In this document: one piece after another, positions 1-64,000 of the stretch | How positions within the stretch are numbered: the first letter of the stretch is position 1 | Layout: every line of letters starts with the position of its first letter | The notes under the pieces: generated by a model | Database searches by the model: none | What the model was told of the DNA's origin: nothing | The model's input: the letters and a program-made list of their open reading frames with translations, nothing else | Position numbers and translations under genes: made by a program | Source of the DNA: a virus | Length of the DNA: 64,000 nt | UHGV virus genome: UHGV-1366990 | Direction: 5' to 3' (one strand)

Positions 1-228
1 AGTGTCTCGTTGTTTAAGTTTGGCAATCAGAGCCTTGGTGTCCGGCATCTGTTCTAACTCGTCACAGATGATCATGCGCTCACCAGGCTCATTCCGACGC
101 TTCGGGATATCATCGGGGGTGATGTGCACAACCTCAACTCCCGGCAGCTTCTCTTCCAGTAGAACTTTGATCAACCGAGAACCCAGTCCGGCTCCAACAA
201 TCACGATCTTTCTTGGCTTGTCTGTCAT
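1..228 (-). CDS. hypothetical protein, N-terminal 76 codons only (gene runs off the window start); begins MTDKPRKIVIVGAGLGS, possible dinucleotide-binding start
   Basis: Open minus-strand frame from ATG at 228..226 to position 1; AGGA upstream; not in ORF track because no stop inside window. Confidence 0.4.
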   Translation of the reverse strand, partial: MTDKPRKIVIVGAGLGSRLIKVLLEEKLPGVEVVHITPDDIPKRRNEPGERMIICDELEQMPDTKALIAKLKQRDT

Positions 229-243
229 GTTCCTGTCCACGAA

Positions 244-280
244 AAAGGGATAGAGCAATAATACCCTATCCCCTTTTATT
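244..280. terminator. GC hairpin (gggatag/ctatccc) followed by T-run; putative intrinsic terminator
   Basis: Inverted repeat 247-253/266-272 with ttttatt after; sits between two minus-strand genes. Confidence 0.35.
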
Positions 281-289
281 GAAGAACGA

Positions 290-703
290 TTAGTCTTCAG
301 ATTCTACTTTGCCGCCTCGTAGATCCCGAACTGGTTTACCGTCCGGTGTCATCACATAAATGGTGTTGATTGTCTCAAACCAAGACAGCTGGTCAACACC
401 CTCGGTGTATGGAGTCACCGGAACAGAAGTCTTGACCTCTTTGCCTTTCGTGTTCGGATGTTCAACCACATCCAAGAACGCACATTTCCCGCTCGGAAGG
501 ATCACACCATCAGTAAACAGCACGATCTTCTTGCGAGGGTTGCTGGCCTCACCCAGGCACACCACCAGATGATGGATCATCTCGGGGCGGTCAATCAACA
601 TGTCGTCTTTGATAATCCCTTGCTTGATAGCAGAGATCACCACCTCATCCAACAGAGCCTGCTGTTGGTCCAGTGTCAGGGATTCAGTGAGTTTCACGCT
701 CAT
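290..703 (-). CDS. hypothetical protein (137 aa from internal ATG; ORF track extends to GTG at 772)
   Basis: ORF 290..772; ATG at 703 has AAGG upstream and avoids overlap with LemA gene. Confidence 0.5.
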   Translation of the reverse strand: MSVKLTESLTLDQQQALLDEVVISAIKQGIIKDDMLIDRPEMIHHLVVCLGEASNPRKKIVLFTDGVILPSGKCAFLDVVEHPNTKGKEVKTSVPVTPYTEGVDQLSWFETINTIYVMTPDGKPVRDLRGGKVESED

Positions 704-707
704 GACA

Positions 708-1277
708 TCAGCCTTTGAAGTTAATCGGTTTCTGAATACCAGCGTCGAACGCGGCCTGGGTACGGGTATCACTCACCACCTGGCAGGTCTTGTCAAGGTC
801 GATACGCGGGTAGCCGAACATGCCAGCAATCAACGAACCAGGGAACTGAGCCAGCTTGGTTTCGTATATTGTGCAGATATCCAGCTTCTTGGTCTGGCTG
901 ATGCGGAATTCATCACGCCCAGAACTGATCACCACCTGGATCTCTTTGTACAGGCTGGAATCGAACTGAATATTCTGCTCCTGGATCCACTGCATGACGG
1001 CCTTGGAACCATCAGCGCCATAACGCCCTTCGAACGTGCCTTTGATCACTTCCTTCAGGCCGTCTTTATACATGTCAGGAATCTGCGCCGTCTCCTGAAC
1101 TTTGAGCGTGTAGTTGCTCAGGTAGTTCTCGGAGTCTTTGTTGAACTTCTTGACCTGCTGCTCAGTGCGGTTGAAGTCGTTGAAGTAGCTGATGACTGTG
1201 CCAATGCCGAGAATCACTACGCCCAGCAAAGCCAAACCAACTATCCAACCTGTTGCGATACCCTTAGATTGAGACAT
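708..1277 (-). CDS. lemA: LemA-family membrane protein
   Basis: 189 aa; N-terminal TM helix, C-terminal ...YETKLAQFPGSLIAGMFGYPRID resembling LemA signature; AGAGGAAG RBS. Confidence 0.6.
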   Translation of the reverse strand: MSQSKGIATGWIVGLALLGVVILGIGTVISYFNDFNRTEQQVKKFNKDSENYLSNYTLKVQETAQIPDMYKDGLKEVIKGTFEGRYGADGSKAVMQWIQEQNIQFDSSLYKEIQVVISSGRDEFRISQTKKLDICTIYETKLAQFPGSLIAGMFGYPRIDLDKTCQVVSDTRTQAAFDAGIQKPINFKG

Positions 1278-1295
1278 TCTTACTTCCTCTTTTGA

Positions 1296-2411
1296 TTAAA
1301 AATTAAACGGATAACGACGACGGCCACCATTGTACTCCATTCGCTGTAATATGAAAATTGCGGTGAACGGCAGACAGCCTAGCAGAACAACAATCACAAC
1401 TTCCCAGGTCTTGAGTTCCCGCCACTTCAGGTACTCCATTTCCTTCATCTCAACGCGGTTGTAGCCTTTGGTGATGTTAGCGACAACATCAGCCATGACA
1501 CCGACACCCATGTCGTGGCCTGTGAGAGCCATGCCATTGCGAGAATGGAGTTCACGGTTGTGCATACCATCAGCGAACGAAGTGCTCTTGCCCCAGTTGA
1601 TCTTCAGGTCTTTGTTGATGTCGGTCACGACGATAACGTCGTTCTTTTTACCACCATCCCAAGCATAGACCAAGCCCTGGAAGTATTCAACTGGCTGGCC
1701 GGAAGTCACAACCCAGACGATGTTCACCTGCTTGGCTGCGCCCAGCTTCTTCAGGGCATCGTTCAGATAGTCGTTCCAGTATGTGGTCGGTAACGCCAGA
1801 CCAGACACATTCAGTACACGAGTGACGCGATAGTAGTCATAGACTTCGGGATACTTCGGAATCTTGTCTTTGAAGCGCTCAGCAAACTGCTGGTCTGAAC
1901 GAGAGAACAGAGAGTCCTTGTTACCCAGCACATAGTTCATGTAGGAATGCTCACGGGCTGCGGGTTCGCCGATCTGAACCTGCGCCCAGCGCGGGGGCTG
2001 ACCAAGGCCGCGACGATCAATGCGGTCAATCGTCAGATTACCGACAGTCGTCAACACATCCCAGTCCACGTCATATGAATGCTCATAACAGGTGCTGCAA
2101 TGGCGGGTACGGGTGCAGGACTTACTACTGCCGGAGCCAGAGCACGATGTGGTGTAGTAGCAGTTGCATTCATATGAATGCTCACAGCTCACCTTATTCC
2201 GCTCCTTTGCAGTGACGTACCCGTTCAGGATCTCAACATCCCCTGAACTGCCAAGGGAGAACGCAGCATAAGTCCCCGCCTGAATCAGACAGGATAGCAA
2301 CACTACAATCGCGGTCGCTATCAGAGTCTCTTTCGGCTCATGGGTCTTGCGGTGGTAGGTCACAAACAGGATAGCCAGTACCAATGGCACACCAAACAGG
2401 AGGTAGATCAT
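1296..2411 (-). CDS. Cys-rich membrane protein with TM helices at both ends (possible LemA partner)
   Basis: 371 aa; N- and C-terminal hydrophobic helices; cluster CEHSYECNCYY..CSGSGSSKSCTRTRHCSTCYEHSY; start overlaps upstream gene (ATGA). Confidence 0.55.
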   Translation of the reverse strand: MIYLLFGVPLVLAILFVTYHRKTHEPKETLIATAIVVLLSCLIQAGTYAAFSLGSSGDVEILNGYVTAKERNKVSCEHSYECNCYYTTSCSGSGSSKSCTRTRHCSTCYEHSYDVDWDVLTTVGNLTIDRIDRRGLGQPPRWAQVQIGEPAAREHSYMNYVLGNKDSLFSRSDQQFAERFKDKIPKYPEVYDYYRVTRVLNVSGLALPTTYWNDYLNDALKKLGAAKQVNIVWVVTSGQPVEYFQGLVYAWDGGKKNDVIVVTDINKDLKINWGKSTSFADGMHNRELHSRNGMALTGHDMGVGVMADVVANITKGYNRVEMKEMEYLKWRELKTWEVVIVVLLGCLPFTAIFILQRMEYNGGRRRYPFNF

Positions 2412-2626
2412 TTGGATTCACCGACGAGCTGCGCCTTGGTCATCCCAAGGAGTTGATCTTTATGCTCAGGATTGGCACCGTTCTTTAACAACAAATCCCA
2501 ACGCTCTTCATGGTACTGTGGGTCCAGTGCTTCATCAAATGTGATGTGGTGGCGGAACATAATAGTTGCCACTGAATGGACACAGTGAGCGATTGCGCGC
2601 TTCATTGTTCGGGTATTCTTGATCAT
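2408..2626 (-). CDS. hypothetical protein (72 aa)
   Basis: ORF with GGGGGA RBS; stop overlaps start of downstream gene. Confidence 0.45.
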   Translation of the reverse strand: MIKNTRTMKRAIAHCVHSVATIMFRHHITFDEALDPQYHEERWDLLLKNGANPEHKDQLLGMTKAQLVGESK

Positions 2627-2723
2627 TTGGATTCCCCCATGACGATAACGGAAGCACCAAAAGCCGCTTCCATGTTGAGTAGGGACATATCTTCAATTCG
2701 TTGCATTGCCATGATATAGGACC

Positions 2724-2915
2724 TCAGTATAATTTCGTGTAAACTTGTTTAACGCCAATATCGGCAGGAGCTGTGCTCTGTTGCATATTATAGAATGCCA
2801 AATCTGCTTGTTCTTTGGTTTCAAAATCAACTACAACTGTGTGTACTGATATTGCTTCACCCTGTCCATAAGCATAACAACGGCTGGTGACCAATATTTT
2901 GTATTGAGGTGTCAT
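2724..2915 (-). CDS. hypothetical protein (63 aa)
   Basis: ORF with AAGGA RBS 8 nt upstream of ATG. Confidence 0.45.
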   Translation of the reverse strand: MTPQYKILVTSRCYAYGQGEAISVHTVVVDFETKEQADLAFYNMQQSTAPADIGVKQVYTKLY

Positions 2916-2940
2916 AAAATCGATCCTTGCAAAAAGAAAG

Positions 2941-2980
2941 GGGAACGGGCTAATAATAACCCATTCCCCTTTATTGAAGG
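2941..2980 (-). terminator. intrinsic terminator hairpin (ggggaa..attcccc) with T-runs on both sides
   Basis: Stem-loop followed by ttcttttt on minus strand, tttatt on plus. Confidence 0.4.
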
Positions 2981-2997
2981 AAGCAACCCCAGTCAGA

Positions 2998-3165
2998 TTA
3001 CTTTTTCTTCAGCTCTTCCAGTTTGGCTTCGATTTGTTCTAAGATATCTTTACCCTTCTGAACAATCACTTCACCATCTTGCGCGTGTTTACGGAAGACC
3101 AGAGCGCCAGCGATGAAGCCGACAACCGCGCCAGGAAGCGCATAAACCAGCAGATCTTGTAACAT
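2998..3165 (-). CDS. small membrane protein (55 aa; MLQDLLVYALPGAVVGFIAGALVF...)
   Basis: Below ORF-track length cutoff; ATG at 3165 with GAGGA 8 nt upstream; one predicted TM helix then charged helix. Confidence 0.4.
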   Translation of the reverse strand: MLQDLLVYALPGAVVGFIAGALVFRKHAQDGEVIVQKGKDILEQIEAKLEELKKK

Positions 3166-3201
3166 GATAATATCCTCGCTTTATAGGCGAGGATATTTAT
3201 A

Positions 3202-4437
3202 TCAGCGTTTCAAGAGTGTCATGAGGTTGACGCTGCTGGACTTCGGCTTGTCCTCAACCTTGCGCACAGGCATCTTCAGGTTTGTGTAGACCTCGGACGG
3301 TTCCCAGCGCGTACCCTTTTGCAGGTGCCAGATATGTAGAGGAACACCAGTCTCAAAGAACACAGGCATCTTCCACTTCTGGACGCCTGGAACGTGCCCT
3401 GTAGGAGCCTTTTCACATAACAGGGTATCTGGCAGCCAGAGCGAACGGGCTTCCCAGAGCGCTGCGCAGGAGTATTCAGGCCAGACGCGTTCCATGTAGT
3501 CTATCTCATCCCAGGTACGCTCTGCGTCCCACCCGATGTAACGGGTATTCTTCAGTCGGAAGAATTTCTTCAGCCAACAAGCACCGGAGGTTTCAAAGTT
3601 CAGGCGGTTGATGAACGTCAGGTGCCCGAACTCAGCCACACAATCCTGGAACGCCTGCTCAAGGTCGGCCTCAAGGATGTCACACTCTTCATCCGTGATA
3701 GGACAACCGTTGATCTTTTTCTTCCCGTGTTTAGTCACCCAATCGTCACGGTTGGACAAGAACGCCGCGCCATTACGGTTGGACTCGCTTCCATCACGAT
3801 CACGCAGCATGAAGCCAGGGACGTCAATGGTGTATTCGTTCCCGAAGACCATGTTCAGGGCTTCCAGGAAGTTCCAGGCGCTCAGGCGACCGAAGTATTT
3901 CCAGGACATCGCCGTGTCCCACAGCTGGGTGAATTGTTCTGTCTTATCGATGCACACCAACATCCCACGGAAAGCGTCATATTGAGTACGGCCAGCCAGC
4001 CAGTCAATATAGGACTGAACACACGGGATCATCTTGGACTTGCGGTAGCGACAGTCGGTATCGAATCGCATGCGATCAAAGTTCAGATTATACCAATCAG
4101 AGAAGCGCTGCATCTCTTCTTTGGACTGGGGTGGTACAGGGAACTCACTGTAGATCGTCCACGGCCCGACAGCGTTATAGCAACAACCCCACAGGAATGC
4201 CATCCAGATCTTGCGCTCGACTTTCTGTTCGAGACTGATGCCTTCAGTGACTTCGATCGCATAGTCCATCAGACGCATCTGCTGGTTGTGCTCTTCTGTG
4301 TAGGACAGCGCCTCCACCCAAGCCTTGAGCAGGTACATACGATTCTCAGGCTTGCGATAATCAACAGCCAGGTCAATCGGGTACTTCCATTCAGTCGGAG
4401 GCTTATAGCCCGTCGGCATTTTAGATAAATGATGCAT
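3202..4437 (-). CDS. hypothetical protein (411 aa); candidate nucleic-acid modification enzyme
   Basis: Long ORF with GAGGAAG RBS; Trp/Cys-rich; no motif I can name with certainty. Confidence 0.6.
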   Translation of the reverse strand: MHHLSKMPTGYKPPTEWKYPIDLAVDYRKPENRMYLLKAWVEALSYTEEHNQQMRLMDYAIEVTEGISLEQKVERKIWMAFLWGCCYNAVGPWTIYSEFPVPPQSKEEMQRFSDWYNLNFDRMRFDTDCRYRKSKMIPCVQSYIDWLAGRTQYDAFRGMLVCIDKTEQFTQLWDTAMSWKYFGRLSAWNFLEALNMVFGNEYTIDVPGFMLRDRDGSESNRNGAAFLSNRDDWVTKHGKKKINGCPITDEECDILEADLEQAFQDCVAEFGHLTFINRLNFETSGACWLKKFFRLKNTRYIGWDAERTWDEIDYMERVWPEYSCAALWEARSLWLPDTLLCEKAPTGHVPGVQKWKMPVFFETGVPLHIWHLQKGTRWEPSEVYTNLKMPVRKVEDKPKSSSVNLMTLLKR

Positions 4438-4798
4438 CTTTCGCTTCCTCTTCAGGAGCCACAGCTTCAGGCTCAGGAGCCAGCTGAATATCTTCCGGCT
4501 TCACGAACCCCATCGGACGTTCCCACATATCGACAAAGCGACGGTCAGCGGTCACGAACCACAGACGGGCTGCAGTGTGGGTCTTACCCGAGATGAACAT
4601 CTGAGCATTCGTCTGGGTACGGAACGGAGCAGCCTGCAACCACTTGCCGAAGTCTTTGGACGACGGATTGGCATTCAGCTGGAACTGAGGGATGACGCAG
4701 TTCTTTTCAGGAATCAGGCGCACGGCAGTAATGTGCTTGGCGTTTCCAGTGTAGTCAATCGCAACAGCCACAGCATCGCGAGGGATTTGAATTTTCAT
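4421..4798 (-). CDS. hypothetical protein (126 aa from MKIQIPRD)
   Basis: ORF 4421..4933; internal ATG at 4798 overlaps upstream stop (ATGA coupling). Confidence 0.5.
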   Translation of the reverse strand: MKIQIPRDAVAVAIDYTGNAKHITAVRLIPEKNCVIPQFQLNANPSSKDFGKWLQAAPFRTQTNAQMFISGKTHTAARLWFVTADRRFVDMWERPMGFVKPEDIQLAPEPEAVAPEEEAKDASFI

Positions 4799-4992
4799 TT
4801 TGGTTCCTTGAATATTTTGTAACCAGCAGCGCCGATAGACATCACCGCGCCAATACAGTACATCACAGTCACGTTCAACTTCTCTGAGGTTGTTAAGTCC
4901 AGAGGGGTGAAATGATAGGCTAGGGCAGTACACATTGAAACGGCTGCCATAACCAGACCAATGAACAACAGATAATTAGACAACCGTTTCAT
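4795..4992 (-). CDS. small membrane protein (65 aa)
   Basis: Two hydrophobic helices; ATG at 4992 with AAGGGG upstream (track start is GTG 4998). Confidence 0.45.
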   Translation of the reverse strand: MKRLSNYLLFIGLVMAAVSMCTALAYHFTPLDLTTSEKLNVTVMYCIGAVMSIGAAGYKIFKEPK

Positions 4993-4994
4993 GA

Positions 4995-6593
4995 TCACCC
5001 CTTCTTCATCAGGTCAAGGAGAGAGCGCGACGCTGCCTTCGTTGCTTCTGGCTGGGCGCTCGCCTTGGTTTTAGTTTTGGATGCCTTCTGCGGCTTCTCA
5101 GGCACTCTGTGCGCCAAAGGGTTGCTACCCTTAATCTTGCGCAACATTGGTGTGGTGTCGCAATATTTTTGAAACTCTTCTTTGGACAACCCTCTCAATC
5201 CAACAAAATCTATAATAAAACTACCAATAAAGTGGAGAGGGGCATCGAAGAATTTCAGTATATTCCAACCAACTGCCTTTACACCATTTTCATTCGCTGC
5301 CTTTGCAATGAACAACTCATTCTGAGAGTCTGGTTCAAGTTCGTATCCGATGGAAGCGTACTCACCCATGATCTTGACGTGATCCTTGGTGTATTGTTCA
5401 TTTCTTCCCCAGCCAGTGTCCTTCGCCGCCTTACCAGAACGACCGATGATACGTTTGTCGTAATCTTCCCGCGCTTGGTAAATAAAGGAGATGAATGCCA
5501 TGTTGTTGAACCCCAAGTCCTGGTGTACGAACTCGGGACGCCATCGATGACTCTGCATCATAGGTTCCCCCTCCAAGATGATAGTTGCATCTTTGAACTT
5601 TATTTTGAGATACTTCAACAACGAATTGGCCATCTCAGAAGACTTGAGAGTGGAGTGTATGAAATCCATGGAAGTCCATGATGCTAGACCTGATTTGTTG
5701 GACACTGTATACTTGCCGATGAACACCAGATTGATTTCCTTGAACCAAAACCCAACCTGGATCATCTTCTTGTCGAATTCGTATTCTATGAGTTCTGGCT
5801 CATATTTGGTTCTCAACCACTCAAGGAATTGAACGACACGAGTCCCCTTTCCCGTTCCACTTGTCCCGCGAATAACGACAATACCCGGCGTCACGCTAGA
5901 ATTTATCATAGTCATAAAACGTTTGTCCTCTTTGGGAATCCAACCATCTTTAAACATGGCGATCATATTACGAAAGACGCTCTCATCGCCCTTTAGATTA
6001 CGATACTCTGTGTCCAGTAGTTTAGAATACCACAATCCGATAGATTTGTAACCACATCCTCGTTTTGGCATACTGGTAGGATTCACAGTACCGCCGTTGT
6101 TCACCCATCTATCATAGATCCTACGGGCGTCCTTCCAAACCCACCAATAACCATTTGAAACCATGAATGGGTAGGGAGAATTACCCCTGTTCTCCTTTAT
6201 TGATTTTATTACACGTTCCCGGTATTCTGGATCATCCCAAGGATTTATACCAGATTTGTATTTCTTGCCAGTCCTAGCCAACGCCGCCTTAAATTGGTTT
6301 GGTATGATAGAATTGTCTCCTCCCAATTTCAGGTTCAGACATAACGGGTCCGACAGCAACTCATCCGTAACAATAATAGACTCCAGGTCGGATGCTTCCA
6401 ACCTGGTTTCAAACTTTTCTATTATCGTCTTTGAAAATTCAGAAGCGGGATGGGATTCCAACAACCTTTTGATGATCACACCAGAACCCATATAGGGGTC
6501 TTGTTCAGGAGCACATGAACAAGACCGAATCCCGACGTAGAATCTACCTGTGGGAACATGAGTTATCCTATAGGTGTAATGGTAACGAATCAC
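4995..6593 (-). CDS. GIY-YIG nuclease-like N-terminal domain fused to P-loop NMP-kinase-like domain
   Basis: 532 aa; N-term YTYRITHVPTGRFYVGIRS (GIY-YIG-like); later GTSGTGKGT (GxxGxGKGT P-loop); GTG start overlapping upstream stop. Confidence 0.6.
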   Translation of the reverse strand: MIRYHYTYRITHVPTGRFYVGIRSCSCAPEQDPYMGSGVIIKRLLESHPASEFSKTIIEKFETRLEASDLESIIVTDELLSDPLCLNLKLGGDNSIIPNQFKAALARTGKKYKSGINPWDDPEYRERVIKSIKENRGNSPYPFMVSNGYWWVWKDARRIYDRWVNNGGTVNPTSMPKRGCGYKSIGLWYSKLLDTEYRNLKGDESVFRNMIAMFKDGWIPKEDKRFMTMINSSVTPGIVVIRGTSGTGKGTRVVQFLEWLRTKYEPELIEYEFDKKMIQVGFWFKEINLVFIGKYTVSNKSGLASWTSMDFIHSTLKSSEMANSLLKYLKIKFKDATIILEGEPMMQSHRWRPEFVHQDLGFNNMAFISFIYQAREDYDKRIIGRSGKAAKDTGWGRNEQYTKDHVKIMGEYASIGYELEPDSQNELFIAKAANENGVKAVGWNILKFFDAPLHFIGSFIIDFVGLRGLSKEEFQKYCDTTPMLRKIKGSNPLAHRVPEKPQKASKTKTKASAQPEATKAASRSLLDLMKKG

Positions 6594-6895
6594 ACAGCAT
6601 CCTCAATACGCCAGCTCACGCCGCCCAGCCAAGGTGCCCAGAACACAGCAACCTGTGGGCGGCCATTCTCTTCAAACTTAACTTTATACTGGTCGTCGAA
6701 GTTATAGAAGATTTCATCTGCTTCAGAGCGCTGGCCGATCTTCACCAGTACATCATGAAGAGCCTTGGCTGCACCGATAGGAGTTGGAGTCTCCTGCTGA
6801 CGAATGAAGTTGTTCACATAGATAATCACACCATCCATGTCGCTATCACCGGAATGCTTGTCTGGGGTTTCCCCAAACTTGGATTGTTCTTGCAC
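6590..6895 (-). CDS. hypothetical protein (101 aa)
   Basis: ORF with AGGAGGA RBS before GTG start. Confidence 0.45.
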   Translation of the reverse strand: MQEQSKFGETPDKHSGDSDMDGVIIYVNNFIRQQETPTPIGAAKALHDVLVKIGQRSEADEIFYNFDDQYKVKFEENGRPQVAVFWAPWLGGVSWRIEDAV

Positions 6896-6904
6896 GATGT
6901 CCTC

Positions 6905-7684
6905 CTATCGGACGTATTGATAATGACTAATCAGGCGGTTAACCACTTCAACAATATTGTGGTTCAGGAAGTCGAAGTGATTCTGGCCTTCTACTGGTTT
7001 AATATAAAGCATGTCTTCCGAATTCGAAAGATCCAGTTTTTCATAATTGCCCTGAGGAACAAAGATGACAAAGATGTTGTTCAGGCCGCACGGCTCGACA
7101 TACTTCGGATTGTCATCAATCAGGACATCGCCAGCCAGCAGATGCTTTTCGTCGGTGCTGACAAACCCGTTGAAGATACCAGGGAACTTATCATAGACAA
7201 ACTGACGCTTGCTGCGCTCGTGTTCCGGCTCGCACTTCGACACCGCGATGAATTCAACATTGTCGAAATCTTCAAGCAAGATATCCTTCAGATTTACCAG
7301 GAACTCGTAAGCGCCGGGGAGCGGGTTCATCTTGGCGTACAAGTCAGGGCGACGCCACCAGTCCATAGGATCGTTACCGCTTGGCACACGTTGTTTGTGC
7401 ATCCCCAATTGGACTTCATGGTATAGCCACGCCGGATGCGCACGTTCACGCATCAGAATAGCCAGGTCGCCAGCATGGGACATATAACACTCTTTAGTGA
7501 TCGGCTGGAACTGGTATGACTTATGTTCCCCCGTAGCGATAGCAGCGGCGGCGATGTTCTCTTCGTTAAACCACTGCACCCAAGGGGAGAGGCTGTCGAC
7601 CAACGTCAGGTCAACATCCACGAGGACGCGATACAGGCCACCGACCTTTGATTTCATATCATAGATACAAACCAGGTTGTTCAT
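6905..7684 (-). CDS. HAD-superfamily hydrolase-like protein (putative nucleotidase/phosphatase)
   Basis: 259 aa; N-terminal VLVDVDLTLVD matches HAD motif I (DxDx[TV]L); GAGGA RBS. Confidence 0.5.
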   Translation of the reverse strand: MNNLVCIYDMKSKVGGLYRVLVDVDLTLVDSLSPWVQWFNEENIAAAAIATGEHKSYQFQPITKECYMSHAGDLAILMRERAHPAWLYHEVQLGMHKQRVPSGNDPMDWWRRPDLYAKMNPLPGAYEFLVNLKDILLEDFDNVEFIAVSKCEPEHERSKRQFVYDKFPGIFNGFVSTDEKHLLAGDVLIDDNPKYVEPCGLNNIFVIFVPQGNYEKLDLSNSEDMLYIKPVEGQNHFDFLNHNIVEVVNRLISHYQYVR

Positions 7685-8022
7685 TTGTCTTCCTCAACTT
7701 TATCGTAGCCTGTAGCAACACACTGTTCTTCGGTACAATCTGCATACAGAACGACGGAGGCCTGCTTCACGTAGGTGATGCAGTGGTAAGTTTCGTCTTC
7801 CTGGACGGAATCGTCATAGTTGCAGACAGTTTGGAGCGGACCTGGGGTAGTGTTGTCCAGTGCTGCATGCGCCTTGATGGTGTCTTCCATCTTGGACACG
7901 GCCTGTTCATTGGTGAACGTCGGCGCGTCAAGGTCTACAGTAGACGCAACGTCCAGAAGGGTGGAACACGCAGTGGTAGAGAAAGCCAGAGCGCACACCA
8001 GAAGAATCTTATTGAGTTTCAT
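7681..8022 (-). CDS. putative secreted lipoprotein
   Basis: Signal peptide MKLNKILLVCALAFSTTAC with lipobox-like Cys; AGGTGA RBS before ATG at 8022. Confidence 0.5.
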   Translation of the reverse strand: MKLNKILLVCALAFSTTACSTLLDVASTVDLDAPTFTNEQAVSKMEDTIKAHAALDNTTPGPLQTVCNYDDSVQEDETYHCITYVKQASVVLYADCTEEQCVATGYDKVEEDK

Positions 8023-8084
8023 TTCAATCACCTGTTTGTCAAAGGGTTAACAGGGGGAATTATATCCCCCTTTGGTTTATTGAA

Positions 8085-11084
8085 TCAACCTTTCTTCTTT
8101 TGCATCATGGCAAGAAGGTTCACACGGCGCTTGTGTGACCAGCCGACCACGTCGAGGATAGACTGAATCGGATCAATGAAGGACTTCTCAAAGGCCGCCT
8201 GATAATCCACCCATTTGCCCAGACCAAGCTCCTCAGGGAAGAACTCAGGATATGCAAAGTAGTTCTGCCCAAACGGGTTGCCCGGCTTCAACAACACCAT
8301 CTGTACCTTATCACCCGACTCGATCATCGGTAGACCCAGATCTTCGTTCTTCTCAACCAGACGGTTGTAGCCCACACACGCCTTGGCAGCAAAATGAGCA
8401 CCAGAGATGAACGATCCGTCAGCAGCCACACACTTCTCTATGTCGGACACGCCGGAAGCCTTGGCGATATCGTCTACAGAGAGTTTCATGTACTCCTCTT
8501 TGTACTGGGAGATGAGCGCCTGTACTTCCTCTTCGGTGCCGAGTAGGATCTTCTCATAACACTTGACAAGACGCTCACGACACCATTCCGGCGTGGTGGA
8601 CTTGCGGGCTTCCAGACCTTTGAACTTGATCTTCGGCTTCTCGTACTTGATACCCTCACTGTCGTACACGGCCATGGCATACATCTTCTTGGCTCGCCAT
8701 ACAGCGGCTGACGCAATGACCTCACGCTCCCATACCATACGCTGTTCAAATCCGTTCATGGTGTTACACAGAAGCTGTGCCCACTCATTGGTCTTCGGCT
8801 GGTAGTTGTCTTTGATCCATTGGTCGATATTATCAACCATAGCATGATGGTCAGTAACATCAGGCCACAACTGCTTGACAAGACGCTCAATGCAGATGTA
8901 GTTGGAGTCGGTATCCCCTGCGATGACGAAGTCCTGGCCTGTTGTACCACACAGCTTGTTCAGATAGTCATCAGTGTAACGCTTGTTCCACTTGTTGATC
9001 AGCTGACCGGATGTGGTGATGGCTTCGGCAATGTTGAGGTTGAAGTACTCTTTGAACCAGACGTTCGAGATAGCGCCATAACCTGCGTTCATCAAGATCT
9101 TCAGACCTTGCTGTAGGGTATCTTGAGCGACGCCCAGGTCTTCCCACTTCTTCATCACTTCGGTCAGGGCATCAAGATCAATGTTCTTGTGCTCTTCATA
9201 CCACTCTGGGTCATAATAGCGAGACTTCATGGCAGACTCAAGATGGAAGTCACCCTTCGACATCTCTTTACACCAGCCAGCCCACTGCTCATACTTCAGA
9301 CCCTTAGCTTTCTCTACTTTACGGTCGCTGTAGATACCACGCATGATTTCAGACAGGAACGACATCTTCTCGTTGCTGAAGAATTGAACGTTCGGCGTGA
9401 ACGACACGTTGTAGCGGCGCAGGGTTTCAAAGTGGAACTCACCCAGGGCAACCAACTCATCAACAACCTGCAGGCGTTCGTCAACCGCACGCAACAGCTT
9501 GTCGTGAAGGGCTTTCATCAACCGACGTTTGTGCATCGGCGTTGCCATGTTATTCATCTGAGCAGCCAGCTCTTCACACATAGCCTCAATAATCTCACGG
9601 CGCTGGTGTTTGTCGCCAACGATAGTCTCAGGACCGAGGTTGTATTGCTGAATGATGTGAGGATACAGGGAGTTCAAATCTTCCGAGAAGACCCAGAAGT
9701 AGATTCCTGGTGTCACATCCATGACGTATGCACCCTCAAAGTCGGTCGGACCATCGTATACACGCTGGATCTTAGGCACTATGCCCTTCTCATACAGACG
9801 ATAGTAGCACATGGCCAGCCACGGAGCCACAGTGCCCAGACCGTCTTCATAGTTGGACTTGGTGCGGTAGGCCAGGACGAACATCAGCTGGAGCAGGCGC
9901 AGCTTCTGTTCAAGTCGCCATACCAGCTTAACGTCTTTGATACCATATCGGGTGTGTTTACAGTAGTCGTTGAAGTACAGATCAAAGAGCGACTTTCTCT
10001 CACTGTAGTCCATCTTCTTCTCACCCAGCTCACAATACGCAATCCAGTCAAGAGAGTAGCGTTCACGGGTGGTGTACGTGTGTTTCTTGTAGATCTGCAT
10101 ATAATCGAGCATAGGGCAACCCACGAACTGATACGTCGTGATATCGCCCTTCTTATCGCGAATGATACGCTTCTTAATGATACCCCAAGGACTGAGGCGC
10201 GACGTTTCAGCCTCACCCAGAACCTGATTCATGCGCTCAACGAGATAAGGGCTATCGAACGTCTCAATGTTCCAGCCTGTCCAGCCATCAAACTGACGCT
10301 GTGACCAGAAGTCTAGGAAAGATCGCAGCAGATCTTGTTCGGTGGTGAACTCCTGATAAACAACCTCAAGACCGCCGATCTCTTTGTCTTCGGTGTCATA
10401 GGCGAATTTGTTACGATCTTTGGCACAGGGCATACCCCAGACCATGAACTTATTGGTCGCCATATCCTGAAGCTGGATCAGGGTAATGGGGAACGCCGCA
10501 TTCATGTCTTGGGTGATCTTGCCGTTGCTGTCAATGATAGGGAACTGATCAGTGACGTTGTTGCTGATGAAAGAACCAGGGAAGTGCTCACGGATGAAGT
10601 CATGGTTGGCCAGTACCTGCTGATGGAAGCGGCGAATGCGCGCCTCATTCCCTTTGAACGTCTGCTGCTCAATGGTTGGGTGAGGGAATGGACCTTTGGT
10701 CATCTTTCCATCTTTCCACCCGGCGGAGAACACTTCGATATCGAGGTTAGCAATATGGATGTTGGAATAATCCGGCTCAATCTTTCCAGGAAAGCTATGG
10801 GCGATGAACTGGTATGCATAATCGGTCTGCCCGTAAATGGCAGCACCCTGGACTTCCTTGTACTCTTCAAGATAGTTGTCAGCGTCACGCATGGAAGGGA
10901 ACTGCTTGGCTACCAGGGGTTCATTGAGAAGGCCGACCTTTTCAACATTTGAATAGTCAGCCGTGGGTAAATAGAGAGTGGGTTCGAATTTCTTTTTCAA
11001 CAGACGGCGATTACCCATGTCATCTGCAATTCGAATCAACAGGTCATTGCCCCTGCGGGCAACGTTCGTATAGAAAACGGTCAT
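8085..11084 (-). CDS. gp43: DNA polymerase, family B (T4 gp43-like)
   Basis: 999 aa; N-terminus and overall layout parallel T4 gp43 (exonuclease then polymerase region); GGAG RBS. Confidence 0.93.
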   Translation of the reverse strand: MTVFYTNVARRGNDLLIRIADDMGNRRLLKKKFEPTLYLPTADYSNVEKVGLLNEPLVAKQFPSMRDADNYLEEYKEVQGAAIYGQTDYAYQFIAHSFPGKIEPDYSNIHIANLDIEVFSAGWKDGKMTKGPFPHPTIEQQTFKGNEARIRRFHQQVLANHDFIREHFPGSFISNNVTDQFPIIDSNGKITQDMNAAFPITLIQLQDMATNKFMVWGMPCAKDRNKFAYDTEDKEIGGLEVVYQEFTTEQDLLRSFLDFWSQRQFDGWTGWNIETFDSPYLVERMNQVLGEAETSRLSPWGIIKKRIIRDKKGDITTYQFVGCPMLDYMQIYKKHTYTTRERYSLDWIAYCELGEKKMDYSERKSLFDLYFNDYCKHTRYGIKDVKLVWRLEQKLRLLQLMFVLAYRTKSNYEDGLGTVAPWLAMCYYRLYEKGIVPKIQRVYDGPTDFEGAYVMDVTPGIYFWVFSEDLNSLYPHIIQQYNLGPETIVGDKHQRREIIEAMCEELAAQMNNMATPMHKRRLMKALHDKLLRAVDERLQVVDELVALGEFHFETLRRYNVSFTPNVQFFSNEKMSFLSEIMRGIYSDRKVEKAKGLKYEQWAGWCKEMSKGDFHLESAMKSRYYDPEWYEEHKNIDLDALTEVMKKWEDLGVAQDTLQQGLKILMNAGYGAISNVWFKEYFNLNIAEAITTSGQLINKWNKRYTDDYLNKLCGTTGQDFVIAGDTDSNYICIERLVKQLWPDVTDHHAMVDNIDQWIKDNYQPKTNEWAQLLCNTMNGFEQRMVWEREVIASAAVWRAKKMYAMAVYDSEGIKYEKPKIKFKGLEARKSTTPEWCRERLVKCYEKILLGTEEEVQALISQYKEEYMKLSVDDIAKASGVSDIEKCVAADGSFISGAHFAAKACVGYNRLVEKNEDLGLPMIESGDKVQMVLLKPGNPFGQNYFAYPEFFPEELGLGKWVDYQAAFEKSFIDPIQSILDVVGWSHKRRVNLLAMMQKKKG

Positions 11085-11163
11085 GTAATTCTCCAGGTTA
11101 TCCGTGCCGTTAGCACGTGGGCATATTTAACCATAGAGCCATTCATTGACCAAGGAGTTTATT

Positions 11164-11736
11164 ATGGCAATCCCCCTCGTTGGTATGATCCCAGGGGTGC
11201 TCAAGCAACTCTGGAACCTCGGGACTGATTTGATCCAATATAAGCGGGAAGTTGTACAGGCCAAACACGACGTCAAGCTGGAGGCCATCAAGTCCTCCTC
11301 AGATTGGGAGCTGTCTAAGATTACCGAAGTCGGCGGGTCTTGGAAAGACGAATTTTGGACTATCGTGTTGGCCATACCCGCCATCCTCGTCATGACTGCT
11401 CCGGTTGTGGAACTGATTCTGTTCCCTGGTGAGTATCATAAAGGGGATTTCATCAAAGCAGTAATCGGTGGCCTTCAGGCACTAGATACCGCACCTGAAT
11501 GGTATACCTATTCGTTATTGACAGCAATTAGTGCATCATTCGGTATCAAAGGCTACAACCACTACAAAAGCAACAGGCGAAAAGCCCAAGCTATGGATGC
11601 TCTCAAGCAATTTGGGGTTCGGGTCGTACAGAAAGATCCCACTGTTGTTACTCAGTCGGGTTCTCCCGATCTTGAGTCTGCTCCCCCAGCTGGGTCTACT
11701 GCGACCTCTGGTGCGTGGCCTGATCTGAAGAAATAA
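11164..11736 (+). CDS. membrane protein, unknown function
   Basis: ORF 11146..11736; ATG at 11164 with AAGGAG RBS; central TM helix; divergent from polymerase gene. Confidence 0.5.
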   Translation: MAIPLVGMIPGVLKQLWNLGTDLIQYKREVVQAKHDVKLEAIKSSSDWELSKITEVGGSWKDEFWTIVLAIPAILVMTAPVVELILFPGEYHKGDFIKAVIGGLQALDTAPEWYTYSLLTAISASFGIKGYNHYKSNRRKAQAMDALKQFGVRVVQKDPTVVTQSGSPDLESAPPAGSTATSGAWPDLKK

Positions 11737-11778
11737 GTTCAAGGGGAGGAAACTCCCCTTTCTTTTGGTGTTTAGGGA

Positions 11779-11991
11779 ATGAATGTGGTAAACAAGAGAT
11801 TGCTCGTCACCCAGGGCGGGGCGACGATAGTACGCGGAAGGATCTATGAACAAACACAGCTGGGAGATCATAAGACGCGCCTGACTGTTAAGGCTCCAGA
11901 TGGTGGTTGGCCGACAAAGGTGATTGTCCCAGACGGTCTCATAGAACGAGGATCGGCAACGTACAAGGGAGCAGAGTTCAAAATTTATTAA
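11779..11991 (+). CDS. hypothetical protein (70 aa)
   Basis: ORF only; weak RBS. Confidence 0.35.
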   Translation: MNVVNKRLLVTQGGATIVRGRIYEQTQLGDHKTRLTVKAPDGGWPTKVIVPDGLIERGSATYKGAEFKIY

Positions 11992-12009
11992 AATATTTAT
12001 TGAATAAAG

Positions 12010-12038
12010 TTTACTTCTTCAATAACTGGTGTATACTT
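12010..12038 (+). promoter_or_regulatory. sigma70-type early promoter (-35 TTTACT, 17 nt, -10 TATACT) with conserved leader
   Basis: One of three near-identical ~90-nt elements (also ~47132 and ~56394) ending in GAAGGAnCTATATCATG. Confidence 0.4.
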
Positions 12039-12081
12039 CTAATTGTAGTACGAACAACAATCTGAAGAGAAGGACTATATC

Positions 12082-12633
12082 ATGACAATGCCAAAAACTG
12101 CTGTCCGTATCGCTGTTGAGCCTCTGTTGTCGCAGGCCGAAGAAGCTGCCGAGCAGTACGCGAACAAAATCATCAAGAACGTGATGGACGATCTAGCCGC
12201 CAACGGCTGGGATCTTCAGAAGTGCGCCCCTTGGCCATCAACTGTTGGCGTCAGAATGGGACATCACGATTACCATCGGATGAAGGCAAAGCAGTCTTTG
12301 TATATGAGCCTGACCGCCGACAATAACCCGCCGAACCGCTCTTATCAAGTGGGTGCGCCTAACATCGTCAAGGCCGATCCAGAGCGCCAGCGTCTGTTCA
12401 TCAAGGAAGCCCGTTGCAACGCTGCCCATCAGTATGAATCTTTCATTTGCAAACTGGAAGACAAGATTGGTAGCCACAGCGCGGCTGTGCTGGACGGTTC
12501 TCACATTTGGGGGCATTCAATCCTGACCGTGACTACCCCGGAAGGGATCCAGCGCTGGAAGACCCAGACGATCATCAACGTCTCTAAGCTGGGCAAACTC
12601 TTTAACCAATATCCAACTCGCAAGGTGAAATGA
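12082..12633 (+). CDS. hypothetical protein (183 aa)
   Basis: ORF downstream of conserved promoter/leader; GAAGGA RBS. Confidence 0.55.
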   Translation: MTMPKTAVRIAVEPLLSQAEEAAEQYANKIIKNVMDDLAANGWDLQKCAPWPSTVGVRMGHHDYHRMKAKQSLYMSLTADNNPPNRSYQVGAPNIVKADPERQRLFIKEARCNAAHQYESFICKLEDKIGSHSAAVLDGSHIWGHSILTVTTPEGIQRWKTQTIINVSKLGKLFNQYPTRKVK

Positions 12634-12658
12634 AGAAAGGGGCGTTAAGCCCCTTTTC
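12634..12658. terminator. bidirectional intrinsic terminator (aaaggggcgttaagcccctttt)
   Basis: Perfect GC stem flanked by A-run and T-run between convergent genes. Confidence 0.5.
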
Positions 12659-13117
12659 TTATTCTTCCCAGAAGTCTTCGTCGTCCCCGACAGCAGCCAG
12701 TTCCGTGTCCAGTTCTTCATCGGTAAACGGTGGCAGCACCCCGTTCTGAATCAGATAATCCATCTCATCGTCTTCCAGCTGCAGGTCGGTGGCAATATAC
12801 AGCGCTCCACTGCCTTCTTCGTCCGTCTCGATGCTGTATGAAGTGTATGGCACCCCATTCACTGTAATGATGATAGAGGTCGGATCCTTGGGATCTACGT
12901 GCGCCTCGAACGGCACACCATCAATCGGTGCATCTTCCAGGAAGGTGGCAAGAGCTACGGCGGCGCGGACAACATCAGTGCCTTCAACGCCCGCATAGAT
13001 CTCTTCCGCGCCTGTCTCTTCACGATCAAACAGCTCAATCGTGATACCGTCTTGAACACCAGTCCATACAGGGATGTCATTGGTGTATTCTGATTCAAAC
13101 AATTTGGAGGTTGGCAT
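12659..13117 (-). CDS. highly acidic protein (152 aa)
   Basis: ORF with GAGGAAC RBS; preceded on minus strand by two CTAAATACCCC late-promoter-like motifs. Confidence 0.55.
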   Translation of the reverse strand: MPTSKLFESEYTNDIPVWTGVQDGITIELFDREETGAEEIYAGVEGTDVVRAAVALATFLEDAPIDGVPFEAHVDPKDPTSIIITVNGVPYTSYSIETDEEGSGALYIATDLQLEDDEMDYLIQNGVLPPFTDEELDTELAAVGDDEDFWEE

Positions 13118-13145
13118 GTTAGGTTCCTCAGTGGGTTAGCCATAT

Positions 13146-13239
13146 GGGGTATTTAGGCAGGCCTGGTTTGTACAGGACGCCTCTAGGAAATATTGGAGGA
13201 AGGTTTCATAGATACCCCACACTGGTTGTATGGGGTATT
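13146..13239 (-). promoter_or_regulatory. two tandem late-promoter-like CTAAATACCCC motifs (minus strand), one with GGGGTAT inverted partner
   Basis: Reverse complement of ggggtatttag at 13146-13156 and 13229-13239; hairpin 13212-13238. Confidence 0.35.
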
Positions 13240-13248
13240 TAGGAGGGA

Positions 13249-14442
13249 TCAGGAAGGGGTGAATTCGTTTACAGGTATTGCTTCGGGGATAGCCAGTTCA
13301 GGGCATGCTGCCTTCATCGGATCGATGTATGGCTTGCTACCCACAATCCAGAACAGAGTGTTCTCGTTGAGCAACTCGGGCTTGTGTTGCTGAACCCAGG
13401 TCATGACCTTGCCTTCATAGCGAGGATGCAACTCAATATCGCCCCACTGATATTCCATCAGGTCATTGTAACGAACCCAATTAGTAGTATGAAGATCCCA
13501 ATGGTGTACCTCAAAGCGAGGAAGCACGACCTCTGGCTCTTCCTTCTGCCTGATACCACTTAGGAGGCCAGCCAGCGAAACGCTCTTAGAGGCATGCTGA
13601 AGCTCCTTCTTGCCGTGTACATAGTCTGGGTTGTCGTGATAGCGACGGGTGAAGTCGACAATGTGCGGCAGATTGGCATGTTTGCCGATGATGCGCAGAC
13701 GGCTCTCGATAAAGTCAAGGCGGTTAGGACCGATGCCGATCAGATACACGCGCTTCAGATTAGGCTTCGGGTGCATTGCCAGCCCGGTCAGGATGCTTGT
13801 GCAAGAGTTGCACGATCCGGCTGGGATGATCAGGTCGGTAATGTGATCAGGAATGTTGGCAACCTGCTCGCCACCCAGCATATGGAAGCCAGCGATGCGC
13901 TCAGGAGAATGCGCTGTATGGTCGAGGGTGATACCATACTCCAGATAATACGCCTTTGGATTCTGTTGTTCGATCAACTTCTTACAGCGCGGCTGGATCG
14001 TGCTGTTGTAACCCGATCCGACGAAGTTGAACTCACTACCAAACCAGGCTGACATTGCCACCATTTCATGGTTCATACAGGTGGTGGGTTTGGTCGCTCC
14101 GAGTACAGTGGTTGTCTTACCACCGAAGTGTCGAGAGACTGCTGTCGCCATAGGGGACTGCGGACTACCAACGACAGTACCATGGATGATGTCAGGGGAG
14201 CCTCCGGCCTTGAGGTGCTCAACCATCAACCAGATGGCCTGGCGGAGTTTGCTGCCGTTGATGCCCTGCTGTCCATTTGCATAATTGGACAGCGGCGCAA
14301 AATAATCTTCACGCTTGAACCAGACCTGCTGATTGGTTTCGGGGTTGACGACAAGTTCGCACGGGGTGTGCTTGTAGAGATAATCTTCCCAATGGACCAG
14401 GTTGCGGTCGAGGGAAAGGGTATCGAAGATGGTCATGTTCAT
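13249..14442 (-). CDS. PLP-dependent enzyme, fold-type II (ACC deaminase / D-cysteine desulfhydrase-like)
   Basis: 397 aa; KREDYFAPLSNYANGQQGINGSKLRQ resembles KREDL..GGNKxRKLE PLP-lysine motif; AGGAGA RBS. Confidence 0.6.
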   Translation of the reverse strand: MNMTIFDTLSLDRNLVHWEDYLYKHTPCELVVNPETNQQVWFKREDYFAPLSNYANGQQGINGSKLRQAIWLMVEHLKAGGSPDIIHGTVVGSPQSPMATAVSRHFGGKTTTVLGATKPTTCMNHEMVAMSAWFGSEFNFVGSGYNSTIQPRCKKLIEQQNPKAYYLEYGITLDHTAHSPERIAGFHMLGGEQVANIPDHITDLIIPAGSCNSCTSILTGLAMHPKPNLKRVYLIGIGPNRLDFIESRLRIIGKHANLPHIVDFTRRYHDNPDYVHGKKELQHASKSVSLAGLLSGIRQKEEPEVVLPRFEVHHWDLHTTNWVRYNDLMEYQWGDIELHPRYEGKVMTWVQQHKPELLNENTLFWIVGSKPYIDPMKAACPELAIPEAIPVNEFTPS

Positions 14443-14511
14443 TCTATTTCTCCTGTAGACATTGGCTTATCATAGCGTATCTACAGGAATATAGAAAAGG
14501 AGAATCTCGGA

Positions 14512-15168
14512 TTACTTCTTGAACAGACGAAGGAACTTCATCATGTTTTCCATGAAAGTCGGCTTCTTGACCTTTTGTTTTACCGGAGCGCCCTGATCAT
14601 TCAGAACACGACTGACCGGAGGAGTAGGTGGTGTCGGCGCTTTCGTTTCACAGGCCGGAACGATGTTCACGTCATGATGAGAAGACTCAGATGTAGTGTT
14701 AACAACATTGTTCTCCTGGGCGACAGGCTTGACGAGATTCTTTTCATACTCGCGAGCCATGGCCTGGTACATCAGATTCAAATCCATCAGATCAACAGAC
14801 TTGACCTTGCGACGACGCCAATTGGCGCTTTCTTCGCCATAGAAATCATATCCGTTTCTGATCAGCCAGTGCACGGCTTGTTCAAACGAACCGAAGACCA
14901 TAAGTGGAGCGCCCTGGCCTTTCTCAGATTGTTCCAGGCTACCATAACCCATCAGCACAACCTGGCCTTTGATACTCAAATCAAACGTCATACCAAGGTT
15001 CGGGATGTTTTTATCGCGGCGGAAGAACCCGCCATCACGGTAGACGTAAACAGGCGACAGGAACTCATTCAGAGTGCGCTTGACACCCTTGTATTGGAAG
15101 AGTCTGGCAATTGGAGGGGTGTCATGGGAAATCACTTCGTTCAATTCCCAGATAGAAACATTACGCAT
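14512..15168 (-). CDS. hypothetical protein (218 aa)
   Basis: ORF with GAGGA RBS; first gene after tRNA-cluster terminator. Confidence 0.5.
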   Translation of the reverse strand: MRNVSIWELNEVISHDTPPIARLFQYKGVKRTLNEFLSPVYVYRDGGFFRRDKNIPNLGMTFDLSIKGQVVLMGYGSLEQSEKGQGAPLMVFGSFEQAVHWLIRNGYDFYGEESANWRRRKVKSVDLMDLNLMYQAMAREYEKNLVKPVAQENNVVNTTSESSHHDVNIVPACETKAPTPPTPPVSRVLNDQGAPVKQKVKKPTFMENMMKFLRLFKK

Positions 15169-15290
15169 TAGTGTATCCTCAAATCTATGATAGGGGGTTA
15201 ACGGTTAAATTTTAAACCCCCTTTGTATCATTGAACAAACTACGATAAAGGAGGACATGCTTGGGTCGATAAGAAGATAATAAGACAGGG

Positions 15291-15322
15291 ATAAAAAGAA
15301 AGCCGGATAGGATATCCGGCTA
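15291..15322 (-). terminator. intrinsic terminator closing the minus-strand tRNA cluster
   Basis: Hairpin agccggatag/gatatccggct followed on minus strand by ttcttttt. Confidence 0.5.
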
Positions 15323-15377
15323 TACCACATCGATGGGATGGGTTGAAAGACTACACGCTTGCACTGGTACTACCCTA

Positions 15378-15406
15378 TGGGAGAGCGCGTCAGGAGTCGA
15401 ACCTGA
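15378..15406 (-). other. tRNA-like T-arm hairpin (perfect TCAGG-TTCGACT-CCTGA) without a foldable cloverleaf; possible degenerate tRNA
   Basis: Canonical T-loop on minus strand but no matching acceptor 5' strand found by hand. Confidence 0.25.
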
Positions 15407-15537
15407 AGTCGTCGACGTAGAGAAAGCTATTTGCATTTCACTATCCTCGTCGCGATTTTCTTAACTTCCTAAACACCCGATTACGAGAGAGTCGACATGC
15501 ACATCTTCTAACTCTTCAGGAAGTCACGCCCGTAATT

Positions 15538-15626
15538 TGGCGGAAGGTGAAGGATTCGAACCTTCGGGGGCTAAAAGCCCCACTCGATTAGCAGTCGAGT
15601 CCCTTAAACCTCTCGGGCAACCTTCC
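15538..15626 (-). tRNA. tRNA-Ser (anticodon GCU), type II with long variable arm, CCA encoded
   Basis: Hand-folded: acceptor GGAAGGT/ACCTTCC, anticodon stem CTCGA/TCGAG, loop CTGCTAA, variable stem GGGGC/GCCCC, T-arm GAAGG-TTCGAAT-CCTTC. Confidence 0.85.
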
Positions 15627-15847
15627 AATTTGGACGGGCTTCACACCCGATTGAGCATTTGATCTGCCGTAGCCCAACTCCCCGCGCTTCTCAGCGCCGA
15701 TTGGTTAACTGGCGACCAGTGCCTTCTGGTTCGATCTCCTGGAACTTTACAGGCTTTGCGCCCGACCATTTCTGGAAGTTGGGGCATCGTTTCCGATGCG
15801 GAGTCATCCCCATTTTATACACAGCTGGCTGCAACGCTTACTGTGTT

Positions 15848-15891
15848 TGGTGTGAGTGGATGGATTCGAACCACCGCGCTGTTACACTCAC
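15848..15891 (-). other. tRNA-like minihelix: acceptor-like stem plus canonical T-arm and encoded CCA, no D or anticodon arm
   Basis: GTGAGTG...GGTGG-TTCGAAT-CCATC-CACTCAC-A-CCA on minus strand. Confidence 0.25.
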
Positions 15892-16148
15892 ATTTGGTCT
15901 GCCGCTGTGTGCTGGGCCACGCTCGAGGACATCGGCCATCCTTCCTCAGCTAATCCACGCAGCGGTAGATTTGTATCAGAGTGTCCGGTGTAGCAACCCG
16001 TGAGGTGCGCACTACTGTAGCCTCTACACTCTGAATTTGGTGGGCGCTACTATCGTCGTCTTCGGATTCCGTTCGGCTATTGGACAGAGGCTTGGAGCTT
16101 GTCGGTCGCGTACTTTATGCCTATTCACTTTCGTTCACACCCATTGTC

Positions 16149-16224
16149 TGGCGACGATGGCAGGACTTGAACCTGCGACATACGGTTTAACAGACCGCCG
16201 TTCTACCGACTGAACTACATCGTC
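16149..16224 (-). tRNA. tRNA-Asn (anticodon GUU), CCA encoded
   Basis: Hand-folded: acceptor GACGATG/CATCGTC, D-arm GTTC-AGTCGGTA-GAAC, anticodon loop CTGTTAA, T-arm GCAGG-TTCAAGT-CCTGC. Confidence 0.85.
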
Positions 16225-16395
16225 TTGCAAATCACTATACCATATAAAGTTTATTGAACAAACATTTATTTTACAACAAACTGTATTGGCGGGGTCTGAG
16301 GCTTTTCACCTCACCTGCTGGGTTTGGCCGCCCAGCCGTTCTCTATGAGGATTCACTGTCCGGACAGCTATCCATTAAACTATCGCCCCTCAATA

Positions 16396-16472
16396 TGGTG
16401 ATCCTGATTGGGTTTGAACCAATGACCAATGAATTATGAGTTCACTGCTCTAACCGACTGAGCTACAGGACC
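16396..16472 (-). tRNA. tRNA-Met (anticodon CAU; initiator/elongator/Ile-lysidine not distinguished), CCA encoded
   Basis: Hand-folded: acceptor GGTCCTG/CAGGATC, D-arm GCTC-AGTCGGTTA-GAGC, anticodon loop CTCATAA, T-arm ATTGG-TTCAAAC-CCAAT. Confidence 0.85.
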
Positions 16473-16684
16473 AAATTATTGTGTACCAACCAAGGACTGT
16501 CAACCCTTTATCCCGTTTGTGTATGATCAGTTCATGCATGCCTCTTTGTGCTGCCTCACGGCATGCGCTTCTGTGGGTCTTTGGCTTGCACCATAGCCTC
16601 GCCACAGGCGTTTATTTTTCCAGGGCTTTCCACTTACAAGTCTTAACCAGACCGGGATACGGGCTTGTAAGATCGGGTTGGACA

Positions 16685-16762
16685 CAACTTTGATAGCTCT
16701 GGTACTAAAGATCCCGCGTCACCCATAGACATGGTTTATAAAATCCAGAGCTATCAAAGTTG
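16685..16762. repeat. perfect 18-bp inverted repeat (caactttgatagctctgg / ccagagctatcaaagttg) around a 42-nt loop
   Basis: Read directly from sequence: 16685-16702 pairs with 16745-16762. Confidence 0.6.
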
Positions 16763-16783
16763 CACCCAATGCTCTCTCAAGTT

Positions 16784-16909
16784 CACAAATCGAAGTGCCC
16801 TGACTCAACAGTATGGCCCAATATGCTGTTATCGTCCACCGGATTGGCCGCCCAATTTGTAGATCAACCTTTGGGTTTAAGATAAATTGTCAAGACACTT
16901 CGATTTGTG
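16784..16909. repeat. perfect 14-bp inverted repeat (cacaaatcgaagtg / cacttcgatttgtg) spanning ~100 nt
   Basis: 16784-16797 pairs with 16896-16909; both arms followed by CCC. Confidence 0.5.
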
Positions 16910-16994
16910 TGCCCTTCACCTGCCAGGGATCAGGGCTGATGGCAAGACTTCGCTCACATCTTTCAAGATACTCGTGAGAATATCCTCAAAGATG

Positions 16995-17022
16995 TGGAGC
17001 CGTTTTTAGGAGTCGAACCCAA
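16995..17022 (-). other. tRNA-like 3' end (CCA, acceptor-like strand, T-arm TTGGG-TTCGACT-CCTAA) without complete cloverleaf
   Basis: T-loop consensus on minus strand; no 5' acceptor partner found. Confidence 0.2.
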
Positions 17023-17905
17023 ATGCTTGGCCAGCGCTGACCTTACATCCCATCTGACTTAGGCAACCCACCTCTGCTTACTCAGGAGCTTATCCCCTTT
17101 GGACAGTCAGATATAACGGCATTGTCGACGGGAGATTATTAATCACACCCTCCCGTCTATTTTAGTGCGCCGAATTTGGTGATGAGGAATCGGAAGACCT
17201 CACTGACTTATAGGCTGTTACGCCGCCATCAGAACTTCGGAATCATTAGCAGTTATTTGCTTGGTCAGTTTCTAAAAACCCGCAAAGTCACTCACAACGA
17301 AAACGAAAACCTGTTTGAGCACAAGACGCCATGTCCTGGGTTCACATCGAAGTGTTTGTCTAATGCCCAAACAGCTTTTCGCTTCAGTGGGTTAACTATA
17401 CTTTGTAACCCGTTATTGATAAAACCTTTTATTTTTGTTGGCGAGGGTATCACCATCGATTTACCGGAACTTACGCATCCGGCCTCGCCTGTTGGTGATC
17501 CTTCGAATCCGGGAAGATCAGTAGGAACTATGAATCAAGTTAATTCAACCAACAGGAACCTTGTTGCCCTTTGACGCAACATTATGAACCCTCTATGGAA
17601 GACTCATAATGTTGTCGGCGTGATGGAGATTAGCGCCCCCGACCTCCCCTTGTGTTGGTGTCGACTTGCCAACGGGGTGCTCTCTATTTCTGAGCTAATC
17701 ACGCTACAACAGGGAGTTTCGTTCTCCGACGGTCAAGTGCGTCCACTGACACCATGCAAGGTGGATATTGACTTATGAAGCCGGAGTCCTCGTCCTAGGA
17801 CTGTGCTTGGCCTCAGCCTTTACACCGCTGGTCGCCCGACTCTTTACACCATAAAATTTACTATACTACAGCCAAGCTAATTTGAAAAGTCCTCTCCTCT
17901 TTGTG

Positions 17906-18052
17906 CTACACTGCCCACAGCAGTGCGGACGAACCTTCACACAAAACCGGATGCGCCGAAGTGGGCGACTGTTTACCGGACTGATCGGGTAGACCCAGGA
18001 GAGAGCAGGTAATCCCGATCAGGAGGATGAGGAGTAACATCATGTAAAACAT
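17906..18052 (-). CDS. small ORF (48 aa) with signal-peptide-like N-terminus MFYMMLLLILLIGITCSLLG
   Basis: Below ORF-track cutoff; GGAGGG RBS 6 nt upstream of ATG; coordinates from manual reading. Confidence 0.25.
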   Translation of the reverse strand: MFYMMLLLILLIGITCSLLGLPDQSGKQSPTSAHPVLCEGSSALLWAV

Positions 18053-18108
18053 AGTGTTCCCTCCTTCCATGCAACTAACTTTACTGCAATTATTTATTGA
18101 ATAAAGCG

Positions 18109-18678
18109 TTATTTTAACACTTCTAACTTCACAACACGACGCAGAAGGTAAACATATTCGCCAGCAGCTTCATGCGTCATATAATGGGTAGAAGGTGTGG
18201 AATGAGTGTTCTGGGTTTCTTTTAATCCAACGCGTTCAGCCCAACCATTAATAGAGTTCCCATAGAAACCGATAATCGCGCCAAAATAAATGCGCCCGCT
18301 TTCTGGCTCTAAAACGTAGTTGACAGTGAAGCAAATGTCAGAACGAATAGACTCCAGTTTCATACCAACACGACCTTCAGAGAATTCGTTACGAACATAT
18401 AAATGACGGAAGCGATCGCGCCGTGCTTGTGATGATTCTTCCAATTCTTGTCGAAGTGAAGAAGTTATGTCAATATTAAATGAAAATGTTGGATTTCGTA
18501 AATCAGAACGGGCCAACTCTAACGCAGATTCAATAACGCGACGGAAATTGATACTTTTACCTGTCAGGCGTTTCACTTCATCGGTGATTGTTTCAAAAGG
18601 GATTTTCGGGGCGCGTTCCCCTTCGTATTTTGCTAACAAAGGAATAATGTGTTTCATGATTGCTGTGTTAATGTGCAT
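18109..18678 (-). CDS. hypothetical protein (189 aa), isolated gene between tRNA region and late module
   Basis: ORF with GAGG RBS; flanked by ~1 kb and ~0.3 kb ORF-poor DNA. Confidence 0.55.
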   Translation of the reverse strand: MHINTAIMKHIIPLLAKYEGERAPKIPFETITDEVKRLTGKSINFRRVIESALELARSDLRNPTFSFNIDITSSLRQELEESSQARRDRFRHLYVRNEFSEGRVGMKLESIRSDICFTVNYVLEPESGRIYFGAIIGFYGNSINGWAERVGLKETQNTHSTPSTHYMTHEAAGEYVYLLRRVVKLEVLK

Positions 18679-18996
18679 TCCGGAGCCTCACTGGATTGAT
18701 TAAATGTCTCCGTTATTATATTGGGAGTATGTTTATTGAATATAAACACAGGAATGACCAATAAAATAATGACAGTGATTATTAATAGGTAAAAACTACT
18801 TTTCTACAACATCAAGAAACTGTATCCTAACGCAGTGCCCTTCGAGTTGTGAGTGTCAACGAACAACGAGAAGCAGCCTCCATGGCTGTGGAATGGTGCT
18901 GCCCGCATAGGGCGGTGTTACGAGCGAGGGCGTCAGCCCCCTCGCGAGTTATATTCGAATAAATTAAACGCGCGCGAGCGTTTTGATTCCCGTTGG

Positions 18997-19004
18997 CTAA
19001 ATAT
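18997..19004 (+). promoter_or_regulatory. late-promoter-like motif CTAAATAT (T4 TATAAATA analogue) upstream of baseplate gene
   Basis: Motif 40 nt upstream of ATG 19044; same core recurs before other virion genes. Confidence 0.4.
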
Positions 19005-19043
19005 CTTCAACACCATATTCAAACTCAGGTGATGGAGATTATC

Positions 19044-20822
19044 ATGGCCACGCAAACAGTCCCTTCACTCGATGTCAGGGCTTTCGAGTATCTTATCAAG
19101 AAGCGCATGAAAGCTGATCCAACTTTCAAGGATTATGACTTTGAAGGTTCTGGTCTCAGTGCAATCGTGCGTATCTTGGCCTCGGATGCCAACTCTATCG
19201 GGTTTATGCAGAACATGCTGAATGGCGAAAGCCATCTTCACTCTGCTCAACAGCGTTCTAATGTCGGTCTGGCGGCGGGGTTCTTATCTTACACCCCTCA
19301 CAACTACCAGGCAGCGTACCTGTACGCAAACGTCACAGTCACTCCATATGACGCCAGCACGGCTCCAGACACGATTGTAATGGATCGCCGCGCGATGTTC
19401 ATTGGGGTGAAGGATGGCAAATCTTATAACTTCACGGTTGACCAACCTGTGAGCGCCTCTCTTGTAGACGGCTCTTACAAGTTCGAGAACATCAAACTCA
19501 TACAGGGTAACTGGCTGTACAAGTCCTATGATGTGGAAGGCAGCGCGATCTCTACCTATGTGATCCCATCTTCTTCCGTGGACATCGACCATATGGTGGT
19601 ACAGGTACAGGAATCTGAGACATCTGACGTGCGATCTACCTTCTCACGATATGTCAGCCCGTTCGATTTGAGCCAGTATGCGCAACTTTACTTCGTTGAG
19701 CTGGGGTTGGACGGGATGTACACGTTCGAATTCGGTGATGGGTATATCTGTAAGCGAGTAGAAGACGGGAACGTCGTGTACCTCCAGTATCTGGAGACAG
19801 CTGGTGCAGACGGCAATGACATCACTACCTTGTCCTCCGCGTCTTCCATCGGGGGATTCAACCTTGTAGATGTTGAGCTGGTGTCAGAACGTTCTTCCGG
19901 TGGTAAGGACCCAGAGAGCATTGAGGACATCAAGCGCCTTGCTCCGCTGGCTTATCAGGCTGAGGGTGCGGCGGTAGCCGAAGTCGATTATGCTGTGTTG
20001 ACCGAGCGTCTGTTCTCTAACGTCTCCCGCGCCAAAGCATATGGTGGCGACACGCTCTCTCCGCCCGACTCCGGATACGTTTACATTGCTGTGATACCTT
20101 CTGTTGGTGAGGCGCTCTCGGACGCTGAGAAGGCAGATATCGTGGCGACGTTAGACAAGTACAATGTGGGCACGATCACACCCAAGATTGTCGACGCTGA
20201 ACTGACTTATGTTGATGTCACCACCCGCGTGTTCTGGGATCCGACTTCCACGTCCTATACCGAAGAGCAGTTGAAGACAGTCGTGAAGAACGGTGTTGTC
20301 AACTGGGGCTTGGGGAACCTAGAAGGATTCGACGAACTGTTCGATAAAGAGCAGTTACAGTCGGCCATCACCGACATGGACAGATCGATAGTGTCAAACA
20401 TCACTTCTGTGAAGTATAAGCGCCATTTCAAGCCAGACTATGGGGTACTGGACAGCTTCACATTCGATTTTGGGCGCTCGATTGCGTCTGGTTCTGTGCG
20501 TATCAGTGGGTTTAAGCCGCTTCCGGCCGAGGTCGAATTCACTTACTACATACGCGACGTCAGTGGTGTCCTGAATATGTACAAGGTGAGTACAACAGAC
20601 ACGACCAAGGAATATCTGGTACAATCTGTTGGAACGGTTGATTATATGACTGGCGTTGTTGAACTCCAGCGTATCATAGTATCCAACTACAACACTGAGG
20701 GTGTGACAATAATTGTGTCTCCAGACGGTCTTGACCAGAACATTCAGGCCACACAGAATCAGGTGCTCCGCATCGGTGCTGTAACTGTGGAGCCGGAGGT
20801 GCGTTATGTCCAAAGATCTTAA
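19044..20822 (+). CDS. baseplate wedge protein (gp6-like)
   Basis: 592 aa from ATG with GGAG RBS (track start 18993 is TTG); first gene of late module, size and position fit T4 gp6. Confidence 0.6.
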   Translation: MATQTVPSLDVRAFEYLIKKRMKADPTFKDYDFEGSGLSAIVRILASDANSIGFMQNMLNGESHLHSAQQRSNVGLAAGFLSYTPHNYQAAYLYANVTVTPYDASTAPDTIVMDRRAMFIGVKDGKSYNFTVDQPVSASLVDGSYKFENIKLIQGNWLYKSYDVEGSAISTYVIPSSSVDIDHMVVQVQESETSDVRSTFSRYVSPFDLSQYAQLYFVELGLDGMYTFEFGDGYICKRVEDGNVVYLQYLETAGADGNDITTLSSASSIGGFNLVDVELVSERSSGGKDPESIEDIKRLAPLAYQAEGAAVAEVDYAVLTERLFSNVSRAKAYGGDTLSPPDSGYVYIAVIPSVGEALSDAEKADIVATLDKYNVGTITPKIVDAELTYVDVTTRVFWDPTSTSYTEEQLKTVVKNGVVNWGLGNLEGFDELFDKEQLQSAITDMDRSIVSNITSVKYKRHFKPDYGVLDSFTFDFGRSIASGSVRISGFKPLPAEVEFTYYIRDVSGVLNMYKVSTTDTTKEYLVQSVGTVDYMTGVVELQRIIVSNYNTEGVTIIVSPDGLDQNIQATQNQVLRIGAVTVEPEVRYVQRS

Positions 20823-21660
20823 TAACGGACACAATGGGGTGAAATATGAAACCCCATTGTTTTACCAGAATGAATTCCCAGTATTCATCGAGTTTATGGA
20901 TACGTTCTTCAACTGGTTGTATCGCCAGCAGGGATTCACCGAAGAGGAGATCTTGGCGTATCTGGCAGACACTGGTGGTTGGGTGAACCCAAATACGGAT
21001 CAGTCTCCTATTGAGCAGTTGATTGACATCAAGAAGCGCAAGACGCCAGGTGCTGAGGCCAAAGACTTCTTGGAAGACAAGTTCCTGACGCGCACGTTTG
21101 AGAACATGATGGCGCTAGACTTCGAAGATTTGCTGGACGTGGACGGTCGGCCATTAATCTCAATGGAAGACAAGAACGAACGCATCGACGATTGGTATGC
21201 TGATTTTGGATTCCAGAGAACGGTTGATAAGTCCTTCCTAGAGTTCGGGAAGTTTGTGCCAGTTGGTTCGGACAGTTTGGTGACTTCAGACGGAGACACT
21301 CTCTCTGTGTATGTCGAGGGAACTGAACGCCGGACACTGGACCATGTACGCTGGTTGAAGTTACTTAAACACATTTATCGCATTCGCGGGACGAAGAAAG
21401 CGATTGAATTGTTCTTCTGGATTTACTTTGGTTGCCCAGTGAGTGTGTATTATCCCAAGGAAGAAATTGGTGGCCTGGATGACAACTTTGAATGTGACGG
21501 CGCGACAGGAATGCGTGACGATTACTACTATGATGAATTCACGTATGTGATAAGAGTTCCTGGCAACGTATCTGATTTTGAAGGTGTGTTTGATCGCGTC
21601 TTCCGTCAGCATTTCCATCCTGCTGGGTTTACTGTATTCCTAGAAAGTTCAAGGAGTTAA
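20806..21660 (+). CDS. putative baseplate protein
   Basis: 284 aa; GGAGG RBS; overlaps upstream gene, inside baseplate/tail-fibre block. Confidence 0.5.
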   Translation: MSKDLNNGHNGVKYETPLFYQNEFPVFIEFMDTFFNWLYRQQGFTEEEILAYLADTGGWVNPNTDQSPIEQLIDIKKRKTPGAEAKDFLEDKFLTRTFENMMALDFEDLLDVDGRPLISMEDKNERIDDWYADFGFQRTVDKSFLEFGKFVPVGSDSLVTSDGDTLSVYVEGTERRTLDHVRWLKLLKHIYRIRGTKKAIELFFWIYFGCPVSVYYPKEEIGGLDDNFECDGATGMRDDYYYDEFTYVIRVPGNVSDFEGVFDRVFRQHFHPAGFTVFLESSRS

Positions 21661-21662
21661 AA

Positions 21663-22874
21663 ATGGCCGATTTTCTGAGTCGATACACAGGTCAGCAGAT
21701 TGATGCAATCCTTTCTTCTGTTGACGATAAAATAAGCAAGACTGATGTTGTCAACGATTTCTCTGTTGATGATCCGTTGTTCCCTCCGTCAGCTCATTTG
21801 ACATACGAGCTGAAGCGTTCTGTGGATAATATCTACGACACACTGGAAAACAAAGTGATCCGCACCGACGGTGGTGAACAAACGATCAACGGGCGGAAGA
21901 CTTTTGCCGCAGAAATCCGAGCCAATGCTGGTGTCAGTATCCCTACGGGGAAGAAACTTACCATCGCAGATGAGCCAGTTGATTCCACTGATGGCGTCAA
22001 TCTGTCTATGCTGCGCAAGCACGGCGTGAGTGAAGACACTGCCGGGGTTAACTCTGGTCTGAAAATCGAGTTGTTACCTGGCGGCTACAACAAACTCACT
22101 TTCGATGGCACAAATCTGGCCAATTACTCTGGTACTGGTGTGCCAACTACCATGTTACTGGTGAGTGGAACCGACACTGTCAAGTACGACACATCTGCGT
22201 TTGTGACTTCTATCTTCAATGATACGCGTTTCAACGCTTATCTGAAGGTTGTTGATTATGATGCCGATATGTTGGATATCCAGTCTCAGTTCAACACTGT
22301 CAACACCACTCTGGCTGCGAAGGTCAACACGTCGACTTACAACTCCAAGATGTCTAGCCTGGACACCAGTATACTGGATCTGACGAACAACAAAGTGAAC
22401 GTCAGTACGTATAACACGAAGATGGCGGCGTTGGACGGTTCCATCAGCGGCATTCAGAGTGATATCGGCACGATCAATACCACGTTGTCTGGAAAGGTCA
22501 ACACATCGACCTACAACGCCAAAATGACAAGCCTGGACGCCGACATTGCTGCCCGTGTGAAGATCGGGAAGACCAACCCAAGCGGTATCACTGTCTCTGC
22601 TTCTGGGAACTCTGCGTTGCCCGACTTCGATTTGGTGAACCTTTGCCAGGTGTTGATCAGTGCACAATGGGGTACAGGCAACGTCGTGGATACGTACCGC
22701 GTGACGATCACCCGTGACGGGACTATCAAGTCTGAGCTGTTGGTACAGAAGTCCACTTCCGGTACGGTGACATTCGCGGGTTCTGTAGTGTCTTCAAAAC
22801 TTCGTTTGACGATAACAAATGCGAACACGACGACTGCTTGCTCCGTTGACTACAATCTAGTCGCTTCTTTCTAA
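21663..22874 (+). CDS. tail fibre protein with internal tandem repeats
   Basis: 403 aa; three copies of KVNTSTYN.KM.SLD units; AAGGAG RBS. Confidence 0.6.
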   Translation: MADFLSRYTGQQIDAILSSVDDKISKTDVVNDFSVDDPLFPPSAHLTYELKRSVDNIYDTLENKVIRTDGGEQTINGRKTFAAEIRANAGVSIPTGKKLTIADEPVDSTDGVNLSMLRKHGVSEDTAGVNSGLKIELLPGGYNKLTFDGTNLANYSGTGVPTTMLLVSGTDTVKYDTSAFVTSIFNDTRFNAYLKVVDYDADMLDIQSQFNTVNTTLAAKVNTSTYNSKMSSLDTSILDLTNNKVNVSTYNTKMAALDGSISGIQSDIGTINTTLSGKVNTSTYNAKMTSLDADIAARVKIGKTNPSGITVSASGNSALPDFDLVNLCQVLISAQWGTGNVVDTYRVTITRDGTIKSELLVQKSTSGTVTFAGSVVSSKLRLTITNANTTTACSVDYNLVASF

Positions 22875-22882
22875 AGTGAAAA

Positions 22883-22925
22883 CTAAATACCCCTAGATGA
22901 AACGAACACATTTAGGGGTATTTGA
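22883..22925 (+). promoter_or_regulatory. late promoter CTAAATACCCC plus inverted partner GGGGTATTT just before start codon
   Basis: aactaaatacccctag...tttaggggtatttgaaATG; GGGG lies 9 nt before ATG. Confidence 0.45.
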
Positions 22926-22926
22926 A

Positions 22927-25900
22927 ATGGCTAATAAACCAACACAGCCTGTTTTCCCTCTCGGTCTGGCGGCTGAAGAGCAGTCTACTTTGGCTGGTGT
23001 CCTCAACACGGGTACGATTGAGCATGGACCAGATGCTGTCCTGACTTTACCCGAGGGTAATGCCAGCGCAGGACTCCCGTCTTCCGTTCGCTACAATGCC
23101 GACTCCGACGAATTTGAGGGCTTCTATGAAAATGGTGGATGGTTGCCGCTGGGTGGCGGTGGTATCCGCTGGGAAGTCCTTCCGCATGCCTCTACGACAA
23201 CACTCACTGAAGGGCGAGGCTATCTCATTAATAATACCACAGGGGCGTCTACAGTGGTTCTCCCGCTCCCTACGCGCATTGGTGATTCTGTTACTGTCTG
23301 TGACATGTATGGGAAGTTCTCTGTCTATCCACTGACCATTGACCCGAATGGAAAGGCTATGTATGGGAATGTGGAGGCCATGACGATCTCCACAGACAGC
23401 GCGACCGCAACGTTCACCTGGACTGGAGATGCTCGTGGCTGGATTATCACAGCAGGCGTCGGCCTGGGCCAGGGGCGTGTCTACAGCCGAAACATCTATA
23501 CCGATACTCTGGGCTTCCCAACCTCCGAAGTCACCCTGACAACCCAGCCACTTATCGTTGATGTCTATGTTGATGGTAAGCGCCTGGTGGAGTCCAAATA
23601 CTCCCTGAGTGGTTATGAAGTTCGCTTCAGCCCATCTCTTCCGGCTGGTGTTGAATTGCAGGTTGTTCAGTACGTTCCGATCCAATTGGGTCTCGGGTCT
23701 GGCGGGTCTGACAGCGGTATCACTCCTTGGGTCTACAACGGCGGTGCTGCAGTTGGCGGCGAAACCACTATCTCTGTTCCAGACTTGGCGCTGGGTGTTC
23801 CGTTCATCACCATCAACGGATATGCCAACTACCCTGGATTTGCGTACAGCTATGATGCAGGTGCCCACGTCCTCACCTTTGGTACTCCACTGGAAGCAGG
23901 CGACATGGTTGTCCTTATGCTGTCTGGTGAAGTTGCTGGGAATATCCCGGTCAACACCAGCGCAGGCTTCCTGGCGATAGAGGCACTGCGTCGCACCTAT
24001 GCCGAAGCGGGTTACAACCTGGTCGGAGGGAGTTTCGGTCGTGGTGGCACTGTCAACACAGCAACTGATGTTCTGCTCAATGAAGTGGATGGAAAGGCTT
24101 ATTCCTGGGGTGGAACTTTGCCTAAGACTGTGCCAGCTGATAGTACTCCCATCAGTAGTGGCGGGCTTGGAATTAGTGCGTGGGTGGATAGATCTGCTGC
24201 ACCTAATAGCTTTACTCAGACCGGAGCAGGAGCGGTTACAAGACCCGCTCAAGACAAAATGCGTGAAGAGTATAGCGTTCAGGACTTTGGGGCCAAAGTG
24301 AATAGTGGAGTGGATGAGACAGACAATATTAAGAAATGCCTTGCTCATGTAAAAGCGAAAGGCGGGAGAGCTAAAATTAACTTCCAGCCTGGGGAGTATA
24401 TGGTTCGTGGAACGGAGCTAATTGTCGATTTTTCTAATGTCATGTTGGAAGGTTATGGGGCCATACTTAAGCTTGTTGATAGCCCGACGGCGATTCAAGG
24501 CCCTGTGCTCAAGATTGCCCAGTACGGTGATCCAACTGTAAGGGGGACAGTTGAGAACGTCATAGTCAAAGGGTTCACGATTTATGGTAATAAGCTGAAT
24601 CAAATTCAAACCATGAACGCAGGTGGGGATGCGAACAATCCCGGATTTGTGTCTGAGGATGTCGTTAATTTGCATGTAGAGGACGTTATTGTCTATGATT
24701 GTGACGGTTATGGATTCCTCTTTGCTGGTTCAAACCTCCCCCATCGCAAGGGTGCGTACTTCAAGAACTGCTGGGCATTCGGTAACAACGTTGACGGATT
24801 TGATATCAAGGCAGGGTTTAACCATGTCACTCTCGACAGTTGCAGGTCGTGGGGTAACGGCTACGCGCCCATAGTTGCCCTACGCTCCGGAATGGGGTTC
24901 GATACCCGTGGCAAAGACGTTACCTTGATTAACTGCGTAGGTGGGGATGAGGGTAGCAACTATGCTGGCAACTTCCGCGTGCGCGAAAACGCAGAGGCGG
25001 GAATCTCATTCCTGGGGTGCCATAGCTATAACTCGCCTAATGGTACTTACGGCTTTATGTGCATAGGTGGTGGAAATACCAACGTGTCACTGATAGGCTG
25101 TACGTCTTCCAATGACGGAACCTCTATTAAGCATGAGCGAGGACACCTTACAGTAGTAGGGTTCAGGTCATGGAAGCCGAAGCTTCTGAGTATCCTGCAA
25201 TACCCGTCACAGTTTGTGTTGAGCACACTGACAGAAGCAGCTACATTCAGTTCCTATGGCGAATCGGTTACTATTTATCCTAGTGATTATCTCAGCGCTA
25301 CCGTAGGTTCTGAAATCAAGATCCCAACCGATGCTGGGACGATTTACCTCCTGGTTACACAGGCAGTTGCATCTACGCTGGTGTGTACGGTTCTGCGTGG
25401 AAATCTGGGGACGGCTGCGGCAGGAGCGAGTATCACTACTGTATCGACGGGAAGCCTGACGGTACATGGCGGAATATCTTATCAGTCTGCTGGTGATGCT
25501 GTTCAGTTTGCGTCTACCTTACAAACCCTTACTGATAGTTCAATGCCTGCAACTTTTAACGGGTTCGTTATAGAGGCACCAACCCGTTACGGAGTGAATT
25601 TTCAGGGTGGCGATGTGAGTTTTTATGGTGGCGCAATTCGAAACTGTGGCAAAGGGTCATCCTCCCCTGGATTTTTCGTCGGCAATGCAGCTACTGCTGA
25701 ATCGACATTCCGGTTGGACAGTGTATTCATGGGTAATGACGACAAATCTTTCACGCAGTCAGCTGGCATTCAGTTCCAGTCAACAAGCCTGGCGAAAGGG
25801 AGCGTTAGAGCGTGTAAATTCGCCGATAATGCCAACTCGCCAGTCATTGGCTCGCCATCTTCTGGTGTGCGGTTTGCAGACAATATCGGCTACACCAACG

Positions 25901-26166
25901 AGGGCACATTCTCTACAACAATTGATGTGACAACTGTTGGGGTGAAAACATTCTCAATTCCGCATGGGCTAAGCAAAGCACCTTCTGGTAAAGATGTGCA
26001 ACTGACCATCCAGCGGTCTGGGGCGGCGAATGACTACGTTCTCTCCACTCCGATGATTACCGGAGCAAGTTCTACAATTATTTCTGGGAGGGTGTCCGTA
26101 CTCACGGCTAGCGCAACCGCAGGTGAAGTCGCAACAGTAAACGCATTCATCAGCGCCAACCCATAG
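22927..26166 (+). CDS. tailspike protein 1 (beta-helix depolymerase-like)
   Basis: 1080 aa; Gly/Asn/Thr-rich repeats typical of right-handed beta-helix; internal YSWGGTLPKTV..STPISSGG module shared with tailspikes 2 and 4. Confidence 0.8.
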   Translation: MANKPTQPVFPLGLAAEEQSTLAGVLNTGTIEHGPDAVLTLPEGNASAGLPSSVRYNADSDEFEGFYENGGWLPLGGGGIRWEVLPHASTTTLTEGRGYLINNTTGASTVVLPLPTRIGDSVTVCDMYGKFSVYPLTIDPNGKAMYGNVEAMTISTDSATATFTWTGDARGWIITAGVGLGQGRVYSRNIYTDTLGFPTSEVTLTTQPLIVDVYVDGKRLVESKYSLSGYEVRFSPSLPAGVELQVVQYVPIQLGLGSGGSDSGITPWVYNGGAAVGGETTISVPDLALGVPFITINGYANYPGFAYSYDAGAHVLTFGTPLEAGDMVVLMLSGEVAGNIPVNTSAGFLAIEALRRTYAEAGYNLVGGSFGRGGTVNTATDVLLNEVDGKAYSWGGTLPKTVPADSTPISSGGLGISAWVDRSAAPNSFTQTGAGAVTRPAQDKMREEYSVQDFGAKVNSGVDETDNIKKCLAHVKAKGGRAKINFQPGEYMVRGTELIVDFSNVMLEGYGAILKLVDSPTAIQGPVLKIAQYGDPTVRGTVENVIVKGFTIYGNKLNQIQTMNAGGDANNPGFVSEDVVNLHVEDVIVYDCDGYGFLFAGSNLPHRKGAYFKNCWAFGNNVDGFDIKAGFNHVTLDSCRSWGNGYAPIVALRSGMGFDTRGKDVTLINCVGGDEGSNYAGNFRVRENAEAGISFLGCHSYNSPNGTYGFMCIGGGNTNVSLIGCTSSNDGTSIKHERGHLTVVGFRSWKPKLLSILQYPSQFVLSTLTEAATFSSYGESVTIYPSDYLSATVGSEIKIPTDAGTIYLLVTQAVASTLVCTVLRGNLGTAAAGASITTVSTGSLTVHGGISYQSAGDAVQFASTLQTLTDSSMPATFNGFVIEAPTRYGVNFQGGDVSFYGGAIRNCGKGSSSPGFFVGNAATAESTFRLDSVFMGNDDKSFTQSAGIQFQSTSLAKGSVRACKFADNANSPVIGSPSSGVRFADNIGYTNEGTFSTTIDVTTVGVKTFSIPHGLSKAPSGKDVQLTIQRSGAANDYVLSTPMITGASSTIISGRVSVLTASATAGEVATVNAFISANP

Positions 26167-26346
26167 GGCGCAGGAGGAAGTGGAACGGGATCGAACCAGC
26201 GCATGAAAAGCTGGTAGCTGAGTCATATGTTATTGGTGAGAAATATGGCATCCGGTATGAAGAAGCGTTGGTGATGGAAGCCGCTCTTCAGAGACGCAAT
26301 TACCAACGCCTTCTGAATCGTATTGAAGCGCTGGAGAATAAGTAAC

Positions 26347-26375
26347 AAACACCCCCATCTACGGATGGGGTTATT
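26347..26375 (+). terminator. intrinsic terminator after tailspike 1 (cccccatctacggatgggg + T-rich)
   Basis: 7-bp GC stem followed by ttattact. Confidence 0.45.
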
Positions 26376-26398
26376 ACTAGAATAATCAGAGGTAAATC

Positions 26399-28480
26399 AT
26401 GAGAACTCAATTTGATCAGGGTGGCGGTTCTACCGGGATCCTCACCAACAAAATGGCGATTGCTCGCCAGTTCGGCGTCAAACAGTCTGAAGTCATCTAT
26501 TTCTCTGCTGGAGTTGATTTATATGGGTACAAGGTCATCTACGACAAAACCACGCAGAGAGCTTACTCCTTACCTTCTGACATTACTGCTGGTACTACTG
26601 CCGTCAGTCTTAGTGTGGCTGCTGTACTCGTCCATTCAAAAGGCTCTGTAGACCTGGGGGCATTGGCCGTAACCCGTGGGGAATTTGTGACAGTTCCTGG
26701 TTCGTTTGCTCTGGGTGCGACGATCAATGTGAAGAACGAACTCCTCGAACGCAACGGTGTTCTCTATTATTGGGGAGGAGCGTTACCGAAGGTTGTTGCT
26801 CCTGGTTCCACTCCGGAAAGTGCGGGTGGTGTCGGGTCGGGCAAGTGGGTGGGTGTCGGGGATGCATCATTAAGGCAGCAGTTAGAGAGTGTCGCCATTT
26901 ATGACAAAGATTACCCAACTATTGCTGAGGCTTTCGGTCGTGCATATTACCTAGGGGCTGCTCTGGTTCTTACTTCGTCTAGAACCATCCGCATTCCAAG
27001 TGATGCACCTAGCCTGCAGTCGGTAGTCGATATCTGCGCAAGAATTAAATCTGACGTTTATCTTACTATTATTCTTGATGCTGGTTTTATCTTTACCGAG
27101 GAAACTTTAGTTGAAAAGCGTGATTGCTCATGGATGACTATTCAGTCAGATGATTCAGTGGTTAAGGTGTCTCCATCATTCTCTGGCATTAACTTAATTC
27201 ATGTTGTTAATTCGTTTGGACCCATCTGGGATATTCTTGCTGATATGGCGGGATCATCAGCAGGTAATGGCATTTATGTAAGACGAAACTCCGACATTGA
27301 AGTGCGCCCGGGAAAGGGAGTTATAAATGCCGTTAACACAGCAGTGGTATCTCTTCCATGCGGTATAGCTATTGTGGAAAGCTCCCGAGGGCATATTCCT
27401 TCCTCAAATTTTTCAGGAAATTACCGAAACCTTTGGGTATCGAAGTCCTCTCAGTGTAATGCGGAGGGGGGTAATTTTGATAATGCAACTGGGGACTTTG
27501 CAACCTATATTGTGCGAAACTCGCTGTGTCATCTCTCTTTGGCTACGGTAAACAACGCCGCACATAATGCTGTCTATGCAAACAACAGTCGCATTACCTT
27601 CCTGGAAGGGGAGGCAATTAATGCTGATACTGCACTTTATGCTGAATTTGCAGGTGTAATTTATACAAGGCCGCGTGATGGCAACATAACCAATATCTCA
27701 GGCTCTCGAATCAATGCAATTTCCGCCTCTAATGGTGGTGTTATTATTGCTGAGGGAATGACAATCTCTACAGCTTCTGGGTTTGGAATTACTGCCCGCG
27801 ACGGTGGGAAGGTCAGTGCGGTAGGGACGTCTGTTTTAGCTACCGGCACGGCGCTGAATGTTTATAACGAAGGGGAGGTAAATATAGCGGGGGATGGTAA
27901 CGTGATTTCCTCTTCTTCTACCGGGGTTAATGTAGTCAAGGCATACCAGGGAGGGAGAATTAACCTTGACGGAGCCGTAGTGACAGGTGGAACTAATGGC
28001 TTGCTCGCCGAGTCTGGTGGAACAATCCACGCGCGAGGTGTTAATATGTCTGGGCAGGCAGCAAACACAATACAAGCAACTGGTGGATACGTTAACGCTG
28101 ATAATTCCGTGCTTTCAAAATCTTCCTTTAATGTCGATGTTGTTTATGCTCGTCGCGGAGGCATTATTGATGCCAACTTTTCAACAATCACCGGAGGGAG
28201 AATCGGGGTGCATGCAGACGTTGGTGGAAGAGTATGTGTAAATAATTCCACTATTAATGGTGCATCAACTGGTGGTGTGCGGGCTACTGGCGGTGAGGTA
28301 TACGCGCAGTCAGCAATAATTCAAAACAACACCGGTAAGGATCTGACAGTTCTATCAGGGGGAGCACTACGCGCAGGCGGTGTAACGACAACTAATTCAT
28401 CTCCAGCCGGAACACCGAACCCCTCAGATGCAAATGCTGCTTTTAATACATTTGCTTCAGTGGGTTTTATTTTTGCATAA
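26399..28480 (+). CDS. tailspike protein 2
   Basis: 693 aa; N-terminal ~150 aa homologous to tailspike 4 N-terminus; beta-helix-like repeats; GAGG RBS. Confidence 0.8.
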   Translation: MRTQFDQGGGSTGILTNKMAIARQFGVKQSEVIYFSAGVDLYGYKVIYDKTTQRAYSLPSDITAGTTAVSLSVAAVLVHSKGSVDLGALAVTRGEFVTVPGSFALGATINVKNELLERNGVLYYWGGALPKVVAPGSTPESAGGVGSGKWVGVGDASLRQQLESVAIYDKDYPTIAEAFGRAYYLGAALVLTSSRTIRIPSDAPSLQSVVDICARIKSDVYLTIILDAGFIFTEETLVEKRDCSWMTIQSDDSVVKVSPSFSGINLIHVVNSFGPIWDILADMAGSSAGNGIYVRRNSDIEVRPGKGVINAVNTAVVSLPCGIAIVESSRGHIPSSNFSGNYRNLWVSKSSQCNAEGGNFDNATGDFATYIVRNSLCHLSLATVNNAAHNAVYANNSRITFLEGEAINADTALYAEFAGVIYTRPRDGNITNISGSRINAISASNGGVIIAEGMTISTASGFGITARDGGKVSAVGTSVLATGTALNVYNEGEVNIAGDGNVISSSSTGVNVVKAYQGGRINLDGAVVTGGTNGLLAESGGTIHARGVNMSGQAANTIQATGGYVNADNSVLSKSSFNVDVVYARRGGIIDANFSTITGGRIGVHADVGGRVCVNNSTINGASTGGVRATGGEVYAQSAIIQNNTGKDLTVLSGGALRAGGVTTTNSSPAGTPNPSDANAAFNTFASVGFIFA

Positions 28481-28494
28481 ATGGAATATTGAAT

Positions 28495-28788
28495 ATGAAA
28501 GATTTATCCCCTTTATCTCATGCAGTTTCAGTTATTACATTGCAGTGTTTATTCGGCATGCTTGCGGGGAAATGGCTTGAAGGAGGCGTAATGGGTTGCA
28601 TGTGGTTTATCGCCCGTGAGCACACCCAGGCTGAGTATCGCTGGCTCGCTCAGTTCGGCGCAGGGAAGCGCGCCAATATGCCGTGGTGGGGAGGGTTCTC
28701 CTGGCGCGCATGGAATGTGCCCAGTCTGCTCGACTGGCTTGTGCCGGTGCTGGCGTGCACTGTCGTTTATTTCGTAGCCACACTTTAA
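28495..28788 (+). CDS. small 3-TM membrane protein, paralog A (conserved AREHTQAEYRW..MPWxGGF..LLDWLVPV)
   Basis: 97 aa from ATG (track start 28489 is TTG); about 60% identical to 31525..31818. Confidence 0.55.
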   Translation: MKDLSPLSHAVSVITLQCLFGMLAGKWLEGGVMGCMWFIAREHTQAEYRWLAQFGAGKRANMPWWGGFSWRAWNVPSLLDWLVPVLACTVVYFVATL

Positions 28789-29040
28789 CTCCTGGCGGGA
28801 TTATTGATAGGTATCACCGCATTGATCTGCACTGCCTTTAAAACTACTGTGTATAAAACAGTAAAAGGAGTGCAGATCATGCCCCGCCGTCACGACATTC
28901 ACGCCGCATTTGTGGCCGCAATACAGCTAAACACAAAGGGCTGCCGATGCTTACGCACAGAAGACTTTATCCGCGAACTGGCAAAGGTCCACTGGTATTT
29001 CAAATAAATGACGAACCTTGATAGGAACAGAAGCCCTTCA

Positions 29041-29080
29041 CTAAATACCCCATATTGGCAAATCCTTTATGGGGTATTTT
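29041..29080 (+). promoter_or_regulatory. late promoter CTAAATACCCC with inverted partner GGGGTATTT
   Basis: cactaaataccccatattggcaaatcctttatggggtattttcatATG. Confidence 0.45.
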
Positions 29081-29083
29081 CAT

Positions 29084-31513
29084 ATGTCCAGACCAGTCGA
29101 AAGCATCTTTGGAGCCGTGGTCACCGCTCCTCACCAGATTCCATACACATACACAGCCGTAGGTGGCGAAACGTCCATCTCTCTCCCCGTATTCCCTGTC
29201 ACAGGCCTGGTCACTATCGGTGGCGGCGTACAAGTCCCACTCGACAACTATGAGATAGAAGGGAACGTCCTTCATCTTGGTGGACCTCTTGAACCGGGCG
29301 ACGTTGTGTACTGTCTGTTTGACAAGGTACTGTCTCCAGAAGGTCAGAACTCTACCACTCGCATCTACAAATTCAAATCAGTGGGTGGAGAAACTTCATT
29401 CACTCCAGACTTCACTTCCTATGGCGTGCAGTCGCTGTACATTGATGGGAAATACCAGACGCCGATTGATGACTACACCTACAACAAAGAGACTGGCGTT
29501 GTCAGCCTGAAGACCGCAATTGTCGGGGCTGGGAAATGGGTTGTGGCTGAACTGTATGTACAACAGAATTACCCGGCGCTGGCAGCTCCTGATGGTGCCG
29601 ATATGATCGGGGTTCCAACAACAGAAACTTCTTTGGGGGAATTGCTTTCATCTGATGATATGGCCATCAAATATGGTTATGTCAACCCAACAATCAGTGA
29701 AAGGCTTGGGCGTGAAGGGGCGAAGGTTGTTTTGGTCGGCGACAGTCTGAGCAGTTTCTTCAACATAGATTCTGTGAACACAGCGTCTATCTTTGAGTCT
29801 TACCTGCGCCGCAAGATCAGAGAATTCAATGGTACGGCGAAGTTCTACAACAGAGCCATCGGTGGCAAGCGTTACTATGACTTGGGTAGAAATGAACCGC
29901 CTCTTGATACTCTGACGAGCGGATACCCTTGGTATACAGACACGTCCAAGCGTTGGATGACTTACTTGGACGATCTTAAACCAGATGTGATCTTCTTAGC
30001 CTTTGGTATGAACGATGGTCCGGGATGGGACGTAGGTAACTTTCAGCAAGATAACTTCTTCAAGATGATGGAAGAACTTAAGTCCATCAGTTCAAGCCCT
30101 GAGTTGGTGTTCTGTACCAATATTCTTCCTTCTACAACACATGTTGATACCGCAGCAGAAGACCAGCAGCAGGGGCGTGATGCGATGGCTGGCTGGACAA
30201 GAAGTTTTGCCAGAAAGGCGGGATATAGCTTCCTTGATCTTCATAGACGTTTCAAATGCTTACGTGATGGTGTAGACCCGTGCATGGCTAGTTATGCCCG
30301 TAAAACCATTCAGAAAGTGGTGTCGCTTCCGTATGTACACACCGCCCAGTGTGATATGTATTCGGCTCGGGTAATTTTGATCGATCCAGCCGTCGCGACC
30401 ACAGGTATTAGATTCCAGTTGTCGAAGTATTCTAACAACTTCATGACCTTGAAATACGATACCACGACATCTCGCTGGATAACGACCGCATATACAGCTT
30501 CTTCGTCTTCCGTTGGCGTCGCTGACCAGAGTTCTATGCCTGGCCCAGCCCCGGCTGAGGGAACAGAGATATACTTCACCATGAACGGTGACGTTGTCGT
30601 AATAACCATCGGCATCAACACATATCCGGTGTTCAGCCGTAATATTGTGCGCTTCGGTGGTAAATTCTTCCCTGAAATCGGCGGAACTGGTGATATTCGG
30701 ATTGACATGATTGAGGGTACGCCCATCCCTGTTAAATCAGAGCTGACGGATTATGATTGCTACAACACCGACGGCGATGGCGGGAATGGCATCAACCACC
30801 CAACAGCCAAAGCGAGTTCCCGAATTTATACTCGCGTTGTTGACGACTGGTTCAGTATGCTTGCTGGGTCTGTGAGTTCCAGAAAGCAGGTGCTGGACAT
30901 TGACTTTGTCAACGGCACTGTTGTGGTGAGAAACCCGTATAGCCCAGAACTATCTTGTGAAGCCAAAATCAGCGCCGCCCTGACTTTTATCAACGGATCA
31001 CTCGCATACCAACGCGACGCTCAGGGACGTGTCATTGGAGCGGTATTTGGGGCTACGAACAGAGCATATGTTGACCAGGCGTTCTTCAATGCTTATGCGG
31101 GGAATTACAGCCAGCTCACATTTGAAGTAGAGTTCGTTGCCCCGGGCGCCCAGGCATACATCTGCACGTTCGGGGAAAACACCACAAGTGACCGAATCAT
31201 GGCTCAGGTCACAAGTGATTTACGCCCAAGAATCACGGCAGCCGTGGCATCACAAGCCAGTGACCTTTTCGGTTCGGCTTCGTTCCCATTTGTTGCTGGC
31301 CGGAAATACGCTTTGAAATTCTCTTTAGATTGTGAGAATTCGGTCGCGCGAATGTGGGGGCAGGACAACTCCGCGCGAGGTAACATCAACGTTACCCCTA
31401 TAACCGCCATATCTCCGGCGACATTATCCAAGCTGAAGTTGGGTTATGCGTCAACTGGAACATTTGGTGTTGATGTCGTGGTTTCAAGAATCAGAGTCTG
31501 GTTCTCCAACTGA
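29084..31513 (+). CDS. tailspike protein 3 with SGNH/GDSL-hydrolase-like motifs (putative glycan esterase)
   Basis: 810 aa; VVLVGDSLSSFFN (GDSL block I) and FLAFGMNDG (GxND block III) in central region. Confidence 0.8.
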   Translation: MSRPVESIFGAVVTAPHQIPYTYTAVGGETSISLPVFPVTGLVTIGGGVQVPLDNYEIEGNVLHLGGPLEPGDVVYCLFDKVLSPEGQNSTTRIYKFKSVGGETSFTPDFTSYGVQSLYIDGKYQTPIDDYTYNKETGVVSLKTAIVGAGKWVVAELYVQQNYPALAAPDGADMIGVPTTETSLGELLSSDDMAIKYGYVNPTISERLGREGAKVVLVGDSLSSFFNIDSVNTASIFESYLRRKIREFNGTAKFYNRAIGGKRYYDLGRNEPPLDTLTSGYPWYTDTSKRWMTYLDDLKPDVIFLAFGMNDGPGWDVGNFQQDNFFKMMEELKSISSSPELVFCTNILPSTTHVDTAAEDQQQGRDAMAGWTRSFARKAGYSFLDLHRRFKCLRDGVDPCMASYARKTIQKVVSLPYVHTAQCDMYSARVILIDPAVATTGIRFQLSKYSNNFMTLKYDTTTSRWITTAYTASSSSVGVADQSSMPGPAPAEGTEIYFTMNGDVVVITIGINTYPVFSRNIVRFGGKFFPEIGGTGDIRIDMIEGTPIPVKSELTDYDCYNTDGDGGNGINHPTAKASSRIYTRVVDDWFSMLAGSVSSRKQVLDIDFVNGTVVVRNPYSPELSCEAKISAALTFINGSLAYQRDAQGRVIGAVFGATNRAYVDQAFFNAYAGNYSQLTFEVEFVAPGAQAYICTFGENTTSDRIMAQVTSDLRPRITAAVASQASDLFGSASFPFVAGRKYALKFSLDCENSVARMWGQDNSARGNINVTPITAISPATLSKLKLGYASTGTFGVDVVVSRIRVWFSN

Positions 31514-31524
31514 CGGAGTCTTTA

Positions 31525-31818
31525 ATGAACATTGACATATCTCCTATTCTTCACGCCCTGGTCGCTACCGCCCTGCAAGCAATTGCGGGGTTACTCTTGG
31601 GGGACTGGGTAATCGGAGCAGTAATGGGCTGCACGTTCTTCGCCGCCCGTGAGCACACTCAGGCTGAATACAGATGGATCTCCCAGTCCGGTAAGGGTAA
31701 GCGATCCAACATGCCTTGGTATGGCGGGTTTGACTACCGGGCGTGGGATATCCCGAGCCTCCTGGACTGGTTGGTTCCTGTAGTTGGATGTACAGCGTTG
31801 TATTTCATAGCAGCATAA
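31525..31818 (+). CDS. small 3-TM membrane protein, paralog B
   Basis: 97 aa; GGAG RBS; same conserved core as 28495..28788. Confidence 0.55.
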   Translation: MNIDISPILHALVATALQAIAGLLLGDWVIGAVMGCTFFAAREHTQAEYRWISQSGKGKRSNMPWYGGFDYRAWDIPSLLDWLVPVVGCTALYFIAA

Positions 31819-31855
31819 GGCATTTGCCTGATTTATAAGAATATCAGAGGTGATT

Positions 31856-33541
31856 ATGAAACAGTTATTCAATCAAGGCGGGCAGGGTTCTACGGGAATC
31901 ATGTCCAACAAACAGGCGATTGCTCGGCGCTTCGGTGTCAAGCAATCAGAGGTCGTATACTTCTCCAGCGGTCAGGCGCTGACCGGGTTTAAGGTTATCT
32001 ACGATAAGCCATCTCAACGTGCCTATGCGCTGCCCTCTAACCTGGGGTCTGTAACTGCCACCACTTTGGTGGACGGCCTGCTCACGCACTCTGGAGGCAC
32101 TGTTGACCTGGGTGCACTGGCGGTACTGCGAGAAGAATTCGTTACTCTGGTGGAGAACTTCACGTCTGGGTTCACTATCCGTGTTAAGAATGAACTGGTG
32201 AGCGACGGTCAGTCTCTGTACCGCTGGGATGGGGCGTTACCAAAGACAGTGAATGCGGGTGGTTCGGTTTCTGCGGATGGGGTTGGCAAGGGTAAATGGG
32301 TTGAAACGAGCACAAGTAATCTCAGTTATTTTCCTAAACCGATAACTTGGGCCGGGTTTGCTGGAGGCGCAGCCTGGGATGGAGTAACTAATGACAGCAT
32401 CCCCTATCAGGCCGCCGCGCAATCTGGGCGAAAGTTTTTAATGCCTTATGGTGTGGGGAACATACCGGATTATTCTGTAGGCTTGTATTCTCCCAACTTC
32501 TCCGTTCTGGGTGAGGCTGAGCAGTTGGGTTCGTTACAAAATCCAGTTGACGATTTTCGACCGTCACACACAGACACAAAATATTCAAAGTATCACGAAA
32601 CGGATCCAGCATCTAATCGGTGGGATTCCTGTTCTATACATACAATTGTTAAATGTCCTCAGGGCGATGCTAATCCAAAAGGAAATGCGGCAGCTGTAAC
32701 TGGGTATGTAAGAGCAATTAGCAGCGAGGGTGGTGATCATGTTGGCGTACATGGTAGAGCAGAAGGTGATACCAGTTACGACTTCGGTACTGGGATGGGG
32801 TTGTGGGGTGGATGGCTGTCAGCCGTTTACAGACCTAATACAGGCTCAGCTGGGAAGCTAATAAAGTCTATTATTGGTTGTGAGATTGACGTGCAAAATG
32901 ATGGACCACATGCACAAAACCCCAATCCGGCTGGTGTTGGTGAGCTGCGTGGTCTCGCGGTAGGGAATACTGGCACCGGCCATCTTAATCAAGGCGTTGA
33001 TGTATTCTCTAGCAATAGCGGTGCGCGTGGAAGGTGGTGGATGGGCGTTCACGTGCGTGCTAATTCCATTGTAGGAAGACATCTGGTATCATCAGAGGAG
33101 GAAGTTGGTAATGCAATGGTGATTGCTGGAGCGGCATCGTCAGGGACGCGTTACGGCGGATTAAAATTTAGTAAATATCCCTACACAGCGGTAGGACAAG
33201 GAGGTCATCTTTCTTATGGAATTGATTTCAGGGAGGCAACAATTCGCTTACAAAACGCGATTGTAATGGGTCCTCAGCACCGGATTACATGGGATCCTGA
33301 CACTGCAAAGGGTGTTGCGGTAGAGACAGAGGGAGGGGATGTAATTACTTTCCGGGGATATAATATAGCCATAAATAACTCCAAAGTTTTGGGGGCTAGA
33401 CAAACTGGTATCTTTAATATGTCGGGGATAGCAGATGGAACCTCATACAATACAGAAACCGTTACACTTGTAAATCTTGCCAGATACCTAAAGAAGGTAA
33501 CTGATGCATTAATATTTCATGGCCTTATTGGCCCAACTTGA
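31856..33541 (+). CDS. tailspike protein 4
   Basis: 562 aa; N-terminus MKQLFNQGGQGSTGIMSNKQAIARRFGVKQSEV parallels tailspike 2; AGAGG RBS. Confidence 0.75.
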   Translation: MKQLFNQGGQGSTGIMSNKQAIARRFGVKQSEVVYFSSGQALTGFKVIYDKPSQRAYALPSNLGSVTATTLVDGLLTHSGGTVDLGALAVLREEFVTLVENFTSGFTIRVKNELVSDGQSLYRWDGALPKTVNAGGSVSADGVGKGKWVETSTSNLSYFPKPITWAGFAGGAAWDGVTNDSIPYQAAAQSGRKFLMPYGVGNIPDYSVGLYSPNFSVLGEAEQLGSLQNPVDDFRPSHTDTKYSKYHETDPASNRWDSCSIHTIVKCPQGDANPKGNAAAVTGYVRAISSEGGDHVGVHGRAEGDTSYDFGTGMGLWGGWLSAVYRPNTGSAGKLIKSIIGCEIDVQNDGPHAQNPNPAGVGELRGLAVGNTGTGHLNQGVDVFSSNSGARGRWWMGVHVRANSIVGRHLVSSEEEVGNAMVIAGAASSGTRYGGLKFSKYPYTAVGQGGHLSYGIDFREATIRLQNAIVMGPQHRITWDPDTAKGVAVETEGGDVITFRGYNIAINNSKVLGARQTGIFNMSGIADGTSYNTETVTLVNLARYLKKVTDALIFHGLIGPT

Positions 33542-33552
33542 TAGAGGTATCT

Positions 33553-33708
33553 ATGAATCAACAAACAATTCGCAACATCATGGAGTTCATGATGCGTGTT
33601 CAGTTAACTGGGCAAGAGGTTCCTGCATTCAACGTTGCAATGAACGCCTTGCAAGCCGAATTAGATAGCCAAGACAAATCCATTACTGAGGTAGAAGATG
33701 GCTCTAAA
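33553..33708 (+). CDS. small ORF (51 aa)
   Basis: Below ORF-track cutoff; AGAGG RBS before ATG; manual coordinates. Confidence 0.3.
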
Positions 33709-33942
33709 AAATGAGAATACTGGTGGGCTATATATCCGAGTAGAACTTCCGCGAGCACATGGTAAGTACCGCGTGCAGTTCGATCTAATTCAGTATGTAG
33801 GCCATCCCATTACTGGAGAAAGGTAGAGGTGGGTCGCGAAACCATGGAATGCGACTACGACCTTGATGGTCCTAACGTGTTCGAGCAATGCTACAATTAC
33901 ACCAAGACCCAAGTCCCGTATCAAACTGTTGACTGTTAACAG

Positions 33943-33970
33943 AATGCCTCCACGGAGGCATTTTTATTTC
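33943..33970 (+). terminator. intrinsic terminator (gcctccacggaggc + tttttattt)
   Basis: Perfect hairpin followed by T-run. Confidence 0.5.
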
Positions 33971-33991
33971 TATCTGCCCACCAGTCGTATA

Positions 33992-33999
33992 CTAAATAT
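33992..33999 (+). promoter_or_regulatory. late-promoter-like motif CTAAATAT
   Basis: 35 nt upstream of ATG 34034; shows the 33863 ORF-track start is not the real start. Confidence 0.4.
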
Positions 34000-34033
34000 C
34001 TCTATAAACGGCACCTTATCGTGGAGCACTAAA

Positions 34034-37000
34034 ATGCAAGAAATGAACCTCAACCGCCGCCCATATTGGGATGACTGGAATCCAGAGAAGCGTTTTTCGC
34101 GCATCCTATTCCGTCCGGCACCTATCAAAGTTCAGACGCGTGAACTGAACCAGATACAGACCATCTTCCAGGATCAACTGGAGAAACTTGGCAACCATCT
34201 GTTCAAAGACGGTTCAATGGTTATCCCCGGCGGTCTAACGATCACCAACACTGCTGTGTCCATGAAGTTCACTCTGGCTGGTGGTAGTGAGTTCACTGAT
34301 CTGGAAGGTATCTCCGAACTCTATGTTCTGGGCAAGGACAACAATGCGAAAGCACGCGTCCTGTCCTTGGAACGTTATCCAGCTGAGCCGGATACAATGT
34401 ATGCCATCTTAGAGATTACTGAAAGTGGTAGTTCAGACGGTTTCGAAGCTGGTGACAATCTATATTTCAACACCTATGACGTGAACGATAACTTCATCCG
34501 TGTCGGCTATGGTGTGGCCGATACTGTTGGCGGTTCGATTGTCGCTCGCATGACAAAGGGTGTTTATTTCGTTCGTGGTATGTTCCTGGATGTTGAACCA
34601 ACCACTTTGATCGTAGACAACGCATCGAACTCTACATCTCACCGCATTGGCTTCAAAGTTACAGAAACAATCGTGACCGAAGCAGAAGATGAAAGTCTGT
34701 TCTCCAATGCTCAGGGTACTCCGAACTCTAAAGCCCCTGGTGCGCATCGCCTGCGCGTCGACCTCGTGTTGTCTCGCTACGGTTATGATGAAGAAGTGGC
34801 CGACTTCGTTGAACTGGCGAAGGTGAAAGACGGTCGTGTTCAGTCCATGGTCACCCAGTCAACGTACAACATCCTCGAAGACGCCATGGCTCAGCGTACC
34901 TATGAGACCAACGGGGATTACAACGTCTCTACTCACCAGATCGACCTACGCGAACATCTGAAACAGAACAACAACGGTGGCGTATACACTCCGGCCGAAG
35001 GTGGCGACGAAAGCAAATTCGTGGCGGTTATGAAGCCAGGCATTTCCTACGTTCGTGGTCGTCGTATCGAAAACCTCGGCGAAGAGCTGGTCATAATTGA
35101 CAAAGCCCGTGACACTGATATCCTGAACAACAACCCTGTGGCTGTTTCGACTGGCAACTATCTGGTGTCCAAGAACTCCAAAGGGGTTCCGGTTGTCTCC
35201 CGCACAATCCGCTACAAGTTCCTGAACGCATCCAGCGATGTGCAGGCCACCGCCCTGCTGATTTCGGCAGAGCGCTCTGGTACTGAATTCCGTCTGTATA
35301 TGCGCGACCTGGTTGTGACTGGGGACATGGGTACGGTGACCAAAGTCGCTTATGAAGAAAGCGGTACAACGATGTTCTCTTGCGAACTGGAGTCCAATCA
35401 GTTCAGCCAGAGTTCAGCAATTGACCTGATCTTCCCTCTGCCTGTATTTGGTGTGAAGACTCTAGCACCTACAGGCACCATCGACATCAACTACACCGTC
35501 CTGCGGTCAAACAAGATCACGTTGAACGCCGCTGGTGCAGGCTCAATCTCTGCTCCTCTGGGTTACAGCTTCAGCCCTGAGTTTTCACTGTACTCCGCAG
35601 CGAAGGCAGATGGCACTGCAGCTCAGTTTGATATCTCTTCGGGACTGTCCCTGGCTGGTACTCCGGTTGGTTCAGCACTACAGATTTCCCTGGGCGCGGG
35701 GTACGCCAACCAGTCTATCAACCTGTTGACATTGATGGTCCGCACCACAGCGACGATCAAGACCAAGACTGTTACCGAAGCCACCGAGACTGTGACGTTT
35801 ACTGCGGCGGCCAGCGCACAACTTGGGAACCATGATGGTTACAAGCTGATCAGCGTGAAGAACGCAAATGGCGCTGATGTCACCTCTAACTTCACTCTGG
35901 ACGGCGGCCAGCGTGATGCTGCATACTACCTTTCTAACCTCATATCGTCCGCTGGAGCCATTTCAGGGACGTTCACAGTGGTGTACCAGTACTTCGCTCA
36001 CAGTTCTGGTGATTTCTTCACAGCGGACTCCTATTCGTCCATCAACTACCCAGACATCCCGAACTATGTTTCATCCAGTTCTGGTACTGTGTATGGGTTG
36101 GCCGACAGTCTGGACTTCCGTCCCAAGATCACCAGCGGAGCGTCTGACACGGACATGGTTCGCCCGAACACCGCGATCATCCTAGATGCAGAGTACTATC
36201 TGCCTCGTATTGATGCTGTGTATCTGGCAGACAACGGTGTGTTCAACGTTGCTCGTGGTGTGAGTTCCAACAACCTGGCTTCCCCTGCGATTCCAGACAA
36301 CGGTATGCGTCTGTATGAATTGATGATCCCACCATACACGGCCAACATTGACGACATCCAGATTCGTACTATCGACAACCGCCGCTACACGATGCGCGAT
36401 ATCGGTAAACTGGAGACCCGTATCTCCAATGTCGAATATTACACCTCACTGTCTCAGCTGGAATCCTCGGCGATGTCACAACAGGTATTCGATCCAATTA
36501 CTGGCAACCCGCGCTTCAAGAACGGTATCGCAGCAGACCCGTTCAAAGACTTCCGTCTGATCGACGATTTGTCTGCAGACTGGGTGGGTTCAATCGACAC
36601 TGACAATGGTCGCCTACGCCCGTTTGTTCAGCAGAACGCGATTGACCTGACGCCAGTCGGTTGGAACAACGTTCAGGATGGCATGGTTGTATGCAACTAC
36701 ACCCGTGAGATCTCTGTCCGCCAGGACTATGCAACCACGACCATCAACGTGAACCCGTATGCAGTATTCAACTGGGAAGGTTTCCTGAAACTGAACCCGA
36801 CTACTGATTACTGGTTTGAGAACTACTATGTTACTCCACGTGTGATCAACGAAACGATCAACACCCGTGGTGCGATCAAAGAAGGTTCTGTGTATGGCAC
36901 ATGGCGTACTGTGTCCGTGTCTGAGCGTGTGTGGGAACCACATGGCGCAGGTGGTGTATGGTGGGGCTATCGCTACCGCACGACTGTGTCCACCCGTGAC

Positions 37001-38872
37001 ATTACCACGTACACGTACACCGACAGGACGACCACCACCATGACTGGTGAGCAGATCGTTGAAACGCAGGTAATCCCATACATGCGCAAAACGAACATCA
37101 ACTTCGAAGCCACAGGTCTGCGTCCGTTCACTCGTGTGTATCCGTTCTTCTCTGGACGTGATGTGAGCGCGTACTGTACCCCAAACGGTGGTGTACTGGG
37201 TGGTGCGTTGAACACTGACGCCAACGGTAACATCAAAGGTGTGTTTGCGGTTCCTCAGAACGAGACTATCAAGTTTAACACGGGTGACAACGTTTTCCGT
37301 CTGACTGACAGTCCTGTGGATAGCAAGTCTGCTGATGATACCCTGACCAATGCTGAGGCTGTTCATAAGTCCTTCGGCAAGAAACAGGGCATCCAGAAGA
37401 CTTATGTCAATACTCGCGTCCTGGGATACACTGCGACCAAGTCTACGGAAAACAAAACAGAGACGGTTGAAGTCGCGAAGTGGAAAGATCCTATCGCCCA
37501 GTCCTTCATGGTTGCCACCAATATCGGCGGCGAATACATCGAAGGGATTGAAGTCTTCTTCTCCACCAAGTCCCGTGATATCCCGATCACTCTGGAAATC
37601 CGTGAGATGAGCAATGGTCTGCCAGCGACGACTGTCGTCACTCGTAAGACTCTGAATCCATCAGAAGTTTCCACCTCCACAGACTCTTCTGTGCCGACGA
37701 TGTTCAAGTTTGATTATCCTGTGTATCTGCAGGCGCAGACTGAGTTCGCGATCGTACTCCTGGCCAACACTCAGGACTACAACGCATACATCGCAGAGAT
37801 GGGCAAGAAGAACTTGCTGACCAACGAGTTCATTGCCAAACAGCCGTACACTGGCGTGTTCTTCACATCTTCAAATGGTACGACCTGGACTCCAAACCAG
37901 ACTGCCGATATGAAGTTCCGTGTATATCGCTGTAACTTCTCCGCTGGTTCAAACATCGTGACCTTCGATGCTAAAGTCGGTCCGAAGATCCGCCCTCTGG
38001 GTCTGAATACCGTGAAATGTGTCAACGGTTCTTCAACTGTTACTGTGTACGCTCCGGGGCATGGCCTGACTGCGGGTGAAAGTGTTACTCTGTCTGGGTT
38101 GACAGGTGGTTGCGGTTTCACTCCTGAGCAACTGAACGCTCAACACACTGTGACTGATGCGACGTTCACGACATTCAAATTCGTTCTGAGTTCCAACGCC
38201 GACTCCGACGGTCAGATTGGTGGTGAGGCGGCTTCTTTCCTAGGCAACTACTTGGTAGACATGTTCTACGCAAGCGTCACCAATTCAGCCCTGGAAGGAT
38301 CTGTGTTGAAACTGGAATACCGCTATCGCGATGCGACCTCCAACTCATTCTCTGATTGGGTTGAGTTCGAATCCGATACGGACGTGTCTCTGCCGACGGA
38401 AGGTATCTATCGTCAGGTGGGCGACTTCCAGGTTCGTGCAACCATGACTCGCAACGAGAGTAATGTCTACACGGCTCCAATGATCGACGGTGATGATTTC
38501 ACTATCATCTTCAACACCTACGGTGTGGATCCGTTTGAAGATGTGTTCAGCTATGTGACCAAGGATATCGGATTCGATAACCCTTGCACCACTCTGAAGC
38601 AATACTTCGGCGCGATGCTACCTTCTCAGTCTTCAATGACTGTGCAGGTTAAACTGCTACGCGCAGGTCAGGAGATGGATAACGTGGCATGGGAAACTGT
38701 GACACCGACATCCCCTCTGGTCAATGACGGTTCTGCATTCTTCGAATATGAGTATGACAAGACTGTAGACAGCACCAATCCTTTCGTTGGCCTGAAGATC
38801 CGCCTGCTGGTCAGAGGCAACCGCATAGCACCGCCGTCATTCAAAGATTTCCGTTTGATTGCTCTGGCATAA
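34034..38872 (+). CDS. large virion structural protein (1612 aa; tail fibre / baseplate-associated)
   Basis: Very long ORF under late-type promoter; Thr/Ser/Gly/Asn/Val-rich, beta-rich composition. Confidence 0.7.
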   Translation: MQEMNLNRRPYWDDWNPEKRFSRILFRPAPIKVQTRELNQIQTIFQDQLEKLGNHLFKDGSMVIPGGLTITNTAVSMKFTLAGGSEFTDLEGISELYVLGKDNNAKARVLSLERYPAEPDTMYAILEITESGSSDGFEAGDNLYFNTYDVNDNFIRVGYGVADTVGGSIVARMTKGVYFVRGMFLDVEPTTLIVDNASNSTSHRIGFKVTETIVTEAEDESLFSNAQGTPNSKAPGAHRLRVDLVLSRYGYDEEVADFVELAKVKDGRVQSMVTQSTYNILEDAMAQRTYETNGDYNVSTHQIDLREHLKQNNNGGVYTPAEGGDESKFVAVMKPGISYVRGRRIENLGEELVIIDKARDTDILNNNPVAVSTGNYLVSKNSKGVPVVSRTIRYKFLNASSDVQATALLISAERSGTEFRLYMRDLVVTGDMGTVTKVAYEESGTTMFSCELESNQFSQSSAIDLIFPLPVFGVKTLAPTGTIDINYTVLRSNKITLNAAGAGSISAPLGYSFSPEFSLYSAAKADGTAAQFDISSGLSLAGTPVGSALQISLGAGYANQSINLLTLMVRTTATIKTKTVTEATETVTFTAAASAQLGNHDGYKLISVKNANGADVTSNFTLDGGQRDAAYYLSNLISSAGAISGTFTVVYQYFAHSSGDFFTADSYSSINYPDIPNYVSSSSGTVYGLADSLDFRPKITSGASDTDMVRPNTAIILDAEYYLPRIDAVYLADNGVFNVARGVSSNNLASPAIPDNGMRLYELMIPPYTANIDDIQIRTIDNRRYTMRDIGKLETRISNVEYYTSLSQLESSAMSQQVFDPITGNPRFKNGIAADPFKDFRLIDDLSADWVGSIDTDNGRLRPFVQQNAIDLTPVGWNNVQDGMVVCNYTREISVRQDYATTTINVNPYAVFNWEGFLKLNPTTDYWFENYYVTPRVINETINTRGAIKEGSVYGTWRTVSVSERVWEPHGAGGVWWGYRYRTTVSTRDITTYTYTDRTTTTMTGEQIVETQVIPYMRKTNINFEATGLRPFTRVYPFFSGRDVSAYCTPNGGVLGGALNTDANGNIKGVFAVPQNETIKFNTGDNVFRLTDSPVDSKSADDTLTNAEAVHKSFGKKQGIQKTYVNTRVLGYTATKSTENKTETVEVAKWKDPIAQSFMVATNIGGEYIEGIEVFFSTKSRDIPITLEIREMSNGLPATTVVTRKTLNPSEVSTSTDSSVPTMFKFDYPVYLQAQTEFAIVLLANTQDYNAYIAEMGKKNLLTNEFIAKQPYTGVFFTSSNGTTWTPNQTADMKFRVYRCNFSAGSNIVTFDAKVGPKIRPLGLNTVKCVNGSSTVTVYAPGHGLTAGESVTLSGLTGGCGFTPEQLNAQHTVTDATFTTFKFVLSSNADSDGQIGGEAASFLGNYLVDMFYASVTNSALEGSVLKLEYRYRDATSNSFSDWVEFESDTDVSLPTEGIYRQVGDFQVRATMTRNESNVYTAPMIDGDDFTIIFNTYGVDPFEDVFSYVTKDIGFDNPCTTLKQYFGAMLPSQSSMTVQVKLLRAGQEMDNVAWETVTPTSPLVNDGSAFFEYEYDKTVDSTNPFVGLKIRLLVRGNRIAPPSFKDFRLIALA

Positions 38873-38921
38873 GTAGTATTAACAAGGCGGGGTTGCCCCG
38901 CCATTAACAGAGGATATTATC

Positions 38922-39170
38922 ATGCGTGGTGTAAAAGTACAAGGGCATGCATCGATGATGAGAAGTAGCTCTTGCCCTGGGGCTATCATCTGCACAGACA
39001 ATGCTGCCGGTTTGGCAGCACTGAACGCTCGTCGAAATCAGGAAGAAAAGGACAGAACTATTGCAGCGCAGGCAGCGCAAATAGATCAACTGACAGCGAT
39101 GGTACAACTCATGGCGGAACACCTCGGGATTGAACTCCCGTCAGGAGGCCAAGATGGCAACCCAAACTGA
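38922..39170 (+). CDS. hypothetical protein (82 aa)
   Basis: GAGGA RBS 8 nt upstream. Confidence 0.45.
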   Translation: MRGVKVQGHASMMRSSSCPGAIICTDNAAGLAALNARRNQEEKDRTIAAQAAQIDQLTAMVQLMAEHLGIELPSGGQDGNPN

Positions 39171-39492
39171 CACTGTGATCGATGTTAAAGCGATCCTCAC
39201 CGGGGTGCTGACGGCGACGATAGTCTCTGTTGGCTCGGTTGTTTGGATGATGGGTAAATTTGAGAATCGCCTTGATGTGGTTGAGCGTGACTCCAACAAG
39301 GTCGACCTGATCCTCACCAAGGTGAACGATATGAATGAGAAGATTGCTGTGTTAAACACAGACGTTAACTACGTCAAGCAGAACGTTGCTGAGTTGAAAC
39401 TCAATAGCAACAGTCTATCCGACGACGTTCGCACTTTACGTATCACCGTCGCTGATATCCAGAGCAACAAGGGGAATGGCAATGGCCGTTAA
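39154..39492 (+). CDS. single-pass membrane protein with coiled-coil C-terminus
   Basis: 112 aa from ATG with GGAGG RBS; TM ILTGVLTATIVSVGSVVWMMG. Confidence 0.5.
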   Translation: MATQTDTVIDVKAILTGVLTATIVSVGSVVWMMGKFENRLDVVERDSNKVDLILTKVNDMNEKIAVLNTDVNYVKQNVAELKLNSNSLSDDVRTLRITVADIQSNKGNGNGR

Positions 39493-40234
39493 TTCTATTG
39501 TTGATCGTAAAGGATTTATGAATTACATTCTCAAGAAATTGGGGGCACCTGTAATTCAGATCAACCTTGACCCAACGCAAGTTTCGGATGCTGTAGACGA
39601 TGCTCTACAGAAGTTTTGGGAGTATCATCGTGATGGCAGTCAGGACGCATTCTTTGTTCACCAGGTGACTGAAGAAACTATCACCAACGGTTACATCGAA
39701 TTCCCCAAAGACATCGACGACGTGGTTGAAGTCATCGTTGGCCCTCCGATTGAATCGATCGGTAACTGGGCAACCCCTCAATGGCAGATGGCCCAAGCCA
39801 TGTTGGTACCAAAGGCCGCCCTCGTTTCCATCCGCTTGGTCGACTATGTTTCAATGCAACAGCGTTTGTCTGACATCACCAGTGTGCTGAACGTGAAGCG
39901 CACCTTCGTTTACAAGAAATTCCAGCGCAAACTCTACCCACAATTCGCCCTGATAAAGGACGAGGTGTTGGCGTTCAAATGCTTCCAGAACATCGACCCA
40001 GAGGTTGAGGGTAATGAAGAAGCATGGAATGATATGTGGCTGAAGGCATATGCAACTGCGTTGGTCAAGCGCCGCTGGGCAGAAGTGCTCAAGAAGGCAA
40101 GAGGCATCCGTCTCCCTGGCGGTATCGAGCTGGATGGCGATAGTATGTTCAGTGAGGCTGAAGCGGAGATCGAGCGTTTAGAGGAAGAATTGCGTACTGG
40201 TCAGCAGTACCCTATCGACTTCTACATGGGATAA
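39476..40234 (+). CDS. gp13: neck protein (gp13-like)
   Basis: N-terminal ..LKKLGAPVIQINLDPTQVSDAVDDAL..YHRDG and C-terminal RLPGGIELDG parallel T4 gp13. Confidence 0.7.
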   Translation: MAMAVNSIVDRKGFMNYILKKLGAPVIQINLDPTQVSDAVDDALQKFWEYHRDGSQDAFFVHQVTEETITNGYIEFPKDIDDVVEVIVGPPIESIGNWATPQWQMAQAMLVPKAALVSIRLVDYVSMQQRLSDITSVLNVKRTFVYKKFQRKLYPQFALIKDEVLAFKCFQNIDPEVEGNEEAWNDMWLKAYATALVKRRWAEVLKKARGIRLPGGIELDGDSMFSEAEAEIERLEEELRTGQQYPIDFYMG

Positions 40235-40240
40235 GGAAAG

Positions 40241-40266
40241 GCGGGATTACCCGCCCTTCTTTTAGA
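40241..40266. terminator. intrinsic terminator hairpin (ggcgggattacccgcc + T-run) between convergent genes
   Basis: GC stem then cttcttttag. Confidence 0.45.
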
Positions 40267-40474
40267 TTTTCAAATCCAGGTTTCCGTCGCCACTACCACG
40301 CAGCAGACCGTCTTCTGTCTTGTCTTTGGAGTTCCACCACTCAATGAAGTCTGTGCCATCTACTTCTTTCACCAGACCGACGATGTCGTAATCACCACCT
40401 CCAATCTTGGCGTCCACACAGATGATTCGGACGCGACGACCGCTGCGAACTTCTTTGATGTCTTCCACTTGCAT
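40262..40474 (-). CDS. hypothetical protein (70 aa) in reverse orientation inside the neck module
   Basis: GAGGA RBS 7 nt upstream of ATG. Confidence 0.5.
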   Translation of the reverse strand: MQVEDIKEVRSGRRVRIICVDAKIGGGDYDIVGLVKEVDGTDFIEWWNSKDKTEDGLLRGSGDGNLDLKI

Positions 40475-40503
40475 GAGCTATTCCTCAAAAGAATAAACTT
40501 CGA

Positions 40504-40511
40504 CTAAATAC
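40504..40511 (+). promoter_or_regulatory. late-promoter-like motif CTAAATAC
   Basis: 23 nt upstream of ATG 40534. Confidence 0.4.
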
Positions 40512-40533
40512 CTTCAAAATTGAGGGTATCGAT

Positions 40534-41184
40534 ATGGCCACTTCTAAATATTTCAACGCCACCAATCACCAAGGCACACAGAAGCTGATTGAAGATTTGG
40601 TACAGGAAATGATTGAGTTGCGCGGGATAGACATCAAGTATATACCCCGTTCCATCGTTGAAAAATTTCCTATCACCAACGATGCCAACCACAGGTTCGA
40701 CCAGGCGTTCGACATCGAAGCGTACATGCAGGATTATCAGGGCTTCAACACCCAGATGTGGGAGAAGTTTGGGGGTATCCAATTGCAAGACGAAGTGACG
40801 TTCTCTATCTCGCGCCGCCGATTTGCCGAGGTGATAGGCAACGGTGTTGGGATTGAACAACAACCTCAGGAAGGTGACCTGATCTATCTACCACTGGCGA
40901 ACAAGATCTTCAAGGTCAACAACCCGAACAACGATGAAGACTTCATGCAATTTGGCAAATGGTATACGTTCTCTCTGCCGTGCACGTTGTTCCAGTACGG
41001 CAACGAAAACTTCGATACGGGCGTTCCGGAGATCGACGATATCGACAAACGTCTGTCCATCTTGGACGAAGAGAACGAACCGGACGTGTACAAGGATTCT
41101 TCTCTACAGACCGACAATGCTTTAGCAGATGATCTTGAGAAGGGGCTTGCAACAGACAAGATGAAGATCGACTTTGGAGAATAA
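40534..41184 (+). CDS. neck protein (gp14-like)
   Basis: 216 aa; GAGGG RBS; position between gp13-like and gp15-like genes. Confidence 0.55.
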   Translation: MATSKYFNATNHQGTQKLIEDLVQEMIELRGIDIKYIPRSIVEKFPITNDANHRFDQAFDIEAYMQDYQGFNTQMWEKFGGIQLQDEVTFSISRRRFAEVIGNGVGIEQQPQEGDLIYLPLANKIFKVNNPNNDEDFMQFGKWYTFSLPCTLFQYGNENFDTGVPEIDDIDKRLSILDEENEPDVYKDSSLQTDNALADDLEKGLATDKMKIDFGE

Positions 41185-41186
41185 TC

Positions 41187-41882
41187 ATGGCCAGACCATT
41201 TGAAAATTACTTCTACCATGATTCATTGATGAAATACATCAATCTGTTTGCCACCATTATGTCTGATCTGAAGGTGAACACAGAGCGTGGTCTTATGGAA
41301 GTCCCATTACACATGGCCATCGGGAGACGCAATGACCTCAACAGGAACGTGCCGTCCAACATGCTTCCATTTGCGACCTTCTCTTTTGGTCAGTTTGAGA
41401 TCAACAAACAGGTGACGAAGACGTACCACAATCGACAATCGACACCAACAGCAGGGGCGAAGCAGCGAATCCCCCTGATTATCGATTTTGAGTACAATAT
41501 CCGAACCAAGAAATTGGTTGAGATGTTACAGGTGCTAGAGCAGGTTTATTCGGTATTCACTCCCTCTCTAGACTGTGGTATCAAGGACAACGATACACTA
41601 CAGCAAGACCAGAAGATCAAGATCCAACTGGTCAGCCACCAGATGTCCGATAACTGGGAAGGGGATGCTTCTGATTCACCACACGTCGACTGCTCCTTCA
41701 TGTTCCAGCTGAGCGGCTTCATCTACGGATATGACTATTGGGTGGACAACGAGGGAGGCGGGGATCCTAACGGGATCAAAGAGATAATTATCGAAATGTC
41801 TAATGATTTGAAAACACCGTGGACGGAACTGCCGGAGTGGTTCCGTGTTGACAAAGACGGTGTACATCATCCTGGAGATTGA
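41187..41882 (+). CDS. gp15: tail completion / sheath stabiliser (gp15-like)
   Basis: N-terminus FYHDSLMKYINLFATIMSDL resembles T4 gp15 FYNSSFRRYATLMGDLFS; GGAGA RBS. Confidence 0.65.
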   Translation: MARPFENYFYHDSLMKYINLFATIMSDLKVNTERGLMEVPLHMAIGRRNDLNRNVPSNMLPFATFSFGQFEINKQVTKTYHNRQSTPTAGAKQRIPLIIDFEYNIRTKKLVEMLQVLEQVYSVFTPSLDCGIKDNDTLQQDQKIKIQLVSHQMSDNWEGDASDSPHVDCSFMFQLSGFIYGYDYWVDNEGGGDPNGIKEIIIEMSNDLKTPWTELPEWFRVDKDGVHHPGD

Positions 41883-41884
41883 TT

Positions 41885-42592
41885 ATGAGTGCTATGTCAG
41901 AACGCCTATTATCCACCCTCAGTGCTATCCAAGCGCGGGATGAGGTCGCTCAAGAAGTCATGGAGAAGACCTCGCCTATGGCCAGAAAAGATTACGATCC
42001 GGATACAGGCGAATGGTTGGGTGAAAAGCCTGCGGGGTATGAGCCTGTGGTGTTTCCTCCTTCATTGGACCCAGAAGAGCTGAAGCCCAAGGAGTCTAAG
42101 GTTCCAGACTTCGAAGACACTGATGCCACCACCGACTACAAACGCATCCGTGACACGACTTATGCCATGCAGGAAGCCACGATGTTCATGATGGGACAGG
42201 CAGCCAAACTTGCGACGACGACTGAAGCACCCCGTGCCTTCACAGTCTTCAAAGAGTTGGGTGAACTCATGCGCGGCCTGAACAAAGACCTGATGGAGAA
42301 CCAGAAAACTATCAAGGCGGTCACGGGCGACAGAGAGCCACCTCCTGGAGATGAAACAACCGTCGAGGTCACCACGTCCCCTGATGGCACAACCACGGTC
42401 AACGTCGGTAAACAGGCCAGGTCTTCCCGTGATCTACTGAAGACCATCGAAGACGCCCGTAAACGTGCTGAAGAACGTGCTGCAGCGAAAGCTGCGTCCA
42501 AAGGACCTGATCCCGAAGAAGATGTAATCGACGTTCAGGCCGAGCCGCAGCCGAAGGAAGAAGGTGAAGACAATGGCGTATCAGAAGCGTGA
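41885..42592 (+). CDS. terminase small subunit (gp16-like)
   Basis: 236 aa directly upstream of and overlapping terminase large subunit; charged C-terminus; GGAG RBS. Confidence 0.55.
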   Translation: MSAMSERLLSTLSAIQARDEVAQEVMEKTSPMARKDYDPDTGEWLGEKPAGYEPVVFPPSLDPEELKPKESKVPDFEDTDATTDYKRIRDTTYAMQEATMFMMGQAAKLATTTEAPRAFTVFKELGELMRGLNKDLMENQKTIKAVTGDREPPPGDETTVEVTTSPDGTTTVNVGKQARSSRDLLKTIEDARKRAEERAAAKAASKGPDPEEDVIDVQAEPQPKEEGEDNGVSEA

Positions 42593-44783
42593 TGTAGAAT
42601 ACGCCCCACTCAAGACGGGGTTTAAGACAGAAGACGTCAGACTGCGTATGGACCAAACGTTCATGCGCAAGCCGTCTGTGCGCGCTCCTCGTGTGGAGTT
42701 GATGCTAACAGATGAGCAGGAATCGGAGTTCGTCGAGTGCGCGATGGACGCCCATTACTTCGCCGCCAACTACTACAAGATCACGACCATCGATAAAGGC
42801 TTCATCCTCTTTGACATGCACGATTACCAGAAGCAGTTGTTCCATGACTTCCAGGACTATCGATTCAATGCGGTCGTCCAGGCTCGTCAGTCTGGGAAAT
42901 GTGTAAAAGGTGACACGCTTGTCACAGTTTACGATACTCTCAGCCAAGAGCAGTTGCTCCTGACCATAGGGGAGCTTCACAGCCGCTTCGAGGACGTCAA
43001 TCACGCTGTGCCGCTGAATACCATTGGCAACCATGACAAGTTCGTGGACAGCCGCTTCGGCAAACGTTACTTTGTGCAATCCGATAGTGGCTGGGTTCCG
43101 GTTATCGCAGCGCATAAGACGAAGAAATATGCGGAATTCGTTATTGTGACTGTTACTGGGCGGCGAATTAACGTGGCCGACGAACATATATTCTTCACTC
43201 CGGAAATGAAGGAGATATTTGCCAAAGACCTGAATGCTGGGTCATACATCATGACGTCAGAAGGTCCAGAAGAAATCCGTGAGGTTTGGCAGACTGGTGA
43301 GACGCATCACATGTATGACCTACAGGTGAAATCTAGTGATCAGCGCTACTACACCAACGGCTTCCTCAGCCACAACACGACAGTCGTGGCAGCGTTCCTG
43401 CTCTGGTATGCGATGTTCCACTCCGACAAAGAGATCGCAGTACTGGCGAACAAAGAGAAGCAGGCGATTGAAATCCTAGATCGTATTCGCAAAGCATATC
43501 AAGATTTGCCATTCTTCCTCCAACAGGGTTGTGAGAAGTTCGGTTCCACGCTGATAGAGTTCGAAAACGGATCAAAGATCTACGCCTATGCGACATCTTC
43601 CGACTCCATCCGTGGTCGATCTGTATCGCTCCTGTATGTGGACGAAGTGGCGTTCATTGAAAACGACTTTGAATTCTGGGAGTCTACATTCCCGGCGATT
43701 GCATCTGCAGAGACTTCACGTTGTATTCTGACCAGTACGCCGAAAGGTCAGCGCGGGTTGTTCTACGACATCGTCACCAAGGCGAACCCAGAACACCCAC
43801 AATACAACGACTTCAAACTCACCGAGGTCCCATGGTATCGTGTTCCAACGTACACCAAAGATCCAGACTGGGAATCCAAACAGAGGGCGAAGCTGGGTGA
43901 TGCACGTTTCGATCAAGAATTTGGCATTAAGTTCCGTGGTTCTGTGGGATCACTGATACCTGCCAAGTGTCTGGACAAGATGACCTCGAAGCTGTATCAG
44001 GAGCCGAACGAGTTCACCAAGATTTATCACGACTACGATCCCAAACGCATCTATATGGGTATCGCAGATACAGGCAAGGGTGTCGAAGGGGATTATTCTG
44101 TACTGACCATTATCGACATCACAGACTATCCTCACAAGATCGCAGCCAAGTATCGAAATAACACGATACCTCCAATGATGTACGCGTACACAATCGCCGA
44201 TATGGGCGAGAAGTATGGAACGTGCCCGATGCTAGTCGAGACTAACAACGACGTGGGTGGTCAGGTAATCACAATTCTATACCAGGAAATTGAATATCCA
44301 GAGATCATCTTCACTACAACAGATACCAAGGGTACAGGCAAAAGAATCGGTGGTCGCCGCCCTGAGCCTGGTATCAATACCAACAAGAAGGTGCGCACAA
44401 ACGGCTGTGCCAACCTGAAAGCCCTGATTGAACGTGAAATGCTGGTGATAGATGACCAGGACACGATAGATGAACTCAGTACATTCGTATGGACTGGAAC
44501 AAGGTATGAAGCCGATGATGGTTGTCATGATGACTGTGTAATGCCCCTCGTGTTGTATGCATGGGCGGTGAAACAAGAATGGTTTAGTGATCTCACCAAT
44601 TCAAATATCTCTGTGGACATGAGAGGACGGTTGTCTGCGATGGAAGAATCTCAGATGCTACCATTTGGGGGTATGATGTCGACGCCAGATCCTCACTCTG
44701 TGGAGAACATCCCAGGGTTCGGTGGAATTCAGGTTTATGATGAACGCTCTGGTGTGTCTATGGAAGAATGGCTGAGACGGTGA
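42573..44783 (+). CDS. gp17: terminase large subunit (gp17-like), interrupted by a mini-intein
   Basis: Walker A QARQSGK|..intein..|TTVVAAFLLWYAMF; ATPase then nuclease region; overlaps small subunit gene. Confidence 0.9.
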   Translation: MAYQKRDVEYAPLKTGFKTEDVRLRMDQTFMRKPSVRAPRVELMLTDEQESEFVECAMDAHYFAANYYKITTIDKGFILFDMHDYQKQLFHDFQDYRFNAVVQARQSGKCVKGDTLVTVYDTLSQEQLLLTIGELHSRFEDVNHAVPLNTIGNHDKFVDSRFGKRYFVQSDSGWVPVIAAHKTKKYAEFVIVTVTGRRINVADEHIFFTPEMKEIFAKDLNAGSYIMTSEGPEEIREVWQTGETHHMYDLQVKSSDQRYYTNGFLSHNTTVVAAFLLWYAMFHSDKEIAVLANKEKQAIEILDRIRKAYQDLPFFLQQGCEKFGSTLIEFENGSKIYAYATSSDSIRGRSVSLLYVDEVAFIENDFEFWESTFPAIASAETSRCILTSTPKGQRGLFYDIVTKANPEHPQYNDFKLTEVPWYRVPTYTKDPDWESKQRAKLGDARFDQEFGIKFRGSVGSLIPAKCLDKMTSKLYQEPNEFTKIYHDYDPKRIYMGIADTGKGVEGDYSVLTIIDITDYPHKIAAKYRNNTIPPMMYAYTIADMGEKYGTCPMLVETNNDVGGQVITILYQEIEYPEIIFTTTDTKGTGKRIGGRRPEPGINTNKKVRTNGCANLKALIEREMLVIDDQDTIDELSTFVWTGTRYEADDGCHDDCVMPLVLYAWAVKQEWFSDLTNSNISVDMRGRLSAMEESQMLPFGGMMSTPDPHSVENIPGFGGIQVYDERSGVSMEEWLRR
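42900..43376 (+). other. mini-intein (159 aa) inserted in terminase P-loop: starts Cys, ends His-Asn, +1 residue Thr
   Basis: CVKGDTLVTV...YYTNGFLSHN|T; excision restores GKT; coordinates from residue count (C113-N271). Confidence 0.75.
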
Positions 44784-44786
44784 TCA

Positions 44787-44794
44787 CTAAATAT
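44787..44794 (+). promoter_or_regulatory. late-promoter-like motif CTAAATAT
   Basis: Upstream of sheath gene start. Confidence 0.4.
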
Positions 44795-44835
44795 CTTTCA
44801 AATTGAGCGAAACTCTACAGAGAAGGAATAAGATT

Positions 44836-46731
44836 ATGGCAACTCAAAGCTTCAGCGTTGCGCCGTCCGTACAGTGGACTGAGCGTGATGCCACGCTTCA
44901 GACGTCTCCATCCGTTGTTGTTCAGGGTGCGACTGTCGGCAAATTCCAATGGGGTGAAGCAGAACTCCCTGTGTTGGTCACTGGTGGCGAAACTGGTCTG
45001 GTGAAGAAATTCTTCAAGCCAAACGATGCAACTGCCACCGACTTCTTGGTGATTGCTGACTTCCTGTCTTACAGCTCTGTTGCATGGGTGACCCGTGTGG
45101 TCGGTCCGGCGGCACGCAACGCTGTAACCAAAGGTCAGACTGCAATCCTTATCCGCAACAAACTAGACTTCGAAACTGCGTCCCCATCTGCGTCTATTAC
45201 TTGGACAGGCCGCTATGCTGGCTCTCTGGGTAACGACATTGCTGTGAACATCTGTGATGCTGCGCTGTTCCCGACCTGGGAATTTCGTAACAACTTCGCA
45301 TATGCTCCGCAGGCTGGCGAGTACCACATCGCCATCGTTGACAAAGTAGGTCGTATTACCGACTCTTCTGGCGCTGTTAGTCAGGTTGACCGTATCTCTG
45401 TATCCGGTACTGCCACCGCTGCTGGTTCCATCTCTGTTGCTGGTGAAGCCGTGGCGTACACTGACGCTGACACCCCGGCGACTCTGGCGACAAAGATCGG
45501 AACCGCGCTGACGTCTCTGTCTGACGTGTATTCTTCTGTTGTCGTGAAGTCCAACACCGTCACCGTCACCCACAAAGCAATCGGTCCTCAGGCTGCGACT
45601 GCGATTGTTCCAGACGCGAATGGTCTGACTGCTACCGCTGCCGTCACCACTGTTGGTGCTTCCGGTACGATCATCGAGAAGTATGAACTGGTGCAGACCG
45701 CTCAGGGTTCTAAGAAATCTGATGGATCCAATGCGTACTTCAAAGACGTGATCAACGGCACCTCAAATTGGGTGTACACCTTCGCCACTACCCTGGCTGC
45801 TGGTGTCATTGAACTCGAAGGTGGTGTAGACGATTACACTGGGAACCGTGTTGCGGCTATCCAGGCACTGAACAACGCCGAAGCGTATGATGCCAAGCCA
45901 GTGTTCGGTTTCTGTGAAGAACTGATTGAGCAGCAGGCACTGATCGACCTGTCCACCGAGCGTAAAGACACAGTGTCCTTTGTGTCTCCTCTTCGCGATA
46001 CGGTCGTCGGAAACCGTGGCCGTGAGATGGATGATGTTGTGGCCTGGCGTGAAAGCCTTGTTCGCGACTCCTCCTACTTCTTCATGGATGACAACTGGGC
46101 GTATGTGTACGACAAGTACAACGACAAAATGCGTTGGATTCCGGCTTGTGGCGGCACCGCAGGTGTTTGGGCGCGAAGCATTGAAATCGCGGGTATCTAC
46201 AAGTCTCCAGCGTTCCATAACCGTGGTAAATACAACAACTATAATCGAATGGCGTGGTCTGCGTCTTCTGATGAGCGTGCTGTGCTGTATCGCAACCAGA
46301 TCAACAGCATCGTCACCTTCTCCAACGAAGGCATCGTGTTGTACGGCGACAAGACTGGCCTGACCCGCCCATCGGCGTTCGACCGCATCAACGTTCGTGG
46401 TCTGTTCATTATGGCAGAGCAGAATATCGCAGCCATCGCCAAATACTACCTTGGTGAGAACAACGATGCATTCACTCGTGGGTTGTTCAGCAACGCTGTC
46501 CGCCCATATATCCGCCAGTTGGCCAACATGGGCGCGATCTATGACGGGATGGTGAAGTGTGACGAGGACAACAACACCGCTGATGTTATCGCTGCGAACC
46601 AGATGGTCGCGGGTATCTGGCTGAAACCAGAATACTCCATCAACTGGGTGTATCTGGACTTTGCTGCGGTACGTCCGGACATGGAGTTCAGCGAGATCGA
46701 AACTGGCGGTGGCATCGTAGCCGCTTCTTAA
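44836..46731 (+). CDS. gp18: tail sheath protein (gp18-like)
   Basis: 631 aa; N-terminus MATQSFSVAPSVQWTERDATLQTSP typical of contractile sheath; GAAGGA RBS; follows terminase as in T4. Confidence 0.9.
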   Translation: MATQSFSVAPSVQWTERDATLQTSPSVVVQGATVGKFQWGEAELPVLVTGGETGLVKKFFKPNDATATDFLVIADFLSYSSVAWVTRVVGPAARNAVTKGQTAILIRNKLDFETASPSASITWTGRYAGSLGNDIAVNICDAALFPTWEFRNNFAYAPQAGEYHIAIVDKVGRITDSSGAVSQVDRISVSGTATAAGSISVAGEAVAYTDADTPATLATKIGTALTSLSDVYSSVVVKSNTVTVTHKAIGPQAATAIVPDANGLTATAAVTTVGASGTIIEKYELVQTAQGSKKSDGSNAYFKDVINGTSNWVYTFATTLAAGVIELEGGVDDYTGNRVAAIQALNNAEAYDAKPVFGFCEELIEQQALIDLSTERKDTVSFVSPLRDTVVGNRGREMDDVVAWRESLVRDSSYFFMDDNWAYVYDKYNDKMRWIPACGGTAGVWARSIEIAGIYKSPAFHNRGKYNNYNRMAWSASSDERAVLYRNQINSIVTFSNEGIVLYGDKTGLTRPSAFDRINVRGLFIMAEQNIAAIAKYYLGENNDAFTRGLFSNAVRPYIRQLANMGAIYDGMVKCDEDNNTADVIAANQMVAGIWLKPEYSINWVYLDFAAVRPDMEFSEIETGGGIVAAS

Positions 46732-46773
46732 TTTACTCCATGCCCTCTTCGGAGGGCATATTGAGGTATTGTT

Positions 46774-47076
46774 ATGAAAAGTTTTTCTCAATTTTTAGCA
46801 GAAGCAGGTCTAAAAGGTGACCTTCAGAAAGTTAAAGACTCCGTGATTGAATGGTTGGAAGACCAAGATGTAAGGCTCAAAAAGGGTGATATCGAAAATG
46901 GAGTATTTGGAGATTTCTTCCGCATAACCATTGATGATTTTGAATATACATATAATGGCAAAGAGATTAAAGTATTCGACCTGAAGAAAGATAAACAGGT
47001 TGTTAGCAAGGCTGCTGGAACTCGAGAAGCCCCAGGTGAACTCGGTAAATTGTTTAAGAAATACAGCAAAGTGTAA
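46774..47076 (+). CDS. hypothetical protein (100 aa)
   Basis: GAGG RBS; followed by strong terminator. Confidence 0.5.
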   Translation: MKSFSQFLAEAGLKGDLQKVKDSVIEWLEDQDVRLKKGDIENGVFGDFFRITIDDFEYTYNGKEIKVFDLKKDKQVVSKAAGTREAPGELGKLFKKYSKV

Positions 47077-47080
47077 CAAG

Positions 47081-47110
47081 ACCCCGCTTCGGCGGGGTTT
47101 TAAATTTTTC
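47081..47110 (+). terminator. intrinsic terminator ACCCCGCTTCGGCGGGGTTTT
   Basis: Perfect GC hairpin with TTCG loop and T-run. Confidence 0.6.
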
Positions 47111-47131
47111 CAGATTATTTTATTGAATTAC

Positions 47132-47159
47132 TTTACTTCTTCAATAACTCACGTATAAT
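47132..47159 (+). promoter_or_regulatory. sigma70-type early promoter (-35 TTTACT, 16 nt, -10 TATAAT) with conserved leader
   Basis: Second copy of the conserved promoter/leader element. Confidence 0.4.
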
Positions 47160-47207
47160 TCTAAACATAAGCAGTACGACACCAACTTGAAACGAAGGAT
47201 CTATATC

Positions 47208-47564
47208 ATGACCAAGACCGAAATTAACGCTATCCTGAAAGAAATCGGCCTCTGTAACCTGAAACGCCGCATCAATCCTTACCAGCCTGCAAAGCCAGTA
47301 CGCGACAGCCAGGGAAAGATGATAAAAGGGATCTACTGTGCAGATGTTGGTCCAATGACGGTGACCAGTCCACACATTGACAGATTTAACGCTATTGTTG
47401 GGGAGTTTTGTGGTAAGGTTCTGGGTAAACTGTCTAATGATTTATGCTCCCCAGATACCAAAGTTGTAGCTTTCGGGAGCCACCTCGTCACCTTCCACCT
47501 CACCACCTTCCGTACCCACGGTGATTATCATGTGTATTATGCTCAGGTTAGCATTCGCAAATAG
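47208..47564 (+). CDS. hypothetical protein (118 aa)
   Basis: ATG inside conserved GAAGGATCTATATCATG context (track start 47187 is TTG). Confidence 0.5.
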   Translation: MTKTEINAILKEIGLCNLKRRINPYQPAKPVRDSQGKMIKGIYCADVGPMTVTSPHIDRFNAIVGEFCGKVLGKLSNDLCSPDTKVVAFGSHLVTFHLTTFRTHGDYHVYYAQVSIRK

Positions 47565-47570
47565 TAGTTT

Positions 47571-47598
47571 ACCCCGCTGAGGCGGGGTTTTAGTTTTC
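47571..47598 (+). terminator. intrinsic terminator ACCCCGCTGAGGCGGGGTTTT
   Basis: GC hairpin and T-run. Confidence 0.55.
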
Positions 47599-47602
47599 CA
47601 GT

Positions 47603-47878
47603 TCATACCGGATAAGACCACACCCCCCCCCAGATACACCCCAACCCGGTTTCTATCGCCAGTATATCCTCTGTTTTACCTTCTACATTGTATCCAAGTT
47701 TAAGGAATTTCTCTTTCCTGAGTTTACTATCAACCCAAGATCGGCATTCAGTTTCGGTCGTCGGGTTGTTATCCAACAAACCCGGATTGCGTTTCATCGT
47801 CCCCAGCATGAATGATTTACATTCGTCACTACAATACAACGCAGCCTTCCTGGTTGGGTGAACGGTTTGTGACAGCAT
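47603..47878 (-). pseudogene. internally deleted remnant of a homing-endonuclease-like gene (inverted paralog of 53901..55373)
   Basis: N-term RKAALYCSDECKSF and C-term GYNVEGKTEDILAIETGLGCIWG match both ends of the 490-aa protein; no RBS; contains G9 tract. Confidence 0.45.
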
Positions 47879-47952
47879 GAACAATTTTTATCGGGGAATG
47901 GCATAATAAATATCCTCACTTTGGAGTATTTTAACCCCCATTTATTTCAAAA

Positions 47953-47960
47953 CTAAATAT
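47953..47960 (+). promoter_or_regulatory. late-promoter-like motif CTAAATAT
   Basis: 26 nt upstream of tail tube ATG. Confidence 0.4.
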
Positions 47961-47985
47961 TTACACTATTCAGAGGAGAACGACC

Positions 47986-48519
47986 ATGGCTACAGTTAAT
48001 GAATTCAGAGCAGCTATGTCACGCGGGGGCGGCGTTCAGCGCCAACACCGTTGGCGTGTGACTGTTAACTTCCCTTCCTTCGTGGCTGGAAGCGATACTA
48101 TCCGTGATGTTTCGCTGTTGGCGGTGACCACAAATACCCCAACAGGCCAGCTCGGGGAAATACTCGTCCCATGGGGTGGTCGTGAACTTCCATTCCCAGG
48201 CGACCGTCGTTTCGAGGCTCTGCCTGTGACGTTCATCAACGTCGTGGACAACGCTCCGTACAACGCATTCGAAGTCTGGCAGCAGTATATCAACGGCAGC
48301 AACAACAACCGTGCGTCTGCTAACCCAGATGATTATTTCCGTGATGTAATCATGGAACTGCTGGATGCTAACGACAACGTCACCAAGACCTGGACCCTTC
48401 AGGGCACCTGGCCTCAGAACCTCGGTCAGCTGGAACTGGACATGTCTGCAATGGACTCTTATACTCAGTTCACTGTTGACCTGCGTTACTTCCAGGCCAT
48501 TTCAGACAAGTCTCTCTAA
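47986..48519 (+). CDS. gp19: tail tube protein (gp19-like)
   Basis: 177 aa; AGAGGAGAA RBS; follows sheath as in T4. Confidence 0.8.
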   Translation: MATVNEFRAAMSRGGGVQRQHRWRVTVNFPSFVAGSDTIRDVSLLAVTTNTPTGQLGEILVPWGGRELPFPGDRRFEALPVTFINVVDNAPYNAFEVWQQYINGSNNNRASANPDDYFRDVIMELLDANDNVTKTWTLQGTWPQNLGQLELDMSAMDSYTQFTVDLRYFQAISDKSL

Positions 48520-48585
48520 TGTCCTCAGTGCTGGGGGATCTTTATTCCCCCTCACTAATTACAAGAAAATGTTGAGGACTTAATC

Positions 48586-50280
48586 ATGGCATTCGGTAAT
48601 GGTGCATTCGGAAATGGGTTCTTCGGCTTGTTCGGCAGAGGCGGCAAAGTAGAAGCGCCGATTGATACCGACAAGATGGTCACGAACCAAGAAGAGAAGT
48701 TGCTTTCAAAAGCGACTGTTGTTGCGCTGGACGATTCTCAGGATGGTTCCATCATCCTCCAGGGCGGCGCGAACACATTCAATTTCGTTGGTGTTGAGAA
48801 TGAGTTGCTCAACGTCAAACAGCTGGTCGAAGAGTACCAGTCTATGGCTCAGCAGCCTGAGATTCGTAAGGCTGTGGATATCATTGTCAACGACATCGTC
48901 ACCTGTGAAGAGGAAGAGACTCCTGTAACCATCAACCTGGAAAAGGTGGATGGCGTCACAAACGAAGTCAAAGAGAAGATCACTGACGCATTCAAAGAGA
49001 TCATGCATCTCCTTGACTTTGACAACACGGCGTATCAGAAGATCCGCAAATGGTATATTGAAGGCCGTCAGGCATTCCACGTTGTGGTGGACCCGAAGAA
49101 CAAGAAAGCGGGTATCGCCAAACTCATCATGATGGACTCACGCTGTATCCGTCCTGTATACATCGTTCAAAAGGCGATGCGCGACGGTATCGAAGTCATC
49201 AATGACGTAAAACTTCAATACTACTACAACCCGAACTACAACCGCAACCAATTCACTGGCCAGTCCGGAACGTCTCAGAACTTCCAACCGTCACAGCAAG
49301 AGCTGGTGTTTGATGATGAGAGCATAGTGTATCTGGACAGTGGTGAAGAGCCTCTGGCGAATGGGGTTGTGCCAAGCCTGCTGAACCCAGCTATCCGTCC
49401 CCTGAACAACCTTGTTACAACTGAAGATGCAACGGTGATCTATGCGATCACACGTGCTCCTGAGAAGCGAGCGTTCTATCTCGACGTGGGTACGCTGGGT
49501 AAGAAGTCGGCCGAAGAATACATGCAAGCCATGATGGGCAAATTCAAGAACCGTCTGGCGTATGATCGCACCACTGGTAAGGTGGCTGGTAACACTCATT
49601 TGATGGGCATCGCTGAGGACTACTGGTTACCACGTCGCGAAGGGCAGAACGCAACCGAGATCTCCAACGTAGGCGGTGGCGATCAACTGGGTCAAATGGA
49701 TCATGTGGTATACTTCCGCGAGAAGCTCTACGAGGCTCTGATGATCCCTAAGAGCCGCCTGCAAGAGGAAGGTTCCATCAACATCGGTGGTTCCAATCTT
49801 GCTGAAATCACACAGGAAGAACTGCGCTTCAACAAGTTCTGTGCGAGCCTGCGCCGTCGTTATTCTTCTGGTATCTTCCTGGAACTTCTGCGCCGTCAAC
49901 TGATATTGAAAGGCATTACAGATCAGGCTGACTGGAATGAGAAGATCAAGCCGTTCGTCAAGTTCGAATTCACTTCTGACAGCTTCATCCGTGAACAACA
50001 AGAGAACGAAATCTTGTCACAGCGTATGGCGGCTCTCGGTCAGATCGAACCATATATCGGCACTCTCTTCTCTATCGATTTTGCTCAACGCAATTTGCTG
50101 CGTATGTCCGATGAAGACATCAAAGACCAGCAAGAGAAGATCGCGAAAGAGAAGAAAGAAGGCAAATACCCTGAAGTGCAGGCAGATGAGTCCGGCGGCT
50201 TCGGCAGCGGGGAAGTCAGTCCACTGAAATTCAGACCTAACGTCATCCCAGCGACTAACCCTCCTGGTGGTGAAGAATAA
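48586..50280 (+). CDS. gp20: portal vertex protein (gp20-like)
   Basis: 564 aa; GAGGA RBS; position between tube and prohead core genes as in T4. Confidence 0.9.
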   Translation: MAFGNGAFGNGFFGLFGRGGKVEAPIDTDKMVTNQEEKLLSKATVVALDDSQDGSIILQGGANTFNFVGVENELLNVKQLVEEYQSMAQQPEIRKAVDIIVNDIVTCEEEETPVTINLEKVDGVTNEVKEKITDAFKEIMHLLDFDNTAYQKIRKWYIEGRQAFHVVVDPKNKKAGIAKLIMMDSRCIRPVYIVQKAMRDGIEVINDVKLQYYYNPNYNRNQFTGQSGTSQNFQPSQQELVFDDESIVYLDSGEEPLANGVVPSLLNPAIRPLNNLVTTEDATVIYAITRAPEKRAFYLDVGTLGKKSAEEYMQAMMGKFKNRLAYDRTTGKVAGNTHLMGIAEDYWLPRREGQNATEISNVGGGDQLGQMDHVVYFREKLYEALMIPKSRLQEEGSINIGGSNLAEITQEELRFNKFCASLRRRYSSGIFLELLRRQLILKGITDQADWNEKIKPFVKFEFTSDSFIREQQENEILSQRMAALGQIEPYIGTLFSIDFAQRNLLRMSDEDIKDQQEKIAKEKKEGKYPEVQADESGGFGSGEVSPLKFRPNVIPATNPPGGEE

Positions 50281-50317
50281 TTCGACTAAGTATAGAAAAC
50301 ATTTAGAGGATATGAAC

Positions 50318-50488
50318 ATGGCTGCTATCGATCTGGTAAAAGCAATCATCGCTGGTGATACTGATGCCGCTGCTGCTGAATGCGAAATGGAGCTATCCGC
50401 TCGCGCCCAAGAACTGGTCCAGCAGGGTACTGAATATGTCTTGAACTCCCTGAGCCAAGACATGGGTCCTTTCGGCGACGACCAGTAA
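50318..50488 (+). CDS. small acidic prohead core protein (gp67-like)
   Basis: 56 aa from ATG with AGAGGA RBS; track start 50267 would overlap portal gene. Confidence 0.45.
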   Translation: MAAIDLVKAIIAGDTDAAAAECEMELSARAQELVQQGTEYVLNSLSQDMGPFGDDQ

Positions 50489-50500
50489 GAGGAATGTATC

Positions 50501-50806
50501 ATGGAAATCGAAGAAGTTGCAACGTTCGCTGATTTCCTGGCTTCCCGCATGGATGAGCAGAAAGTCATTGACAAGGTGAACGCAAAAGGCAAACGCCGTC
50601 GCCGTCTGCAGTGTGCTCCTGGTTTCAAACTGTCTGCGGATGGTTCCCGTTGTGAGGTGATGGTCGCCAGTGAGCGCCGTACTCGCAAGCTGGGCAACCG
50701 CAAGGCGATCCGAGCCAAGAAACGCATGGGTATGGGATACCAACGCAAAATCGAGCGTCGTAAGAAAAAAGCAATGAAGTTCCGTCGTATGATGGGACTG
50801 AGTTAA
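50501..50806 (+). CDS. basic prohead core / internal protein (gp68-like)
   Basis: 101 aa; Arg/Lys-rich C-terminal half; AAGAGGA RBS. Confidence 0.5.
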   Translation: MEIEEVATFADFLASRMDEQKVIDKVNAKGKRRRRLQCAPGFKLSADGSRCEVMVASERRTRKLGNRKAIRAKKRMGMGYQRKIERRKKKAMKFRRMMGLS

Positions 50807-50813
50807 GGAGCGA

Positions 50814-51482
50814 ATGATGAAACTGTTGCGTGAGATCACTGCGATAGGGAAAGACCTTCAGATTGGTGAAGCGGCCACGGCTACTGGCGGCAAAGCCATG
50901 TACATCGAAGGTCCATTCGTGATGTGTAACCAGGTGAACCGTAATGGTCGCAACTACGATCTCCAAAAGGTGGGTATCCCTGCTGTCGAAGCATACGACA
51001 AAGAGTATATCCAGGATCGTCGTGCAATCGGTGAACTCAAGCATCCGGATTATCCTTTCCCCGATATCGAACACGCTGCACTCAAAACCGAATCTTTGCG
51101 CTGGGAAGGCACCAACGCTATCGGTCGAGCGCGGATCCTGAATACACCGAAAGGTCAGATCATTCGTGCTCTGGCTGAAGCAGACTTCAACCTGGCCGTG
51201 TCTACACGTGGCCTTGGTGAGACCAAGTCAGTGAACGGCTATGATGACGTTCAACCCGGCTTTATGCTCACTGCTGTTGATGCAGTCGACCGTCCTTCTG
51301 GACAAGTTTGTTATGTAAAGGCTGTGAGCGAATCTGTGGAATGGCAGCTTGATGAATCTTCAGGAATTTGGGTTCCTAAGGACATTAAGGGGCATGTGGT
51401 CGATTCATTGGTGAAAACCAATATTCAGTTAGAAGACGACTTCCTGCGCCGCCTCGATATCGCATTGAAACATCTGGGCTGA
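50814..51482 (+). CDS. gp21: prohead core protease (gp21-like)
   Basis: YIEGPFVMCNQVNRNGRNY...AIGELKHPDYP parallels T4 gp21 YIEGIFMQAEVVNRNKRLY...ALGELNHPPR. Confidence 0.85.
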   Translation: MMKLLREITAIGKDLQIGEAATATGGKAMYIEGPFVMCNQVNRNGRNYDLQKVGIPAVEAYDKEYIQDRRAIGELKHPDYPFPDIEHAALKTESLRWEGTNAIGRARILNTPKGQIIRALAEADFNLAVSTRGLGETKSVNGYDDVQPGFMLTAVDAVDRPSGQVCYVKAVSESVEWQLDESSGIWVPKDIKGHVVDSLVKTNIQLEDDFLRRLDIALKHLG

Positions 51483-51493
51483 ATTCAGCCTCA

Positions 51494-51501
51494 CTAAATA
51501 C
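51494..51501 (+). promoter_or_regulatory. late-promoter-like motif CTAAATAC
   Basis: 27 nt upstream of scaffold gene ATG. Confidence 0.4.
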
Positions 51502-51527
51502 TGAAAATCGTTCAGAAGGAAACAATC

Positions 51528-52382
51528 ATGAAACCTGAATTGCAAAAACTGTTTGAGGGCGTTAACGGCCTCAGCACCGACTTCCTGGATAAAGTGTCTG
51601 GTCTGCTGGAATCTAAAGTAGAAGCCGCTCGCCTGACCGCTATTCAAGAAACCGAAAACGCTGCCAATATTGAGCGCCTGCGTCTGGTTGAAGCTCATCA
51701 GGCTGAGATTGCTCAGCTGAAAGAGTCTCACTTGATGGAAATCGCGACCAAAGTCGATGGCTTCCTGAATGCTGTTGTAGAAGAGTGGGCTAACAAGAAC
51801 GCTCCTGCAATCGATGCTCAGATCAAACGTGAAGCGGCTGAAAATCTGCTGACTGGCCTGACTGGTGTTCTGAAAGAAGCTGGTATCAACTTTGCCACCG
51901 ACGAAAACGGCCAGATCGCTGCGCTGACTGCCCGCCTGACCGAAGCAGAACGACGTGCTGCGATTGCCGAAAGCGAAAACCGTCAAATCAAAGAAGCCGC
52001 GAATGCGACTCTGCGTGACTCTGTGATCGCCCGTATCTGTGAAGGTATGGTCGACACCAAGAAAGCAACGGTTGTCAATCTGCTGGAAGCTGTGCAGTTC
52101 ACCACCGAAAGCGAATTCGCTTCCCGCGTACACACCTTCCGCAACCTGGTAGAAGGTAAGTCCGTGAAGAAAGAAGGCGATGACGATGACGATGACTTCC
52201 AGGACAAAGTCGGCGGAAAAGACGGCGATGACGACAACAAAGATGTTAAAGTCGAAGAAGGCAAAAAGTCTAAGAAAGAAGGCGATGAAGATGACGATGA
52301 AGATGAAACAGACAAAGAGCTGAAAGAATCTATCAAGCGTCAGTTAGCCGACTATAATCGTCGCTTCGGCATCAACGGCTAA
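51528..52382 (+). CDS. gp22: prohead scaffolding protein (gp22-like)
   Basis: 284 aa; helical Ala/Glu/Leu-rich with highly acidic C-terminal region; between protease and capsid genes. Confidence 0.8.
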   Translation: MKPELQKLFEGVNGLSTDFLDKVSGLLESKVEAARLTAIQETENAANIERLRLVEAHQAEIAQLKESHLMEIATKVDGFLNAVVEEWANKNAPAIDAQIKREAAENLLTGLTGVLKEAGINFATDENGQIAALTARLTEAERRAAIAESENRQIKEAANATLRDSVIARICEGMVDTKKATVVNLLEAVQFTTESEFASRVHTFRNLVEGKSVKKEGDDDDDDFQDKVGGKDGDDDNKDVKVEEGKKSKKEGDEDDDEDETDKELKESIKRQLADYNRRFGING

Positions 52383-52473
52383 TTTTAGCAGCCACAGCCC
52401 TCGAAAGGGGGCTTGATTTTGAACTACTAAGTAATTTCAACTTAACTGAATATCAATGTAAGGAATGACCATC

Positions 52474-53796
52474 ATGGCTAAGAAACTTGTTACCGAACAA
52501 ATGCGCGAGCAGTGGCTGCCAGTTCTTCAGAAAGAATCTGAAAGCATCCAGCCGCTTTCTGCCGAAAACGTTGCCGTCCGTCTGCTGCAAAACCAGGCTG
52601 AGTGGAACGCCAAAAACCTGGGCGAATCCGACGCTCCTGGCTCCGTGAACGCCTCTGTGGGCAAATGGCAGCCAGTCCTGATCGACATGGCCAAACGTCT
52701 GGCTCCGGTCAACATCGCGATGGACTTCTTCGGTGTTCAGCCGCTGTCTGGTCCTGACGGTCAGATCTTCGCACTGCGTGCTCGCCAGGGCGTTGCAGAC
52801 GGCTCCAACACTGCCCAGTCCCGCGCTGAGCTGTTCATGAACGAAGCCAACTCCGGTTACTCCGGTGACGACACTGCACAGGCTGGCGACCCATCTGGCT
52901 TCTCCCAGACTGAGATCGAAGGTTCCGGCGCTGCTACCACCACCATCGGTAAAGGTATGTCAACTGCCGACGCTGAACTGCTGGGCACCACCACCAACCC
53001 ATGGGCACGTGTTGGTATCACCGTTCAGAAAGCAACCGTGACTGCGAAGTCTCGCGGCCTGTACGCTGACTACAGCCACGAACTGCGCCAGGACATGATG
53101 GCGATCCACGGCGAAGACGTTGACAGCATCCTGTCCGACGTGATGGTAACTGAAATTCAGGCAGAGATGAACCGTGAGTTTATCCGCACCATGAACTTCA
53201 GCGCAGTACGCTTCAAAAAATTCGGCACCAACGGTATCGTAGACATCTCCACTGACATCTCCGGTCGTTGGGCGCTGGAAAAATGGAAGTACATGACTTT
53301 CATGCTGGAAGTTGAAGCGAACGGCATCGGTGTTGACACCCGTCGTGGTAAAGGCAACCGTGTTCTGTGTTCTCCGAACGTAGCGTCTGCCCTGGCGATG
53401 TCCGGCATGCTGGATTATGCTCCGGCACTGCAGGAAAACACCAAGCTGGCGATTGATCCGACTGGCCAGACCTTCGCTGGTGTGCTGTCTAACGGTATGC
53501 GTGTCTACATCGACCCGTATGCAGTAGCAGAATACATCACCCTGGCATACAAAGGCGCAACCGCGCTGGACGCTGGTATCTTCTTCGCACCGTATGTGCC
53601 GCTGGAAATGTACCGCACCCAGGGTGAAACCACCTTCGCACCACGTATGGCGTTCAAGACCCGCTACGGGATTTGTGCTAACCCATTCGTTCAGATCCCA
53701 GCGAACCAGGATCCACAGGTCTATGTGACTGCGGATGGTATCGCCAAGGACACCAACGTGTACTTCCGTAAAGGGCTGATCAAAGGCCTGTTCTAA
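52474..53796 (+). CDS. gp23: major capsid protein (gp23-like)
   Basis: PVNIAMDFFGVQPLSGPDGQIFALRARQG and C-terminal KTRYGICANPFV..YFRKGLIKGLF match T4 gp23; AGGA 9 nt before ATG 52474. Confidence 0.93.
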   Translation: MAKKLVTEQMREQWLPVLQKESESIQPLSAENVAVRLLQNQAEWNAKNLGESDAPGSVNASVGKWQPVLIDMAKRLAPVNIAMDFFGVQPLSGPDGQIFALRARQGVADGSNTAQSRAELFMNEANSGYSGDDTAQAGDPSGFSQTEIEGSGAATTTIGKGMSTADAELLGTTTNPWARVGITVQKATVTAKSRGLYADYSHELRQDMMAIHGEDVDSILSDVMVTEIQAEMNREFIRTMNFSAVRFKKFGTNGIVDISTDISGRWALEKWKYMTFMLEVEANGIGVDTRRGKGNRVLCSPNVASALAMSGMLDYAPALQENTKLAIDPTGQTFAGVLSNGMRVYIDPYAVAEYITLAYKGATALDAGIFFAPYVPLEMYRTQGETTFAPRMAFKTRYGICANPFVQIPANQDPQVYVTADGIAKDTNVYFRKGLIKGLF

Positions 53797-53822
53797 TCGA
53801 ACAGTTGTCCTTAACCCTGACA

Positions 53823-53848
53823 AACCCCGCTTCGGCGGGGTTTTTATT
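53823..53848 (+). terminator. intrinsic terminator AACCCCGCTTCGGCGGGGTTTTTATTT after capsid gene
   Basis: Perfect hairpin and T-run. Confidence 0.6.
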
Positions 53849-53900
53849 TGTTCATATTATCGAACAGGTTATACTAGATACCATATGGAGGAGAATAATT

Positions 53901-55373
53901 ATGTATCAGGTAATCTGTAGTGTCTGCCATGAACAGTTCAAAGCATCCAGGAAAGATAAGAAATTTTGTTCAGATGCTTGCAAGACCTTCGCATCGAACA
54001 CCCTAAAGAACCTCCCGGAAGGTTTCCTTGAAGCAGTGAATGAATTGTCTGACGAGGAATCATATCGCCAATTTTTCTACAAATATATGTTTACCAAGAA
54101 CAACAAATTGGATATCCAAAAATGCAAATCTGAACTGCTTATGAAGCACATCAATGTAGACCTTTTAGCGTTCGCCAATACCCACAACACCCTACAAGAT
54201 TTGGCTTGTAAAGTCACAGCTTGGCTGTACAATAGAACCGTGAAAATATGCCCGGTGTGTTCCAAGGAAACCAACTTTTATATCAATAATAAAGATTACA
54301 GAACATATTGTTCTGAAGAATGTTATCAGGTTTCTATGTGTAAAGGTGGGATTGGTCGGAAAGCCATAGAGACTTCGAATATATCCAAATACGGGAGCTG
54401 CTCCACACTACAATTACCTGGTGTGAGGGAGAAGGCGTTGGCAACGTTACAAGAACGTTATGGTGTTGACAACCCTATGAAAAACTCGAACATACTAAAA
54501 CGTGCGTTGTTCAGCAATGGTTCTATCAGGAACAAGAAATCTTCTTATGAAAAGGAAATATCCGAGTTTCTCACCTCAATGGGAGTTGTAAACACTGTTT
54601 CTGATTACAGTATATTATCCGGTAAACAACTGGATATCTATTGCCCTGAACACAAATTGGCGATTGAATTTAATGGTCTGTACTGGCATTCAGAAGTTTT
54701 TAAAGAGAAACATTATCACCTGGAAAAGACTGAAATATGTGAATCTCAGGGTATCCAGTTGGTCCACATCTGGGAAGATGAATGGGTTGAGAAACAGGAA
54801 GTGGTCAAATCTCTTCTGAAAGCTAAACTTGGCATTAAAACGCCTGCGTCATATGCTCGCCAACACAAAGTCGTTTGGGGGAATATAAGCGGCTTGAGGG
54901 AGTTTTTAGACAACCACCACATACAAGGTTCCGTTTCTTCCACCCACCATTTATCGTTAATTGACAAGAGTGGGGTCATACAAGCCGTGATGCTATTCAC
55001 TAAAAGGAAAGATGGCCTGGAATTAGTCAGATTTGCCTCTAATGATTGCCACGGAGCATTCAGTAAACTTCTTTCACACTTCAGAAGAAAATTTGCCGGC
55101 ACCAAAATCTATTCCTTTGGGGATAGGTGTGTTGTAAGCAGGTTGTCCAACATTTACCTATCCCACGGATTCGTAGAAGAGGAAGTACAGAAGCCAGACT
55201 ACAAATATCACAAGCCTGGCACATTTATGCGTGAGCACAAATTCGGTTTCAGAAAAGGTTCATTTGCTCGCATGGGGTATGACGTAGAAGGCAAAACAGA
55301 AAGCCAGTTAGCAACCGAAGCCGGGCTGGTCAGGATTTGGAATTGTGGACTGATCAAATATGTCTTGAACTAA
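53901..55373 (+). CDS. free-standing homing-endonuclease-like protein (Zn-ribbon N-terminus plus Vsr/DUF559-like nuclease core)
   Basis: 490 aa from ATG with GGAGGAG RBS; CxxC..C motifs; LAIEFNGLYWHSE resembles Vsr FVDGCFWH; inserted right after capsid gene. Confidence 0.6.
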   Translation: MYQVICSVCHEQFKASRKDKKFCSDACKTFASNTLKNLPEGFLEAVNELSDEESYRQFFYKYMFTKNNKLDIQKCKSELLMKHINVDLLAFANTHNTLQDLACKVTAWLYNRTVKICPVCSKETNFYINNKDYRTYCSEECYQVSMCKGGIGRKAIETSNISKYGSCSTLQLPGVREKALATLQERYGVDNPMKNSNILKRALFSNGSIRNKKSSYEKEISEFLTSMGVVNTVSDYSILSGKQLDIYCPEHKLAIEFNGLYWHSEVFKEKHYHLEKTEICESQGIQLVHIWEDEWVEKQEVVKSLLKAKLGIKTPASYARQHKVVWGNISGLREFLDNHHIQGSVSSTHHLSLIDKSGVIQAVMLFTKRKDGLELVRFASNDCHGAFSKLLSHFRRKFAGTKIYSFGDRCVVSRLSNIYLSHGFVEEEVQKPDYKYHKPGTFMREHKFGFRKGSFARMGYDVEGKTESQLATEAGLVRIWNCGLIKYVLN

Positions 55374-55436
55374 AAGAACATTTCAATAACGGGGCGAGAG
55401 GTATTATTGCCCCGTCTACTATCCGAGGGTTGTACC

Positions 55437-55661
55437 ATGTACCTGAAAAAGACTGTGAAGAAGCCGAAAGGTGATGTTGTCGAGGTGTGCCTTATTGAGG
55501 CTTATGTTGACTCCTGGAATAACGAGCAGCGCTACTTCATGGTCAACACATTGGTGTATGTGCCAGCCTCTCACTTGAACCGTGATTTCATCACAACCGA
55601 GAACATCGTCCGCTGGGAGATTGCAACGCAGTCCGATATCGACGAACACAACATTCTTTGA
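55437..55661 (+). CDS. hypothetical protein (74 aa)
   Basis: ATG with GAGGG RBS (track start is TTG). Confidence 0.4.
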   Translation: MYLKKTVKKPKGDVVEVCLIEAYVDSWNNEQRYFMVNTLVYVPASHLNRDFITTENIVRWEIATQSDIDEHNIL

Positions 55662-55678
55662 AAGGAAGAATCTATATC

Positions 55679-56122
55679 ATGTGTGATAAGAATTTCATTT
55701 TCATTAGTCCCGCCAAGAAACAGTTCTTCCATAGCTCCGTTGGGGACAAGGTGGAAGGTTTCCGTAAACTCAAAGATTATCGCCTGGCATGCGGTGATGT
55801 TGATTTTCAGAGCTTCGACAATGATCGCCAGGATTTGAACGATGAGGGTTGGACAGAAGTTCCATCCCCACAGTTTATCGACGTCAAGCTGTACTACATG
55901 AAGGACAGTGGGAAGTATTATTCAGAGGGTGTGATCAAAATCAACCGTGGGGAGGCCGAGGCCGAACCTGCTAAGTCCTGGATGGAGACTATGGATAAAA
56001 TCCGCTATCTGCTTGACTCAGGCAATTTGCCTGGTTTGGTTAAAGGTGCCCGGTATGAGGTCTTCGTGACCGGAGAAGGGCATCCAGGTGGGTATCCGGC
56101 GGTATTCCGCGTTAACAACTGA
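55679..56122 (+). CDS. hypothetical protein (147 aa)
   Basis: ATG in conserved GAAGGAAGAATCTATATCATG context. Confidence 0.5.
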   Translation: MCDKNFIFISPAKKQFFHSSVGDKVEGFRKLKDYRLACGDVDFQSFDNDRQDLNDEGWTEVPSPQFIDVKLYYMKDSGKYYSEGVIKINRGEAEAEPAKSWMETMDKIRYLLDSGNLPGLVKGARYEVFVTGEGHPGGYPAVFRVNN

Positions 56123-56130
56123 GGTCAAAC

Positions 56131-56367
56131 ATGATTATCAAAAAGATCGGCGCAAGTCCTCTCACTGGTACTATATTCCAGGGCAGGTTGAACACCAAAA
56201 CCAGCATGTGGGTTGGTGAGAAGACCGACGTGACAGATGACTGCGTGGCAGCTGTAGCTGAACACTTGCGTCACATCAAGAAAGACTATTGCTTCCCAAC
56301 AACGGATGGTAAGTTTCTGGTGCTGAGCGCCGAGGTTCACGACACCCTTCCTGATCGCTTCAAATAA
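56131..56367 (+). CDS. hypothetical protein (78 aa)
   Basis: GAGG RBS. Confidence 0.45.
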   Translation: MIIKKIGASPLTGTIFQGRLNTKTSMWVGEKTDVTDDCVAAVAEHLRHIKKDYCFPTTDGKFLVLSAEVHDTLPDRFK

Positions 56368-56393
56368 ATTTTAAATTTATTCAATAAACGGGG

Positions 56394-56421
56394 TTTACTT
56401 CTTCAATAAACCCCGTATACT
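56394..56421 (+). promoter_or_regulatory. sigma70-type early promoter (-35 TTTACT, 16 nt, -10 TATACT) with conserved leader
   Basis: Third copy of the conserved promoter/leader; -35 embedded in a GC hairpin. Confidence 0.4.
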
Positions 56422-56470
56422 TCATTCCATAAGCAGCACAACACTGACTCTGAAATGAAGGAACTATATC

Positions 56471-56788
56471 ATGAACACTCCAAAAATCTCTATCTGGGCT
56501 TTCGACGAATTCACCGCATTTGACGCTCTGATTGCTACTCTGGGTTGTGCTCCTCAGGAAGCGGAAGACGATTACTCCCGCACTAACAAAGTCAAGATGG
56601 TGAACACCACTCACGATTTCAAACACGACCTGAACTCCTTCTTGGACGTTTTGGCTACCACCCTGCCAGAAGCTGACATGGCAACTGTGCGCGGCTCTAT
56701 CTTTAAGAAGAACGGCGAAATGCGCAAGTTAGCGGGTAAAGAAGTGAAATTCGCCGCCGACGGTTTCTTCATCACCATTGAATTCTGA
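56471..56788 (+). CDS. hypothetical protein (105 aa)
   Basis: ATG in GAAGGAACTATATCATG context. Confidence 0.5.
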   Translation: MNTPKISIWAFDEFTAFDALIATLGCAPQEAEDDYSRTNKVKMVNTTHDFKHDLNSFLDVLATTLPEADMATVRGSIFKKNGEMRKLAGKEVKFAADGFFITIEF

Positions 56789-56802
56789 TTGAGGTGCACA
56801 CC

Positions 56803-57132
56803 ATGACTTTTAAAGGCTTTGTAGCATTCGACGCAACCAAAACCAACGTGCTGAGCAATCCGCAGCTGGAAACCATCTCTGAAATGCGCCAGTGGGTGAT
56901 GGGGATCACTGGCCATCAAACCCGCAAAGATCTTGAAGCGGAGTTCTATATCGAACCTGCTGAAGTCTTCTTCAATCGCCCTGAAGATGAACCGTTCATC
57001 CGTCAAGACTTGGATGACAATGATATCACTCTCGCGATCTTCTCTGAAGCAAAAGCGGCTATGATCGTGGACGGCCTGTGTGATGAGTCCTTCACATACG
57101 ATGAATACTGCGATCAGTGTCAGGATCTGTGA
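56803..57132 (+). CDS. hypothetical acidic protein (109 aa)
   Basis: ATG with GAGG RBS (track start is GTG). Confidence 0.5.
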   Translation: MTFKGFVAFDATKTNVLSNPQLETISEMRQWVMGITGHQTRKDLEAEFYIEPAEVFFNRPEDEPFIRQDLDDNDITLAIFSEAKAAMIVDGLCDESFTYDEYCDQCQDL

Positions 57133-57201
57133 TTTGTTCTAAACCTTTGAACAGGGTATGTTAACCGCATACCCTATCCCCTACAAATAGAGGACTTTAC
57201 C

Positions 57202-57546
57202 ATGGCAGCAGACACCAAACTGAACAAATCCGTGGAGATCCCCCACATCGTCAAATTCGAAAAGCCGAGTGAGCGCAAGCCACGCAAAACGCGCCGCCTG
57301 ACCACCAAACTGGATATTCTGAAACAGAAGTTCGGCGACCACAGCGTGTTCACTCGCATTCGCAATGCAATAAAGGAAGGGCGAACTGAGCTGGAGCTGT
57401 ACCGTCCGAACGGTTCGACACGTGCGTATCAGACCACCGACGGCTTACTGGAACTGATCCGCCTGAGCGGGATGACGATCGAACCTCGTTCGTCAGGCAC
57501 TCCTCTGTGCTCCCTGTACGTAATCGGCAATCTTGGGGCGCTGTGA
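57202..57546 (+). CDS. hypothetical basic protein (114 aa)
   Basis: AGAGGA RBS. Confidence 0.5.
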   Translation: MAADTKLNKSVEIPHIVKFEKPSERKPRKTRRLTTKLDILKQKFGDHSVFTRIRNAIKEGRTELELYRPNGSTRAYQTTDGLLELIRLSGMTIEPRSSGTPLCSLYVIGNLGAL

Positions 57547-57551
57547 GTTCT

Positions 57552-57974
57552 ATGAAGAAGTATATCGTTCTCATTACGGGTTCCCGCTCAATCACCGAGC
57601 GGGATAAGGTATTCGCCAAGCTGGACGAACTCCTCGATCCTCATGAAGTCTATACGTTGATCGAGGGTGAGGCCACGGGTGTCGACACGATTTGCCGTGA
57701 TTGGGCTGAAATCAATTATGTTCATATCACTCCTATGCCAATACCTCCGAGCTATTATGAAAAGTATGGGAAAGGGATGGGCAACAAACGCAATCAGGAC
57801 ATGTTAGACAAGGCATTGGATCTCGTCAGACAGACCAAGCTGGAAGTGTATCCGATTGCGATGTGGGATGGTTCGTCCACTGGCACCCTGGACATGATCA
57901 ACCGTTGCAAGAAAGCTGGCCTCCCTGTGGATATCACTCTAATGGGTAAGCCGAAGACCAAGCGCCTTTTGTAA
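57552..57974 (+). CDS. Rossmann-like protein (possible SLOG/DprA-like nucleotide-binding fold)
   Basis: 140 aa; IVLITGSRSITERD...GEATGVDTICRDWA pattern; assignment tentative. Confidence 0.4.
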   Translation: MKKYIVLITGSRSITERDKVFAKLDELLDPHEVYTLIEGEATGVDTICRDWAEINYVHITPMPIPPSYYEKYGKGMGNKRNQDMLDKALDLVRQTKLEVYPIAMWDGSSTGTLDMINRCKKAGLPVDITLMGKPKTKRLL

Positions 57975-58189
57975 CATATCATAAATAATTTGAGTACACA
58001 CAGCGGAGATACATCATGTTTGTCGTCATCAATCTGTTCTGTTACATCTTCACGGCGTACTTCTTGGGCGCGGTAGGGATCGAGACATACAATGATCTGA
58101 AGGATGGGGAATACGCCAACCGAATGGTTTATGTCAAGAAGTTTGTTCGTAAGTTCTGGTCCAACTTCGTTTACAAACTACCATGATCC

Positions 58190-58222
58190 CTAAATACCCC
58201 CATCATACATGGGGGTATTTTC
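58190..58222 (+). promoter_or_regulatory. late promoter CTAAATACCCCC with inverted partner GGGGGTATTT
   Basis: ccctaaatacccccatcatacatgggggtattttcttATG. Confidence 0.45.
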
Positions 58223-58224
58223 TT

Positions 58225-58953
58225 ATGAACGCACAGATCTATGACGCCCTATCACAGGGCAACGCCTTTACCAATCCTCTCCCGTCCCTCAGCAGCGCCT
58301 CACAGGGGTTAATCACCAGTGGTAAGGCGACTACAGCGTCACTGGCTAACACCGGAAATGCGCAGATTCAGGAAGCGCTGACGGCAGGTGGGTTGACTAC
58401 AGCCAAACTCAACGAATCTACAGCAATGTTCAACTCAGCCAACAACAGCATCACTACTTTGAACAACTATGGCGACCAGTCAGTGAACGAGGCATATTCC
58501 CGCATCGGTACATCTGTGTCGTATAAGTCCGCCCTGAAGTCTATAGGTCGAGAACCGAACAACTGTGATCTGATCAATAATGCATTTGGGATTATTCAGA
58601 ACCTCGGCAAACAGTGGATCAACACCATGCAAAGTGTTCTCACAACTATCACAAACAAGATGAATGAGCTGGCTGAGTTGGTAGCTCAGGGTGTCAGTGC
58701 TGGTCTTGATGCTATTCGGGCACTGGCTGCTGAAGTTACTCAGGCCATCGACACTGCTGTCGCATCAGTAGCCTCTATTGCTCAGGACATCACGAACGGT
58801 ATTGCAGCAGAGTTAGCCCATATCCAAGACATGGTTGGTAAGTGTCTTAACTTCTCTTTTGCCAACGTGATATCAGAGTGGGCGAAAGATATCTGCGCCG
58901 GAGGTGTCATCAACAGCATCGGTTCCGATAATCTGAAGAACGCACTGAAGTAA
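58225..58953 (+). CDS. putative virion-associated protein (243 aa)
   Basis: Late-type promoter; Ala/Ser/Asn/Thr-rich; track start 58183 lies inside the promoter. Confidence 0.55.
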   Translation: MNAQIYDALSQGNAFTNPLPSLSSASQGLITSGKATTASLANTGNAQIQEALTAGGLTTAKLNESTAMFNSANNSITTLNNYGDQSVNEAYSRIGTSVSYKSALKSIGREPNNCDLINNAFGIIQNLGKQWINTMQSVLTTITNKMNELAELVAQGVSAGLDAIRALAAEVTQAIDTAVASVASIAQDITNGIAAELAHIQDMVGKCLNFSFANVISEWAKDICAGGVINSIGSDNLKNALK

Positions 58954-59433
58954 TCAGTGCTCCCGCGCCGGAAGAACTCCCAATGGTTCGATGCCATCCA
59001 ACAGCAGGGAGTTCACACCCGCATTACTCAGTCTGATCAAGATTGTTCCCCCTGGGTTAACTTCAAAGATGCTCATCCCATTTCCAACCGCGTCGTTGTT
59101 AACGAACACACCCTGAGTTGCGATTCGTACTGGTTTATCTGTGTCATTCATGATCTTGAACGTCACGATTATATCCGATGTTGTACCCAGTCGTCCAACC
59201 ATGCGTTGCTTCAGCTTGGTATAGAATGATGGATTAAAAGTGATAATGATGCTGTTGTTCTGAGAGTAATAAATACTGGCTGAAAGGTATGGAATCTTCC
59301 CTTCATCGCCACGCCGCAGGAGAGGAATTGTGGTCCTCCAGTATGGCTTGAGGGTGCTCATGTTCTCATCAAAGCAACCTAAAGGTACGAGCTTCTGGAA
59401 GGGCTGGAACTCTTGCACGATGATGTCCAGCAT
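58954..59433 (-). CDS. hypothetical beta-rich protein (about 160 aa; start uncertain)
   Basis: C-terminal two-thirds of 271-aa minus ORF is protein-like, N-terminal third looks antisense-like. Confidence 0.35.
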   Translation of the reverse strand: MLDIIVQEFQPFQKLVPLGCFDENMSTLKPYWRTTIPLLRRGDEGKIPYLSASIYYSQNNSIIITFNPSFYTKLKQRMVGRLGTTSDIIVTFKIMNDTDKPVRIATQGVFVNNDAVGNGMSIFEVNPGGTILIRLSNAGVNSLLLDGIEPLGVLPAREH

Positions 59434-59632
59434 ACCCTTGTTACAAGTGGGAACGCTGGCCGACAACATCACAGGTACGGTGCGCACTTCTGGGGTCCAG
59501 AGTTCGGAAACAGAAATTATTGGCGTGACAAAGATGCGACAGCTCGTAAACAAGAGCATCGAGCATGCCAACAACAATCTACTGATCCCGCGCATCAGGG
59601 TCACAACATATCTCCACAGCAAAGGTGCTATT

Positions 59633-60145
59633 ATGTCCAACGTACAATTTAAGAACGAAAACCCTAATTTCGCGGCGTCCGATAAGTGGCGTCTGACTAT
59701 CGGAGACCTTGTACTCCTAACCCGTAACATCCACGACTTCAGTATACCAGGGGTGTACTCCGAAGGCATCGATGGTCCGTCTCCTGGTGACGTGTTGGTT
59801 TCTATACCTTCAGAGCGTTTAACCTATGATCCCGTCGTATTTACTTTCGTTATAGACGAGGACTGGAAATCATGGTTACAGATCCACCAATGGATTACCA
59901 GCAACGTCGGCAAGGATTTGCCTGTCAGCAAGGACATTACCATTGAATTGCTGGATAACCTCAACCGACCGATTGGCCTCACTCTCGTGCTGGAGGAAGC
60001 CCGCCCGACTGCTTTGGACAACGTACTGGTGGACGTAGACGCGGCTGTACCTCAGCTAGTGACGACAGTGACCTTCAAGTTCCAACAGCTGGTTCCACTA
60101 TCTGGTGGGAAGGCGATTGATTCTAATCCGCAAAATGTGGTATAA
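59633..60145 (+). CDS. hypothetical protein (170 aa)
   Basis: ATG with AAAGG RBS inside ORF 59330..60145; upstream part overlaps minus-strand ORF. Confidence 0.45.
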   Translation: MSNVQFKNENPNFAASDKWRLTIGDLVLLTRNIHDFSIPGVYSEGIDGPSPGDVLVSIPSERLTYDPVVFTFVIDEDWKSWLQIHQWITSNVGKDLPVSKDITIELLDNLNRPIGLTLVLEEARPTALDNVLVDVDAAVPQLVTTVTFKFQQLVPLSGGKAIDSNPQNVV

Positions 60146-60175
60146 TTTTATGACATTGACAAGCTGGGATATTTT

Positions 60176-60628
60176 ATGAAAGAACAACTACAGACAATGG
60201 CTACCGAGGACATCATGAACGAACTGGAGCCGCTGATCACAGTGGACCCAGAAGACATGAACCTTGACCAGATCTCACTGAAAATCGGGCGCTCTTGGAT
60301 GGCTGTACAGCGGCATTATCTGCGCGAGGGACGTTATCTTGAATTTCTCAACGGGCGCTTCCGCCAGATCGACCTCTATCTGCGCCGCTACTATGCAGGG
60401 GAGTTACCCCCTAACATCTACGCAGAGCGCCCCCTGAAGGTTCGCCCCCTGAAGTCTGACCTAGATACATGGGTCAAAGCAGACGATGACTATGTGGAGT
60501 TGTCTGTTCTGTTACAAGAACAAAAAGCAAAAGTCAAGTTCATAGAGACTTGTTTGGATCGCCTGAACAAACTGGGATACGAAGTGAAAAATGCTATTGA
60601 GTGGAGAAAATATATTGATGGTGTATAA
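60176..60628 (+). CDS. uvsY: UvsY-like recombination mediator (tentative)
   Basis: 150 aa; weak N- and C-terminal pattern similarity to T4 UvsY; lies next to UvsW-like gene as in T4. Confidence 0.45.
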   Translation: MKEQLQTMATEDIMNELEPLITVDPEDMNLDQISLKIGRSWMAVQRHYLREGRYLEFLNGRFRQIDLYLRRYYAGELPPNIYAERPLKVRPLKSDLDTWVKADDDYVELSVLLQEQKAKVKFIETCLDRLNKLGYEVKNAIEWRKYIDGV

Positions 60629-60643
60629 CGAGGATCACACATA

Positions 60644-61390
60644 ATGGCATCTCTCCAAGATCTACGCAAGCTGAATGACTTCGAAAACCGTCATTACACA
60701 TTCCAGCAATACGAACTTCCTCATAAGGAACTGGAGTGTGTTACGACGGAGAATGGTCGTCATTACGTTTCACCGTCTGGTGTAAAACTGACATCCGTCA
60801 CGACTATGCTGGGACGCACTGGAGATCATGAATGGCTTGAGTCTTGGAGGAAGAAGCTGGGCGCAGAGGCCGCTGATCTTGAGACCATGCGCTGTGCTGA
60901 CCGAGGGGAGAAGCTGCACCTTGCTTGTGAACTGTATCTAAAGAACCGCCCAATGAAAGAAGTGTTGGAAGCGGCTGGCGAATACATGTTCATGTTCAAG
61001 CAGCTGTTCCCTTACCTGAACAAGATGACAAAGATCTATGCTCAGGAGATCCCATTATATAGCGAGGTGCTTGGTCTTGCAGGTCGTGTAGACCTTATCG
61101 GGGTTTATGAGGGTAAACCTGCTGTCATCGACTTCAAGACATCGAACACCATGAAGACGCGGGGCATGATCGAGGATTACAGTATTCAGCTGTGCTTATA
61201 TTCGGTCATGTTCCAGCAGATGTTCGGCGTCAAGATCACCCGCCTCATCAACGTGATTGCCAACGAGTCTTCCCCTCTACCAACCGTCATTGAGTTCAAC
61301 CGTGATGACATTCTGACTAAGATGTTTGAGCGTGTTCGTCTGTATCATCGCATGGATAAAGAACAAAACGGAGTCTGGCCGGATCACTAA
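60644..61390 (+). CDS. PD-(D/E)xK nuclease, RecB/Cas4/lambda-exonuclease-like
   Basis: GRVDLIGVYEGKPAVIDFKTS matches RecB-type GxxD...(D/E)xKT motif. Confidence 0.6.
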   Translation: MASLQDLRKLNDFENRHYTFQQYELPHKELECVTTENGRHYVSPSGVKLTSVTTMLGRTGDHEWLESWRKKLGAEAADLETMRCADRGEKLHLACELYLKNRPMKEVLEAAGEYMFMFKQLFPYLNKMTKIYAQEIPLYSEVLGLAGRVDLIGVYEGKPAVIDFKTSNTMKTRGMIEDYSIQLCLYSVMFQQMFGVKITRLINVIANESSPLPTVIEFNRDDILTKMFERVRLYHRMDKEQNGVWPDH

Positions 61391-61394
61391 ATAC
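61387..61394 (+). promoter_or_regulatory. late-promoter-like motif CTAAATACCCC
   Basis: 25 nt upstream of UvsW ATG. Confidence 0.4.
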
Positions 61395-61418
61395 CCCATA
61401 ATCCTTGGGAGATTTTGT

Positions 61419-62927
61419 ATGGCAGACATTCAGATTGTTAAGGTTAACGAAGTCCGCATGCGTTGCATCGCAGATCTTTCTATCAGGGAAGAACTTAATG
61501 ACTACTTCAAATTCGAAGACCCGAACTTCGTTCCCAACCCCTTCTCTAAATGGGACGGGGTTGTCCGCCTATTTACCAAGTCATCTGGTCTAATCGATAT
61601 CGGTCTGCTGTTTGAGGTATTTAAGTTCTGTAAGAACAACGGATACACCATTGAACTGGATCCGGCACTGAAGTACATTCAGGACATCCCAGATGAAGAA
61701 ATCCGTGAATTCATCGACAGCCTGCATCCAAAGATCCGTACCGAAAATCACGAATATATCGATGCCGAGACTCGTGACTACCAGTACGACACCATCGCCA
61801 AGGCTATGCGTCAAACCAGATGCGTCTGTGAACTGGCTACGAGTGCCGGTAAGTCCTTTATTCTGTATGTCATGGCGCGGTACTACAGGCGGCGCAGAGA
61901 AGCTCTCGAAAGTCCTCTGAAGACGCTTATCGTGGTGCCGTCAATCCACCTAGTCACTCAGCTGTACGACAACTTCGAAGAGTATGCGCATGGCAGTGAT
62001 TGGAAGCCCGTTGTTAACACCCAGCTGATTTTTGAGGGCGCGACAAAGGAGATCAGTAAACCAATCGTCATCAGCACATGGCAGGGCATTCAAGACCAGT
62101 CGAAGGAATGGTTCCACCAGTTCGGCGATATCGTGGTGGATGAAGTGCACACCTCCAAGTCTGAGAAACTGTCTTACATCCTGAACAACTGCATCTATGC
62201 CGACCAGCGCCTGGGGGTTACAGGTACGCTGGCGAACACCAAAGTTGCCGGGCTTCAGGTGGTGGCTCACTTCGGGGCGTACCATAAGATCATCACGGCT
62301 CGCGATCTTATCAATCTCGGGTACGCCACTGACATCAAAGTGAAGATGATTCAGCTGAAGCACACTCCGGCGGATGCTGTTGGTCTAGACGGGGATTATT
62401 CCAAGGAAATAGAATACCTTATTACACACCAGTCCCGCAACGAACTGATCGCCAAGATGGCACTGAATCTGAAAGGGAACGTGGCCATCATGTTCGAGCG
62501 TATTGACGCCCACATGATGGTTGTGTACGATATGCTGAGCGCAGTCAAGCCCAACGTGTTTGTCATCAACGGGGAAGTGAAGATCGAAGACCGCCGCCGC
62601 ATACAGAAAGCGATGGAGGATGGAGAAGATATCACGTTGTTGGCTTCATACGGGACAATGCAACAGGGTGTGTCAATCAAGAAGCTACACCACCTTGTAC
62701 TGGCACACCCGAGCAAGTCATATATCCGTGTCATACAGACATTGGGTCGTCTGATGCGTCAGCACTCCTCTAAGGACGTCGCGTGGATATGGGACTTAGT
62801 GGATGATGCATCGTACAACGCCAGCACGAACCACGCTCTCAGGCACTCTCATGAACGTTACAAGTTTTACCTGGCAGAGCGCCACCCCGTGGAGTTCATG
62901 AAGGTGGCGCTGGGCAATCACGATTAA
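61419..62927 (+). CDS. uvsW: UvsW-like SF2 DNA helicase
   Basis: GVVRLFTKSSGLIDIGLLFEVFKFCKNNGYTIELDP parallels T4 UvsW N-domain; Walker A ATSAGKSF and DEVH box. Confidence 0.85.
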   Translation: MADIQIVKVNEVRMRCIADLSIREELNDYFKFEDPNFVPNPFSKWDGVVRLFTKSSGLIDIGLLFEVFKFCKNNGYTIELDPALKYIQDIPDEEIREFIDSLHPKIRTENHEYIDAETRDYQYDTIAKAMRQTRCVCELATSAGKSFILYVMARYYRRRREALESPLKTLIVVPSIHLVTQLYDNFEEYAHGSDWKPVVNTQLIFEGATKEISKPIVISTWQGIQDQSKEWFHQFGDIVVDEVHTSKSEKLSYILNNCIYADQRLGVTGTLANTKVAGLQVVAHFGAYHKIITARDLINLGYATDIKVKMIQLKHTPADAVGLDGDYSKEIEYLITHQSRNELIAKMALNLKGNVAIMFERIDAHMMVVYDMLSAVKPNVFVINGEVKIEDRRRIQKAMEDGEDITLLASYGTMQQGVSIKKLHHLVLAHPSKSYIRVIQTLGRLMRQHSSKDVAWIWDLVDDASYNASTNHALRHSHERYKFYLAERHPVEFMKVALGNHD

Positions 62928-63295
62928 TCTTGATTCACATAGGCGGGGGTGGCCTCGCCTTCATCAGTTACTACGCCGAACAATTTATCCAGAGAAGCCA
63001 GACATTGTGAGTTTAGGTGTTCACTGATCGTATCCTTCAGCATTTCTTCGCTGCCCAATTTGAATGGCAGAACTTTCGCTTCGATGCCGTTTTCAAACGT
63101 CACCACACCGACATACAGACCAACTTTCAGACCTGTCATCAAACCCAGAGGGACAAATCGCGGCTCCGATGGTAAGTTCTTGTCTGACGCCAGCTGTGTC
63201 AGATAAACCGGGGTGCCTGTGATAAATTGACCTGTGGTGAGGTTGGCGTCTGGCTTACTACACCCGACTGCGTATAATCCTACGAACTGTTTCAT
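62924..63295 (-). CDS. hypothetical protein (123 aa)
   Basis: GAGAG RBS 7 nt upstream; convergent with UvsW. Confidence 0.5.
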   Translation of the reverse strand: MKQFVGLYAVGCSKPDANLTTGQFITGTPVYLTQLASDKNLPSEPRFVPLGLMTGLKVGLYVGVVTFENGIEAKVLPFKLGSEEMLKDTISEHLNSQCLASLDKLFGVVTDEGEATPAYVNQD

Positions 63296-63299
63296 ATAT

Positions 63300-63656
63300 T
63301 ACTCTCGTGTGTTGGTTAACATGACATACATATTATTTCGCGTGCATGTTTAGACCAAATAAATTAATTTTGCTGTTGAATAAAAACTGCTTTCTTGTTG
63401 AACAACGGCGTGGTATTATACGAGTTGTGAGCGTTAGCGAACAACGAGTATTTGTTTTATGAGCGAAGCGAATAGGATTAATAAAGATTATTATCTTTAA
63501 TAAAGGTTATTATCTTTAATAAAGTCCATAAATGCCGAAGGCATTTATTAATAACGCGTAGCGCAATTTGCCACTTGTTCTATAAGCAAAACACAGCGAT
63601 ACTAGATTTCGTCAAACATGACTTGAACCCCCACTATATTTTGAGGATACATACAA
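63300..63656. promoter_or_regulatory. AT-rich divergent regulatory region upstream of gp45-like gene, with conserved 28-nt motif and tandem repeat
   Basis: cgagttgtgagcgttagcgaacaacgag at 63421-63448; two 18-nt direct repeats at 63488-63524; hairpin ccataaatgccgaaggcatttatt. Confidence 0.4.
63488..63524. repeat. tandem direct repeat, 2 x ttattatctttaataaag
   Basis: Copies at 63488-63505 and 63507-63524. Confidence 0.5.
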
Positions 63657-64000
63657 ATGCAAGAGATCACTCTCTCCGAACGTACACTTCAGTTGCTGGC
63701 CAACTTTGAGACCATCAACCCATCTATCGTTCTGACACCGGGCAAGATGCTGCGCAGTATTAATGATTCTTCTACTGTGATCGCCGTGGCGCAGATCGAA
63801 GAAGACTTCCCGTTTGAGTTCCCGATTCTGGACCTGACCAAACTTCTGGCCATCCAGCGCCTACCTTCCTTCAAAGGTGCCAAAGCCGAATTCCATCAGG
63901 ACTACATCCTGTTGAAAGGCGAAAGCTCTCAGCTGCAATTCTGGCGTTCTGCTAAAGAACTCACTGTTGTTCCGGCTGACACCATTGAACTGCCGTCTGT
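63657..64000 (+). CDS. gp45: sliding clamp (gp45-like), N-terminal part; gene continues past window end
   Basis: MQEITLSERTLQLLANFETINPSIVL parallels T4 gp45 MKLSKDTTALLKNFATINSGIML; GAGGA RBS. Confidence 0.75.
   Translation, partial: MQEITLSERTLQLLANFETINPSIVLTPGKMLRSINDSSTVIAVAQIEEDFPFEFPILDLTKLLAIQRLPSFKGAKAEFHQDYILLKGESSQLQFWRSAKELTVVPADTIELPS

Follow-up and report, generated by a model that had tools for sequence, protein, structure and literature searches.

Repeated promoter-leader cassettes as probable expression slots for exchangeable small genes in Ackermannviridae phages

The DNA analysed here, a 64-kb stretch referred to in its full length as the window, derives from an Ackermannviridae (ViI/SKML-39-like) phage, with Escherichia phage LHE287 as its closest deposited relative (97.9%) and SKML-39 at 91%. 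Three ~100-nt blocks in this window probably serve as strong sigma70-type and presumably early promoter/leader expression slots, whose conserved edges would act as recombination arms. In this model, a host sigma70-type promoter (UP-like tract, -35 TTTACT, 16-nt spacer and -10 TATAMT) would most likely be active immediately after infection, the ~40-nt CA-rich leader would be selected for openness and may enhance translation, and the fixed initiation region (AAGGA, 7-8 nt, ATG) would ensure high expression of a short accessory ORF until an intrinsic terminator. Bordered by the conserved block on its left and a GC-rich terminator on its right, the ORF would have short homology arms on both sides, which the phage's own T4-type recombination system (UvsX, UvsY and gp46/47, as assigned by transfer of the LHE287 annotation) could use to swap, delete or insert ORFs. 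Since block and terminator supply such short homology, swaps would take place at fixed boundaries. The ~100-nt block itself is near-invariant among genera that differ in the ORF behind it, and the cassette-2 unit would be one example, inserted at the junction of tail sheath and tail tube genes. The cassettes are read as early promoters because no phage factor would in principle be needed and because of their likeness to the extended-consensus early promoters of T4 (PMC2988021).

Architecture of the three cassettes

The initial annotation had described three near-identical promoter-leader blocks, and all the features on which this description rests were found, with 77-81 identical positions over ~100-106 nt in pairwise comparisons of the copies as compared to a mean of 60 and a maximum of 70 in shuffles. 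Multiple alignment and motif scanning extended this identity beyond the -35 and -10 hexamers. Both the -35 hexamer TTTACT and the TTCAATAA octamer are part of a 16-mer, TTTACTTCTTCAATAA, of which the window contains exactly three copies, one per ~100-nt block and all on the plus strand, and a scan of the window with up to 3 mismatches revealed no site beyond the three cassettes. From 5' to 3', each block is composed of an AT-rich box, the -35 TTTACT, a 16-nt spacer containing TTCAATAA, the -10 TATAMT, a leader, AAGGA and ATG. The features of these blocks, the genes behind them and the hairpin closing the first unit are:

11985..12084, plus strand, cassette 1 (type A): palindrome TTTATTGAATAAA at 11996-12008, -35 TTTACT at 12010-12015, TTCAATAA at 12018-12025, -10 TATACT at 12032-12037, predicted leader from ~12044, SD AAGGA at 12070-12074, ATG at 12082
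12082..12633, plus strand, gene now fused to cassette 1 (183 aa, phrog_4687)
12635..12657, no strand assigned, bidirectional terminator-like hairpin closing the cassette-1 unit
47107..47210, plus strand, cassette 2 (type-C core and leader): TTATTGAA at 47120-47127, -35 at 47132-47137, TTCAATAA at 47140-47147, -10 TATAAT at 47154-47159, SD AAGGA at 47195-47199, ATG at 47208
47208..47564, plus strand, cassette-2 gene (118 aa, phrog_13016), placed between the genes for tail sheath (44803-46731) and tail tube (47986-48519)
56368..56473, plus strand, cassette 3 (type B): box TTTATTCAATAAA at 56376-56388, -35 at 56394-56399, TTCAATAA at 56402-56409, -10 TATACT at 56416-56421, SD AAGGA at 56458-56462, ATG at 56471
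56388-56416, plus strand, inverted repeat ACGGGGTTTA/TAAACCCCGT of cassette 3, enclosing the -35 and TTCAATAA
56471..57132, plus strand, pair of small ORFs following cassette 3, of 105 and 112 aa, matching the N- and C-terminal parts, respectively, of phrog_6516

In all three cassettes, TTTACTTCTTCAATAA is followed after six more bases by TATA(C/A)T, which fixes at 16 nt a spacer originally given as 16-17 nt, and an independent consensus scanner identified all three as sigma70-like promoters with 9-10/12 matches and the same 16-nt spacing. DNA of ViI-like phages carries modified thymidines, which could alter recognition by sigma70. Upstream of TTTACTTCTTCAATAA lie AT-rich tracts (11985-12006 with 20/22 A/T, 47103-47131 and 56360-56387) carrying a TTTATT(G/C)AATAAA-like box; the palindromic box proposed as a shared element holds for cassettes 1 and 3, and that of cassette 2 is degenerate (TTTATTGAATTAC). 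Stem-loop analysis revealed an inverted repeat around the -35 in each copy. Cassette 3 has a GC stem of 10 bp that encloses the -35 together with the spacer (z = -5.7), cassette 2 a terminator hairpin together with an A/T stem (z = -3.5) and cassette 1 only a weak 8-bp A/T stem (z = -1.3); in type-C cassettes of relatives a GGGGC/GCCCC hairpin abuts the -35.

The leader is ~40 nt long and CA-rich, and is followed by AAGGA, a 7-8-nt spacer ending in CTATATC and the ATG at the 3' end of the block. A leader sequence common to the three copies, as originally suggested, is found in part only (GTACGAACAACA / GTACGACACCAAC / GCACAACACTGAC). The leaders are less structured than shuffled controls, with folding worse than 177-200 of 200 shuffles. 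The unusual conservation of this transcribed segment is the sole point in favour of regarding the cassettes as replication-origin promoters (like T4 oriF/oriG, with transcript-primed DNA synthesis) or the leaders as a structured RNA regulator. Such a role is very improbable, given the open leaders, the absence of any Rfam family match in a window where just 3 tRNAs are found, a GC skew that tracks gene orientation with nothing distinctive at the cassettes, and the arrangement of the leaders, each of which leads directly into an SD and an ORF, in 3-4 copies per genome that are each closed by a terminator. The three tRNA genes themselves are on the minus strand (15541-15626, 16152-16224 and 16399-16472), in the region between the replication and baseplate modules.

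With each unit closed by a terminator, every copy fits an expression module, as had been proposed, made up of a predicted sigma70-like promoter, AT-rich tract, open leader, SD, ATG and terminator. Names transferred from the LHE287 annotation put cassette 1 next to the DNA polymerase gene, cassette 2 at the junction of the genes for tail sheath (gp18) and tail tube (gp19), and cassette 3 within a small-ORF block downstream of the major capsid gene. The downstream proteins are mutually unrelated ORFans belonging to different PHROGs without assigned function, in agreement with the earlier statement that they are not paralogs. The two ORFs behind cassette 3 (56471-56788 for the N-terminal and 56794-57132 for the C-terminal part of phrog_6516) correspond in Mooltan to a single 154-aa gene, and the window's version looks split or rearranged.

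Conservation of the cassettes and exchange of the genes behind them

A 100-nt cassette query matched 281 Ackermannviridae records at 1-4 places each, and a profile built from the three window copies detected 4 full copies in LHE287 and 3 in the Kuttervirus Mooltan. An exact scan of IMG/VR for the core and -10 yielded 48 loci, 41 of which are from ~150-160-kb contigs of Ackermannviridae; a scan with the 16-mer only had given mostly chance matches in unrelated AT-rich contigs and was replaced by a 22-base pattern. In two IMG/VR contigs of 19 kb and 128 kb, TTTACTTCTTCAATAA-N6-TATAAT is present upstream of a gene (L157, 6139-6166; L160, 2219-2246); no close relative of either contig was found among deposited phages, and these sites represent either chance similarity or the occurrence of this promoter core in a further group of phages.

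Upstream context and leader define three types, namely A (window cassette 1), B (window cassette 3) and C (a fourth locus outside the window), with window cassette 2 having the type-C core and leader and a different upstream flank. For cassettes 1 and 3, synteny holds in all genera that were compared (Kuttervirus and Klebsiella/Serratia phages, and for cassette 3 also Limestonevirus). When the window is compared with Mooltan, which belongs to another genus, the genome median identity is 77% (aligned 100-nt windows), whereas cassette 1 is 98.9% and cassette 3 98.1% identical, both above the 99th percentile. With a Dickeya Limestonevirus phage, the type-B cassette (cassette 3) is 100% identical over 117 nt, as compared to ~76% for the upstream gene. 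An apparent recent transfer of cassette 3, suggested by 100% identity to Dickeya phages as against only 72% for cassette 1, was dropped, as the 72% match turned out to represent the type-B paralogue. Among genera, orthologous cassettes are frozen, with up to 100% identity, whereas paralogous types within one genome differ at ~20% of positions. In the Dickeya comparison the identity tract sets in no more than ~10 nt from the stop codon of the upstream gene and runs as far as the ATG, and therefore nucleotide-level functional constraint is favoured over conversion tracts; in an alignment of 36 unique instances, similarity is likewise lost exactly at the ATG. Invariance of the whole leader exceeds what is obviously needed for a promoter and a homology arm.

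Both synteny and the extent of this identity tract, which is as expected under functional constraint, are consistent with the cassettes being plain conserved strong promoters without any causal role in shuffling, behind which dispensable genes accumulate and turn over. We regard this explanation as possible rather than likely in view of what happens to the genes behind the cassettes. Among different phages, ~4 unrelated first-gene families are found behind each cassette type. The two differences of the window from LHE287 at cassettes 1 and 3 both begin at the 3' edge of the cassette. LHE287 and Mooltan contain a 185-aa gene directly behind cassette 1, which is deleted in the window. This deletion ran between two CTGAAG..AAGGA start contexts, with a microhomology of only 6-8 nt located in the ribosome-binding region; its use of the RBS and not of the promoter is a further point for plain promoters. 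LHE287 lacks both ORFs that follow cassette 3 in the window, and the breakpoint falls immediately after GAAGGAACTAT. At cassettes 1 and 3 the ORF behind moves and the cassette itself stays fixed. Breakpoints at cassette edges alone are no proof that the cassette causes recombination, because variable segments always abut conserved ones.

The type-C (sister) locus is more difficult to reconcile with plain promoters. At this locus four different genes are found, whose left bound is the ATG and whose right bound falls, in all four independent replacements, within one and the same terminator hairpin (GGGGC-loop|GCCCCTTTC). A sharp jump in flank identity marks the junction, for instance with 85% to its left as compared to 99.7% to its right, and with the reverse in another pair. 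These jumps and boundaries are the signature of putative crossovers at these very points. Leaders are also mosaic between types, as in a type-B frame with a type-C 'cagtacgacaccaact' segment, and the fourth cassette of LHE287 combines C, B and C pieces. The initial description of the cassette as recombinogenic thus gains support from comparison, with indels and replacements starting at the cassette 3' edge and ending, at the type-C locus, inside the terminator, although the mechanism outlined above is only a probable one. In terms of genome evolution, the cassettes mark the exact slots where Ackermannviridae exchange small accessory genes, which likely have host-takeover or anti-defence functions, a guess on our part.

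Cassette 2 as a probable transposed unit and comparison with known systems

Mobility of the cassette itself, which had also been proposed, applies to cassette 2 with its gene and not to the fixed and syntenic cassettes 1 and 3. The cassette-2 unit (47078-47588) is an ordered set of terminator, promoter, gene and terminator placed between the tail sheath and tail tube genes, and its borders and neighbour are:

47078..47101, plus strand, upstream terminator hairpin, left copy of a near-identical flanking pair
47571..47588, plus strand, downstream terminator hairpin, right copy of this pair
47603..47884, minus strand, internally deleted remnant of an F-LimVII-like homing endonuclease (tblastn vs maane_19: aa 1-88 and 550-581, E = 1e-30)

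The distribution of this unit is patchy. The whole sheath-tube arrangement is common to LHE287 only, the unit also occurs in Salmonella phage maane, and most phages match just the ~80-nt cassette at their type-C locus. In maane, the unit occupies the same sheath-tube site, with a perfect 27-bp direct repeat of the terminator on both sides, and adjoins an intact F-LimVII-like homing endonuclease gene, while in Mooltan the place is taken by a GIY-YIG endonuclease; the sheath-tube junction is a hot spot for insertions. A 100-aa ORF located between sheath gene and unit (46774-47076, plus strand) is without PHROG or Pfam match; it has a nucleotide-level match in Klebsiella phage Magnus and not in most relatives and constitutes another mosaic piece. 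Cassette 2 is 87-91% identical over 109 nt to the type-C cassettes of L095 and L152, which lie at a different locus, and its gene product shares 30% aa identity (E = 1e-11) with that of the gene behind them. Since a homologue of the gene is found behind the same cassette type at another locus, promoter and gene appear to have travelled together at least once. A gene family behind one cassette type at two loci, like the perfect terminator repeat around the maane unit, speaks against plain promoters. Plausible routes for this unit are integration at the terminator, co-conversion with the homing endonuclease, or both.

The closest known system is that of the PeSL cassettes of T4-like phages (Arbiol et al. 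2010, PMC2839356; Comeau et al. 2014, PMC4122927). PeSLs are likewise ~100-nt repeated intergenic blocks with an AT-rich tract, sigma70-like -35/-10 elements, a variably placed stem-loop, SD and start codon; they lie upstream of ORFans, a few of them inside virion modules, bound indels and replacements between related genomes and are composite terminator/promoters. However, PeSLs are numerous and concentrated in hyperplastic regions, with ~50 copies in phi1/RB49 as compared to 3-4 full copies per Ackermannviridae genome, all ahead of ORFs without assigned function. The cassettes further differ in forming three discrete types at syntenic loci, in having the whole leader 98-100% conserved across genera and in using an ordinary terminator, not a second cassette, as the right exchange point. 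For PeSLs, promoter and terminator activity and mini-circles have been shown experimentally, whereas promoters and terminators of the cassettes are predicted from sequence. Because the window is Ackermannviridae-like and not T4-like (Tevenvirinae sensu Comeau 2014), the cassettes are to be called PeSL-like, or moron-like, and lie outside the described PeSL set. If the exchange reading is true, PeSL-type modular shuffling is not restricted to T4-like phages.

Morons are promoter-gene-terminator units between conserved late genes of lambdoid phages, reportedly described by Juhala and Hendrix in 2000. Like a moron, the cassette-2 unit is autonomous, inserted between two adjacent structural genes and absent from most relatives. 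The definition of morons comes from temperate phages, in which the prophage typically expresses them, whereas the cassette-2 unit resides in a virulent, T4-related phage and its promoter belongs to a repeated family conserved across Ackermannviridae. In keeping with the gene content of a T4-related virulent phage, neither an integrase nor a repressor was found in the annotation of LHE287 or Mooltan. No description of these cassettes in Ackermannviridae, or of PeSLs outside T4-like phages, was found in the searchable literature (open, non-subscription papers), which likewise yielded nothing relevant on the octamer, on the promoter sequence or on promoters and transcriptomes of Ackermannviridae. 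The 2012 'Viunalikevirus' proposal is said to mention conserved regulatory sequences. Ackermannviridae phages are used in biocontrol and therapy, for which the ~100-nt blocks would provide natural, portable expression slots for engineering.

The cassettes also resemble T4 early promoters (Hinton 2010, PMC2988021) in their host sigma70-type elements, AT-rich UP region and conservation past the hexamers ('uber' promoters), a likeness that for the cassettes is one of sequence only. They differ from T4 early promoters by lacking a TGn extended -10, by having TTTACT as -35 and TTCAATAA in the spacer, and by a conservation that runs through the leader to the ATG.

The TTCAATAA octamer, a second promoter-like family and the start context

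The octamer TTCAATAA occurs 14 times in the window against 1.9 expected, and 13 of these 14 occurrences are in non-coding stretches beside gene starts or ends. Outside the cassettes it defines a second, larger promoter-like family of the form TTCAATAA-N12 (11-13)-TAT(N)AT, with a GC hairpin carrying the -10 in its loop and often a T-tract after it, in which no usable -35 was found. LHE287 contains ~13 gene-proximal copies, and orthologous sites are conserved in Mooltan. This family is a candidate phage-specific, perhaps middle, promoter class of composite terminator/promoters, and resembles the PeSL subclass whose stem-loop overlaps the -10. Its sites in the window are:

276-283, minus strand, second-family site
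2971-2978, minus strand, second-family site
8077-8084, minus strand, second-family site
18733-18740, minus strand, second-family site
55382-55389, plus strand, second-family site
16251, minus strand, weaker site
~57140, plus strand, weaker site

The weaker site at 16251 is directly upstream of a tRNA.

This distribution raises the question of whether the cassettes are regulated promoters. According to such an explanation, TTCAATAA would be the site of a phage transcription factor that activates the second family and shuts off or retunes the cassettes at the middle switch, and the conservation would reflect overlapping protein-binding sites rather than recombination. The excess of the octamer near gene starts and ends, the conservation of sites without a usable -35 in another genus, and a spacing of 12 bp upstream of the -10 that is the same as for the T4 MotA box (PMC2988021) all point in this direction. 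In the three cassettes, TTCAATAA sits 6 bp from the -10 in the presence of a sigma70-type -35, and the MotA-like 12-bp spacing is limited to the second family; alternative -10 elements 12 bp downstream of the cassette boxes were sought by sequence inspection and rejected, as they are not conserved between types. A second TTCAATAA copy is present just upstream of the cassette -35, inverted in type A and direct in B and C, and the distance between the starts of both boxes is 21-22 or 32 bp, or ~2 or 3 helical turns, a further point for regulation. However, this variation of orientation and spacing with type is atypical of one operator geometry, the upstream box in B and C could be part of the 'TTCAATAA + hairpin' unit that is common at gene ends, here that of the preceding gene, and the invariant leader is left unexplained. 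Furthermore, Ackermannviridae (ViI-like) phages have no known homologues of MotA, AsiA, Alt or Mod (PMC3184105), and no candidate factor was identified. On balance, regulation through TTCAATAA as the main explanation for the cassettes is unlikely.

A more specific proposal, which is quite doubtful, regards TTCAATAA as the recognition element of an undiscovered phage transcription factor system in Ackermannviridae, an analogue of MotA/AsiA without sequence homologues, that would activate ~13 promoters through a box at -30 and act on the 3-4 cassettes via boxes bracketing the -35. If true, every nucleotide of the ~117-nt blocks would be constrained by the overlap of UP element, operator, promoter, leader and translational operator, and a first handle on early and middle regulation in Ackermannviridae would be obtained. 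In the CBA120 paper, early promoters of ViI-like phages were not identifiable and no early or middle transcription regulators were known (PMC3184105). The cassettes and the TTCAATAA-N12-TATNAT family represent concrete candidates for the early and middle promoter classes of these phages.

The last element shared by the cassettes is the start context CTATATCATG, which had been noted at their start codons and is present at all three, with cassette 1 reading GAAGGA-CTATATCATG without the extra base of the others, having acquired its start context through the deletion described above. Five copies occur in the window, all at gene starts (plus strand 12075, 47201, 55672 and 56464; minus strand 2710). 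As previously stated, the gene at 55679 shares this context alone:

55665..55681, plus strand, start context alone GAAGAATCTATATCATG, with CTATATCATG at 55672, ahead of gene 55679-56122 (phrog_4181) and downstream of the second-family promoter at 55382

No cassette promoter is present ahead of gene 55679-56122. A genome-wide start-context habit was considered and rejected, CTATATCATG being the top pre-ATG heptamer and yet preceding only 4-5 of ~200 genes. Speculatively, the CTATATC-ATG context (GGAACUAUAUCAUG start region) could act as an operator of translation, bound for instance by the RegA homologue of the phage. The fifth CTATATCATG begins a 29-aa ORF (2624-2712, minus strand) that overlaps the start of gene 2408-2626; the LHE287 homologue of this ORF has the same initial residues but comprises 72 aa, and the window may contain a frameshift or a different gene structure at this position.

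Follow-up and report, generated by a model that had tools for sequence, protein, structure and literature searches.

The window analysed here, a 64,000-nt stretch of virus genome UHGV-1366990, comes from an Ackermannviridae phage. Between a promoter-like site (17422-17395) and an intrinsic terminator (15321-15293), three tRNAs and one broken tRNA-Tyr lie among the conserved non-tRNA RNAs X, E, MA, A, B, C, D and F, and all features described are on the minus strand (Table 1). The initial annotation had flagged 1.8 kb of this tract as a tRNA cluster within structured non-coding RNA; the start of the tract, with the tmRNA-related module X that comes first in the operon, falls just upstream of the flagged range. 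The best explanation, which we consider probable, is that the flagged 1.8 kb makes up most of a ~2.1 kb minus-strand RNA operon without a convincing protein gene, in which RNA modules that fold independently follow one another, X being the first. The putative promoter P1, identified by its consensus match, has a counterpart in the same arrangement in Dickeya phage JA15 (TTGTCA-16-TATAGT). P2 is also kept in JA15, where it stands directly before module MA, as is the terminator.

Table 1. Features of the RNA tract, listed in the order of the minus strand.
Feature	Coordinates	Strand	Description	Basis
P1	17395..17422	-	sigma-70-like promoter (putative), TTATCA-16-TATAGT, upstream of module X	consensus scan, 9/12 matches
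Module X	17127..17304	-	tmRNA-related RNA: antisense arm, surrogate tag template, two covarying hairpins	homology, alignment A4
X 5' arm	17273..17304	-	antisense to host tmRNA	covers pseudoknot 1 3' strand, resume codon, tag codons 1-5
X tag frame	17218..17250	-	GCU AAU GAU UCC GAA GUU CUG AUG GCG GCG UAA = ANDSEVLMAA*	
X hairpin	17164..17203	-	GUGAGG[UCUUCCGAUU]CCUCAU, with downstream AAAUUCGGCGCACU	100% paired, 3 compensatory pairs
X terminal hairpin	17127..17157	-	invariant 14-nt loop GGUGUGAUUAAUAA	compensatory changes in 4/4 stem pairs
Module E	16995..17120	-	acceptor GCCGUU/AACGGC, two long arms, T arm, U73, CCA	four-way junction fold
Second CGGCCAA-loop hairpin	16839..16855	-	copy 2 of the repeated motif	sequence read
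Long hairpin	16680..16767	-	near-perfect, -52 kcal/mol	z = -6.6, equal stability in 0/200 shuffles
P2	16475..16503	-	promoter-like site, TTGACA-17-AATAAT, abuts the CAU tRNA	11/12 consensus matches
tRNA, anticodon CAU	16396..16472	-	Met or Ile2	ARAGORN, Rfam
Module MA	16287..16389	-	tRNA-like spacer (weakly supported), GGGGCGAUAG...ACCCC-G-CCA	fold with closing helix, z = -1.9
First CGGCCAA-loop hairpin	16318-16335	-	inside MA	
tRNA-Asn(GUU)	16149..16224	-		ARAGORN, Rfam
Module A	16038..16142	-	closing helix GGGUGUG/GCGCCC, then A-CCA	covariation
Module B	15977..16033	-	57-nt three-way junction, loop-loop pseudoknot GUAG:CUAC	alignment A5
Module C	15895..15969	-	long bulged hairpin ending AGA-CCA	covariation
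tRNA-Tyr(GUA) remnant	15848..15891	-	40-nt internal deletion	alignment A1, with the intact tRNA-Tyr of four relatives
Module D	15631..15845	-	multi-hairpin spacer ending CCCGU-CCA	covariation
tRNA-Ser(GCU)	15538..15626	-		ARAGORN, Rfam
Module F	15378..15531	-	7-bp acceptor GGGCGUG/CGCGCUC, T arm (15390-15406), U73, CCCA	covariation
Terminator	15293..15321	-	intrinsic, end of operon; 9-bp stem then T run	

The noncoding tract is kept in hundreds of Ackermannviridae genomes, from the genera Kuttervirus, Agtrevirus, Taipeivirus and Limestonevirus. Homing endonuclease genes are present in this region in relatives. STnc100, annotated in Klebsiella phage P01, was considered and set aside because it sits in an insertion absent from the window. 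Between relatives the modules share 93-97% identity, compared with 70-80% in the flanks, and they are gained or lost as whole units; their order is shuffled among genera, with B and C swapped in Taipeivirus. The strong conservation could partly stem from recent exchange between phages rather than from selection. Going beyond the initial annotation, the spacers between the tRNAs are themselves conserved folded modules, some of them common to unrelated phage families. Most modules have (N)CCA at their end, with AAAU(U) behind it. We infer that transcription would yield a primary transcript cut at the module borders by host tRNA-processing enzymes, RNase P producing the 5' ends and RNase E with exonucleases acting at the CCA-AAUU junctions, and that the cut modules would then persist as small stable RNAs.

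ARAGORN and Rfam at its gathering threshold each returned exactly three tRNAs, the Ser, Asn and CAU species already claimed from the letters, all with a complete cloverleaf and a 7-nt anticodon loop (RF00005, threshold 29 bits, scores 56-76 bits). No further tRNA emerged when the Rfam cut-off was relaxed to E<=10. As orthologues of the CAU tRNA are entered as tRNA-Ile in several relatives' records (tRNA-Met in others), it is possible that this tRNA decodes AUA rather than AUG. The three orphan T arms reported alongside the tRNAs are also present, and the idea that they conceal complete tRNAs was rejected with ARAGORN and the relaxed Rfam search. The 44-nt acceptor/T-arm minihelix described at 15848-15891 exists, ends in ACCA and folds as a single hairpin (z = -2.4). 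Alignment A1 reveals it to be tRNA-Tyr(GUA) minus exactly 40 nt, comprising the D arm and the anticodon arm. The deletion junction was found in 0 of 50,697 phage records, and the tRNA-Tyr is freshly broken, having lost these arms in this genome only. A pseudo-tRNA is annotated in Det7 and is longer in Ag3.

Modules E (126 nt) and F (154 nt) do not form a cloverleaf, as oversized arms replace the D and anticodon arms. Both retain the acceptor stem, the T arm and a 3' CCA-like tail, the parts read by host tRNA enzymes. The T arm of E (UUGGG-UUCGACU-CCUAA), whose T loop is also matched by the Rfam tmRNA model, is followed by AAACGGC-U-CCA, and that of F (UCAGG-UUCGACU-CCUGA) by CGCGCUC-U-CCCA. 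One long arm of F holds GUGCAU, whilst another carries the loop GUGAAAUGCAAAUAGC. Across 15 unique sequences the 30 pairs of F are 99.8% canonical with 10 compensatory pairs, and acceptor and T-stem variants occur among the homologues. These compensatory base changes support the structure of F, which is therefore not a decay product. The 12 unique homologues of E are 100% canonical with zero compensatory changes, and are thus too invariant to be informative; E is present or absent as one unit between relatives. We conclude that E and F are conserved tRNA-like RNAs rather than products of decay. Of the origins first suggested for the fragments, decayed tRNAs therefore holds for the tRNA-Tyr minihelix and fails for E and F, for which small stable RNAs is the likelier option; both are built like T4 species 1 RNA.

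Among the remaining spacers, module B is supported by covariation (alignment A5; 19 pairs, 94.8% paired, 9 compensatory pairs), the observed value being reached by 0/500 shuffles on all five measures. It has no CCA tail, and it also adjoins tRNAs in the tRNA arrays of T5-like and N4-like phages. Canonical pairing was 97.5% in C (10 unique sequences, 4 compensatory pairs), 99.4% in D (17 unique sequences, 2 compensatory pairs), of which JA15 has a shorter version, and 97.4% in A (16 unique sequences, 2 compensatory pairs), which is near-invariant across genera. In MA, a single comparison by eye showed compensatory change of two stems in JA15. The hairpin motif that had been seen to occur twice is borne out by the 11-mer TTGGCCGCCCA at 16324-16334 and 16844-16854, both copies forming a 5-bp hairpin with the loop CGGCCAA(A) on the transcribed strand. 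Dinucleotide shuffles of the window averaged 0.02 matches and 0/100 gave at least two, in a post hoc test of a word picked after being seen. The long hairpin drew spurious miRNA-like matches from Rfam and nothing else; from its predicted fold it is a candidate double-strand-specific processing site.

Module X is previously undescribed as an RNA. It occurs in hundreds of enterobacterial phages and prophages, being common to N4-like, sipho-, Ounavirinae and lambdoid phages, and is annotated as an RNA in none of them. Within 450 nt of 57% of its copies there is neither a tRNA nor a tRNA-like RNA, and X is therefore independent of the rest of the operon. An origin as a host gene fragment was rejected, since the pattern was present in only one of the GTDB species-representative genomes and is prophage-borne in E. 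coli. In alignment A4 the structure of X is 92% paired, compared with 84.5% in shuffles (0/500 as high). A pseudoknot of CCGA with UCGG between the GUGAGG/CCUCAU hairpin and AAAUUCGGCGCACU is possible; these pairs never vary and are thus uninformative.

The central part of X carries a frame of 10 codons and a stop in 96/96 unique copies, encoding 14 distinct peptides. Synonymous variation is seen at Ala1, Asn2, Leu7 and Ala10, all three stop codons are in use, and residues Leu7 and Ala10 are invariant. An upstream in-frame AUG, GUG or UUG was absent from 86/96 copies. The resume codon is preceded by a conserved U at -5 and A at -4, as in E. coli tmRNA, and the Rfam alignment places the frame on the resume, tag and stop region of tmRNA. 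The frame is thus built like that of tmRNA, with a resume codon in place of a start codon and the stop(s) in helix 5. Every X copy tested gave sub-threshold matches to tmRNA families, four Rfam tmRNA families being involved. The best score was 39.9 bits against the gathering threshold of 47 for tmRNA_permuted, which it does not reach, and the copy in the window scored 22.3 bits. Neither the window nor 15 loci with X gave a tmRNA call in ARAGORN. Pairwise alignment of X with E. coli ssrA gave nothing convincing, and sense and antisense matches were seen solely by profile search. No tRNA-like domain (acceptor stem with G3-U70, T arm, CCA) was found in X.

The antisense match is to the 5' arm of X: in an nhmmer search the profile of X hit E. 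coli ssrA in reverse complement. In 95/96 copies the arm pairs better with nt 55-112 of host tmRNA than with the copy's own template region, with mean duplex energies of -35.7 and -20.6 kcal/mol, respectively, E. coli tmRNA being the only target used in these comparisons and mononucleotide shuffles and each copy's own template region the controls. The duplex of the window copy's arm with tmRNA was also computed. A divergent Ounavirinae copy of X keeps its complementarity to tmRNA despite a different indel pattern, and its own predicted promoter would place the arm at the RNA 5' end.

Several searches were made for a tRNA-like partner that could complete X. X with F, or X with E, as a two-piece tmRNA was rejected: no complementarity was seen by eye, and F is not of alanine type. 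The two do lie next to each other in one phage group, with F 271 nt downstream of X, yet most X copies stand alone. F as an alanine-accepting tmRNA domain also failed, as the T-stem register sets the wobble at 2:71 and the pair is A-U in Det7-type phages; no G3-U70 was found in the neighbouring tRNA-like RNAs E and F. Around X in the lambdoid prophage, a search for an acceptor strand GGGGCU... with a 3' partner gave no consistent stem, and the tRNA-like element present there has G3-C70. A literature search for tmRNA-like or anti-tmRNA RNAs in phages, or for tmRNA in Ackermannviridae, returned nothing relevant.

Most likely, X would dock on host tmRNA, where we infer that it either silences the tag template or puts the phage's version in its place. 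As a tentative proposal, X may be a parasitic tmRNA template, masking the host template and supplying its own tag. Its arm would anneal to host tmRNA from pseudoknot 1 through the resume codon into the first codons of the tag, masking the host ANDENYALAA template and tethering the correctly framed template of X to SmpB and the charged tRNA-like domain of the host. Ribosomes that have stalled would be rescued as before, and nascent chains would receive a phage tag (...LMAA or ...LAVA) with an altered proteolytic fate. We know of no mechanism by which a ribosome uses a template merely base-paired to tmRNA through pseudoknot 1 and the template region.

Rather unlikely is the account in which X does no more than inhibit or sponge host tmRNA by antisense pairing, the frame being an untranslated leftover of an ancestral ssrA fragment. 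It would explain the strong and conserved complementarity of the arm, and fits both the lack of a tRNA-like domain and the lack of a tmRNA call by ARAGORN; moreover, antisense oligonucleotides against tmRNA reduce trans-translation by >95% in vitro (PMC7038980). However, an untranslated leftover does not account for a frame held at 10 codons plus stop in every unique copy, nor for the invariant Leu7 and Ala10. Because this constant frame is accompanied by synonymous variation, the use of three stops and the conserved frame-setting U(-5)A(-4) context, we read the signature as that of a translated template and not of a relic.

For the tract as a whole, it is unlikely that the spacers are processing scaffolds only, guiding RNase P, RNase E, RNase III and tRNA folding and being without a role once excised. 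The (N)CCA-AAAU(U) at nearly every module end may well resemble the RNase E site that follows the 3' end of a tRNA, the long perfect hairpin (16680-16767) resembles an RNase III substrate, and minihelices are known RNase P substrates. Against this, ~1.6 kb of conserved structure for three tRNAs is far above other tRNA operons, and only 5-10 nt separate neighbouring tRNAs in T5-like and N4-like arrays. Modules also outlast the adjacent tRNA, JA15 having A, B, C and D although it lacks tRNA-Asn, tRNA-Tyr and tRNA-Ser, and a coding signature is present in X.

Still less likely is a tRNA graveyard, in which the non-tRNA parts are functionless remains of tRNA genes and their similarity reflects recent recombination, with gene conversion driven by homing endonucleases in a mobile tRNA island. 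The tRNA-Tyr remnant fits this description precisely, the Det7 pseudo-tRNA with its longer form in Ag3 may be counted with it, and the tRNA sets of relatives vary widely (Tyr, Trp, Gln, Leu, second Ser). HNH endonuclease genes adjoin the CAU tRNA in KpS110 and AR2819, and the shuffled module order would also fit. However, the helices of B, C, F and X are maintained by compensatory changes, which are not expected from decay; B and X are found in unrelated phage families at 70-85% identity with structure preserved; and the oversized arms of E and F, with their invariant loops, are found in no tRNA. That the tract encodes small proteins on either strand, as several GenBank records have it, is very improbable: ORFs of 40-132 codons are present and 'hypothetical proteins' are annotated here in CECAV_050, Det7 and AR2819, but these annotations conflict in position and strand across records (many of which are blank), the alignments contain indels, and the RNA helices covary, with G-U pairs on the tRNA strand.

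Clusters of tRNAs in phages are commonly taken for codon-supply or anti-defence devices, with the stretches between tRNAs ignored or called hypothetical ORFs. Here the spacers are the main content of the tract, as conserved, covarying RNAs of which some are mobile between unrelated phage families, and RNA annotation becomes possible for hundreds of phage and prophage records that are now blank or carry spurious ORFs. If X works in the way suggested here, trans-translation would for the first time have been found to be targeted or reprogrammed by a phage RNA; this would account for the way in which lytic and temperate phages deal with tmRNA tagging, and tmRNA retargeting would gain a design from nature. 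Should the parasitic-template reading be true, hundreds of enterobacterial phages and prophages would reprogram trans-translation via one small RNA, and E and F would be further members of a toolkit directed at the translation apparatus.

The closest known counterpart of X is tmRNA, including its two-piece (permuted) form. Both have a resume codon GCA or GCU after U(-5)A(-4) and a 10-codon tag, which in X begins AND(D/E/N), and in both the stops lie in a helix-5-like hairpin followed by a hairpin and a possible pseudoknot. However, X lacks the acceptor stem, the T arm and the alanine identity pair, and charging is therefore impossible. The tags of X have LMAA, LAVA or LAAA at their end where those of tmRNA have ALAA, it measures ~180 nt against ~360 nt, and no tmRNA has a 5' arm antisense to host tmRNA.

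HDV-like theta ribozymes sit downstream of phage tRNAs (PMC10879173). Module B is likewise a small pseudoknotted RNA found right after phage tRNA 3' ends, and in T5-like phages it directly follows tRNA-Lys. However, its own 5' and 3' ends close P1, and it has two kissing hairpins rather than a nested double pseudoknot. B matched no ribozyme family in Rfam at E<=10, and its assignment as an HDV-like/theta or other known ribozyme or riboswitch was rejected on this and on its topology in alignment A5. The tRNA arrays of T5-like, N4-like and Ounavirinae phages also have B and X embedded between tRNAs, but consist mostly of tightly packed tRNAs, which are a minority in the present operon.

A close parallel in arrangement is the T4 tRNA cluster, where species 1 (rnaC) and species 2 (rnaD) are small non-tRNA RNAs amid phage tRNAs on the tRNA strand, their roles being still reported as unknown (PMC3014915). 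As in the present case, a homing endonuclease gene lies nearby. Species 1 RNA (139 nt) folds on the plan seen in E and F, which lie in a tRNA cluster as it does: a closing acceptor-like stem, a canonical T arm and two long arms. The likeness is purely architectural, with no detectable sequence similarity, and rnaC, unlike E and F, has no encoded CCA. As for rnaD, it shares short words with X by eye and was rejected as a relative, an nhmmer search of the T4 region with the X profile having found nothing. The spacer modules open the species 1 and 2 RNAs of T4 to comparative study, and the present operon differs from the T4 cluster in that its non-tRNA modules far outnumber the tRNAs and include the tmRNA-related X.

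The flagged region (15330-17100) is matched by several hundred Ackermannviridae genomes. Escherichia phages vB_EcoM-ZQ1 and A221 match best, at 98.9%, and members of Kuttervirus and Agtrevirus come next, with Taipeivirus and Limestonevirus among the remoter matches. All features treated here lie on the minus strand, where they are arranged as an operon of tRNAs and other RNA modules (see table) that host tRNA enzymes would cut into stable RNAs. ARAGORN and Rfam both call the three tRNAs of the initial annotation, and a relaxed Rfam scan, which might have revealed complete tRNAs behind the tRNA-like fragments also described there, found no further tRNA in the region. Records disagree on the CAU tRNA, which is named tRNA-Ile in fGh-Ecl02, ECML-4 and MK-13 but tRNA-Met elsewhere, Det7 included; it could be a tRNA-Ile2 of the lysidine type, reading AUA. 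HNH homing endonuclease genes adjoin it in Klebsiella phage KpS110 (comparison locus L006, 3461-3874) and Salmonella phage AR2819 (L007, 3361-3774), much as segB lies within the T4 tRNA cluster (L152, 2254-2919).

Features of the minus-strand RNA operon, in order of transcription.
Feature	Position	Strand	Description
Promoter-like site	17422-17395	-	conserved in JA15
X	17127-17304	-	tmRNA-related module; just upstream of flagged region
E	16995-17120	-	tRNA-like; four-way junction fold: acceptor GCCGUU/AACGGC, two long arms, T arm, U73 + CCA
Long hairpin	16680-16767	-	exceptionally stable, z = -6.6
Second promoter-like site	16503-16475	-	abuts CAU tRNA
CAU tRNA	16396-16472	-	ARAGORN and Rfam
MA	16287-16389	-	spacer module
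tRNA-Asn(gtt)	16149-16224	-	ARAGORN and Rfam
A	16038-16142	-	spacer module; 97.4% canonical pairs, 2 compensatory
B	15977-16033	-	57-nt three-way junction: P1 8 bp, P2 4 bp, P3 3 bp, loop-loop GUAG:CUAC; 94.8% of cells paired (19 pairs), 9 compensatory
C	15895-15969	-	spacer module; 97.5% canonical pairs, 4 compensatory
Minihelix	15848-15891	-	44 nt
D	15631-15845	-	spacer module; 99.4% canonical pairs, 2 compensatory
tRNA-Ser(gct)	15538-15626	-	ARAGORN and Rfam
F	15378-15531	-	tRNA-like; 7-bp acceptor, long arm with conserved GUGCAU, arm with ~30-nt loop GUGAAAUGCAAAUAGC, T arm, U73 + CCCA
Intrinsic terminator	15321-15293	-

At least three T arms without a complete cloverleaf had been reported, and three were recovered where they had been placed. 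One belongs to the minihelix. In four relatives the Asn and Ser tRNAs have an intact tRNA-Tyr(gta) between them, and alignment with these shows the minihelix to be this tRNA minus exactly 40 nt. The lost segment comprises the D and anticodon arms, and the sequences bordering it are identical. The deletion junction is spanned by none of 50,697 phage genomes, and it therefore represents a recent decay event private to this genome, or perhaps an error of assembly. Decay of this kind is seen a second time in the 'pseudo tRNA' annotated upstream of tRNA-Ser in Det7 (L003, 1414-1502), an internally deleted version of a longer element in Ag3 (L004, about 2125-2212) that still has its T arm; acceptor strands and CCA are kept in both.

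The other two fragments, E and F, are conserved tRNA-like RNAs. The helices of E are 100% canonical in 12 unique homologues, which are too alike for compensatory change to appear, and E is gained or lost as a unit among relatives; KpS110 retains just its 3′ strand and CCA. For F, 99.8% of cells are canonical over 30 predicted pairs in 15 unique sequences, 10 pairs being compensatory, and its acceptor varies as GGGCGUG/CGCGCUC, GAGUGUG/CGCACUC, GGGUGCG/CGCACUC, GGGUGAU/GUCACUC and GGGGUAU/GUACCUC. Some Ackermannviridae (L073, L084) add another tRNA-like element right after E, with an 11-bp closing stem GGGAGGUAUCU/AGAUACCUCCC and a T arm UCCGG-UUCGAAU-CCGGA, which is missing from the window.

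The spacers match the tRNAs in conservation between genera, and they are better conserved than the flanks (93-97% versus 70-80%). Their order varies, B and C being swapped in Taipeivirus, and modules are singly present or absent. Most close with (N)CCA and then AAAU(U), a sequence suggestive of a tRNA-type 3′ end and an RNase E-like site. Outside this family, T5-like phages have B directly 3′ of tRNA-Lys(CTT), and in N4-like phages it separates tRNA-Ser from tRNA-Met. In a structure test on 15 sequences, the value observed for B was reached by no shuffle on any of five measures; its pseudoknot and conserved loops are uninformative, having been set by the search pattern. No module matched an Rfam family in the relaxed scan. 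The repeated motif noticed previously, TTGGCCGCCCA, does occur twice in the window against 0.02 copies expected by chance, as judged post hoc. Each copy folds on the RNA strand as a 5-bp hairpin with the loop CGGCCAA(A), and the stem of the first changes from CUGGG/CCCAG in the window to CUGGA/UCCAG in Dickeya phage JA15. Conservation in JA15 also extends over the tract that separates the long hairpin from the CAU tRNA (16473-16680), where small ORFs are annotated in Det7; at least one stem there changes in a compensatory way (CUUACAAG/CUUGUAAG to CUUGCAAG/CUUGCAAG). Klebsiella phage P01 has the sRNA STnc100 annotated within the same non-coding tract (L005, 3208-3422), in an insertion without counterpart in the window.

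Besides B, X is the only module common to unrelated phages. It was found in N4-like Pollock, siphoviruses BUCT541 and STGO-35-1, Ounavirinae and a lambdoid prophage of E. coli 55989, where it lies between the Q antiterminator and holin genes. A pattern scan placed it in more than 119 viral contigs, a lower bound; 677 phage records were matched by a 536-nt query containing it, 29 of the 30 matches listed resting on the X part, and it is present in 137/5,426 E. coli genomes. It has never been annotated as RNA. In the 55989 prophage X stands between two long hairpins (L150, 3899-3968 and 4152-4228) whose 17-bp stems are nearly identical (CACAACAGGUAAGAGCA/UGCUCUUAUCGUUGUG), and their inner strands could pair alternatively across it; next comes a tRNA-like element that has D and T arms and ends CGCCACA-A-CCCA. 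The loop sequence UAUGGGGCUUGGCUUAAAUGCA, which includes another resume-like word, UAAAUGCA, is conserved beside X in this prophage (3925-3950) and an Ounavirinae phage (L154, 845-870). In 37/113 unique contexts X is followed within 450 nt by orphan T-arm elements of various kinds for which no tRNA is called, many of them ending N-CCCA and not N-CCA. Sub-threshold Rfam hits to the Yersinia sRNA Ysr251 (60-66 bits, threshold 100; L053, 4092-4283 and L045, 3268-3459) fall on contigs having X and F adjacent.

A profile of X searched against E. coli ssrA gave two matches. The template region matches in sense, whilst X positions 4-38 match the reverse complement of tmRNA nt 65-104. This arm can pair with tag codons 3-5 (GUUUUCGUC with GACGAAAAC), the resume codon (GCGAC with GUCGC) and the 3′ strand of pseudoknot 1 (UUUGCGG with CCGCAAA, UUUUUA with UAAAAA). 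It complements the host's codons and not those of X: in 95/96 copies its predicted pairing is better with host tmRNA nt 55-112 than with the module's template region (mean -35.7 versus -20.6 kcal/mol). In all 21 representatives the best duplex lies within tmRNA nt 20-117 and has its 3′ end at nt 104-117, with z ≤ -3.8 against mononucleotide shuffles in 18; the weaker duplexes are those of L032 and of two copies whose 5′ region differs. One divergent copy, from Ounavirinae, differs in its indel pattern and still retains the complementarity (UAGUUUUCGU...GCGUCUAUUUUUGC), and its own promoter puts the arm at the RNA 5′ end.

The sense part carries a coding signature. Its frame is exactly 10 codons plus a stop in 96/96 unique copies, giving 14 different peptides (ANDDVVLMAA, ANDEQFLAVA, ANDNTFLAVA and ANEEMYLAVA amongst them); that of the window, ANDSEVLMAA, compares with the E. 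coli tag ANDENYALAA. Synonymous variation is seen at Ala1, Asn2, Leu7 and Ala10; each of the three stop codons is in use. An in-frame UAG stands 8 codons upstream, without a start codon between, in 86/96 copies. Positions -5 and -4 help set the reading frame in tmRNA, and X has the same U/A there as E. coli tmRNA. X has two hairpins, with 3 and 4 compensatory pairs, a helix encloses the stop codon, and overall 92% of cells are paired versus 84.5% in shuffles. The Rfam tmRNA families give a hit on every copy tested, always below threshold (at most 39.9 bits versus 47); X has no tRNA-like domain, and ARAGORN calls nothing on it.

From this complementarity, X would dock on host tmRNA. It might then simply inhibit it, and antisense oligonucleotides against tmRNA do abolish trans-translation in vitro (PMC7038980). 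However, the coding signature argues that the frame of X is read, and we therefore favour replacement of the host template over simple inhibition. We know of no precedent for a template merely base-paired to tmRNA; tmRNA stays functional with a hairpin in place of pseudoknot 1, and a duplex there is accordingly less implausible. A two-piece tmRNA formed by X and F is unsupported, since most copies of X stand alone and F is not an alanine-type RNA. The two are 271 nt apart in one phage group, versus 1.8-3.5 kb in Ackermannviridae with tRNAs between.

The T4 tRNA cluster contains species 1 RNA (rnaC), which shares its fold plan with E and F and whose role is still described as unknown (PMC3014915). 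Stable tRNA-like RNAs in phage tRNA clusters are thus, via T4, of a kind already known. As far as the literature searched and Rfam 15 show, the novelty lies in how many modules there are, in their being common to several phage families and, above all, in X.

Follow-up and report, generated by a model that had tools for sequence, protein, structure and literature searches.

Conserved long RNA stem-loops in an untranslated tRNA-linked locus of Ackermannviridae phages

The DNA analysed here, a window of 64 kb, belongs to an Ackermannviridae phage whose closest relatives are Escherichia phages RPN242 and A221 and Enterobacter phage fGh-Ecl02 (92-99% identity). Between a 54-aa ORF (17906-18070), a member of a genuine phage protein family, and an ORF at 15168 lies an untranslated stretch of about 2.7 kb with many helices; about 1.4 kb of it, from the 54-aa ORF down to tRNA-Met, is without any credible ORF. 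Three tRNA genes are called on the minus strand, tRNA-Met(CAT) at 16396-16472, tRNA-Asn at 16149-16224 and tRNA-Ser at 15538-15626, and only the three tRNAs pass an Rfam gathering threshold in the window. The untranslated gap is common to all genera sampled, namely Kuttervirus, Agtrevirus, Taipeivirus, Limestonevirus and Miltonvirus. The loci of the relatives were located among viral contigs with an invariant 23-mer of the segment called module A below, and a module map was obtained by BLAST of window segments against 35 fetched relative loci; a 30-mer exact-pattern scan of viral contigs gave no matches. The part of the locus treated here has no match among 5,426 E. coli genomes, and a host or prophage origin was rejected on that ground. 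The neighbouring proteins match only PHROGs of unknown function, one of them with an additional sub-threshold PALP match, and were rejected as RNA enzymes. Literature searches on Ackermannviridae transcriptomes or non-coding RNA returned nothing relevant and no account of this locus; a 2024 review of the family is without mention of tRNAs, non-coding RNA or transcripts.

Two perfect inverted repeats lie upstream of tRNA-Met on the RNA strand, exactly where the initial annotation had placed them: the first at 16685-16702 / 16745-16762 (18 bp, 42-nt loop), the second at 16784-16797 / 16896-16909 (14 bp, with 98 nt between the arms). When mismatches are allowed, the arms extend to 25 nt (16678-16702 / 16745-16769) and 21 nt (16784-16804 / 16889-16909), and the resulting elements are named H1 and H2. 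If the loop is limited to 130 nt, five perfect inverted repeats of the 64-kb window have arms of 12 bp or more, and only these two reach 14 bp or more; in 100 first-order Markov shuffles the latter class averaged 0.04 repeats, and no arm exceeded 15 bp. The claim that such stems are unlikely by chance is thus borne out, and so is the remark that they do not resemble terminators: no U tract follows either hairpin. Indeed, an identity as intrinsic terminators was rejected, as the loops are large (42 and 84 nt), the stems A+U-rich and a U run missing on either strand.

The locus is a mosaic of sharply bounded modules, each of which is present, absent or replaced independently according to lineage. 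Proceeding upstream from tRNA-Met, the window contains module A (16473-16677, minus strand), H1 (16678-16769), H2 (16775-16915), H3 (up to 16997), the tRNA-like module D (16995-17120), hairpin E (17127-17157) and, upstream of E, a tag-coding region with the tag at 17250-17218 and further sequence to 17905. No untranslated segment of the locus is conserved more widely than module A, the immediate 3' neighbour of H1 on the RNA strand: from Serratia to Dickeya phages its identity is 78-97% in every genus sampled, Limestonevirus and Miltonvirus included. It contains the invariant 23-mer (16610-16632) and a long-range closing helix (16501-16515 / 16653-16667), and forms the leader of tRNA-Met. A contig of 526 nt under the name Flavobacterium poyangense (L035, NZ_JAALLN010000218.1) carries Ackermannviridae modules A, H1 and X (see below), and is most likely a phage contamination of a bacterial assembly.

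In every relative a further module, X, of about 380 nt or more, sits between H1 and H2, with the repeats CAACCAATG and CACCCAATG at its borders. The window retains a single hybrid copy of the repeat, CACCCAATG at 16763-16771, with the microhomology CA[A/C]CCAATG, and its H1-H2 junction is not matched in one piece among 50,697 phage records. Compared with the relatives, the adjacency of H1 and H2 is a microhomology deletion of about 380 bp that removed module X and is found in no other record; its loss in the window indicates that X is dispensable. The same slot is filled in Taipeivirus phages by the small RNA STnc100 (Rfam RF02076), with 48.7-52.9 bits, above the gathering score, on the minus strand (loci L007 and L009, 1779-1993; L017, 1118-1331); a sub-threshold match is found in Ag3 (L010, 2879-2988). 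STnc100/PasD is a family of prophage and Stx-phage sRNAs (RF02076; bioRxiv 10.64898/2026.05.13.724894), so that the locus does host sRNA genes, although the slot is deleted in the window and H1 and H2 are unlike this family.

On the minus strand H1 (16678-16769) is a 25-bp RNA helix (16678-16702 / 16745-16769) with an 18-bp perfect core and a 42-nt loop, whose fold has an energy of -47.2 kcal/mol and z = -7.9. In an alignment of 14 distinct homologues (A2), 94% of the cells of the helix are paired and 7 of its 25 pairs are changed on both sides, whereas pairing falls to 32-42% when the partner strand is slid by 1-3 columns. Two G·U pairs of the helix are invariant across the family. The length of the loop ranges from 4 to 55 nt among genera: it measures 42 nt in the window, 37 in Taipeivirus, 55 in Ag3 and 4 in LIMEstone, where it lies atop a stem of about 20 bp. 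A loop motif, UAUGGGUGAC, is kept in three genera. In Serratia phages the position of H1 is occupied by a sequence that has a T-arm and ends in CCA.

H2 (16784-16909, minus strand) has a 21-bp closing helix (16784-16804 / 16889-16909) with a 14-bp perfect core, which encloses an insert of 84 nt; the insert is itself conserved, internal helices included. In 13 sequences, 99.6% pairing was obtained with RNAalifold and explicit counts of pairs. A covariance model (R1) revealed, with 43 bits, that Ag3-type phages have a divergent copy. In an alignment of 17 distinct H2 sequences that includes this type (A3), pairing in the closing stem reaches 98.5%, and both partners have changed in 8 of its 20 pairs. 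Overall, 10 pairs of H2 are doubly changed in this alignment versus 4.8 in column shuffles, a value reached by 0 of 500 shuffles, counts which are no probabilities because the alignments hold related sequences; the case for selection on the helices is made by the slid-partner control and by the independent lineages.

Compensatory changes have preserved both stems in Agtrevirus-like, Kuttervirus, Taipeivirus and Limestonevirus relatives. Watson-Crick (DNA) pairing alone covers about 83% of the H1 and H2 cells. When the elements are read as minus-strand RNA, 37 cells in H1 and 80 in H2, 117 together, are G·U pairs, against 6 and 0 when they are read as plus-strand RNA. Since the wobbles are almost all G·U on the minus strand, the elements act as RNA, in the direction of the tRNAs, and not as DNA cruciforms. 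On this comparative evidence H1 and H2 are independently folding RNA stem-loops of the minus (tRNA) strand, and selection acts on their helices. Together with H3, described below, their stems measure 19-25 bp, about two helical turns of dsRNA, and stay constant where the cargo varies. The initial annotation had considered that the repeats could build a large structured RNA. Compared with dinucleotide shuffles, the fold of 16640-16960 has z = -5.5 as minus-strand RNA and -6.0 as plus-strand RNA, and the structured RNA is upheld by the conservation of the pairings through compensatory changes in related phages and by the minus-strand wobbles; the single large fold gives way to independent stem-loops.

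It is very unlikely that the repeats function in DNA, where they could form cruciforms or hairpins that serve replication, recombination or packaging, or that they are left over from a mobile element with terminal inverted repeats, since the 117 wobble cells pair only as minus-strand RNA and would be A·C mismatches in DNA. Covariance-model searches found one copy of each element per genome and no paralogues or dispersed copies, so that they are not dispersed repeats; no other copy occurs in the window, no target-site duplication of the kind expected for MITEs or transposon ends was seen, and direct-repeat iterons were not found around H1 and H2. Such a function would accord with the indel junction that adjoins H1, with an HNH endonuclease gene nearby in CBA120, and with the linearisation of the dinky, AV101 and maane records inside or beside H1. 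However, Ackermannviridae package their DNA by the headful mechanism, with random permuted ends (PMC6763660; PMC9409062), and the record ends at H1 are therefore a convention or an effect of assembly. The deposited genomes of dinky (L004) and AV101 (L005) start at the equivalent of 16746, and that of maane (L018) ends at about 16695. A physical genome end or pac site at H1 was rejected, on account of headful packaging with random ends and of the wobble asymmetry of the RNA strand.

A search of Rfam 15 with the window and its relatives, at gathering and at permissive thresholds, found no family match for H1 and H2; with E values up to 10 their only hits are to miRNA-precursor models, with scores far under the threshold that are explained by generic long hairpins. 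This result also bears on the proposal that the repeats are inverted duplications of tRNA fragments, or degenerate tRNA gene copies. The location within a tRNA cluster would fit such an origin, as would the T-arm and CCA sequence at the H1 position of Serratia phages and a T-arm-like motif in the H3 cargo of Kuttervirus. However, BLAST against the tRNAs of the window recovers only words of 6-11 nt, and neither ARAGORN nor Rfam sees a tRNA in H1 or H2; the proposal is already largely refuted, and we regard it as the most improbable of the explanations considered.

Only short and unconserved ORFs overlap H1 and H2, and a protein-coding role was rejected. In relatives, the 75-aa ORF that RPN242 has in module X lacks a start codon and is interrupted by stop codons. 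Small 'hypothetical proteins' are annotated over H1, X and H2 in ON212266 (USL85803.1), MG428991 (CPT_May_034/035) and MN045230 (CPT_Magnus_031-035); they are probably spurious, given the evolution of the region as RNA and the lack of ORF conservation.

Immediately upstream of H2 on the RNA strand, H3 (16955-16996, minus) consists of a helix of about 19 bp (16955-16973 / 16978-16996) closed by a tetraloop, and compensatory changes occur in its stem among genera. Its cargo is 4, 47, 50, 81 or 85 nt long across genera, 4 nt being the length in the window; in Kuttervirus and Taipeivirus the stem encloses 47-85 nt, including the T-arm-like sequence GGGTTCGAGTCCC. H3 covers the last two bases (CA) of the CCA encoded by element D (16995-17120, minus strand), a tRNA-like element that was read from the sequence and is not called by ARAGORN or Rfam. 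D has an acceptor stem (GCCGUUA/AAACGGC), U73, an encoded CCA at 16997-16995 and a canonical T stem-loop (UUGGG-UUCGACU-CCUAA, 17022-17006), and a 60-nt arm replaces the D and anticodon arms. The element is 95-100% identical in Kuttervirus and Taipeivirus, against 74-89% for its flanks.

Helices of 17-28 bp occur five times on the minus strand of the untranslated block. H4 (17300-17385) has 26 bp with 2 mismatches, and its three lineage variants appear to be compensatory; a further helix of 17 bp is located at 17577-17614. Hairpin E (17127-17157), formed by GACGGGAG and CTCCCGTC around a 15-nt loop and followed by TATTTTAG on the plus strand, is highly conserved and resembles an intrinsic terminator of the plus strand, which is devoid of genes here. 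Two more sequences have tRNA-like traits. The first, at 17440-17489 (minus), has an acceptor stem GGCGAGG/CCUCGCC and lacks a T arm in the window; in Ag3 (L010, about 3840-3939) the same element carries a perfect T arm, GUGUGGUUCGAUUCCACAC, and lies upstream of the tag frame, so D and this element seem to alternate between lineages. The second, 103 nt long (GGGGCGAUAG...CCUCAGACCCCGCCA), lies between tRNA-Asn and tRNA-Met at 16287-16389 (minus); it has a T-arm-like hairpin and an encoded CCA, its acceptor pairing amounts to merely 4 bp, and neither ARAGORN nor Rfam calls it.

Upstream of hairpin E, the minus strand contains at 17218-17250 a short frame without start codon, GCU AAU GAU UCC GAA GUU CUG AUG GCG GCG UAA, which would encode ANDSEVLMAA. 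It is preceded by AAAUAACU, close to the resume region of E. coli ssrA. The corresponding tags of relatives are ANDDVVLMAA, ANDNTFLAVA, ANDNAYLAVA and ANDNAFLMAA, with synonymous codon differences, so that it is the peptide which is conserved in the family, and the frames share the features of tmRNA tags: an alanine codon at the beginning, no start codon, and a hydrophobic end in AA or VA. The Rfam model tmRNA_permuted scores 22.3 bits on the tag region of the window, below its gathering score, and permuted-tmRNA models match the homologous place in several phages with 20-30 bits versus cut-offs of 47-50; ARAGORN calls no tmRNA. A tRNA-like element with a T arm is found downstream of the tag in the window (D) and upstream of it in Ag3. 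The alanine pair G3:U70 is absent from both: D has C:G at 3:70, together with U73 and two acceptor strands that are both local, and the upstream element of Ag3 has C3:G70. A canonical tmRNA fold, in one piece or permuted, could not be assembled from the tag region and the tRNA-like elements and was rejected. Taken together, the tag region and the tRNA-like element represent a candidate tmRNA. In an exhaustive survey of 2014, mycobacteriophages and Bacillus phage G were the only phages listed with ssrA.

On the minus strand a sigma70-type promoter-like site (TTGACA-17-AATAAT, 11/12 matches) is found at 16475-16503. Its end is 2 nt away from tRNA-Met, it overlaps the 3' strand of the closing helix of module A, and its conservation is confined to lineages with module A directly next to tRNA-Met. 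Such a strong promoter directly before tRNA-Met means that the tRNAs need no upstream transcript and can be made alone; transcripts from upstream would read into them. The minus strand from 17395 to 16503 holds no sigma70-like promoter and no terminator-like site, in a scan to which phage-specific promoters are invisible; the only intrinsic-terminator-like site between 18800 and 15000 lies after tRNA-Ser (15301-15321, minus). Because of this sole terminator, of the lack of internal sigma70-like signals and of the lack of conserved ORFs, the untranslated block is likely to be one transcription unit, co-transcription being inferred here since phage-specific promoters escape such a scan.

The initial annotation had also proposed processing or recombination sites, and this is a plausible role for the hairpins, whose helices of about two turns lie within what is probably a single untranslated transcription unit; the microhomology deletion took place at a module boundary beside H1. 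We tentatively favour the view that H1, H2 and H3 are putative RNase III-type processing or stability stems of a polycistronic precursor of stable RNAs, to which we assign a little less than an even chance. The tmRNA-like RNA, D, H3, H2, H1, module A and tRNA-Met would be transcribed as one precursor, and the RNase III of the host would cut the long helices and separate the modules. Cleavage at H3 would free the buried CCA end of D, cleavage elsewhere would excise cargo RNAs enclosed by a stem, such as the 84-nt insert of H2, and the remaining stubs of the stems would shield the products from exonucleases. Some cleavage is indeed needed at H3 to expose the 3' end of D, since the CA of its CCA lies inside the helix. 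A dsRNA of about 20 bp is the minimal substrate of E. coli RNase III, and helices of this length or longer are unusual in folded RNAs; with G·U pairs counted, H1 has 25 bp, H2 21 bp and H3 19 bp. To our knowledge, RNase III is present in all hosts of Ackermannviridae. This role is favoured because helices of about two turns covary in register while their contents change, and because they sit between RNAs that need defined ends. The conserved insert of H2 and the loop motif of H1 suggest functions beyond that of a cleavage signal.

These last features would be expected if H1 and H2 were small stable RNAs in their own right, acting as protein-binding RNAs, decoys or regulators, with the stem as a scaffold or binding platform, the loop or insert as the active part, and the whole locus as an array of small-RNA cassettes. 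The 84-nt insert is conserved with its own helices, the H1 loop motif is held in three genera, STnc100 occupies the Taipeivirus slot above its gathering score, and the modules are gained and lost like genes in a mosaic. However, individual modules have no flanking promoter-like or terminator-like signals, H1 and H2 match no Rfam family, and the stems persist where there is hardly any cargo to carry, with 4 nt in the H1 loop of LIMEstone and in the H3 of the window; we therefore consider stand-alone RNAs the main competing explanation, though a rather unlikely one. A less specific possibility is that heavy folding protects a long untranslated transcript against 3' exonucleases and the loading of Rho, no single hairpin having a particular task. 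The untranslated stretch of about 2.7 kb with its many helices would fit this reading, but the same helices of 20-25 bp are held in register across genera by position-specific covariation, which is more constraint than non-specific structure needs and makes this reading improbable.

Well-known phage and bacterial systems offer parallels to these elements. The RNase III hairpins of the T7 early transcript (R1.1 and others) and the stems that close 16S and 23S rRNA in rRNA operons are processing helices. Like H1 and H2, they are about 20 bp or longer, lie between or around functional RNAs and have some internal mismatches, and in both cases the stem may enclose the RNA that is released. Differently from these stems, H1 and H2 are known from sequence alone, share no sequence similarity with them, and have as neighbours a tRNA-like element, a tmRNA-like element and tRNAs instead of mRNAs or rRNAs. 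The tRNA cluster of T4 encodes the stable RNAs species 1 and 2 (rnaC, rnaD), which derive from tRNA precursor transcripts. They too are small structured RNAs among phage tRNA genes; T4 belongs to another phage family. Bacterial Y RNAs (YrlA) have a long closing stem around a tRNA-like domain and resemble the H3 of Kuttervirus, whose stem encloses a hairpin and a T-arm-like motif; unlike YrlA, the elements described here have no Rfam match and no identified Ro-binding motif, the H3 of the window is free of cargo, and H1 and H2 have no T arm. Finally, the large ornate RNAs GOLLD and ROOL are phage-associated, often found beside tRNA genes, and have extensive conserved structures (PMC12286853, PMC5737381). 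They share the phage and tRNA context with H1 and H2 and differ in architecture: no Rfam match is obtained for the latter at E values up to 10, and the modules are separable and mosaic instead of forming one multi-junction fold. H1 and H2 are thus new examples of familiar structured processing or small-RNA elements, inside an undescribed locus.

In its broadest form, the proposal is that most of the Ackermannviridae genera sampled possess an undescribed stable-RNA operon, composed of a divergent tmRNA-like tagging RNA (with the tag ANDSEVLMAA in the window), non-canonical tRNA-like RNAs and swappable small RNAs, in which the constant helix of about 20 bp would be both the signal for excision and the recombination unit for the exchange of cargo; this wider scheme is speculative and possible rather than probable.

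Ackermannviridae are widely used as biocontrol and therapy phages. In the annotations of these phages the locus is left blank or filled with spurious small 'hypothetical proteins', and the present results are a caution against ORF calling in the region of H1 and H2, which represent two new RNA motifs ready for covariance-model annotation. That several elements are maintained as RNA by purifying selection suggests a layer of RNA biology in these phages, which may involve processing, translation rescue or its subversion, and small RNAs, and for which defined elements are now available for deletion or mutation.

Follow-up and report, generated by a model that had tools for sequence, protein, structure and literature searches.

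What does a phage keep beside its tRNA genes in DNA that holds no convincing long open reading frame? The question arises in the window examined here (64,000 nt of the virus genome UHGV-1366990), for which a preliminary description reported about 1 kb of this kind (17100-18100) and proposed small proteins, an unrecognized non-coding RNA, or a replication or packaging site as its content. The lack of a convincing long ORF is borne out. Apart from plus-strand ORFs of 132 and 64 a.a. and a minus-strand ORF at 17906-18052, 17100-18100 contains no ORF, and the plus-strand ORFs of the gap match no Pfam or PHROG family and are not conserved among relatives. The gap without a credible CDS is larger than first noted, running from the tRNA-Met gene (16396-16472) to 17905. 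A stop-free stretch of 143 a.a. in the window corresponds to 57-103 a.a., in different frames, in close relatives, and an alignment of 11 relatives contains 1-nt indels in the gap. The preliminary description had allowed that it might have missed a conserved protein gene annotated at this place in related genomes; no conserved protein gene was found in 16473-17905 through the ORF list, Pfam, PHROG or the relatives. The real gene families at the locus are only two minus-strand ORFs:

17906-18052, minus strand: conserved 48-a.a. ORF (phrog_8415) with a hydrophobic N-terminus and its own RBS, annotated in relatives
18109-18678, minus strand: conserved 189-a.a. ORF (phrog_3788, function unknown), from a family match with 31 homologues

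As first described, the shorter ORF has GGAGGG upstream, and the longer one has no assignable function, its match being to a family of unknown function; the AF2 model of its product has a pLDDT of 88.

An unannotated gap is not peculiar to this genome. Every Ackermannviridae genus checked has, at the same place, 1.5-2.2 kb without consistent annotation, in which the choice and strand of tiny ORFs vary by annotator. That some annotators call small ORFs here, that the cumulative GC skew turns nearby, and that several GenBank records begin at this point could all be read as signs of small proteins, a replication origin or a packaging site. However, the ORFs vary in strand and frame, lack conservation and have no family match; no repeats of the iteron type turned up; the skew turns because the gene strand switches there; and the records start there because they were opened there by convention. 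Such a reading is scarcely credible. The small-protein proposal therefore holds for the 48-a.a. ORF alone, which relatives already have annotated, and the replication or packaging site is not borne out.

The gap is a minus-strand RNA-gene island continuous with the tRNA cluster, with sigma-70-type promoter-like sites ahead of its units that would serve as promoters. It is retained across all Ackermannviridae genera checked. The proposal of a non-coding RNA was thus the part of the first interpretation that stood, and it was understated, as several structured RNAs are present, including a tmRNA-like RNA (here the tag RNA) shared with unrelated phages. The modules on either side of the tag RNA are:

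17860-17888, minus strand: promoter-like site P2 (TTTTCA-17-TATAGT) upstream of RNA A, from a promoter scan, conserved in the Ackermannviridae alignment; putative function
17430-17853, minus strand: RNA A, an Ackermannviridae-specific structured RNA without a conserved ORF, from the alignment of 11 relatives
17618-17704, minus strand: tRNA-like cloverleaf 1, inside RNA A, with a 7-bp acceptor stem and a GCUC/GAGC D arm
17437-17489, minus strand: remnant of tRNA-like 2 (GGCGAGG...CCTCGCC-A), from the alignment of 11 relatives
16995-17120, minus strand: tRNA-like module 3 (GCCGUU.../AACGGC-U-CCA), with T arm UUGGG-UUCGACU-CCUAA, encoded CCA and no G3:U70
16955-16996, minus strand: strong hairpin directly after the CCA of module 3 (inverted repeat I3; -27.9 kcal/mol, z = -5.4)
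16678-16909, minus strand (tentative): two long hairpin domains, I2 (16784-16909) and I1 (16678-16769), from an inverted-repeat search

RNA A, seen only in Ackermannviridae, is variable in its 5' part and nearly invariant in a block at 17560-17760. Its cloverleaf 1 has a 9-10-nt "anticodon" loop with the palindrome GUCGAC, the T loop GCGCUAAU and no encoded CCA, and its RNA fold scores z = -2.3. The acceptor stem is paired at 7/7 positions in three lineages (GCGTGAT/ATCACGC, ATGGTTG/CAACCAT and TGACCTG/CAGGTCA), and an inner stem covaries (TTGG/CCAA, CCGG/CCGG, ATGG/CCAT); these pairs come from a pattern-based parse, MAFFT having misplaced the Erwinia sequence with its 50-nt D-loop insertion. 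In tRNA-like 2, the 51 nt missing from the window are the T arm of Det7-type phages (GTGTGG-TTCGATT-CCACAC). Module 3, in which a 60-nt arm replaces the D arm, occurs in some Ackermannviridae and is absent from Det7-type phages. Domain I2 shows compensatory differences from Det7 (CACAAATCGAAGTG / CGCAAATCGAAGTT and partners), and the I1/I2 region gives miRNA-like Rfam noise on both strands. Neither cloverleaf 1 nor module 3 was called as a canonical tRNA by ARAGORN or RF00005, which call only tRNA-Ser, tRNA-Asn and tRNA-Met in the window. A truncated tRNA-Tyr and a pseudo-tRNA lie upstream in the window.

Between RNA A and module 3 lies the tag RNA, whose parts are:

17395-17422, minus strand: promoter-like site P3 (TTATCA-16-TATAGT) upstream of the tag RNA, from a promoter scan, invariant among 11 relatives; putative function
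17311-17375, minus strand: 5' hairpin of the tag RNA, Ackermannviridae version, from compensatory differences among relatives
17127-17310, minus strand: conserved core of the tag RNA (~185 nt), from a conservation profile, blastn and an alignment of 81 distinct cores
17218-17250, minus strand: tag frame, ANDSEVLMAA*, from the sequence, with the same layout in 97 elements
17165-17202, minus strand: H-type pseudoknot directly after the tag, S1 UGAGG/CCUCA and S2 formed by loop CCGA with UCGG
17127-17157, minus strand: hairpin HP2, whose stem differs by lineage while its loop, GGUGUGAUUAAUAA, is near-invariant

The core consists, in order, of a mini-hairpin, a stem with the invariant loop UGCGGNUUUUUAGAAAC, the tag frame, a stop-codon hairpin, the pseudoknot and HP2. 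In the pseudoknot, pairing is 99% in S1 and 91.6% in S2, and both partners differ in 3 pairs of S1 and 2 pairs of S2; its covariation score, 0.259, exceeds that of shuffles (0.134; 0/500) and that obtained on sliding (0.095 at most). The HP2 stem is GGGAG/CUCCC, GGCCC/GGGC, a longer stem in STGO-35-1, or CCCCG/CGGGG in type B, and the pseudoknot and HP2 together exist in a second sequence version with unchanged architecture. The 5' hairpin likewise differs in a compensatory manner, being GGGCA../..TGTGCTC in the window type and GAGTCCT../..AGGACTC in the Det7 type. Upstream of the tag there is a stem-loop, and because its loop is invariant it offers no covariation by which to judge an equivalent of PK1.

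The core is found by blastn in 417 phage records, among Ackermannviridae, the lambdoid HK620, N4-like phages and several siphovirus genera, and by BLAST in 147 E. coli genomes; these records almost never carry an RNA annotation. Its context is always either nearby tRNA or tRNA-like genes or a late transcription unit. In lambdoid phages it lies between Q/pR' and holin S, in siphoviruses it adjoins tRNA-Met, and in N4-like phages it is directly 3' of the CCA end of a tRNA. Siphoviruses and lambdoid phages have a tRNA-like module (UGUGGUG/CGCCACA-A) 3' of the core. Dickeya Limestonevirus lacks the core, which is therefore accessory. Pattern scans of genome contigs gave 0 matches when strict and 46 when looser, about the number expected by chance, with 1 real (Rouxiella sp.).

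The island might also be regarded as decaying junk, a functionless graveyard of tRNA and tmRNA pseudogenes, since it contains clear tRNA remnants (the 51-nt deletion in tRNA-like 2, the truncated tRNA-Tyr and the pseudo-tRNA) and its module content is mosaic among relatives. For the core and RNA A, this is already contradicted. The core is nearly unchanged in unrelated phage families and shows both compensatory base-pair changes and selection at the peptide level, and all 7 acceptor pairs of the RNA A cloverleaf survive complete sequence turnover. As an account of the island, junk is very improbable.

The tag frame reads GCU AAU GAU UCC GAA GUU CUG AUG GCG GCG UAA. It opens with an alanine (GCN) codon, has neither an AUG start nor a Shine-Dalgarno sequence, and is preceded by an in-frame UAG 8 codons upstream; its stop codon is located within a hairpin. 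The 97 elements contain 41 distinct tag DNAs, which always have 10 sense codons and a stop, with zero indels. The peptides follow the pattern A-N-[DES]-x-x-[YFVMI]-[LK]-[AMV]-[AV]-A, with variants such as ANDDVVLMAA, ANEEMYLAVA and ANDNTFLAVA; their N-termini are AN[DES] and their C-termini LMAA, LAVA, LAAA, LMVA or KVAA. By this hydrophobic/alanine C-terminal pattern, the tags are predicted to be degrons of the ssrA type. Variation is synonymous at codons 1, 2, 7 and 10 and among the stops: codon 7 is CTG, TTG or TTA, codon 10 is GCN with all four bases, and the stop is TAA, TAG or TGA. As changes between variants are mainly synonymous or conservative, the tag peptide is under selection.

Upstream of the frame, U-A-A at positions -5 to -3 of the first codon (T60, A61, A62) is invariant in alignment A2, and the Serratia 2050H1 element has C-A in place of U-A. 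In E. coli tmRNA, U85/A86 form the corresponding U-A at -5/-4, of which A86 is essential for frame choice and U85C is tolerated (PMC2481249).

A conserved U-A could also serve a decoy. The RNA would then be an untranslated mimic of the template that modulates trans-translation in the infected host by titrating a tmRNA-binding factor such as SmpB, ribosomal protein S1 or RNase R. This would suit an RNA in which no tRNA-like domain was found, the U-A motif is reportedly protected by SmpB (PMC2481249), and there is a phage precedent for inhibition by a tmRNA fragment, as mycobacteriophage DS6A encodes a tag-less mini-tmRNA, consisting only of the tRNA-like part, that inhibits E. coli tmRNA (PMC11915505). 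On the other hand, the tag frame varies with codon periodicity, and both ends of an ssrA-like peptide are kept (AND... and ...L[AM][AV]A). Third positions vary while leucine is retained (CTG/TTG/TTA), three stops are used and the length is fixed at 10 codons, which points to decoding beyond mere binding. A decoy is thus quite unlikely.

The tag RNA retains the mRNA-like half of tmRNA: the AUG-less, alanine-first frame, the U-A, the ssrA-like 10-residue peptide, the stop hairpin and the downstream pseudoknot. Consistent with this, the only Rfam similarity of the core in any lineage is to the coding parts of tmRNAs (tmRNA_permuted at 22-39 bits, and beta_tmRNA). In the window, tmRNA_permuted matches 17218-17368 with 22.3 bits, against a gathering threshold of 47; the best relative, L018, reaches 39 bits, and the lowest E value across lineages is 2.3e-4 (58-kb search). 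The gathering threshold of a tmRNA model was reached in no lineage checked. The standard model, RF00023, does not match the element, its only match being an 11-nt T loop elsewhere. The two-piece models give the best matches, which are below threshold and align with the stretch that begins ~25 nt before the resume codon and ends at the stop. Outside the tag, a local alignment of E. coli ssrA with the core scores within the range of shuffles, and pairing of the core with E. coli tmRNA (RNAduplex) is no better than shuffles. The MFE fold of ssrA is uninformative as a reference because of its pseudoknots.

No alanine-accepting tRNA-like domain was found in the tag RNA. ARAGORN in tmRNA, relaxed and intron modes (15001-19100) called no tmRNA, only the three known tRNAs, and scans for T arms and acceptor stems gave only non-alanine stems and none with G3:U70. 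In two phage types, a sigma-70-type promoter-like site would put the 5' end ~10 nt upstream of the core, which leaves no room for a 5' acceptor strand. Two candidates for the 5' part were rejected. GCTGTTT at 17375, 353 nt upstream of the T arm at 17022, pairs with it at 7/7 positions and with tmRNA-like spacing; chance alone would give ~0.6 such matches, the pair 3:70 is U:G and not G:U, and these bases form part of a local hairpin that covaries. The second, GGATTCGAGACG upstream of the L018 element, resembles the 5' region of tmRNA; it is inside a protein-coding ORF and is a coincidence.

A complete if unconventional tmRNA could nevertheless exist as a new two-piece permutation, in which the adjacent 3' module (17120-16995, with encoded CCA) or a separate piece is charged. 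T-arm modules with 6-7-bp acceptor stems lie 3' of the core in many lineages, and the top Rfam similarity is to the permuted, two-piece model. Moreover, the tRNA-like structures at the 3' ends of plant viruses are aminoacylated despite long 5' extensions. Against this, G3:U70 occurs in none of the modules, and the modules lack homology across lineages, have degenerated in HK620 and STGO-35-1, and do not occur where a terminator ends the RNA. In addition, the tag would be joined to the tRNA-like part by its 3' side only, the opposite of natural two-piece forms (PMC11915505). We hold this arrangement to be unlikely.

The tag RNA is probably a tmRNA-derived tag template used in ribosome rescue, with its expression, processing and tagging deduced from sequence. 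Late in infection, it would be cut from tRNA-type precursors, and ribosomes stalled on broken messages would resume on its template. SmpB would set the frame on the conserved upstream U-A, and a phage-encoded degradation tag would thereby be added to the rescued proteins. Candidates for ribosome entry are a neighboring phage tRNA-like module or the Ala-tmRNA-SmpB complex of the host. There is no universal cis partner. The downstream tRNA-like modules vary by lineage; HK620 has them in degenerate form, and some N4-like and Det7-type phages have none. A bolder and doubtful version is that rescue is hijacked by a free-standing template RNA which itself lacks a tRNA-like domain, so that the phage, and not the cell, dictates the tag. 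The vacant mRNA channel of a non-stop-stalled ribosome might then take up the template RNA, or the template RNA might displace the template of host tmRNA after entry of Ala-tmRNA-SmpB, with SmpB reading the U-A.

In textbooks, tmRNA is an indivisible hybrid of tRNA and mRNA, to which the permuted two-piece forms and the tag-less tRNA-like forms are the exceptions. What is new here is a conserved, template-only relative of tmRNA that has spread horizontally through well-studied phages: ViI/CBA120/Det7-type myoviruses, HK620 and other lambdoid prophages (including those of EHEC strains), N4/G7C-type podoviruses and several siphovirus genera. A literature search gave no mention of the tag peptides or of a phage tmRNA without a tRNA-like domain, nor did the supplements of the tmRNA database paper, and the family escapes current tmRNA and ncRNA finders altogether. 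If the tag template reading is true, phages act in a manner undescribed before on the rescue of ribosomes and the tagging of proteins; a free-standing hijack, if true, would amount to a kind of trans-translation not known so far and would add a further level at which phages control proteolysis in the host. For annotation, the ~1.5-2 kb gene desert in every Ackermannviridae genome should be filled with RNA genes, not with tiny hypothetical proteins.

Like standard tmRNA/SsrA (RF00023), the tag RNA has an AUG-less frame with GCN first, U-A at -5/-4, a stop hairpin and a pseudoknot 3' of the tag. Its peptides resemble the E. coli tag ANDENYALAA in being 10-residue AND...L-x-A/V-A sequences, and the hosts of the phages are Enterobacterales. 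In contrast to standard tmRNA, it has neither a G3:U70 acceptor stem nor a T arm positioned to join the 5' end, one clear pseudoknot after the tag and not three, and upstream of the tag a simple stem-loop with an invariant loop and no recognizable PK1.

Phage tRNA clusters also contain other RNAs, such as the species 1 and 2 RNAs of T4, which are stable and tRNA-like, and the large ornate GOLLD and ROOL RNAs found beside tRNA genes. The island shares with these the presence of structured non-tRNA RNAs in tRNA clusters, probably freed by tRNA-processing enzymes, and RNA A and the flanking modules appear to fit this picture. No GOLLD or ROOL sequence or Rfam match was found in the window, and none of these RNAs is known to have a tag reading frame.

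The two-piece tmRNAs of alpha- and beta-proteobacteria and cyanobacteria (RF04321, RF01849-51) are like the tag RNA in that the coding piece is apart from the acceptor piece. In the natural forms, the 5' acceptor strand stands at the start of the coding piece, whose pairing partner is an acceptor piece encoded immediately upstream (PMC11915505), whereas in the tag RNA neither the strand nor the upstream piece is seen. None of the tmRNA forms described in PMC11915505 is template-only. Phage tmRNAs, including that of DS6A, are comparable in that tmRNA genes or fragments lie beside tRNA genes and a fragment can act on the host system (PMC11915505). Those RNAs are either complete or the tRNA-like half, whereas the tag RNA is the template half only.

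A conserved, structured and horizontally spread RNA, with a tmRNA-type tag reading frame under peptide-level selection, lies in the gap that adjoins the tRNA genes of the window. It combines a frame-setting U-A, a pseudoknot downstream of the tag and linkage to tRNA clusters and late units, and has no alanine-type tRNA-like domain. DNA matches assign the window to an Ackermannviridae myovirus, the top matches being Escherichia phage A221, Enterobacter phage fGh-Ecl02 (Kuttervirus) and Salmonella phage vB_CECAV_050. The genes around the gap are:

15538-15626, minus strand: tRNA-Ser gene (ARAGORN and Rfam)
16149-16224, minus strand: tRNA-Asn gene (ARAGORN and Rfam)
16396-16472, minus strand: tRNA-Met gene (ARAGORN and Rfam)
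17906-18052, minus strand: ORF, phrog_8415, function not assigned (PHROG match)
18109-18678, minus strand: 189-aa ORF, phrog_3788, function not assigned (PHROG match)

In relatives, a tRNA-Tyr gene sits between tRNA-Ser and tRNA-Asn. A remnant is left in the window (15860-15900, minus strand), comprising a T arm and an acceptor 3' strand with CCA (GGTGG-TTCGAAT-CCATC-CACTCAC-A-CCA at ~15875); the gene is truncated here, as the acceptor 5' partner lies only 16 nt upstream. Within 15400-15535 (minus strand), a pseudo-tRNA-like T arm is found at ~15406, and Det7 has an annotated pseudo-tRNA at the corresponding place.

The preliminary description had placed about 1 kb without a convincing long ORF at 17100-18100. 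The gap is real but larger, reaching from tRNA-Met to 17905, and no credible protein gene was found in it by ORF, Pfam and PHROG analysis or by alignment of relatives. Neither of the plus-strand ORFs 17176-17574 and 17584-17778 has a Pfam or PHROG match, and in close relatives the window's long stop-free stretch is interrupted or frame-shifted, the family alignment containing 1-nt indels and a 51-nt deletion within it. An annotated conserved protein gene was also sought in the relatives, where the gap carries only differing tiny ORFs on differing strands, depending on the annotator; in Serratia, Erwinia and Dickeya members, the 1.5-2.2 kb at this place bear no annotation at all. Both minus-strand ORFs singled out earlier are real and conserved. 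Among the contents first offered for the gap, small proteins and an origin or pac site find no support, and a non-coding RNA is what is present. The homologous region of some Kutterviruses, such as Salmonella phages FrontPhageNews and SS3, contains an annotated HNH homing endonuclease gene; mobile genes, too, land in the RNA island.

A sensitive BLAST search with 16480-18100 showed that ~17135-17304 matches unrelated phages at 70-82% identity, namely the lambdoid podovirus HK620, siphoviruses of several genera (Sa179lw, STGO-35-1, Cronobacter CS01/ESP2949-1, Klebsiella phages) and N4-like Schitoviridae (EC1-UPM, PGN829.1), in nearly all of which the matching sequence is unannotated. With a 191-nt core query, 417 phage records were matched, 299 of them at ≥80% query coverage. 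The element reads in the direction of late transcription in HK620 and an EHEC prophage, where it has the Q antiterminator/pR' on one side and the holin gene on the other. In the siphoviruses, head and tail genes are separated by a gap of 570-700 nt; the element sits there, in the same orientation as a tRNA-Met gene. N4-like phages have it within a 2-kb gap rich in T-loop motifs, beginning right after a tRNA CCA end and in some ending at an intrinsic terminator. The HK620-type element is present in 147 of 5426 complete RefSeq E. coli genomes, and is annotated in just one of the rows listed. Elsewhere in the window, 49 nt from the hairpins lying between tRNA-Met and the tag RNA (16627-16675) match the 144-kb Klebsiella phage KP13-26 at 96% identity, and are another horizontally shared fragment of the island.

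A five-way alignment revealed a reading frame without a start codon on the minus strand (17250-17218), which in the window reads GCU AAU GAU UCC GAA GUU CUG AUG GCG GCG UAA (ANDSEVLMAA). The corresponding tags are ANDDVVLMAA in siphoviruses and N4-like phages, ANEEMYLAVA in HK620, ANDNAYLMVA in Serratia phage 2050H1 and ANDNEFKVAA in Erwinia phage Bue1, compared with ANDENYALAA for the E. coli ssrA tag. When the invariant 17-mer UGCGGNUUUUUAGAAAC was used as a pattern to scan IMG/VR, 119 loci were hit, and the element is present at 97 of them. All 41 distinct tag DNAs have 10 sense codons and a stop, without exception: codon 1 is GCA or GCT, codon 2 AAC or AAT, codon 7 CTG, TTG or TTA, and codon 10 GCN with all four third bases, and all three stop codons are used. 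The peptide pattern is A-N-[DES]-x-x-[YFVMI]-[LK]-[AMV]-[AV]-A. This codon-periodic variation indicates selection on the tag peptide, and disfavors the alternative that the RNA is purely a decoy. Upstream of the selected frame, U-A-A at -5 to -3 of codon 1 is invariant among 81 distinct cores. Its U-A is equivalent in position to U85/A86 of E. coli tmRNA, which are highly conserved, A86 being essential for frame choice (PMC2481249).

Directly 3' of the tag (minus strand), covariation supports an H-type pseudoknot. Pairing amounts to 99% in stem 1 (UGAGG/CCUCA in the window, CAAGG/CCUUG elsewhere), where both sides are changed in three pairs, and to 91.6% in stem 2 (loop CCGA with UCGG; CCAG/CUGG in HK620), where both sides are changed in two. 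The tested structure has a covariation score of 0.259; shuffles give 0.134, with none of 500 attaining 0.259, and sliding the partners yields ≤0.095. A second version, built from other bases (CAGGGG..GAGUCG..CCCUG..CGAC), has the same architecture in some N4-like, Serratia and Erwinia phages. A small hairpin holds the tag stop codon, another downstream in the core has a near-invariant loop (GGUGUGAUUAAUAA) on a freely variable stem, and a stem 5' of the tag surrounds UGCGGNUUUUUAGAAAC; an extra 3-bp closing helix from RNAalifold is supported solely by one-sided changes. That such sequences are products of decay is contradicted by their conservation and covariation.

In many phages the core has long irregular hairpins on either side (e.g., HK620, locus L004, 1890-2260, and loci L006, L005 and L001), with near-identical stems (..CAGGUAAGAGCA.. 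/ ..UGCUCUUUCCG..), highly variable apical inserts and an upstream copy resembling the downstream one; in some N4-like phages the insert holds a T-loop hairpin, UUAGG-UUCAACU-CCUAA. A 13-bp stem several hundred nt past the tag (L005, L007, L006) has in its loop the motif AUGUAGGGGUAUGUA(U/A)GG, common to siphovirus and N4-like versions. The tag RNA may be much longer than its core.

In every lineage tested, Rfam models resemble the element only through the coding part of tmRNA, and no score reaches the gathering cutoff of 47 bits: tmRNA_permuted gives 22.3 bits in the window and up to 39 bits in locus L018 (E = 2.3e-4, 58-kb search), and beta_tmRNA also matches weakly. No other Rfam family matched, ARAGORN called no tmRNA at any locus, and a scan of T arms followed by acceptor strands found no G3:U70 stem. 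Against E. coli ssrA the element did no better than shuffled controls, in overall similarity or in predicted pairing. For two phage types, the RNA 5' end predicted from a good sigma-70-type promoter-like site would lie ~10 nt before the core, leaving no room for a 5' acceptor strand. The tRNA-like domain that defines tmRNA is missing. Many phages have tRNA-like modules 3' of the core (GCCGUU.../AACGGC-U-CCA in the window, 17120-16995, minus strand; UGUGGUG.../CGCCACA-A in siphoviruses and lambdoids), which vary from lineage to lineage, are degenerate in HK620 and STGO-35-1, and are absent from Det7-type Kutterviruses and from N4-likes whose RNA ends at a terminator. It follows that the template half alone is the conserved, horizontally shared unit.

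Further features of the region, all on the minus strand, are:

18053-18100: promoter-like TTNTCA-N16/17-TA(T/A)AGT before the 48-aa ORF (by eye)
17888-17860: sigma-70-type promoter-like site, TTNTCA-16/17-TATAGT, preceding a unit (sequence scan)
about 17853-17430: RNA A, a structured RNA specific to Ackermannviridae
17704-17618: tRNA-like cloverleaf in RNA A, pairing kept across lineages
17489-17437: second tRNA-like element, GGCGAGG...CCTCGCC-A, T arm lost in the window
17422-17395: sigma-70-type promoter-like site, TTNTCA-16/17-TATAGT, preceding a unit (sequence scan)
16228-16255: promoter-like TTNTCA-N16/17-TA(T/A)AGT before tRNA-Asn (by eye)

Each small unit in the region seems to have its own putative host-type promoter. 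Within RNA A, block 17560-17760 is almost invariant across Kuttervirus, Agtrevirus and Taipeivirus. All pairs of the 7-bp acceptor stem of the cloverleaf are intact in three lineages despite wholly different sequences, and its inner "anticodon" stem covaries. The enlarged "anticodon" loop (9-10 nt) contains the palindrome GUCGAC in the window and Erwinia Bue1, and GUCAUGAC in Serratia 2050H1; persistence of a palindrome despite sequence change suggests a possible kissing-loop homodimer. The T arm of the second element was removed by the 51-nt deletion in the alignment with Det7-type phages. Three strong hairpin domains lie 3' of the tag RNA, one with compensatory differences from Det7. Module content is mosaic among relatives, fGh-Ecl02 having a siphovirus/N4-type stem after the core, and the island evolves by gain and loss of modules.

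In the proposed function, tRNA-processing enzymes would release the tag RNA and stalled ribosomes would resume on it as template, whereby rescued proteins would receive a phage-specified ssrA-like tag, the frame probably being set by SmpB. Entry into the ribosome could depend on a tRNA-like partner from the phage or on the host Ala-tmRNA-SmpB complex, or could need no tRNA-like domain at all. No account of these tag peptides, or of a phage tmRNA relative lacking a tRNA-like domain, came up in full-text searches, with subscription journals outside their coverage and an earlier description therefore possible. From the template side of tmRNA the element has the tag frame without a start codon, the frame-setting U-A and an ssrA-type tag end; on account of the missing tRNA-like domain and the sub-threshold Rfam score, it is a relative of tmRNA and is not itself classed as one. 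A 2025 tmRNA database paper contains 79 phage tmRNAs and tag-less forms consisting of the tRNA-like part only, with the template-only form absent (PMC11915505). The phage forms described there are either complete tmRNAs or tRNA-like parts without a tag, whereas the element described here is a template alone.
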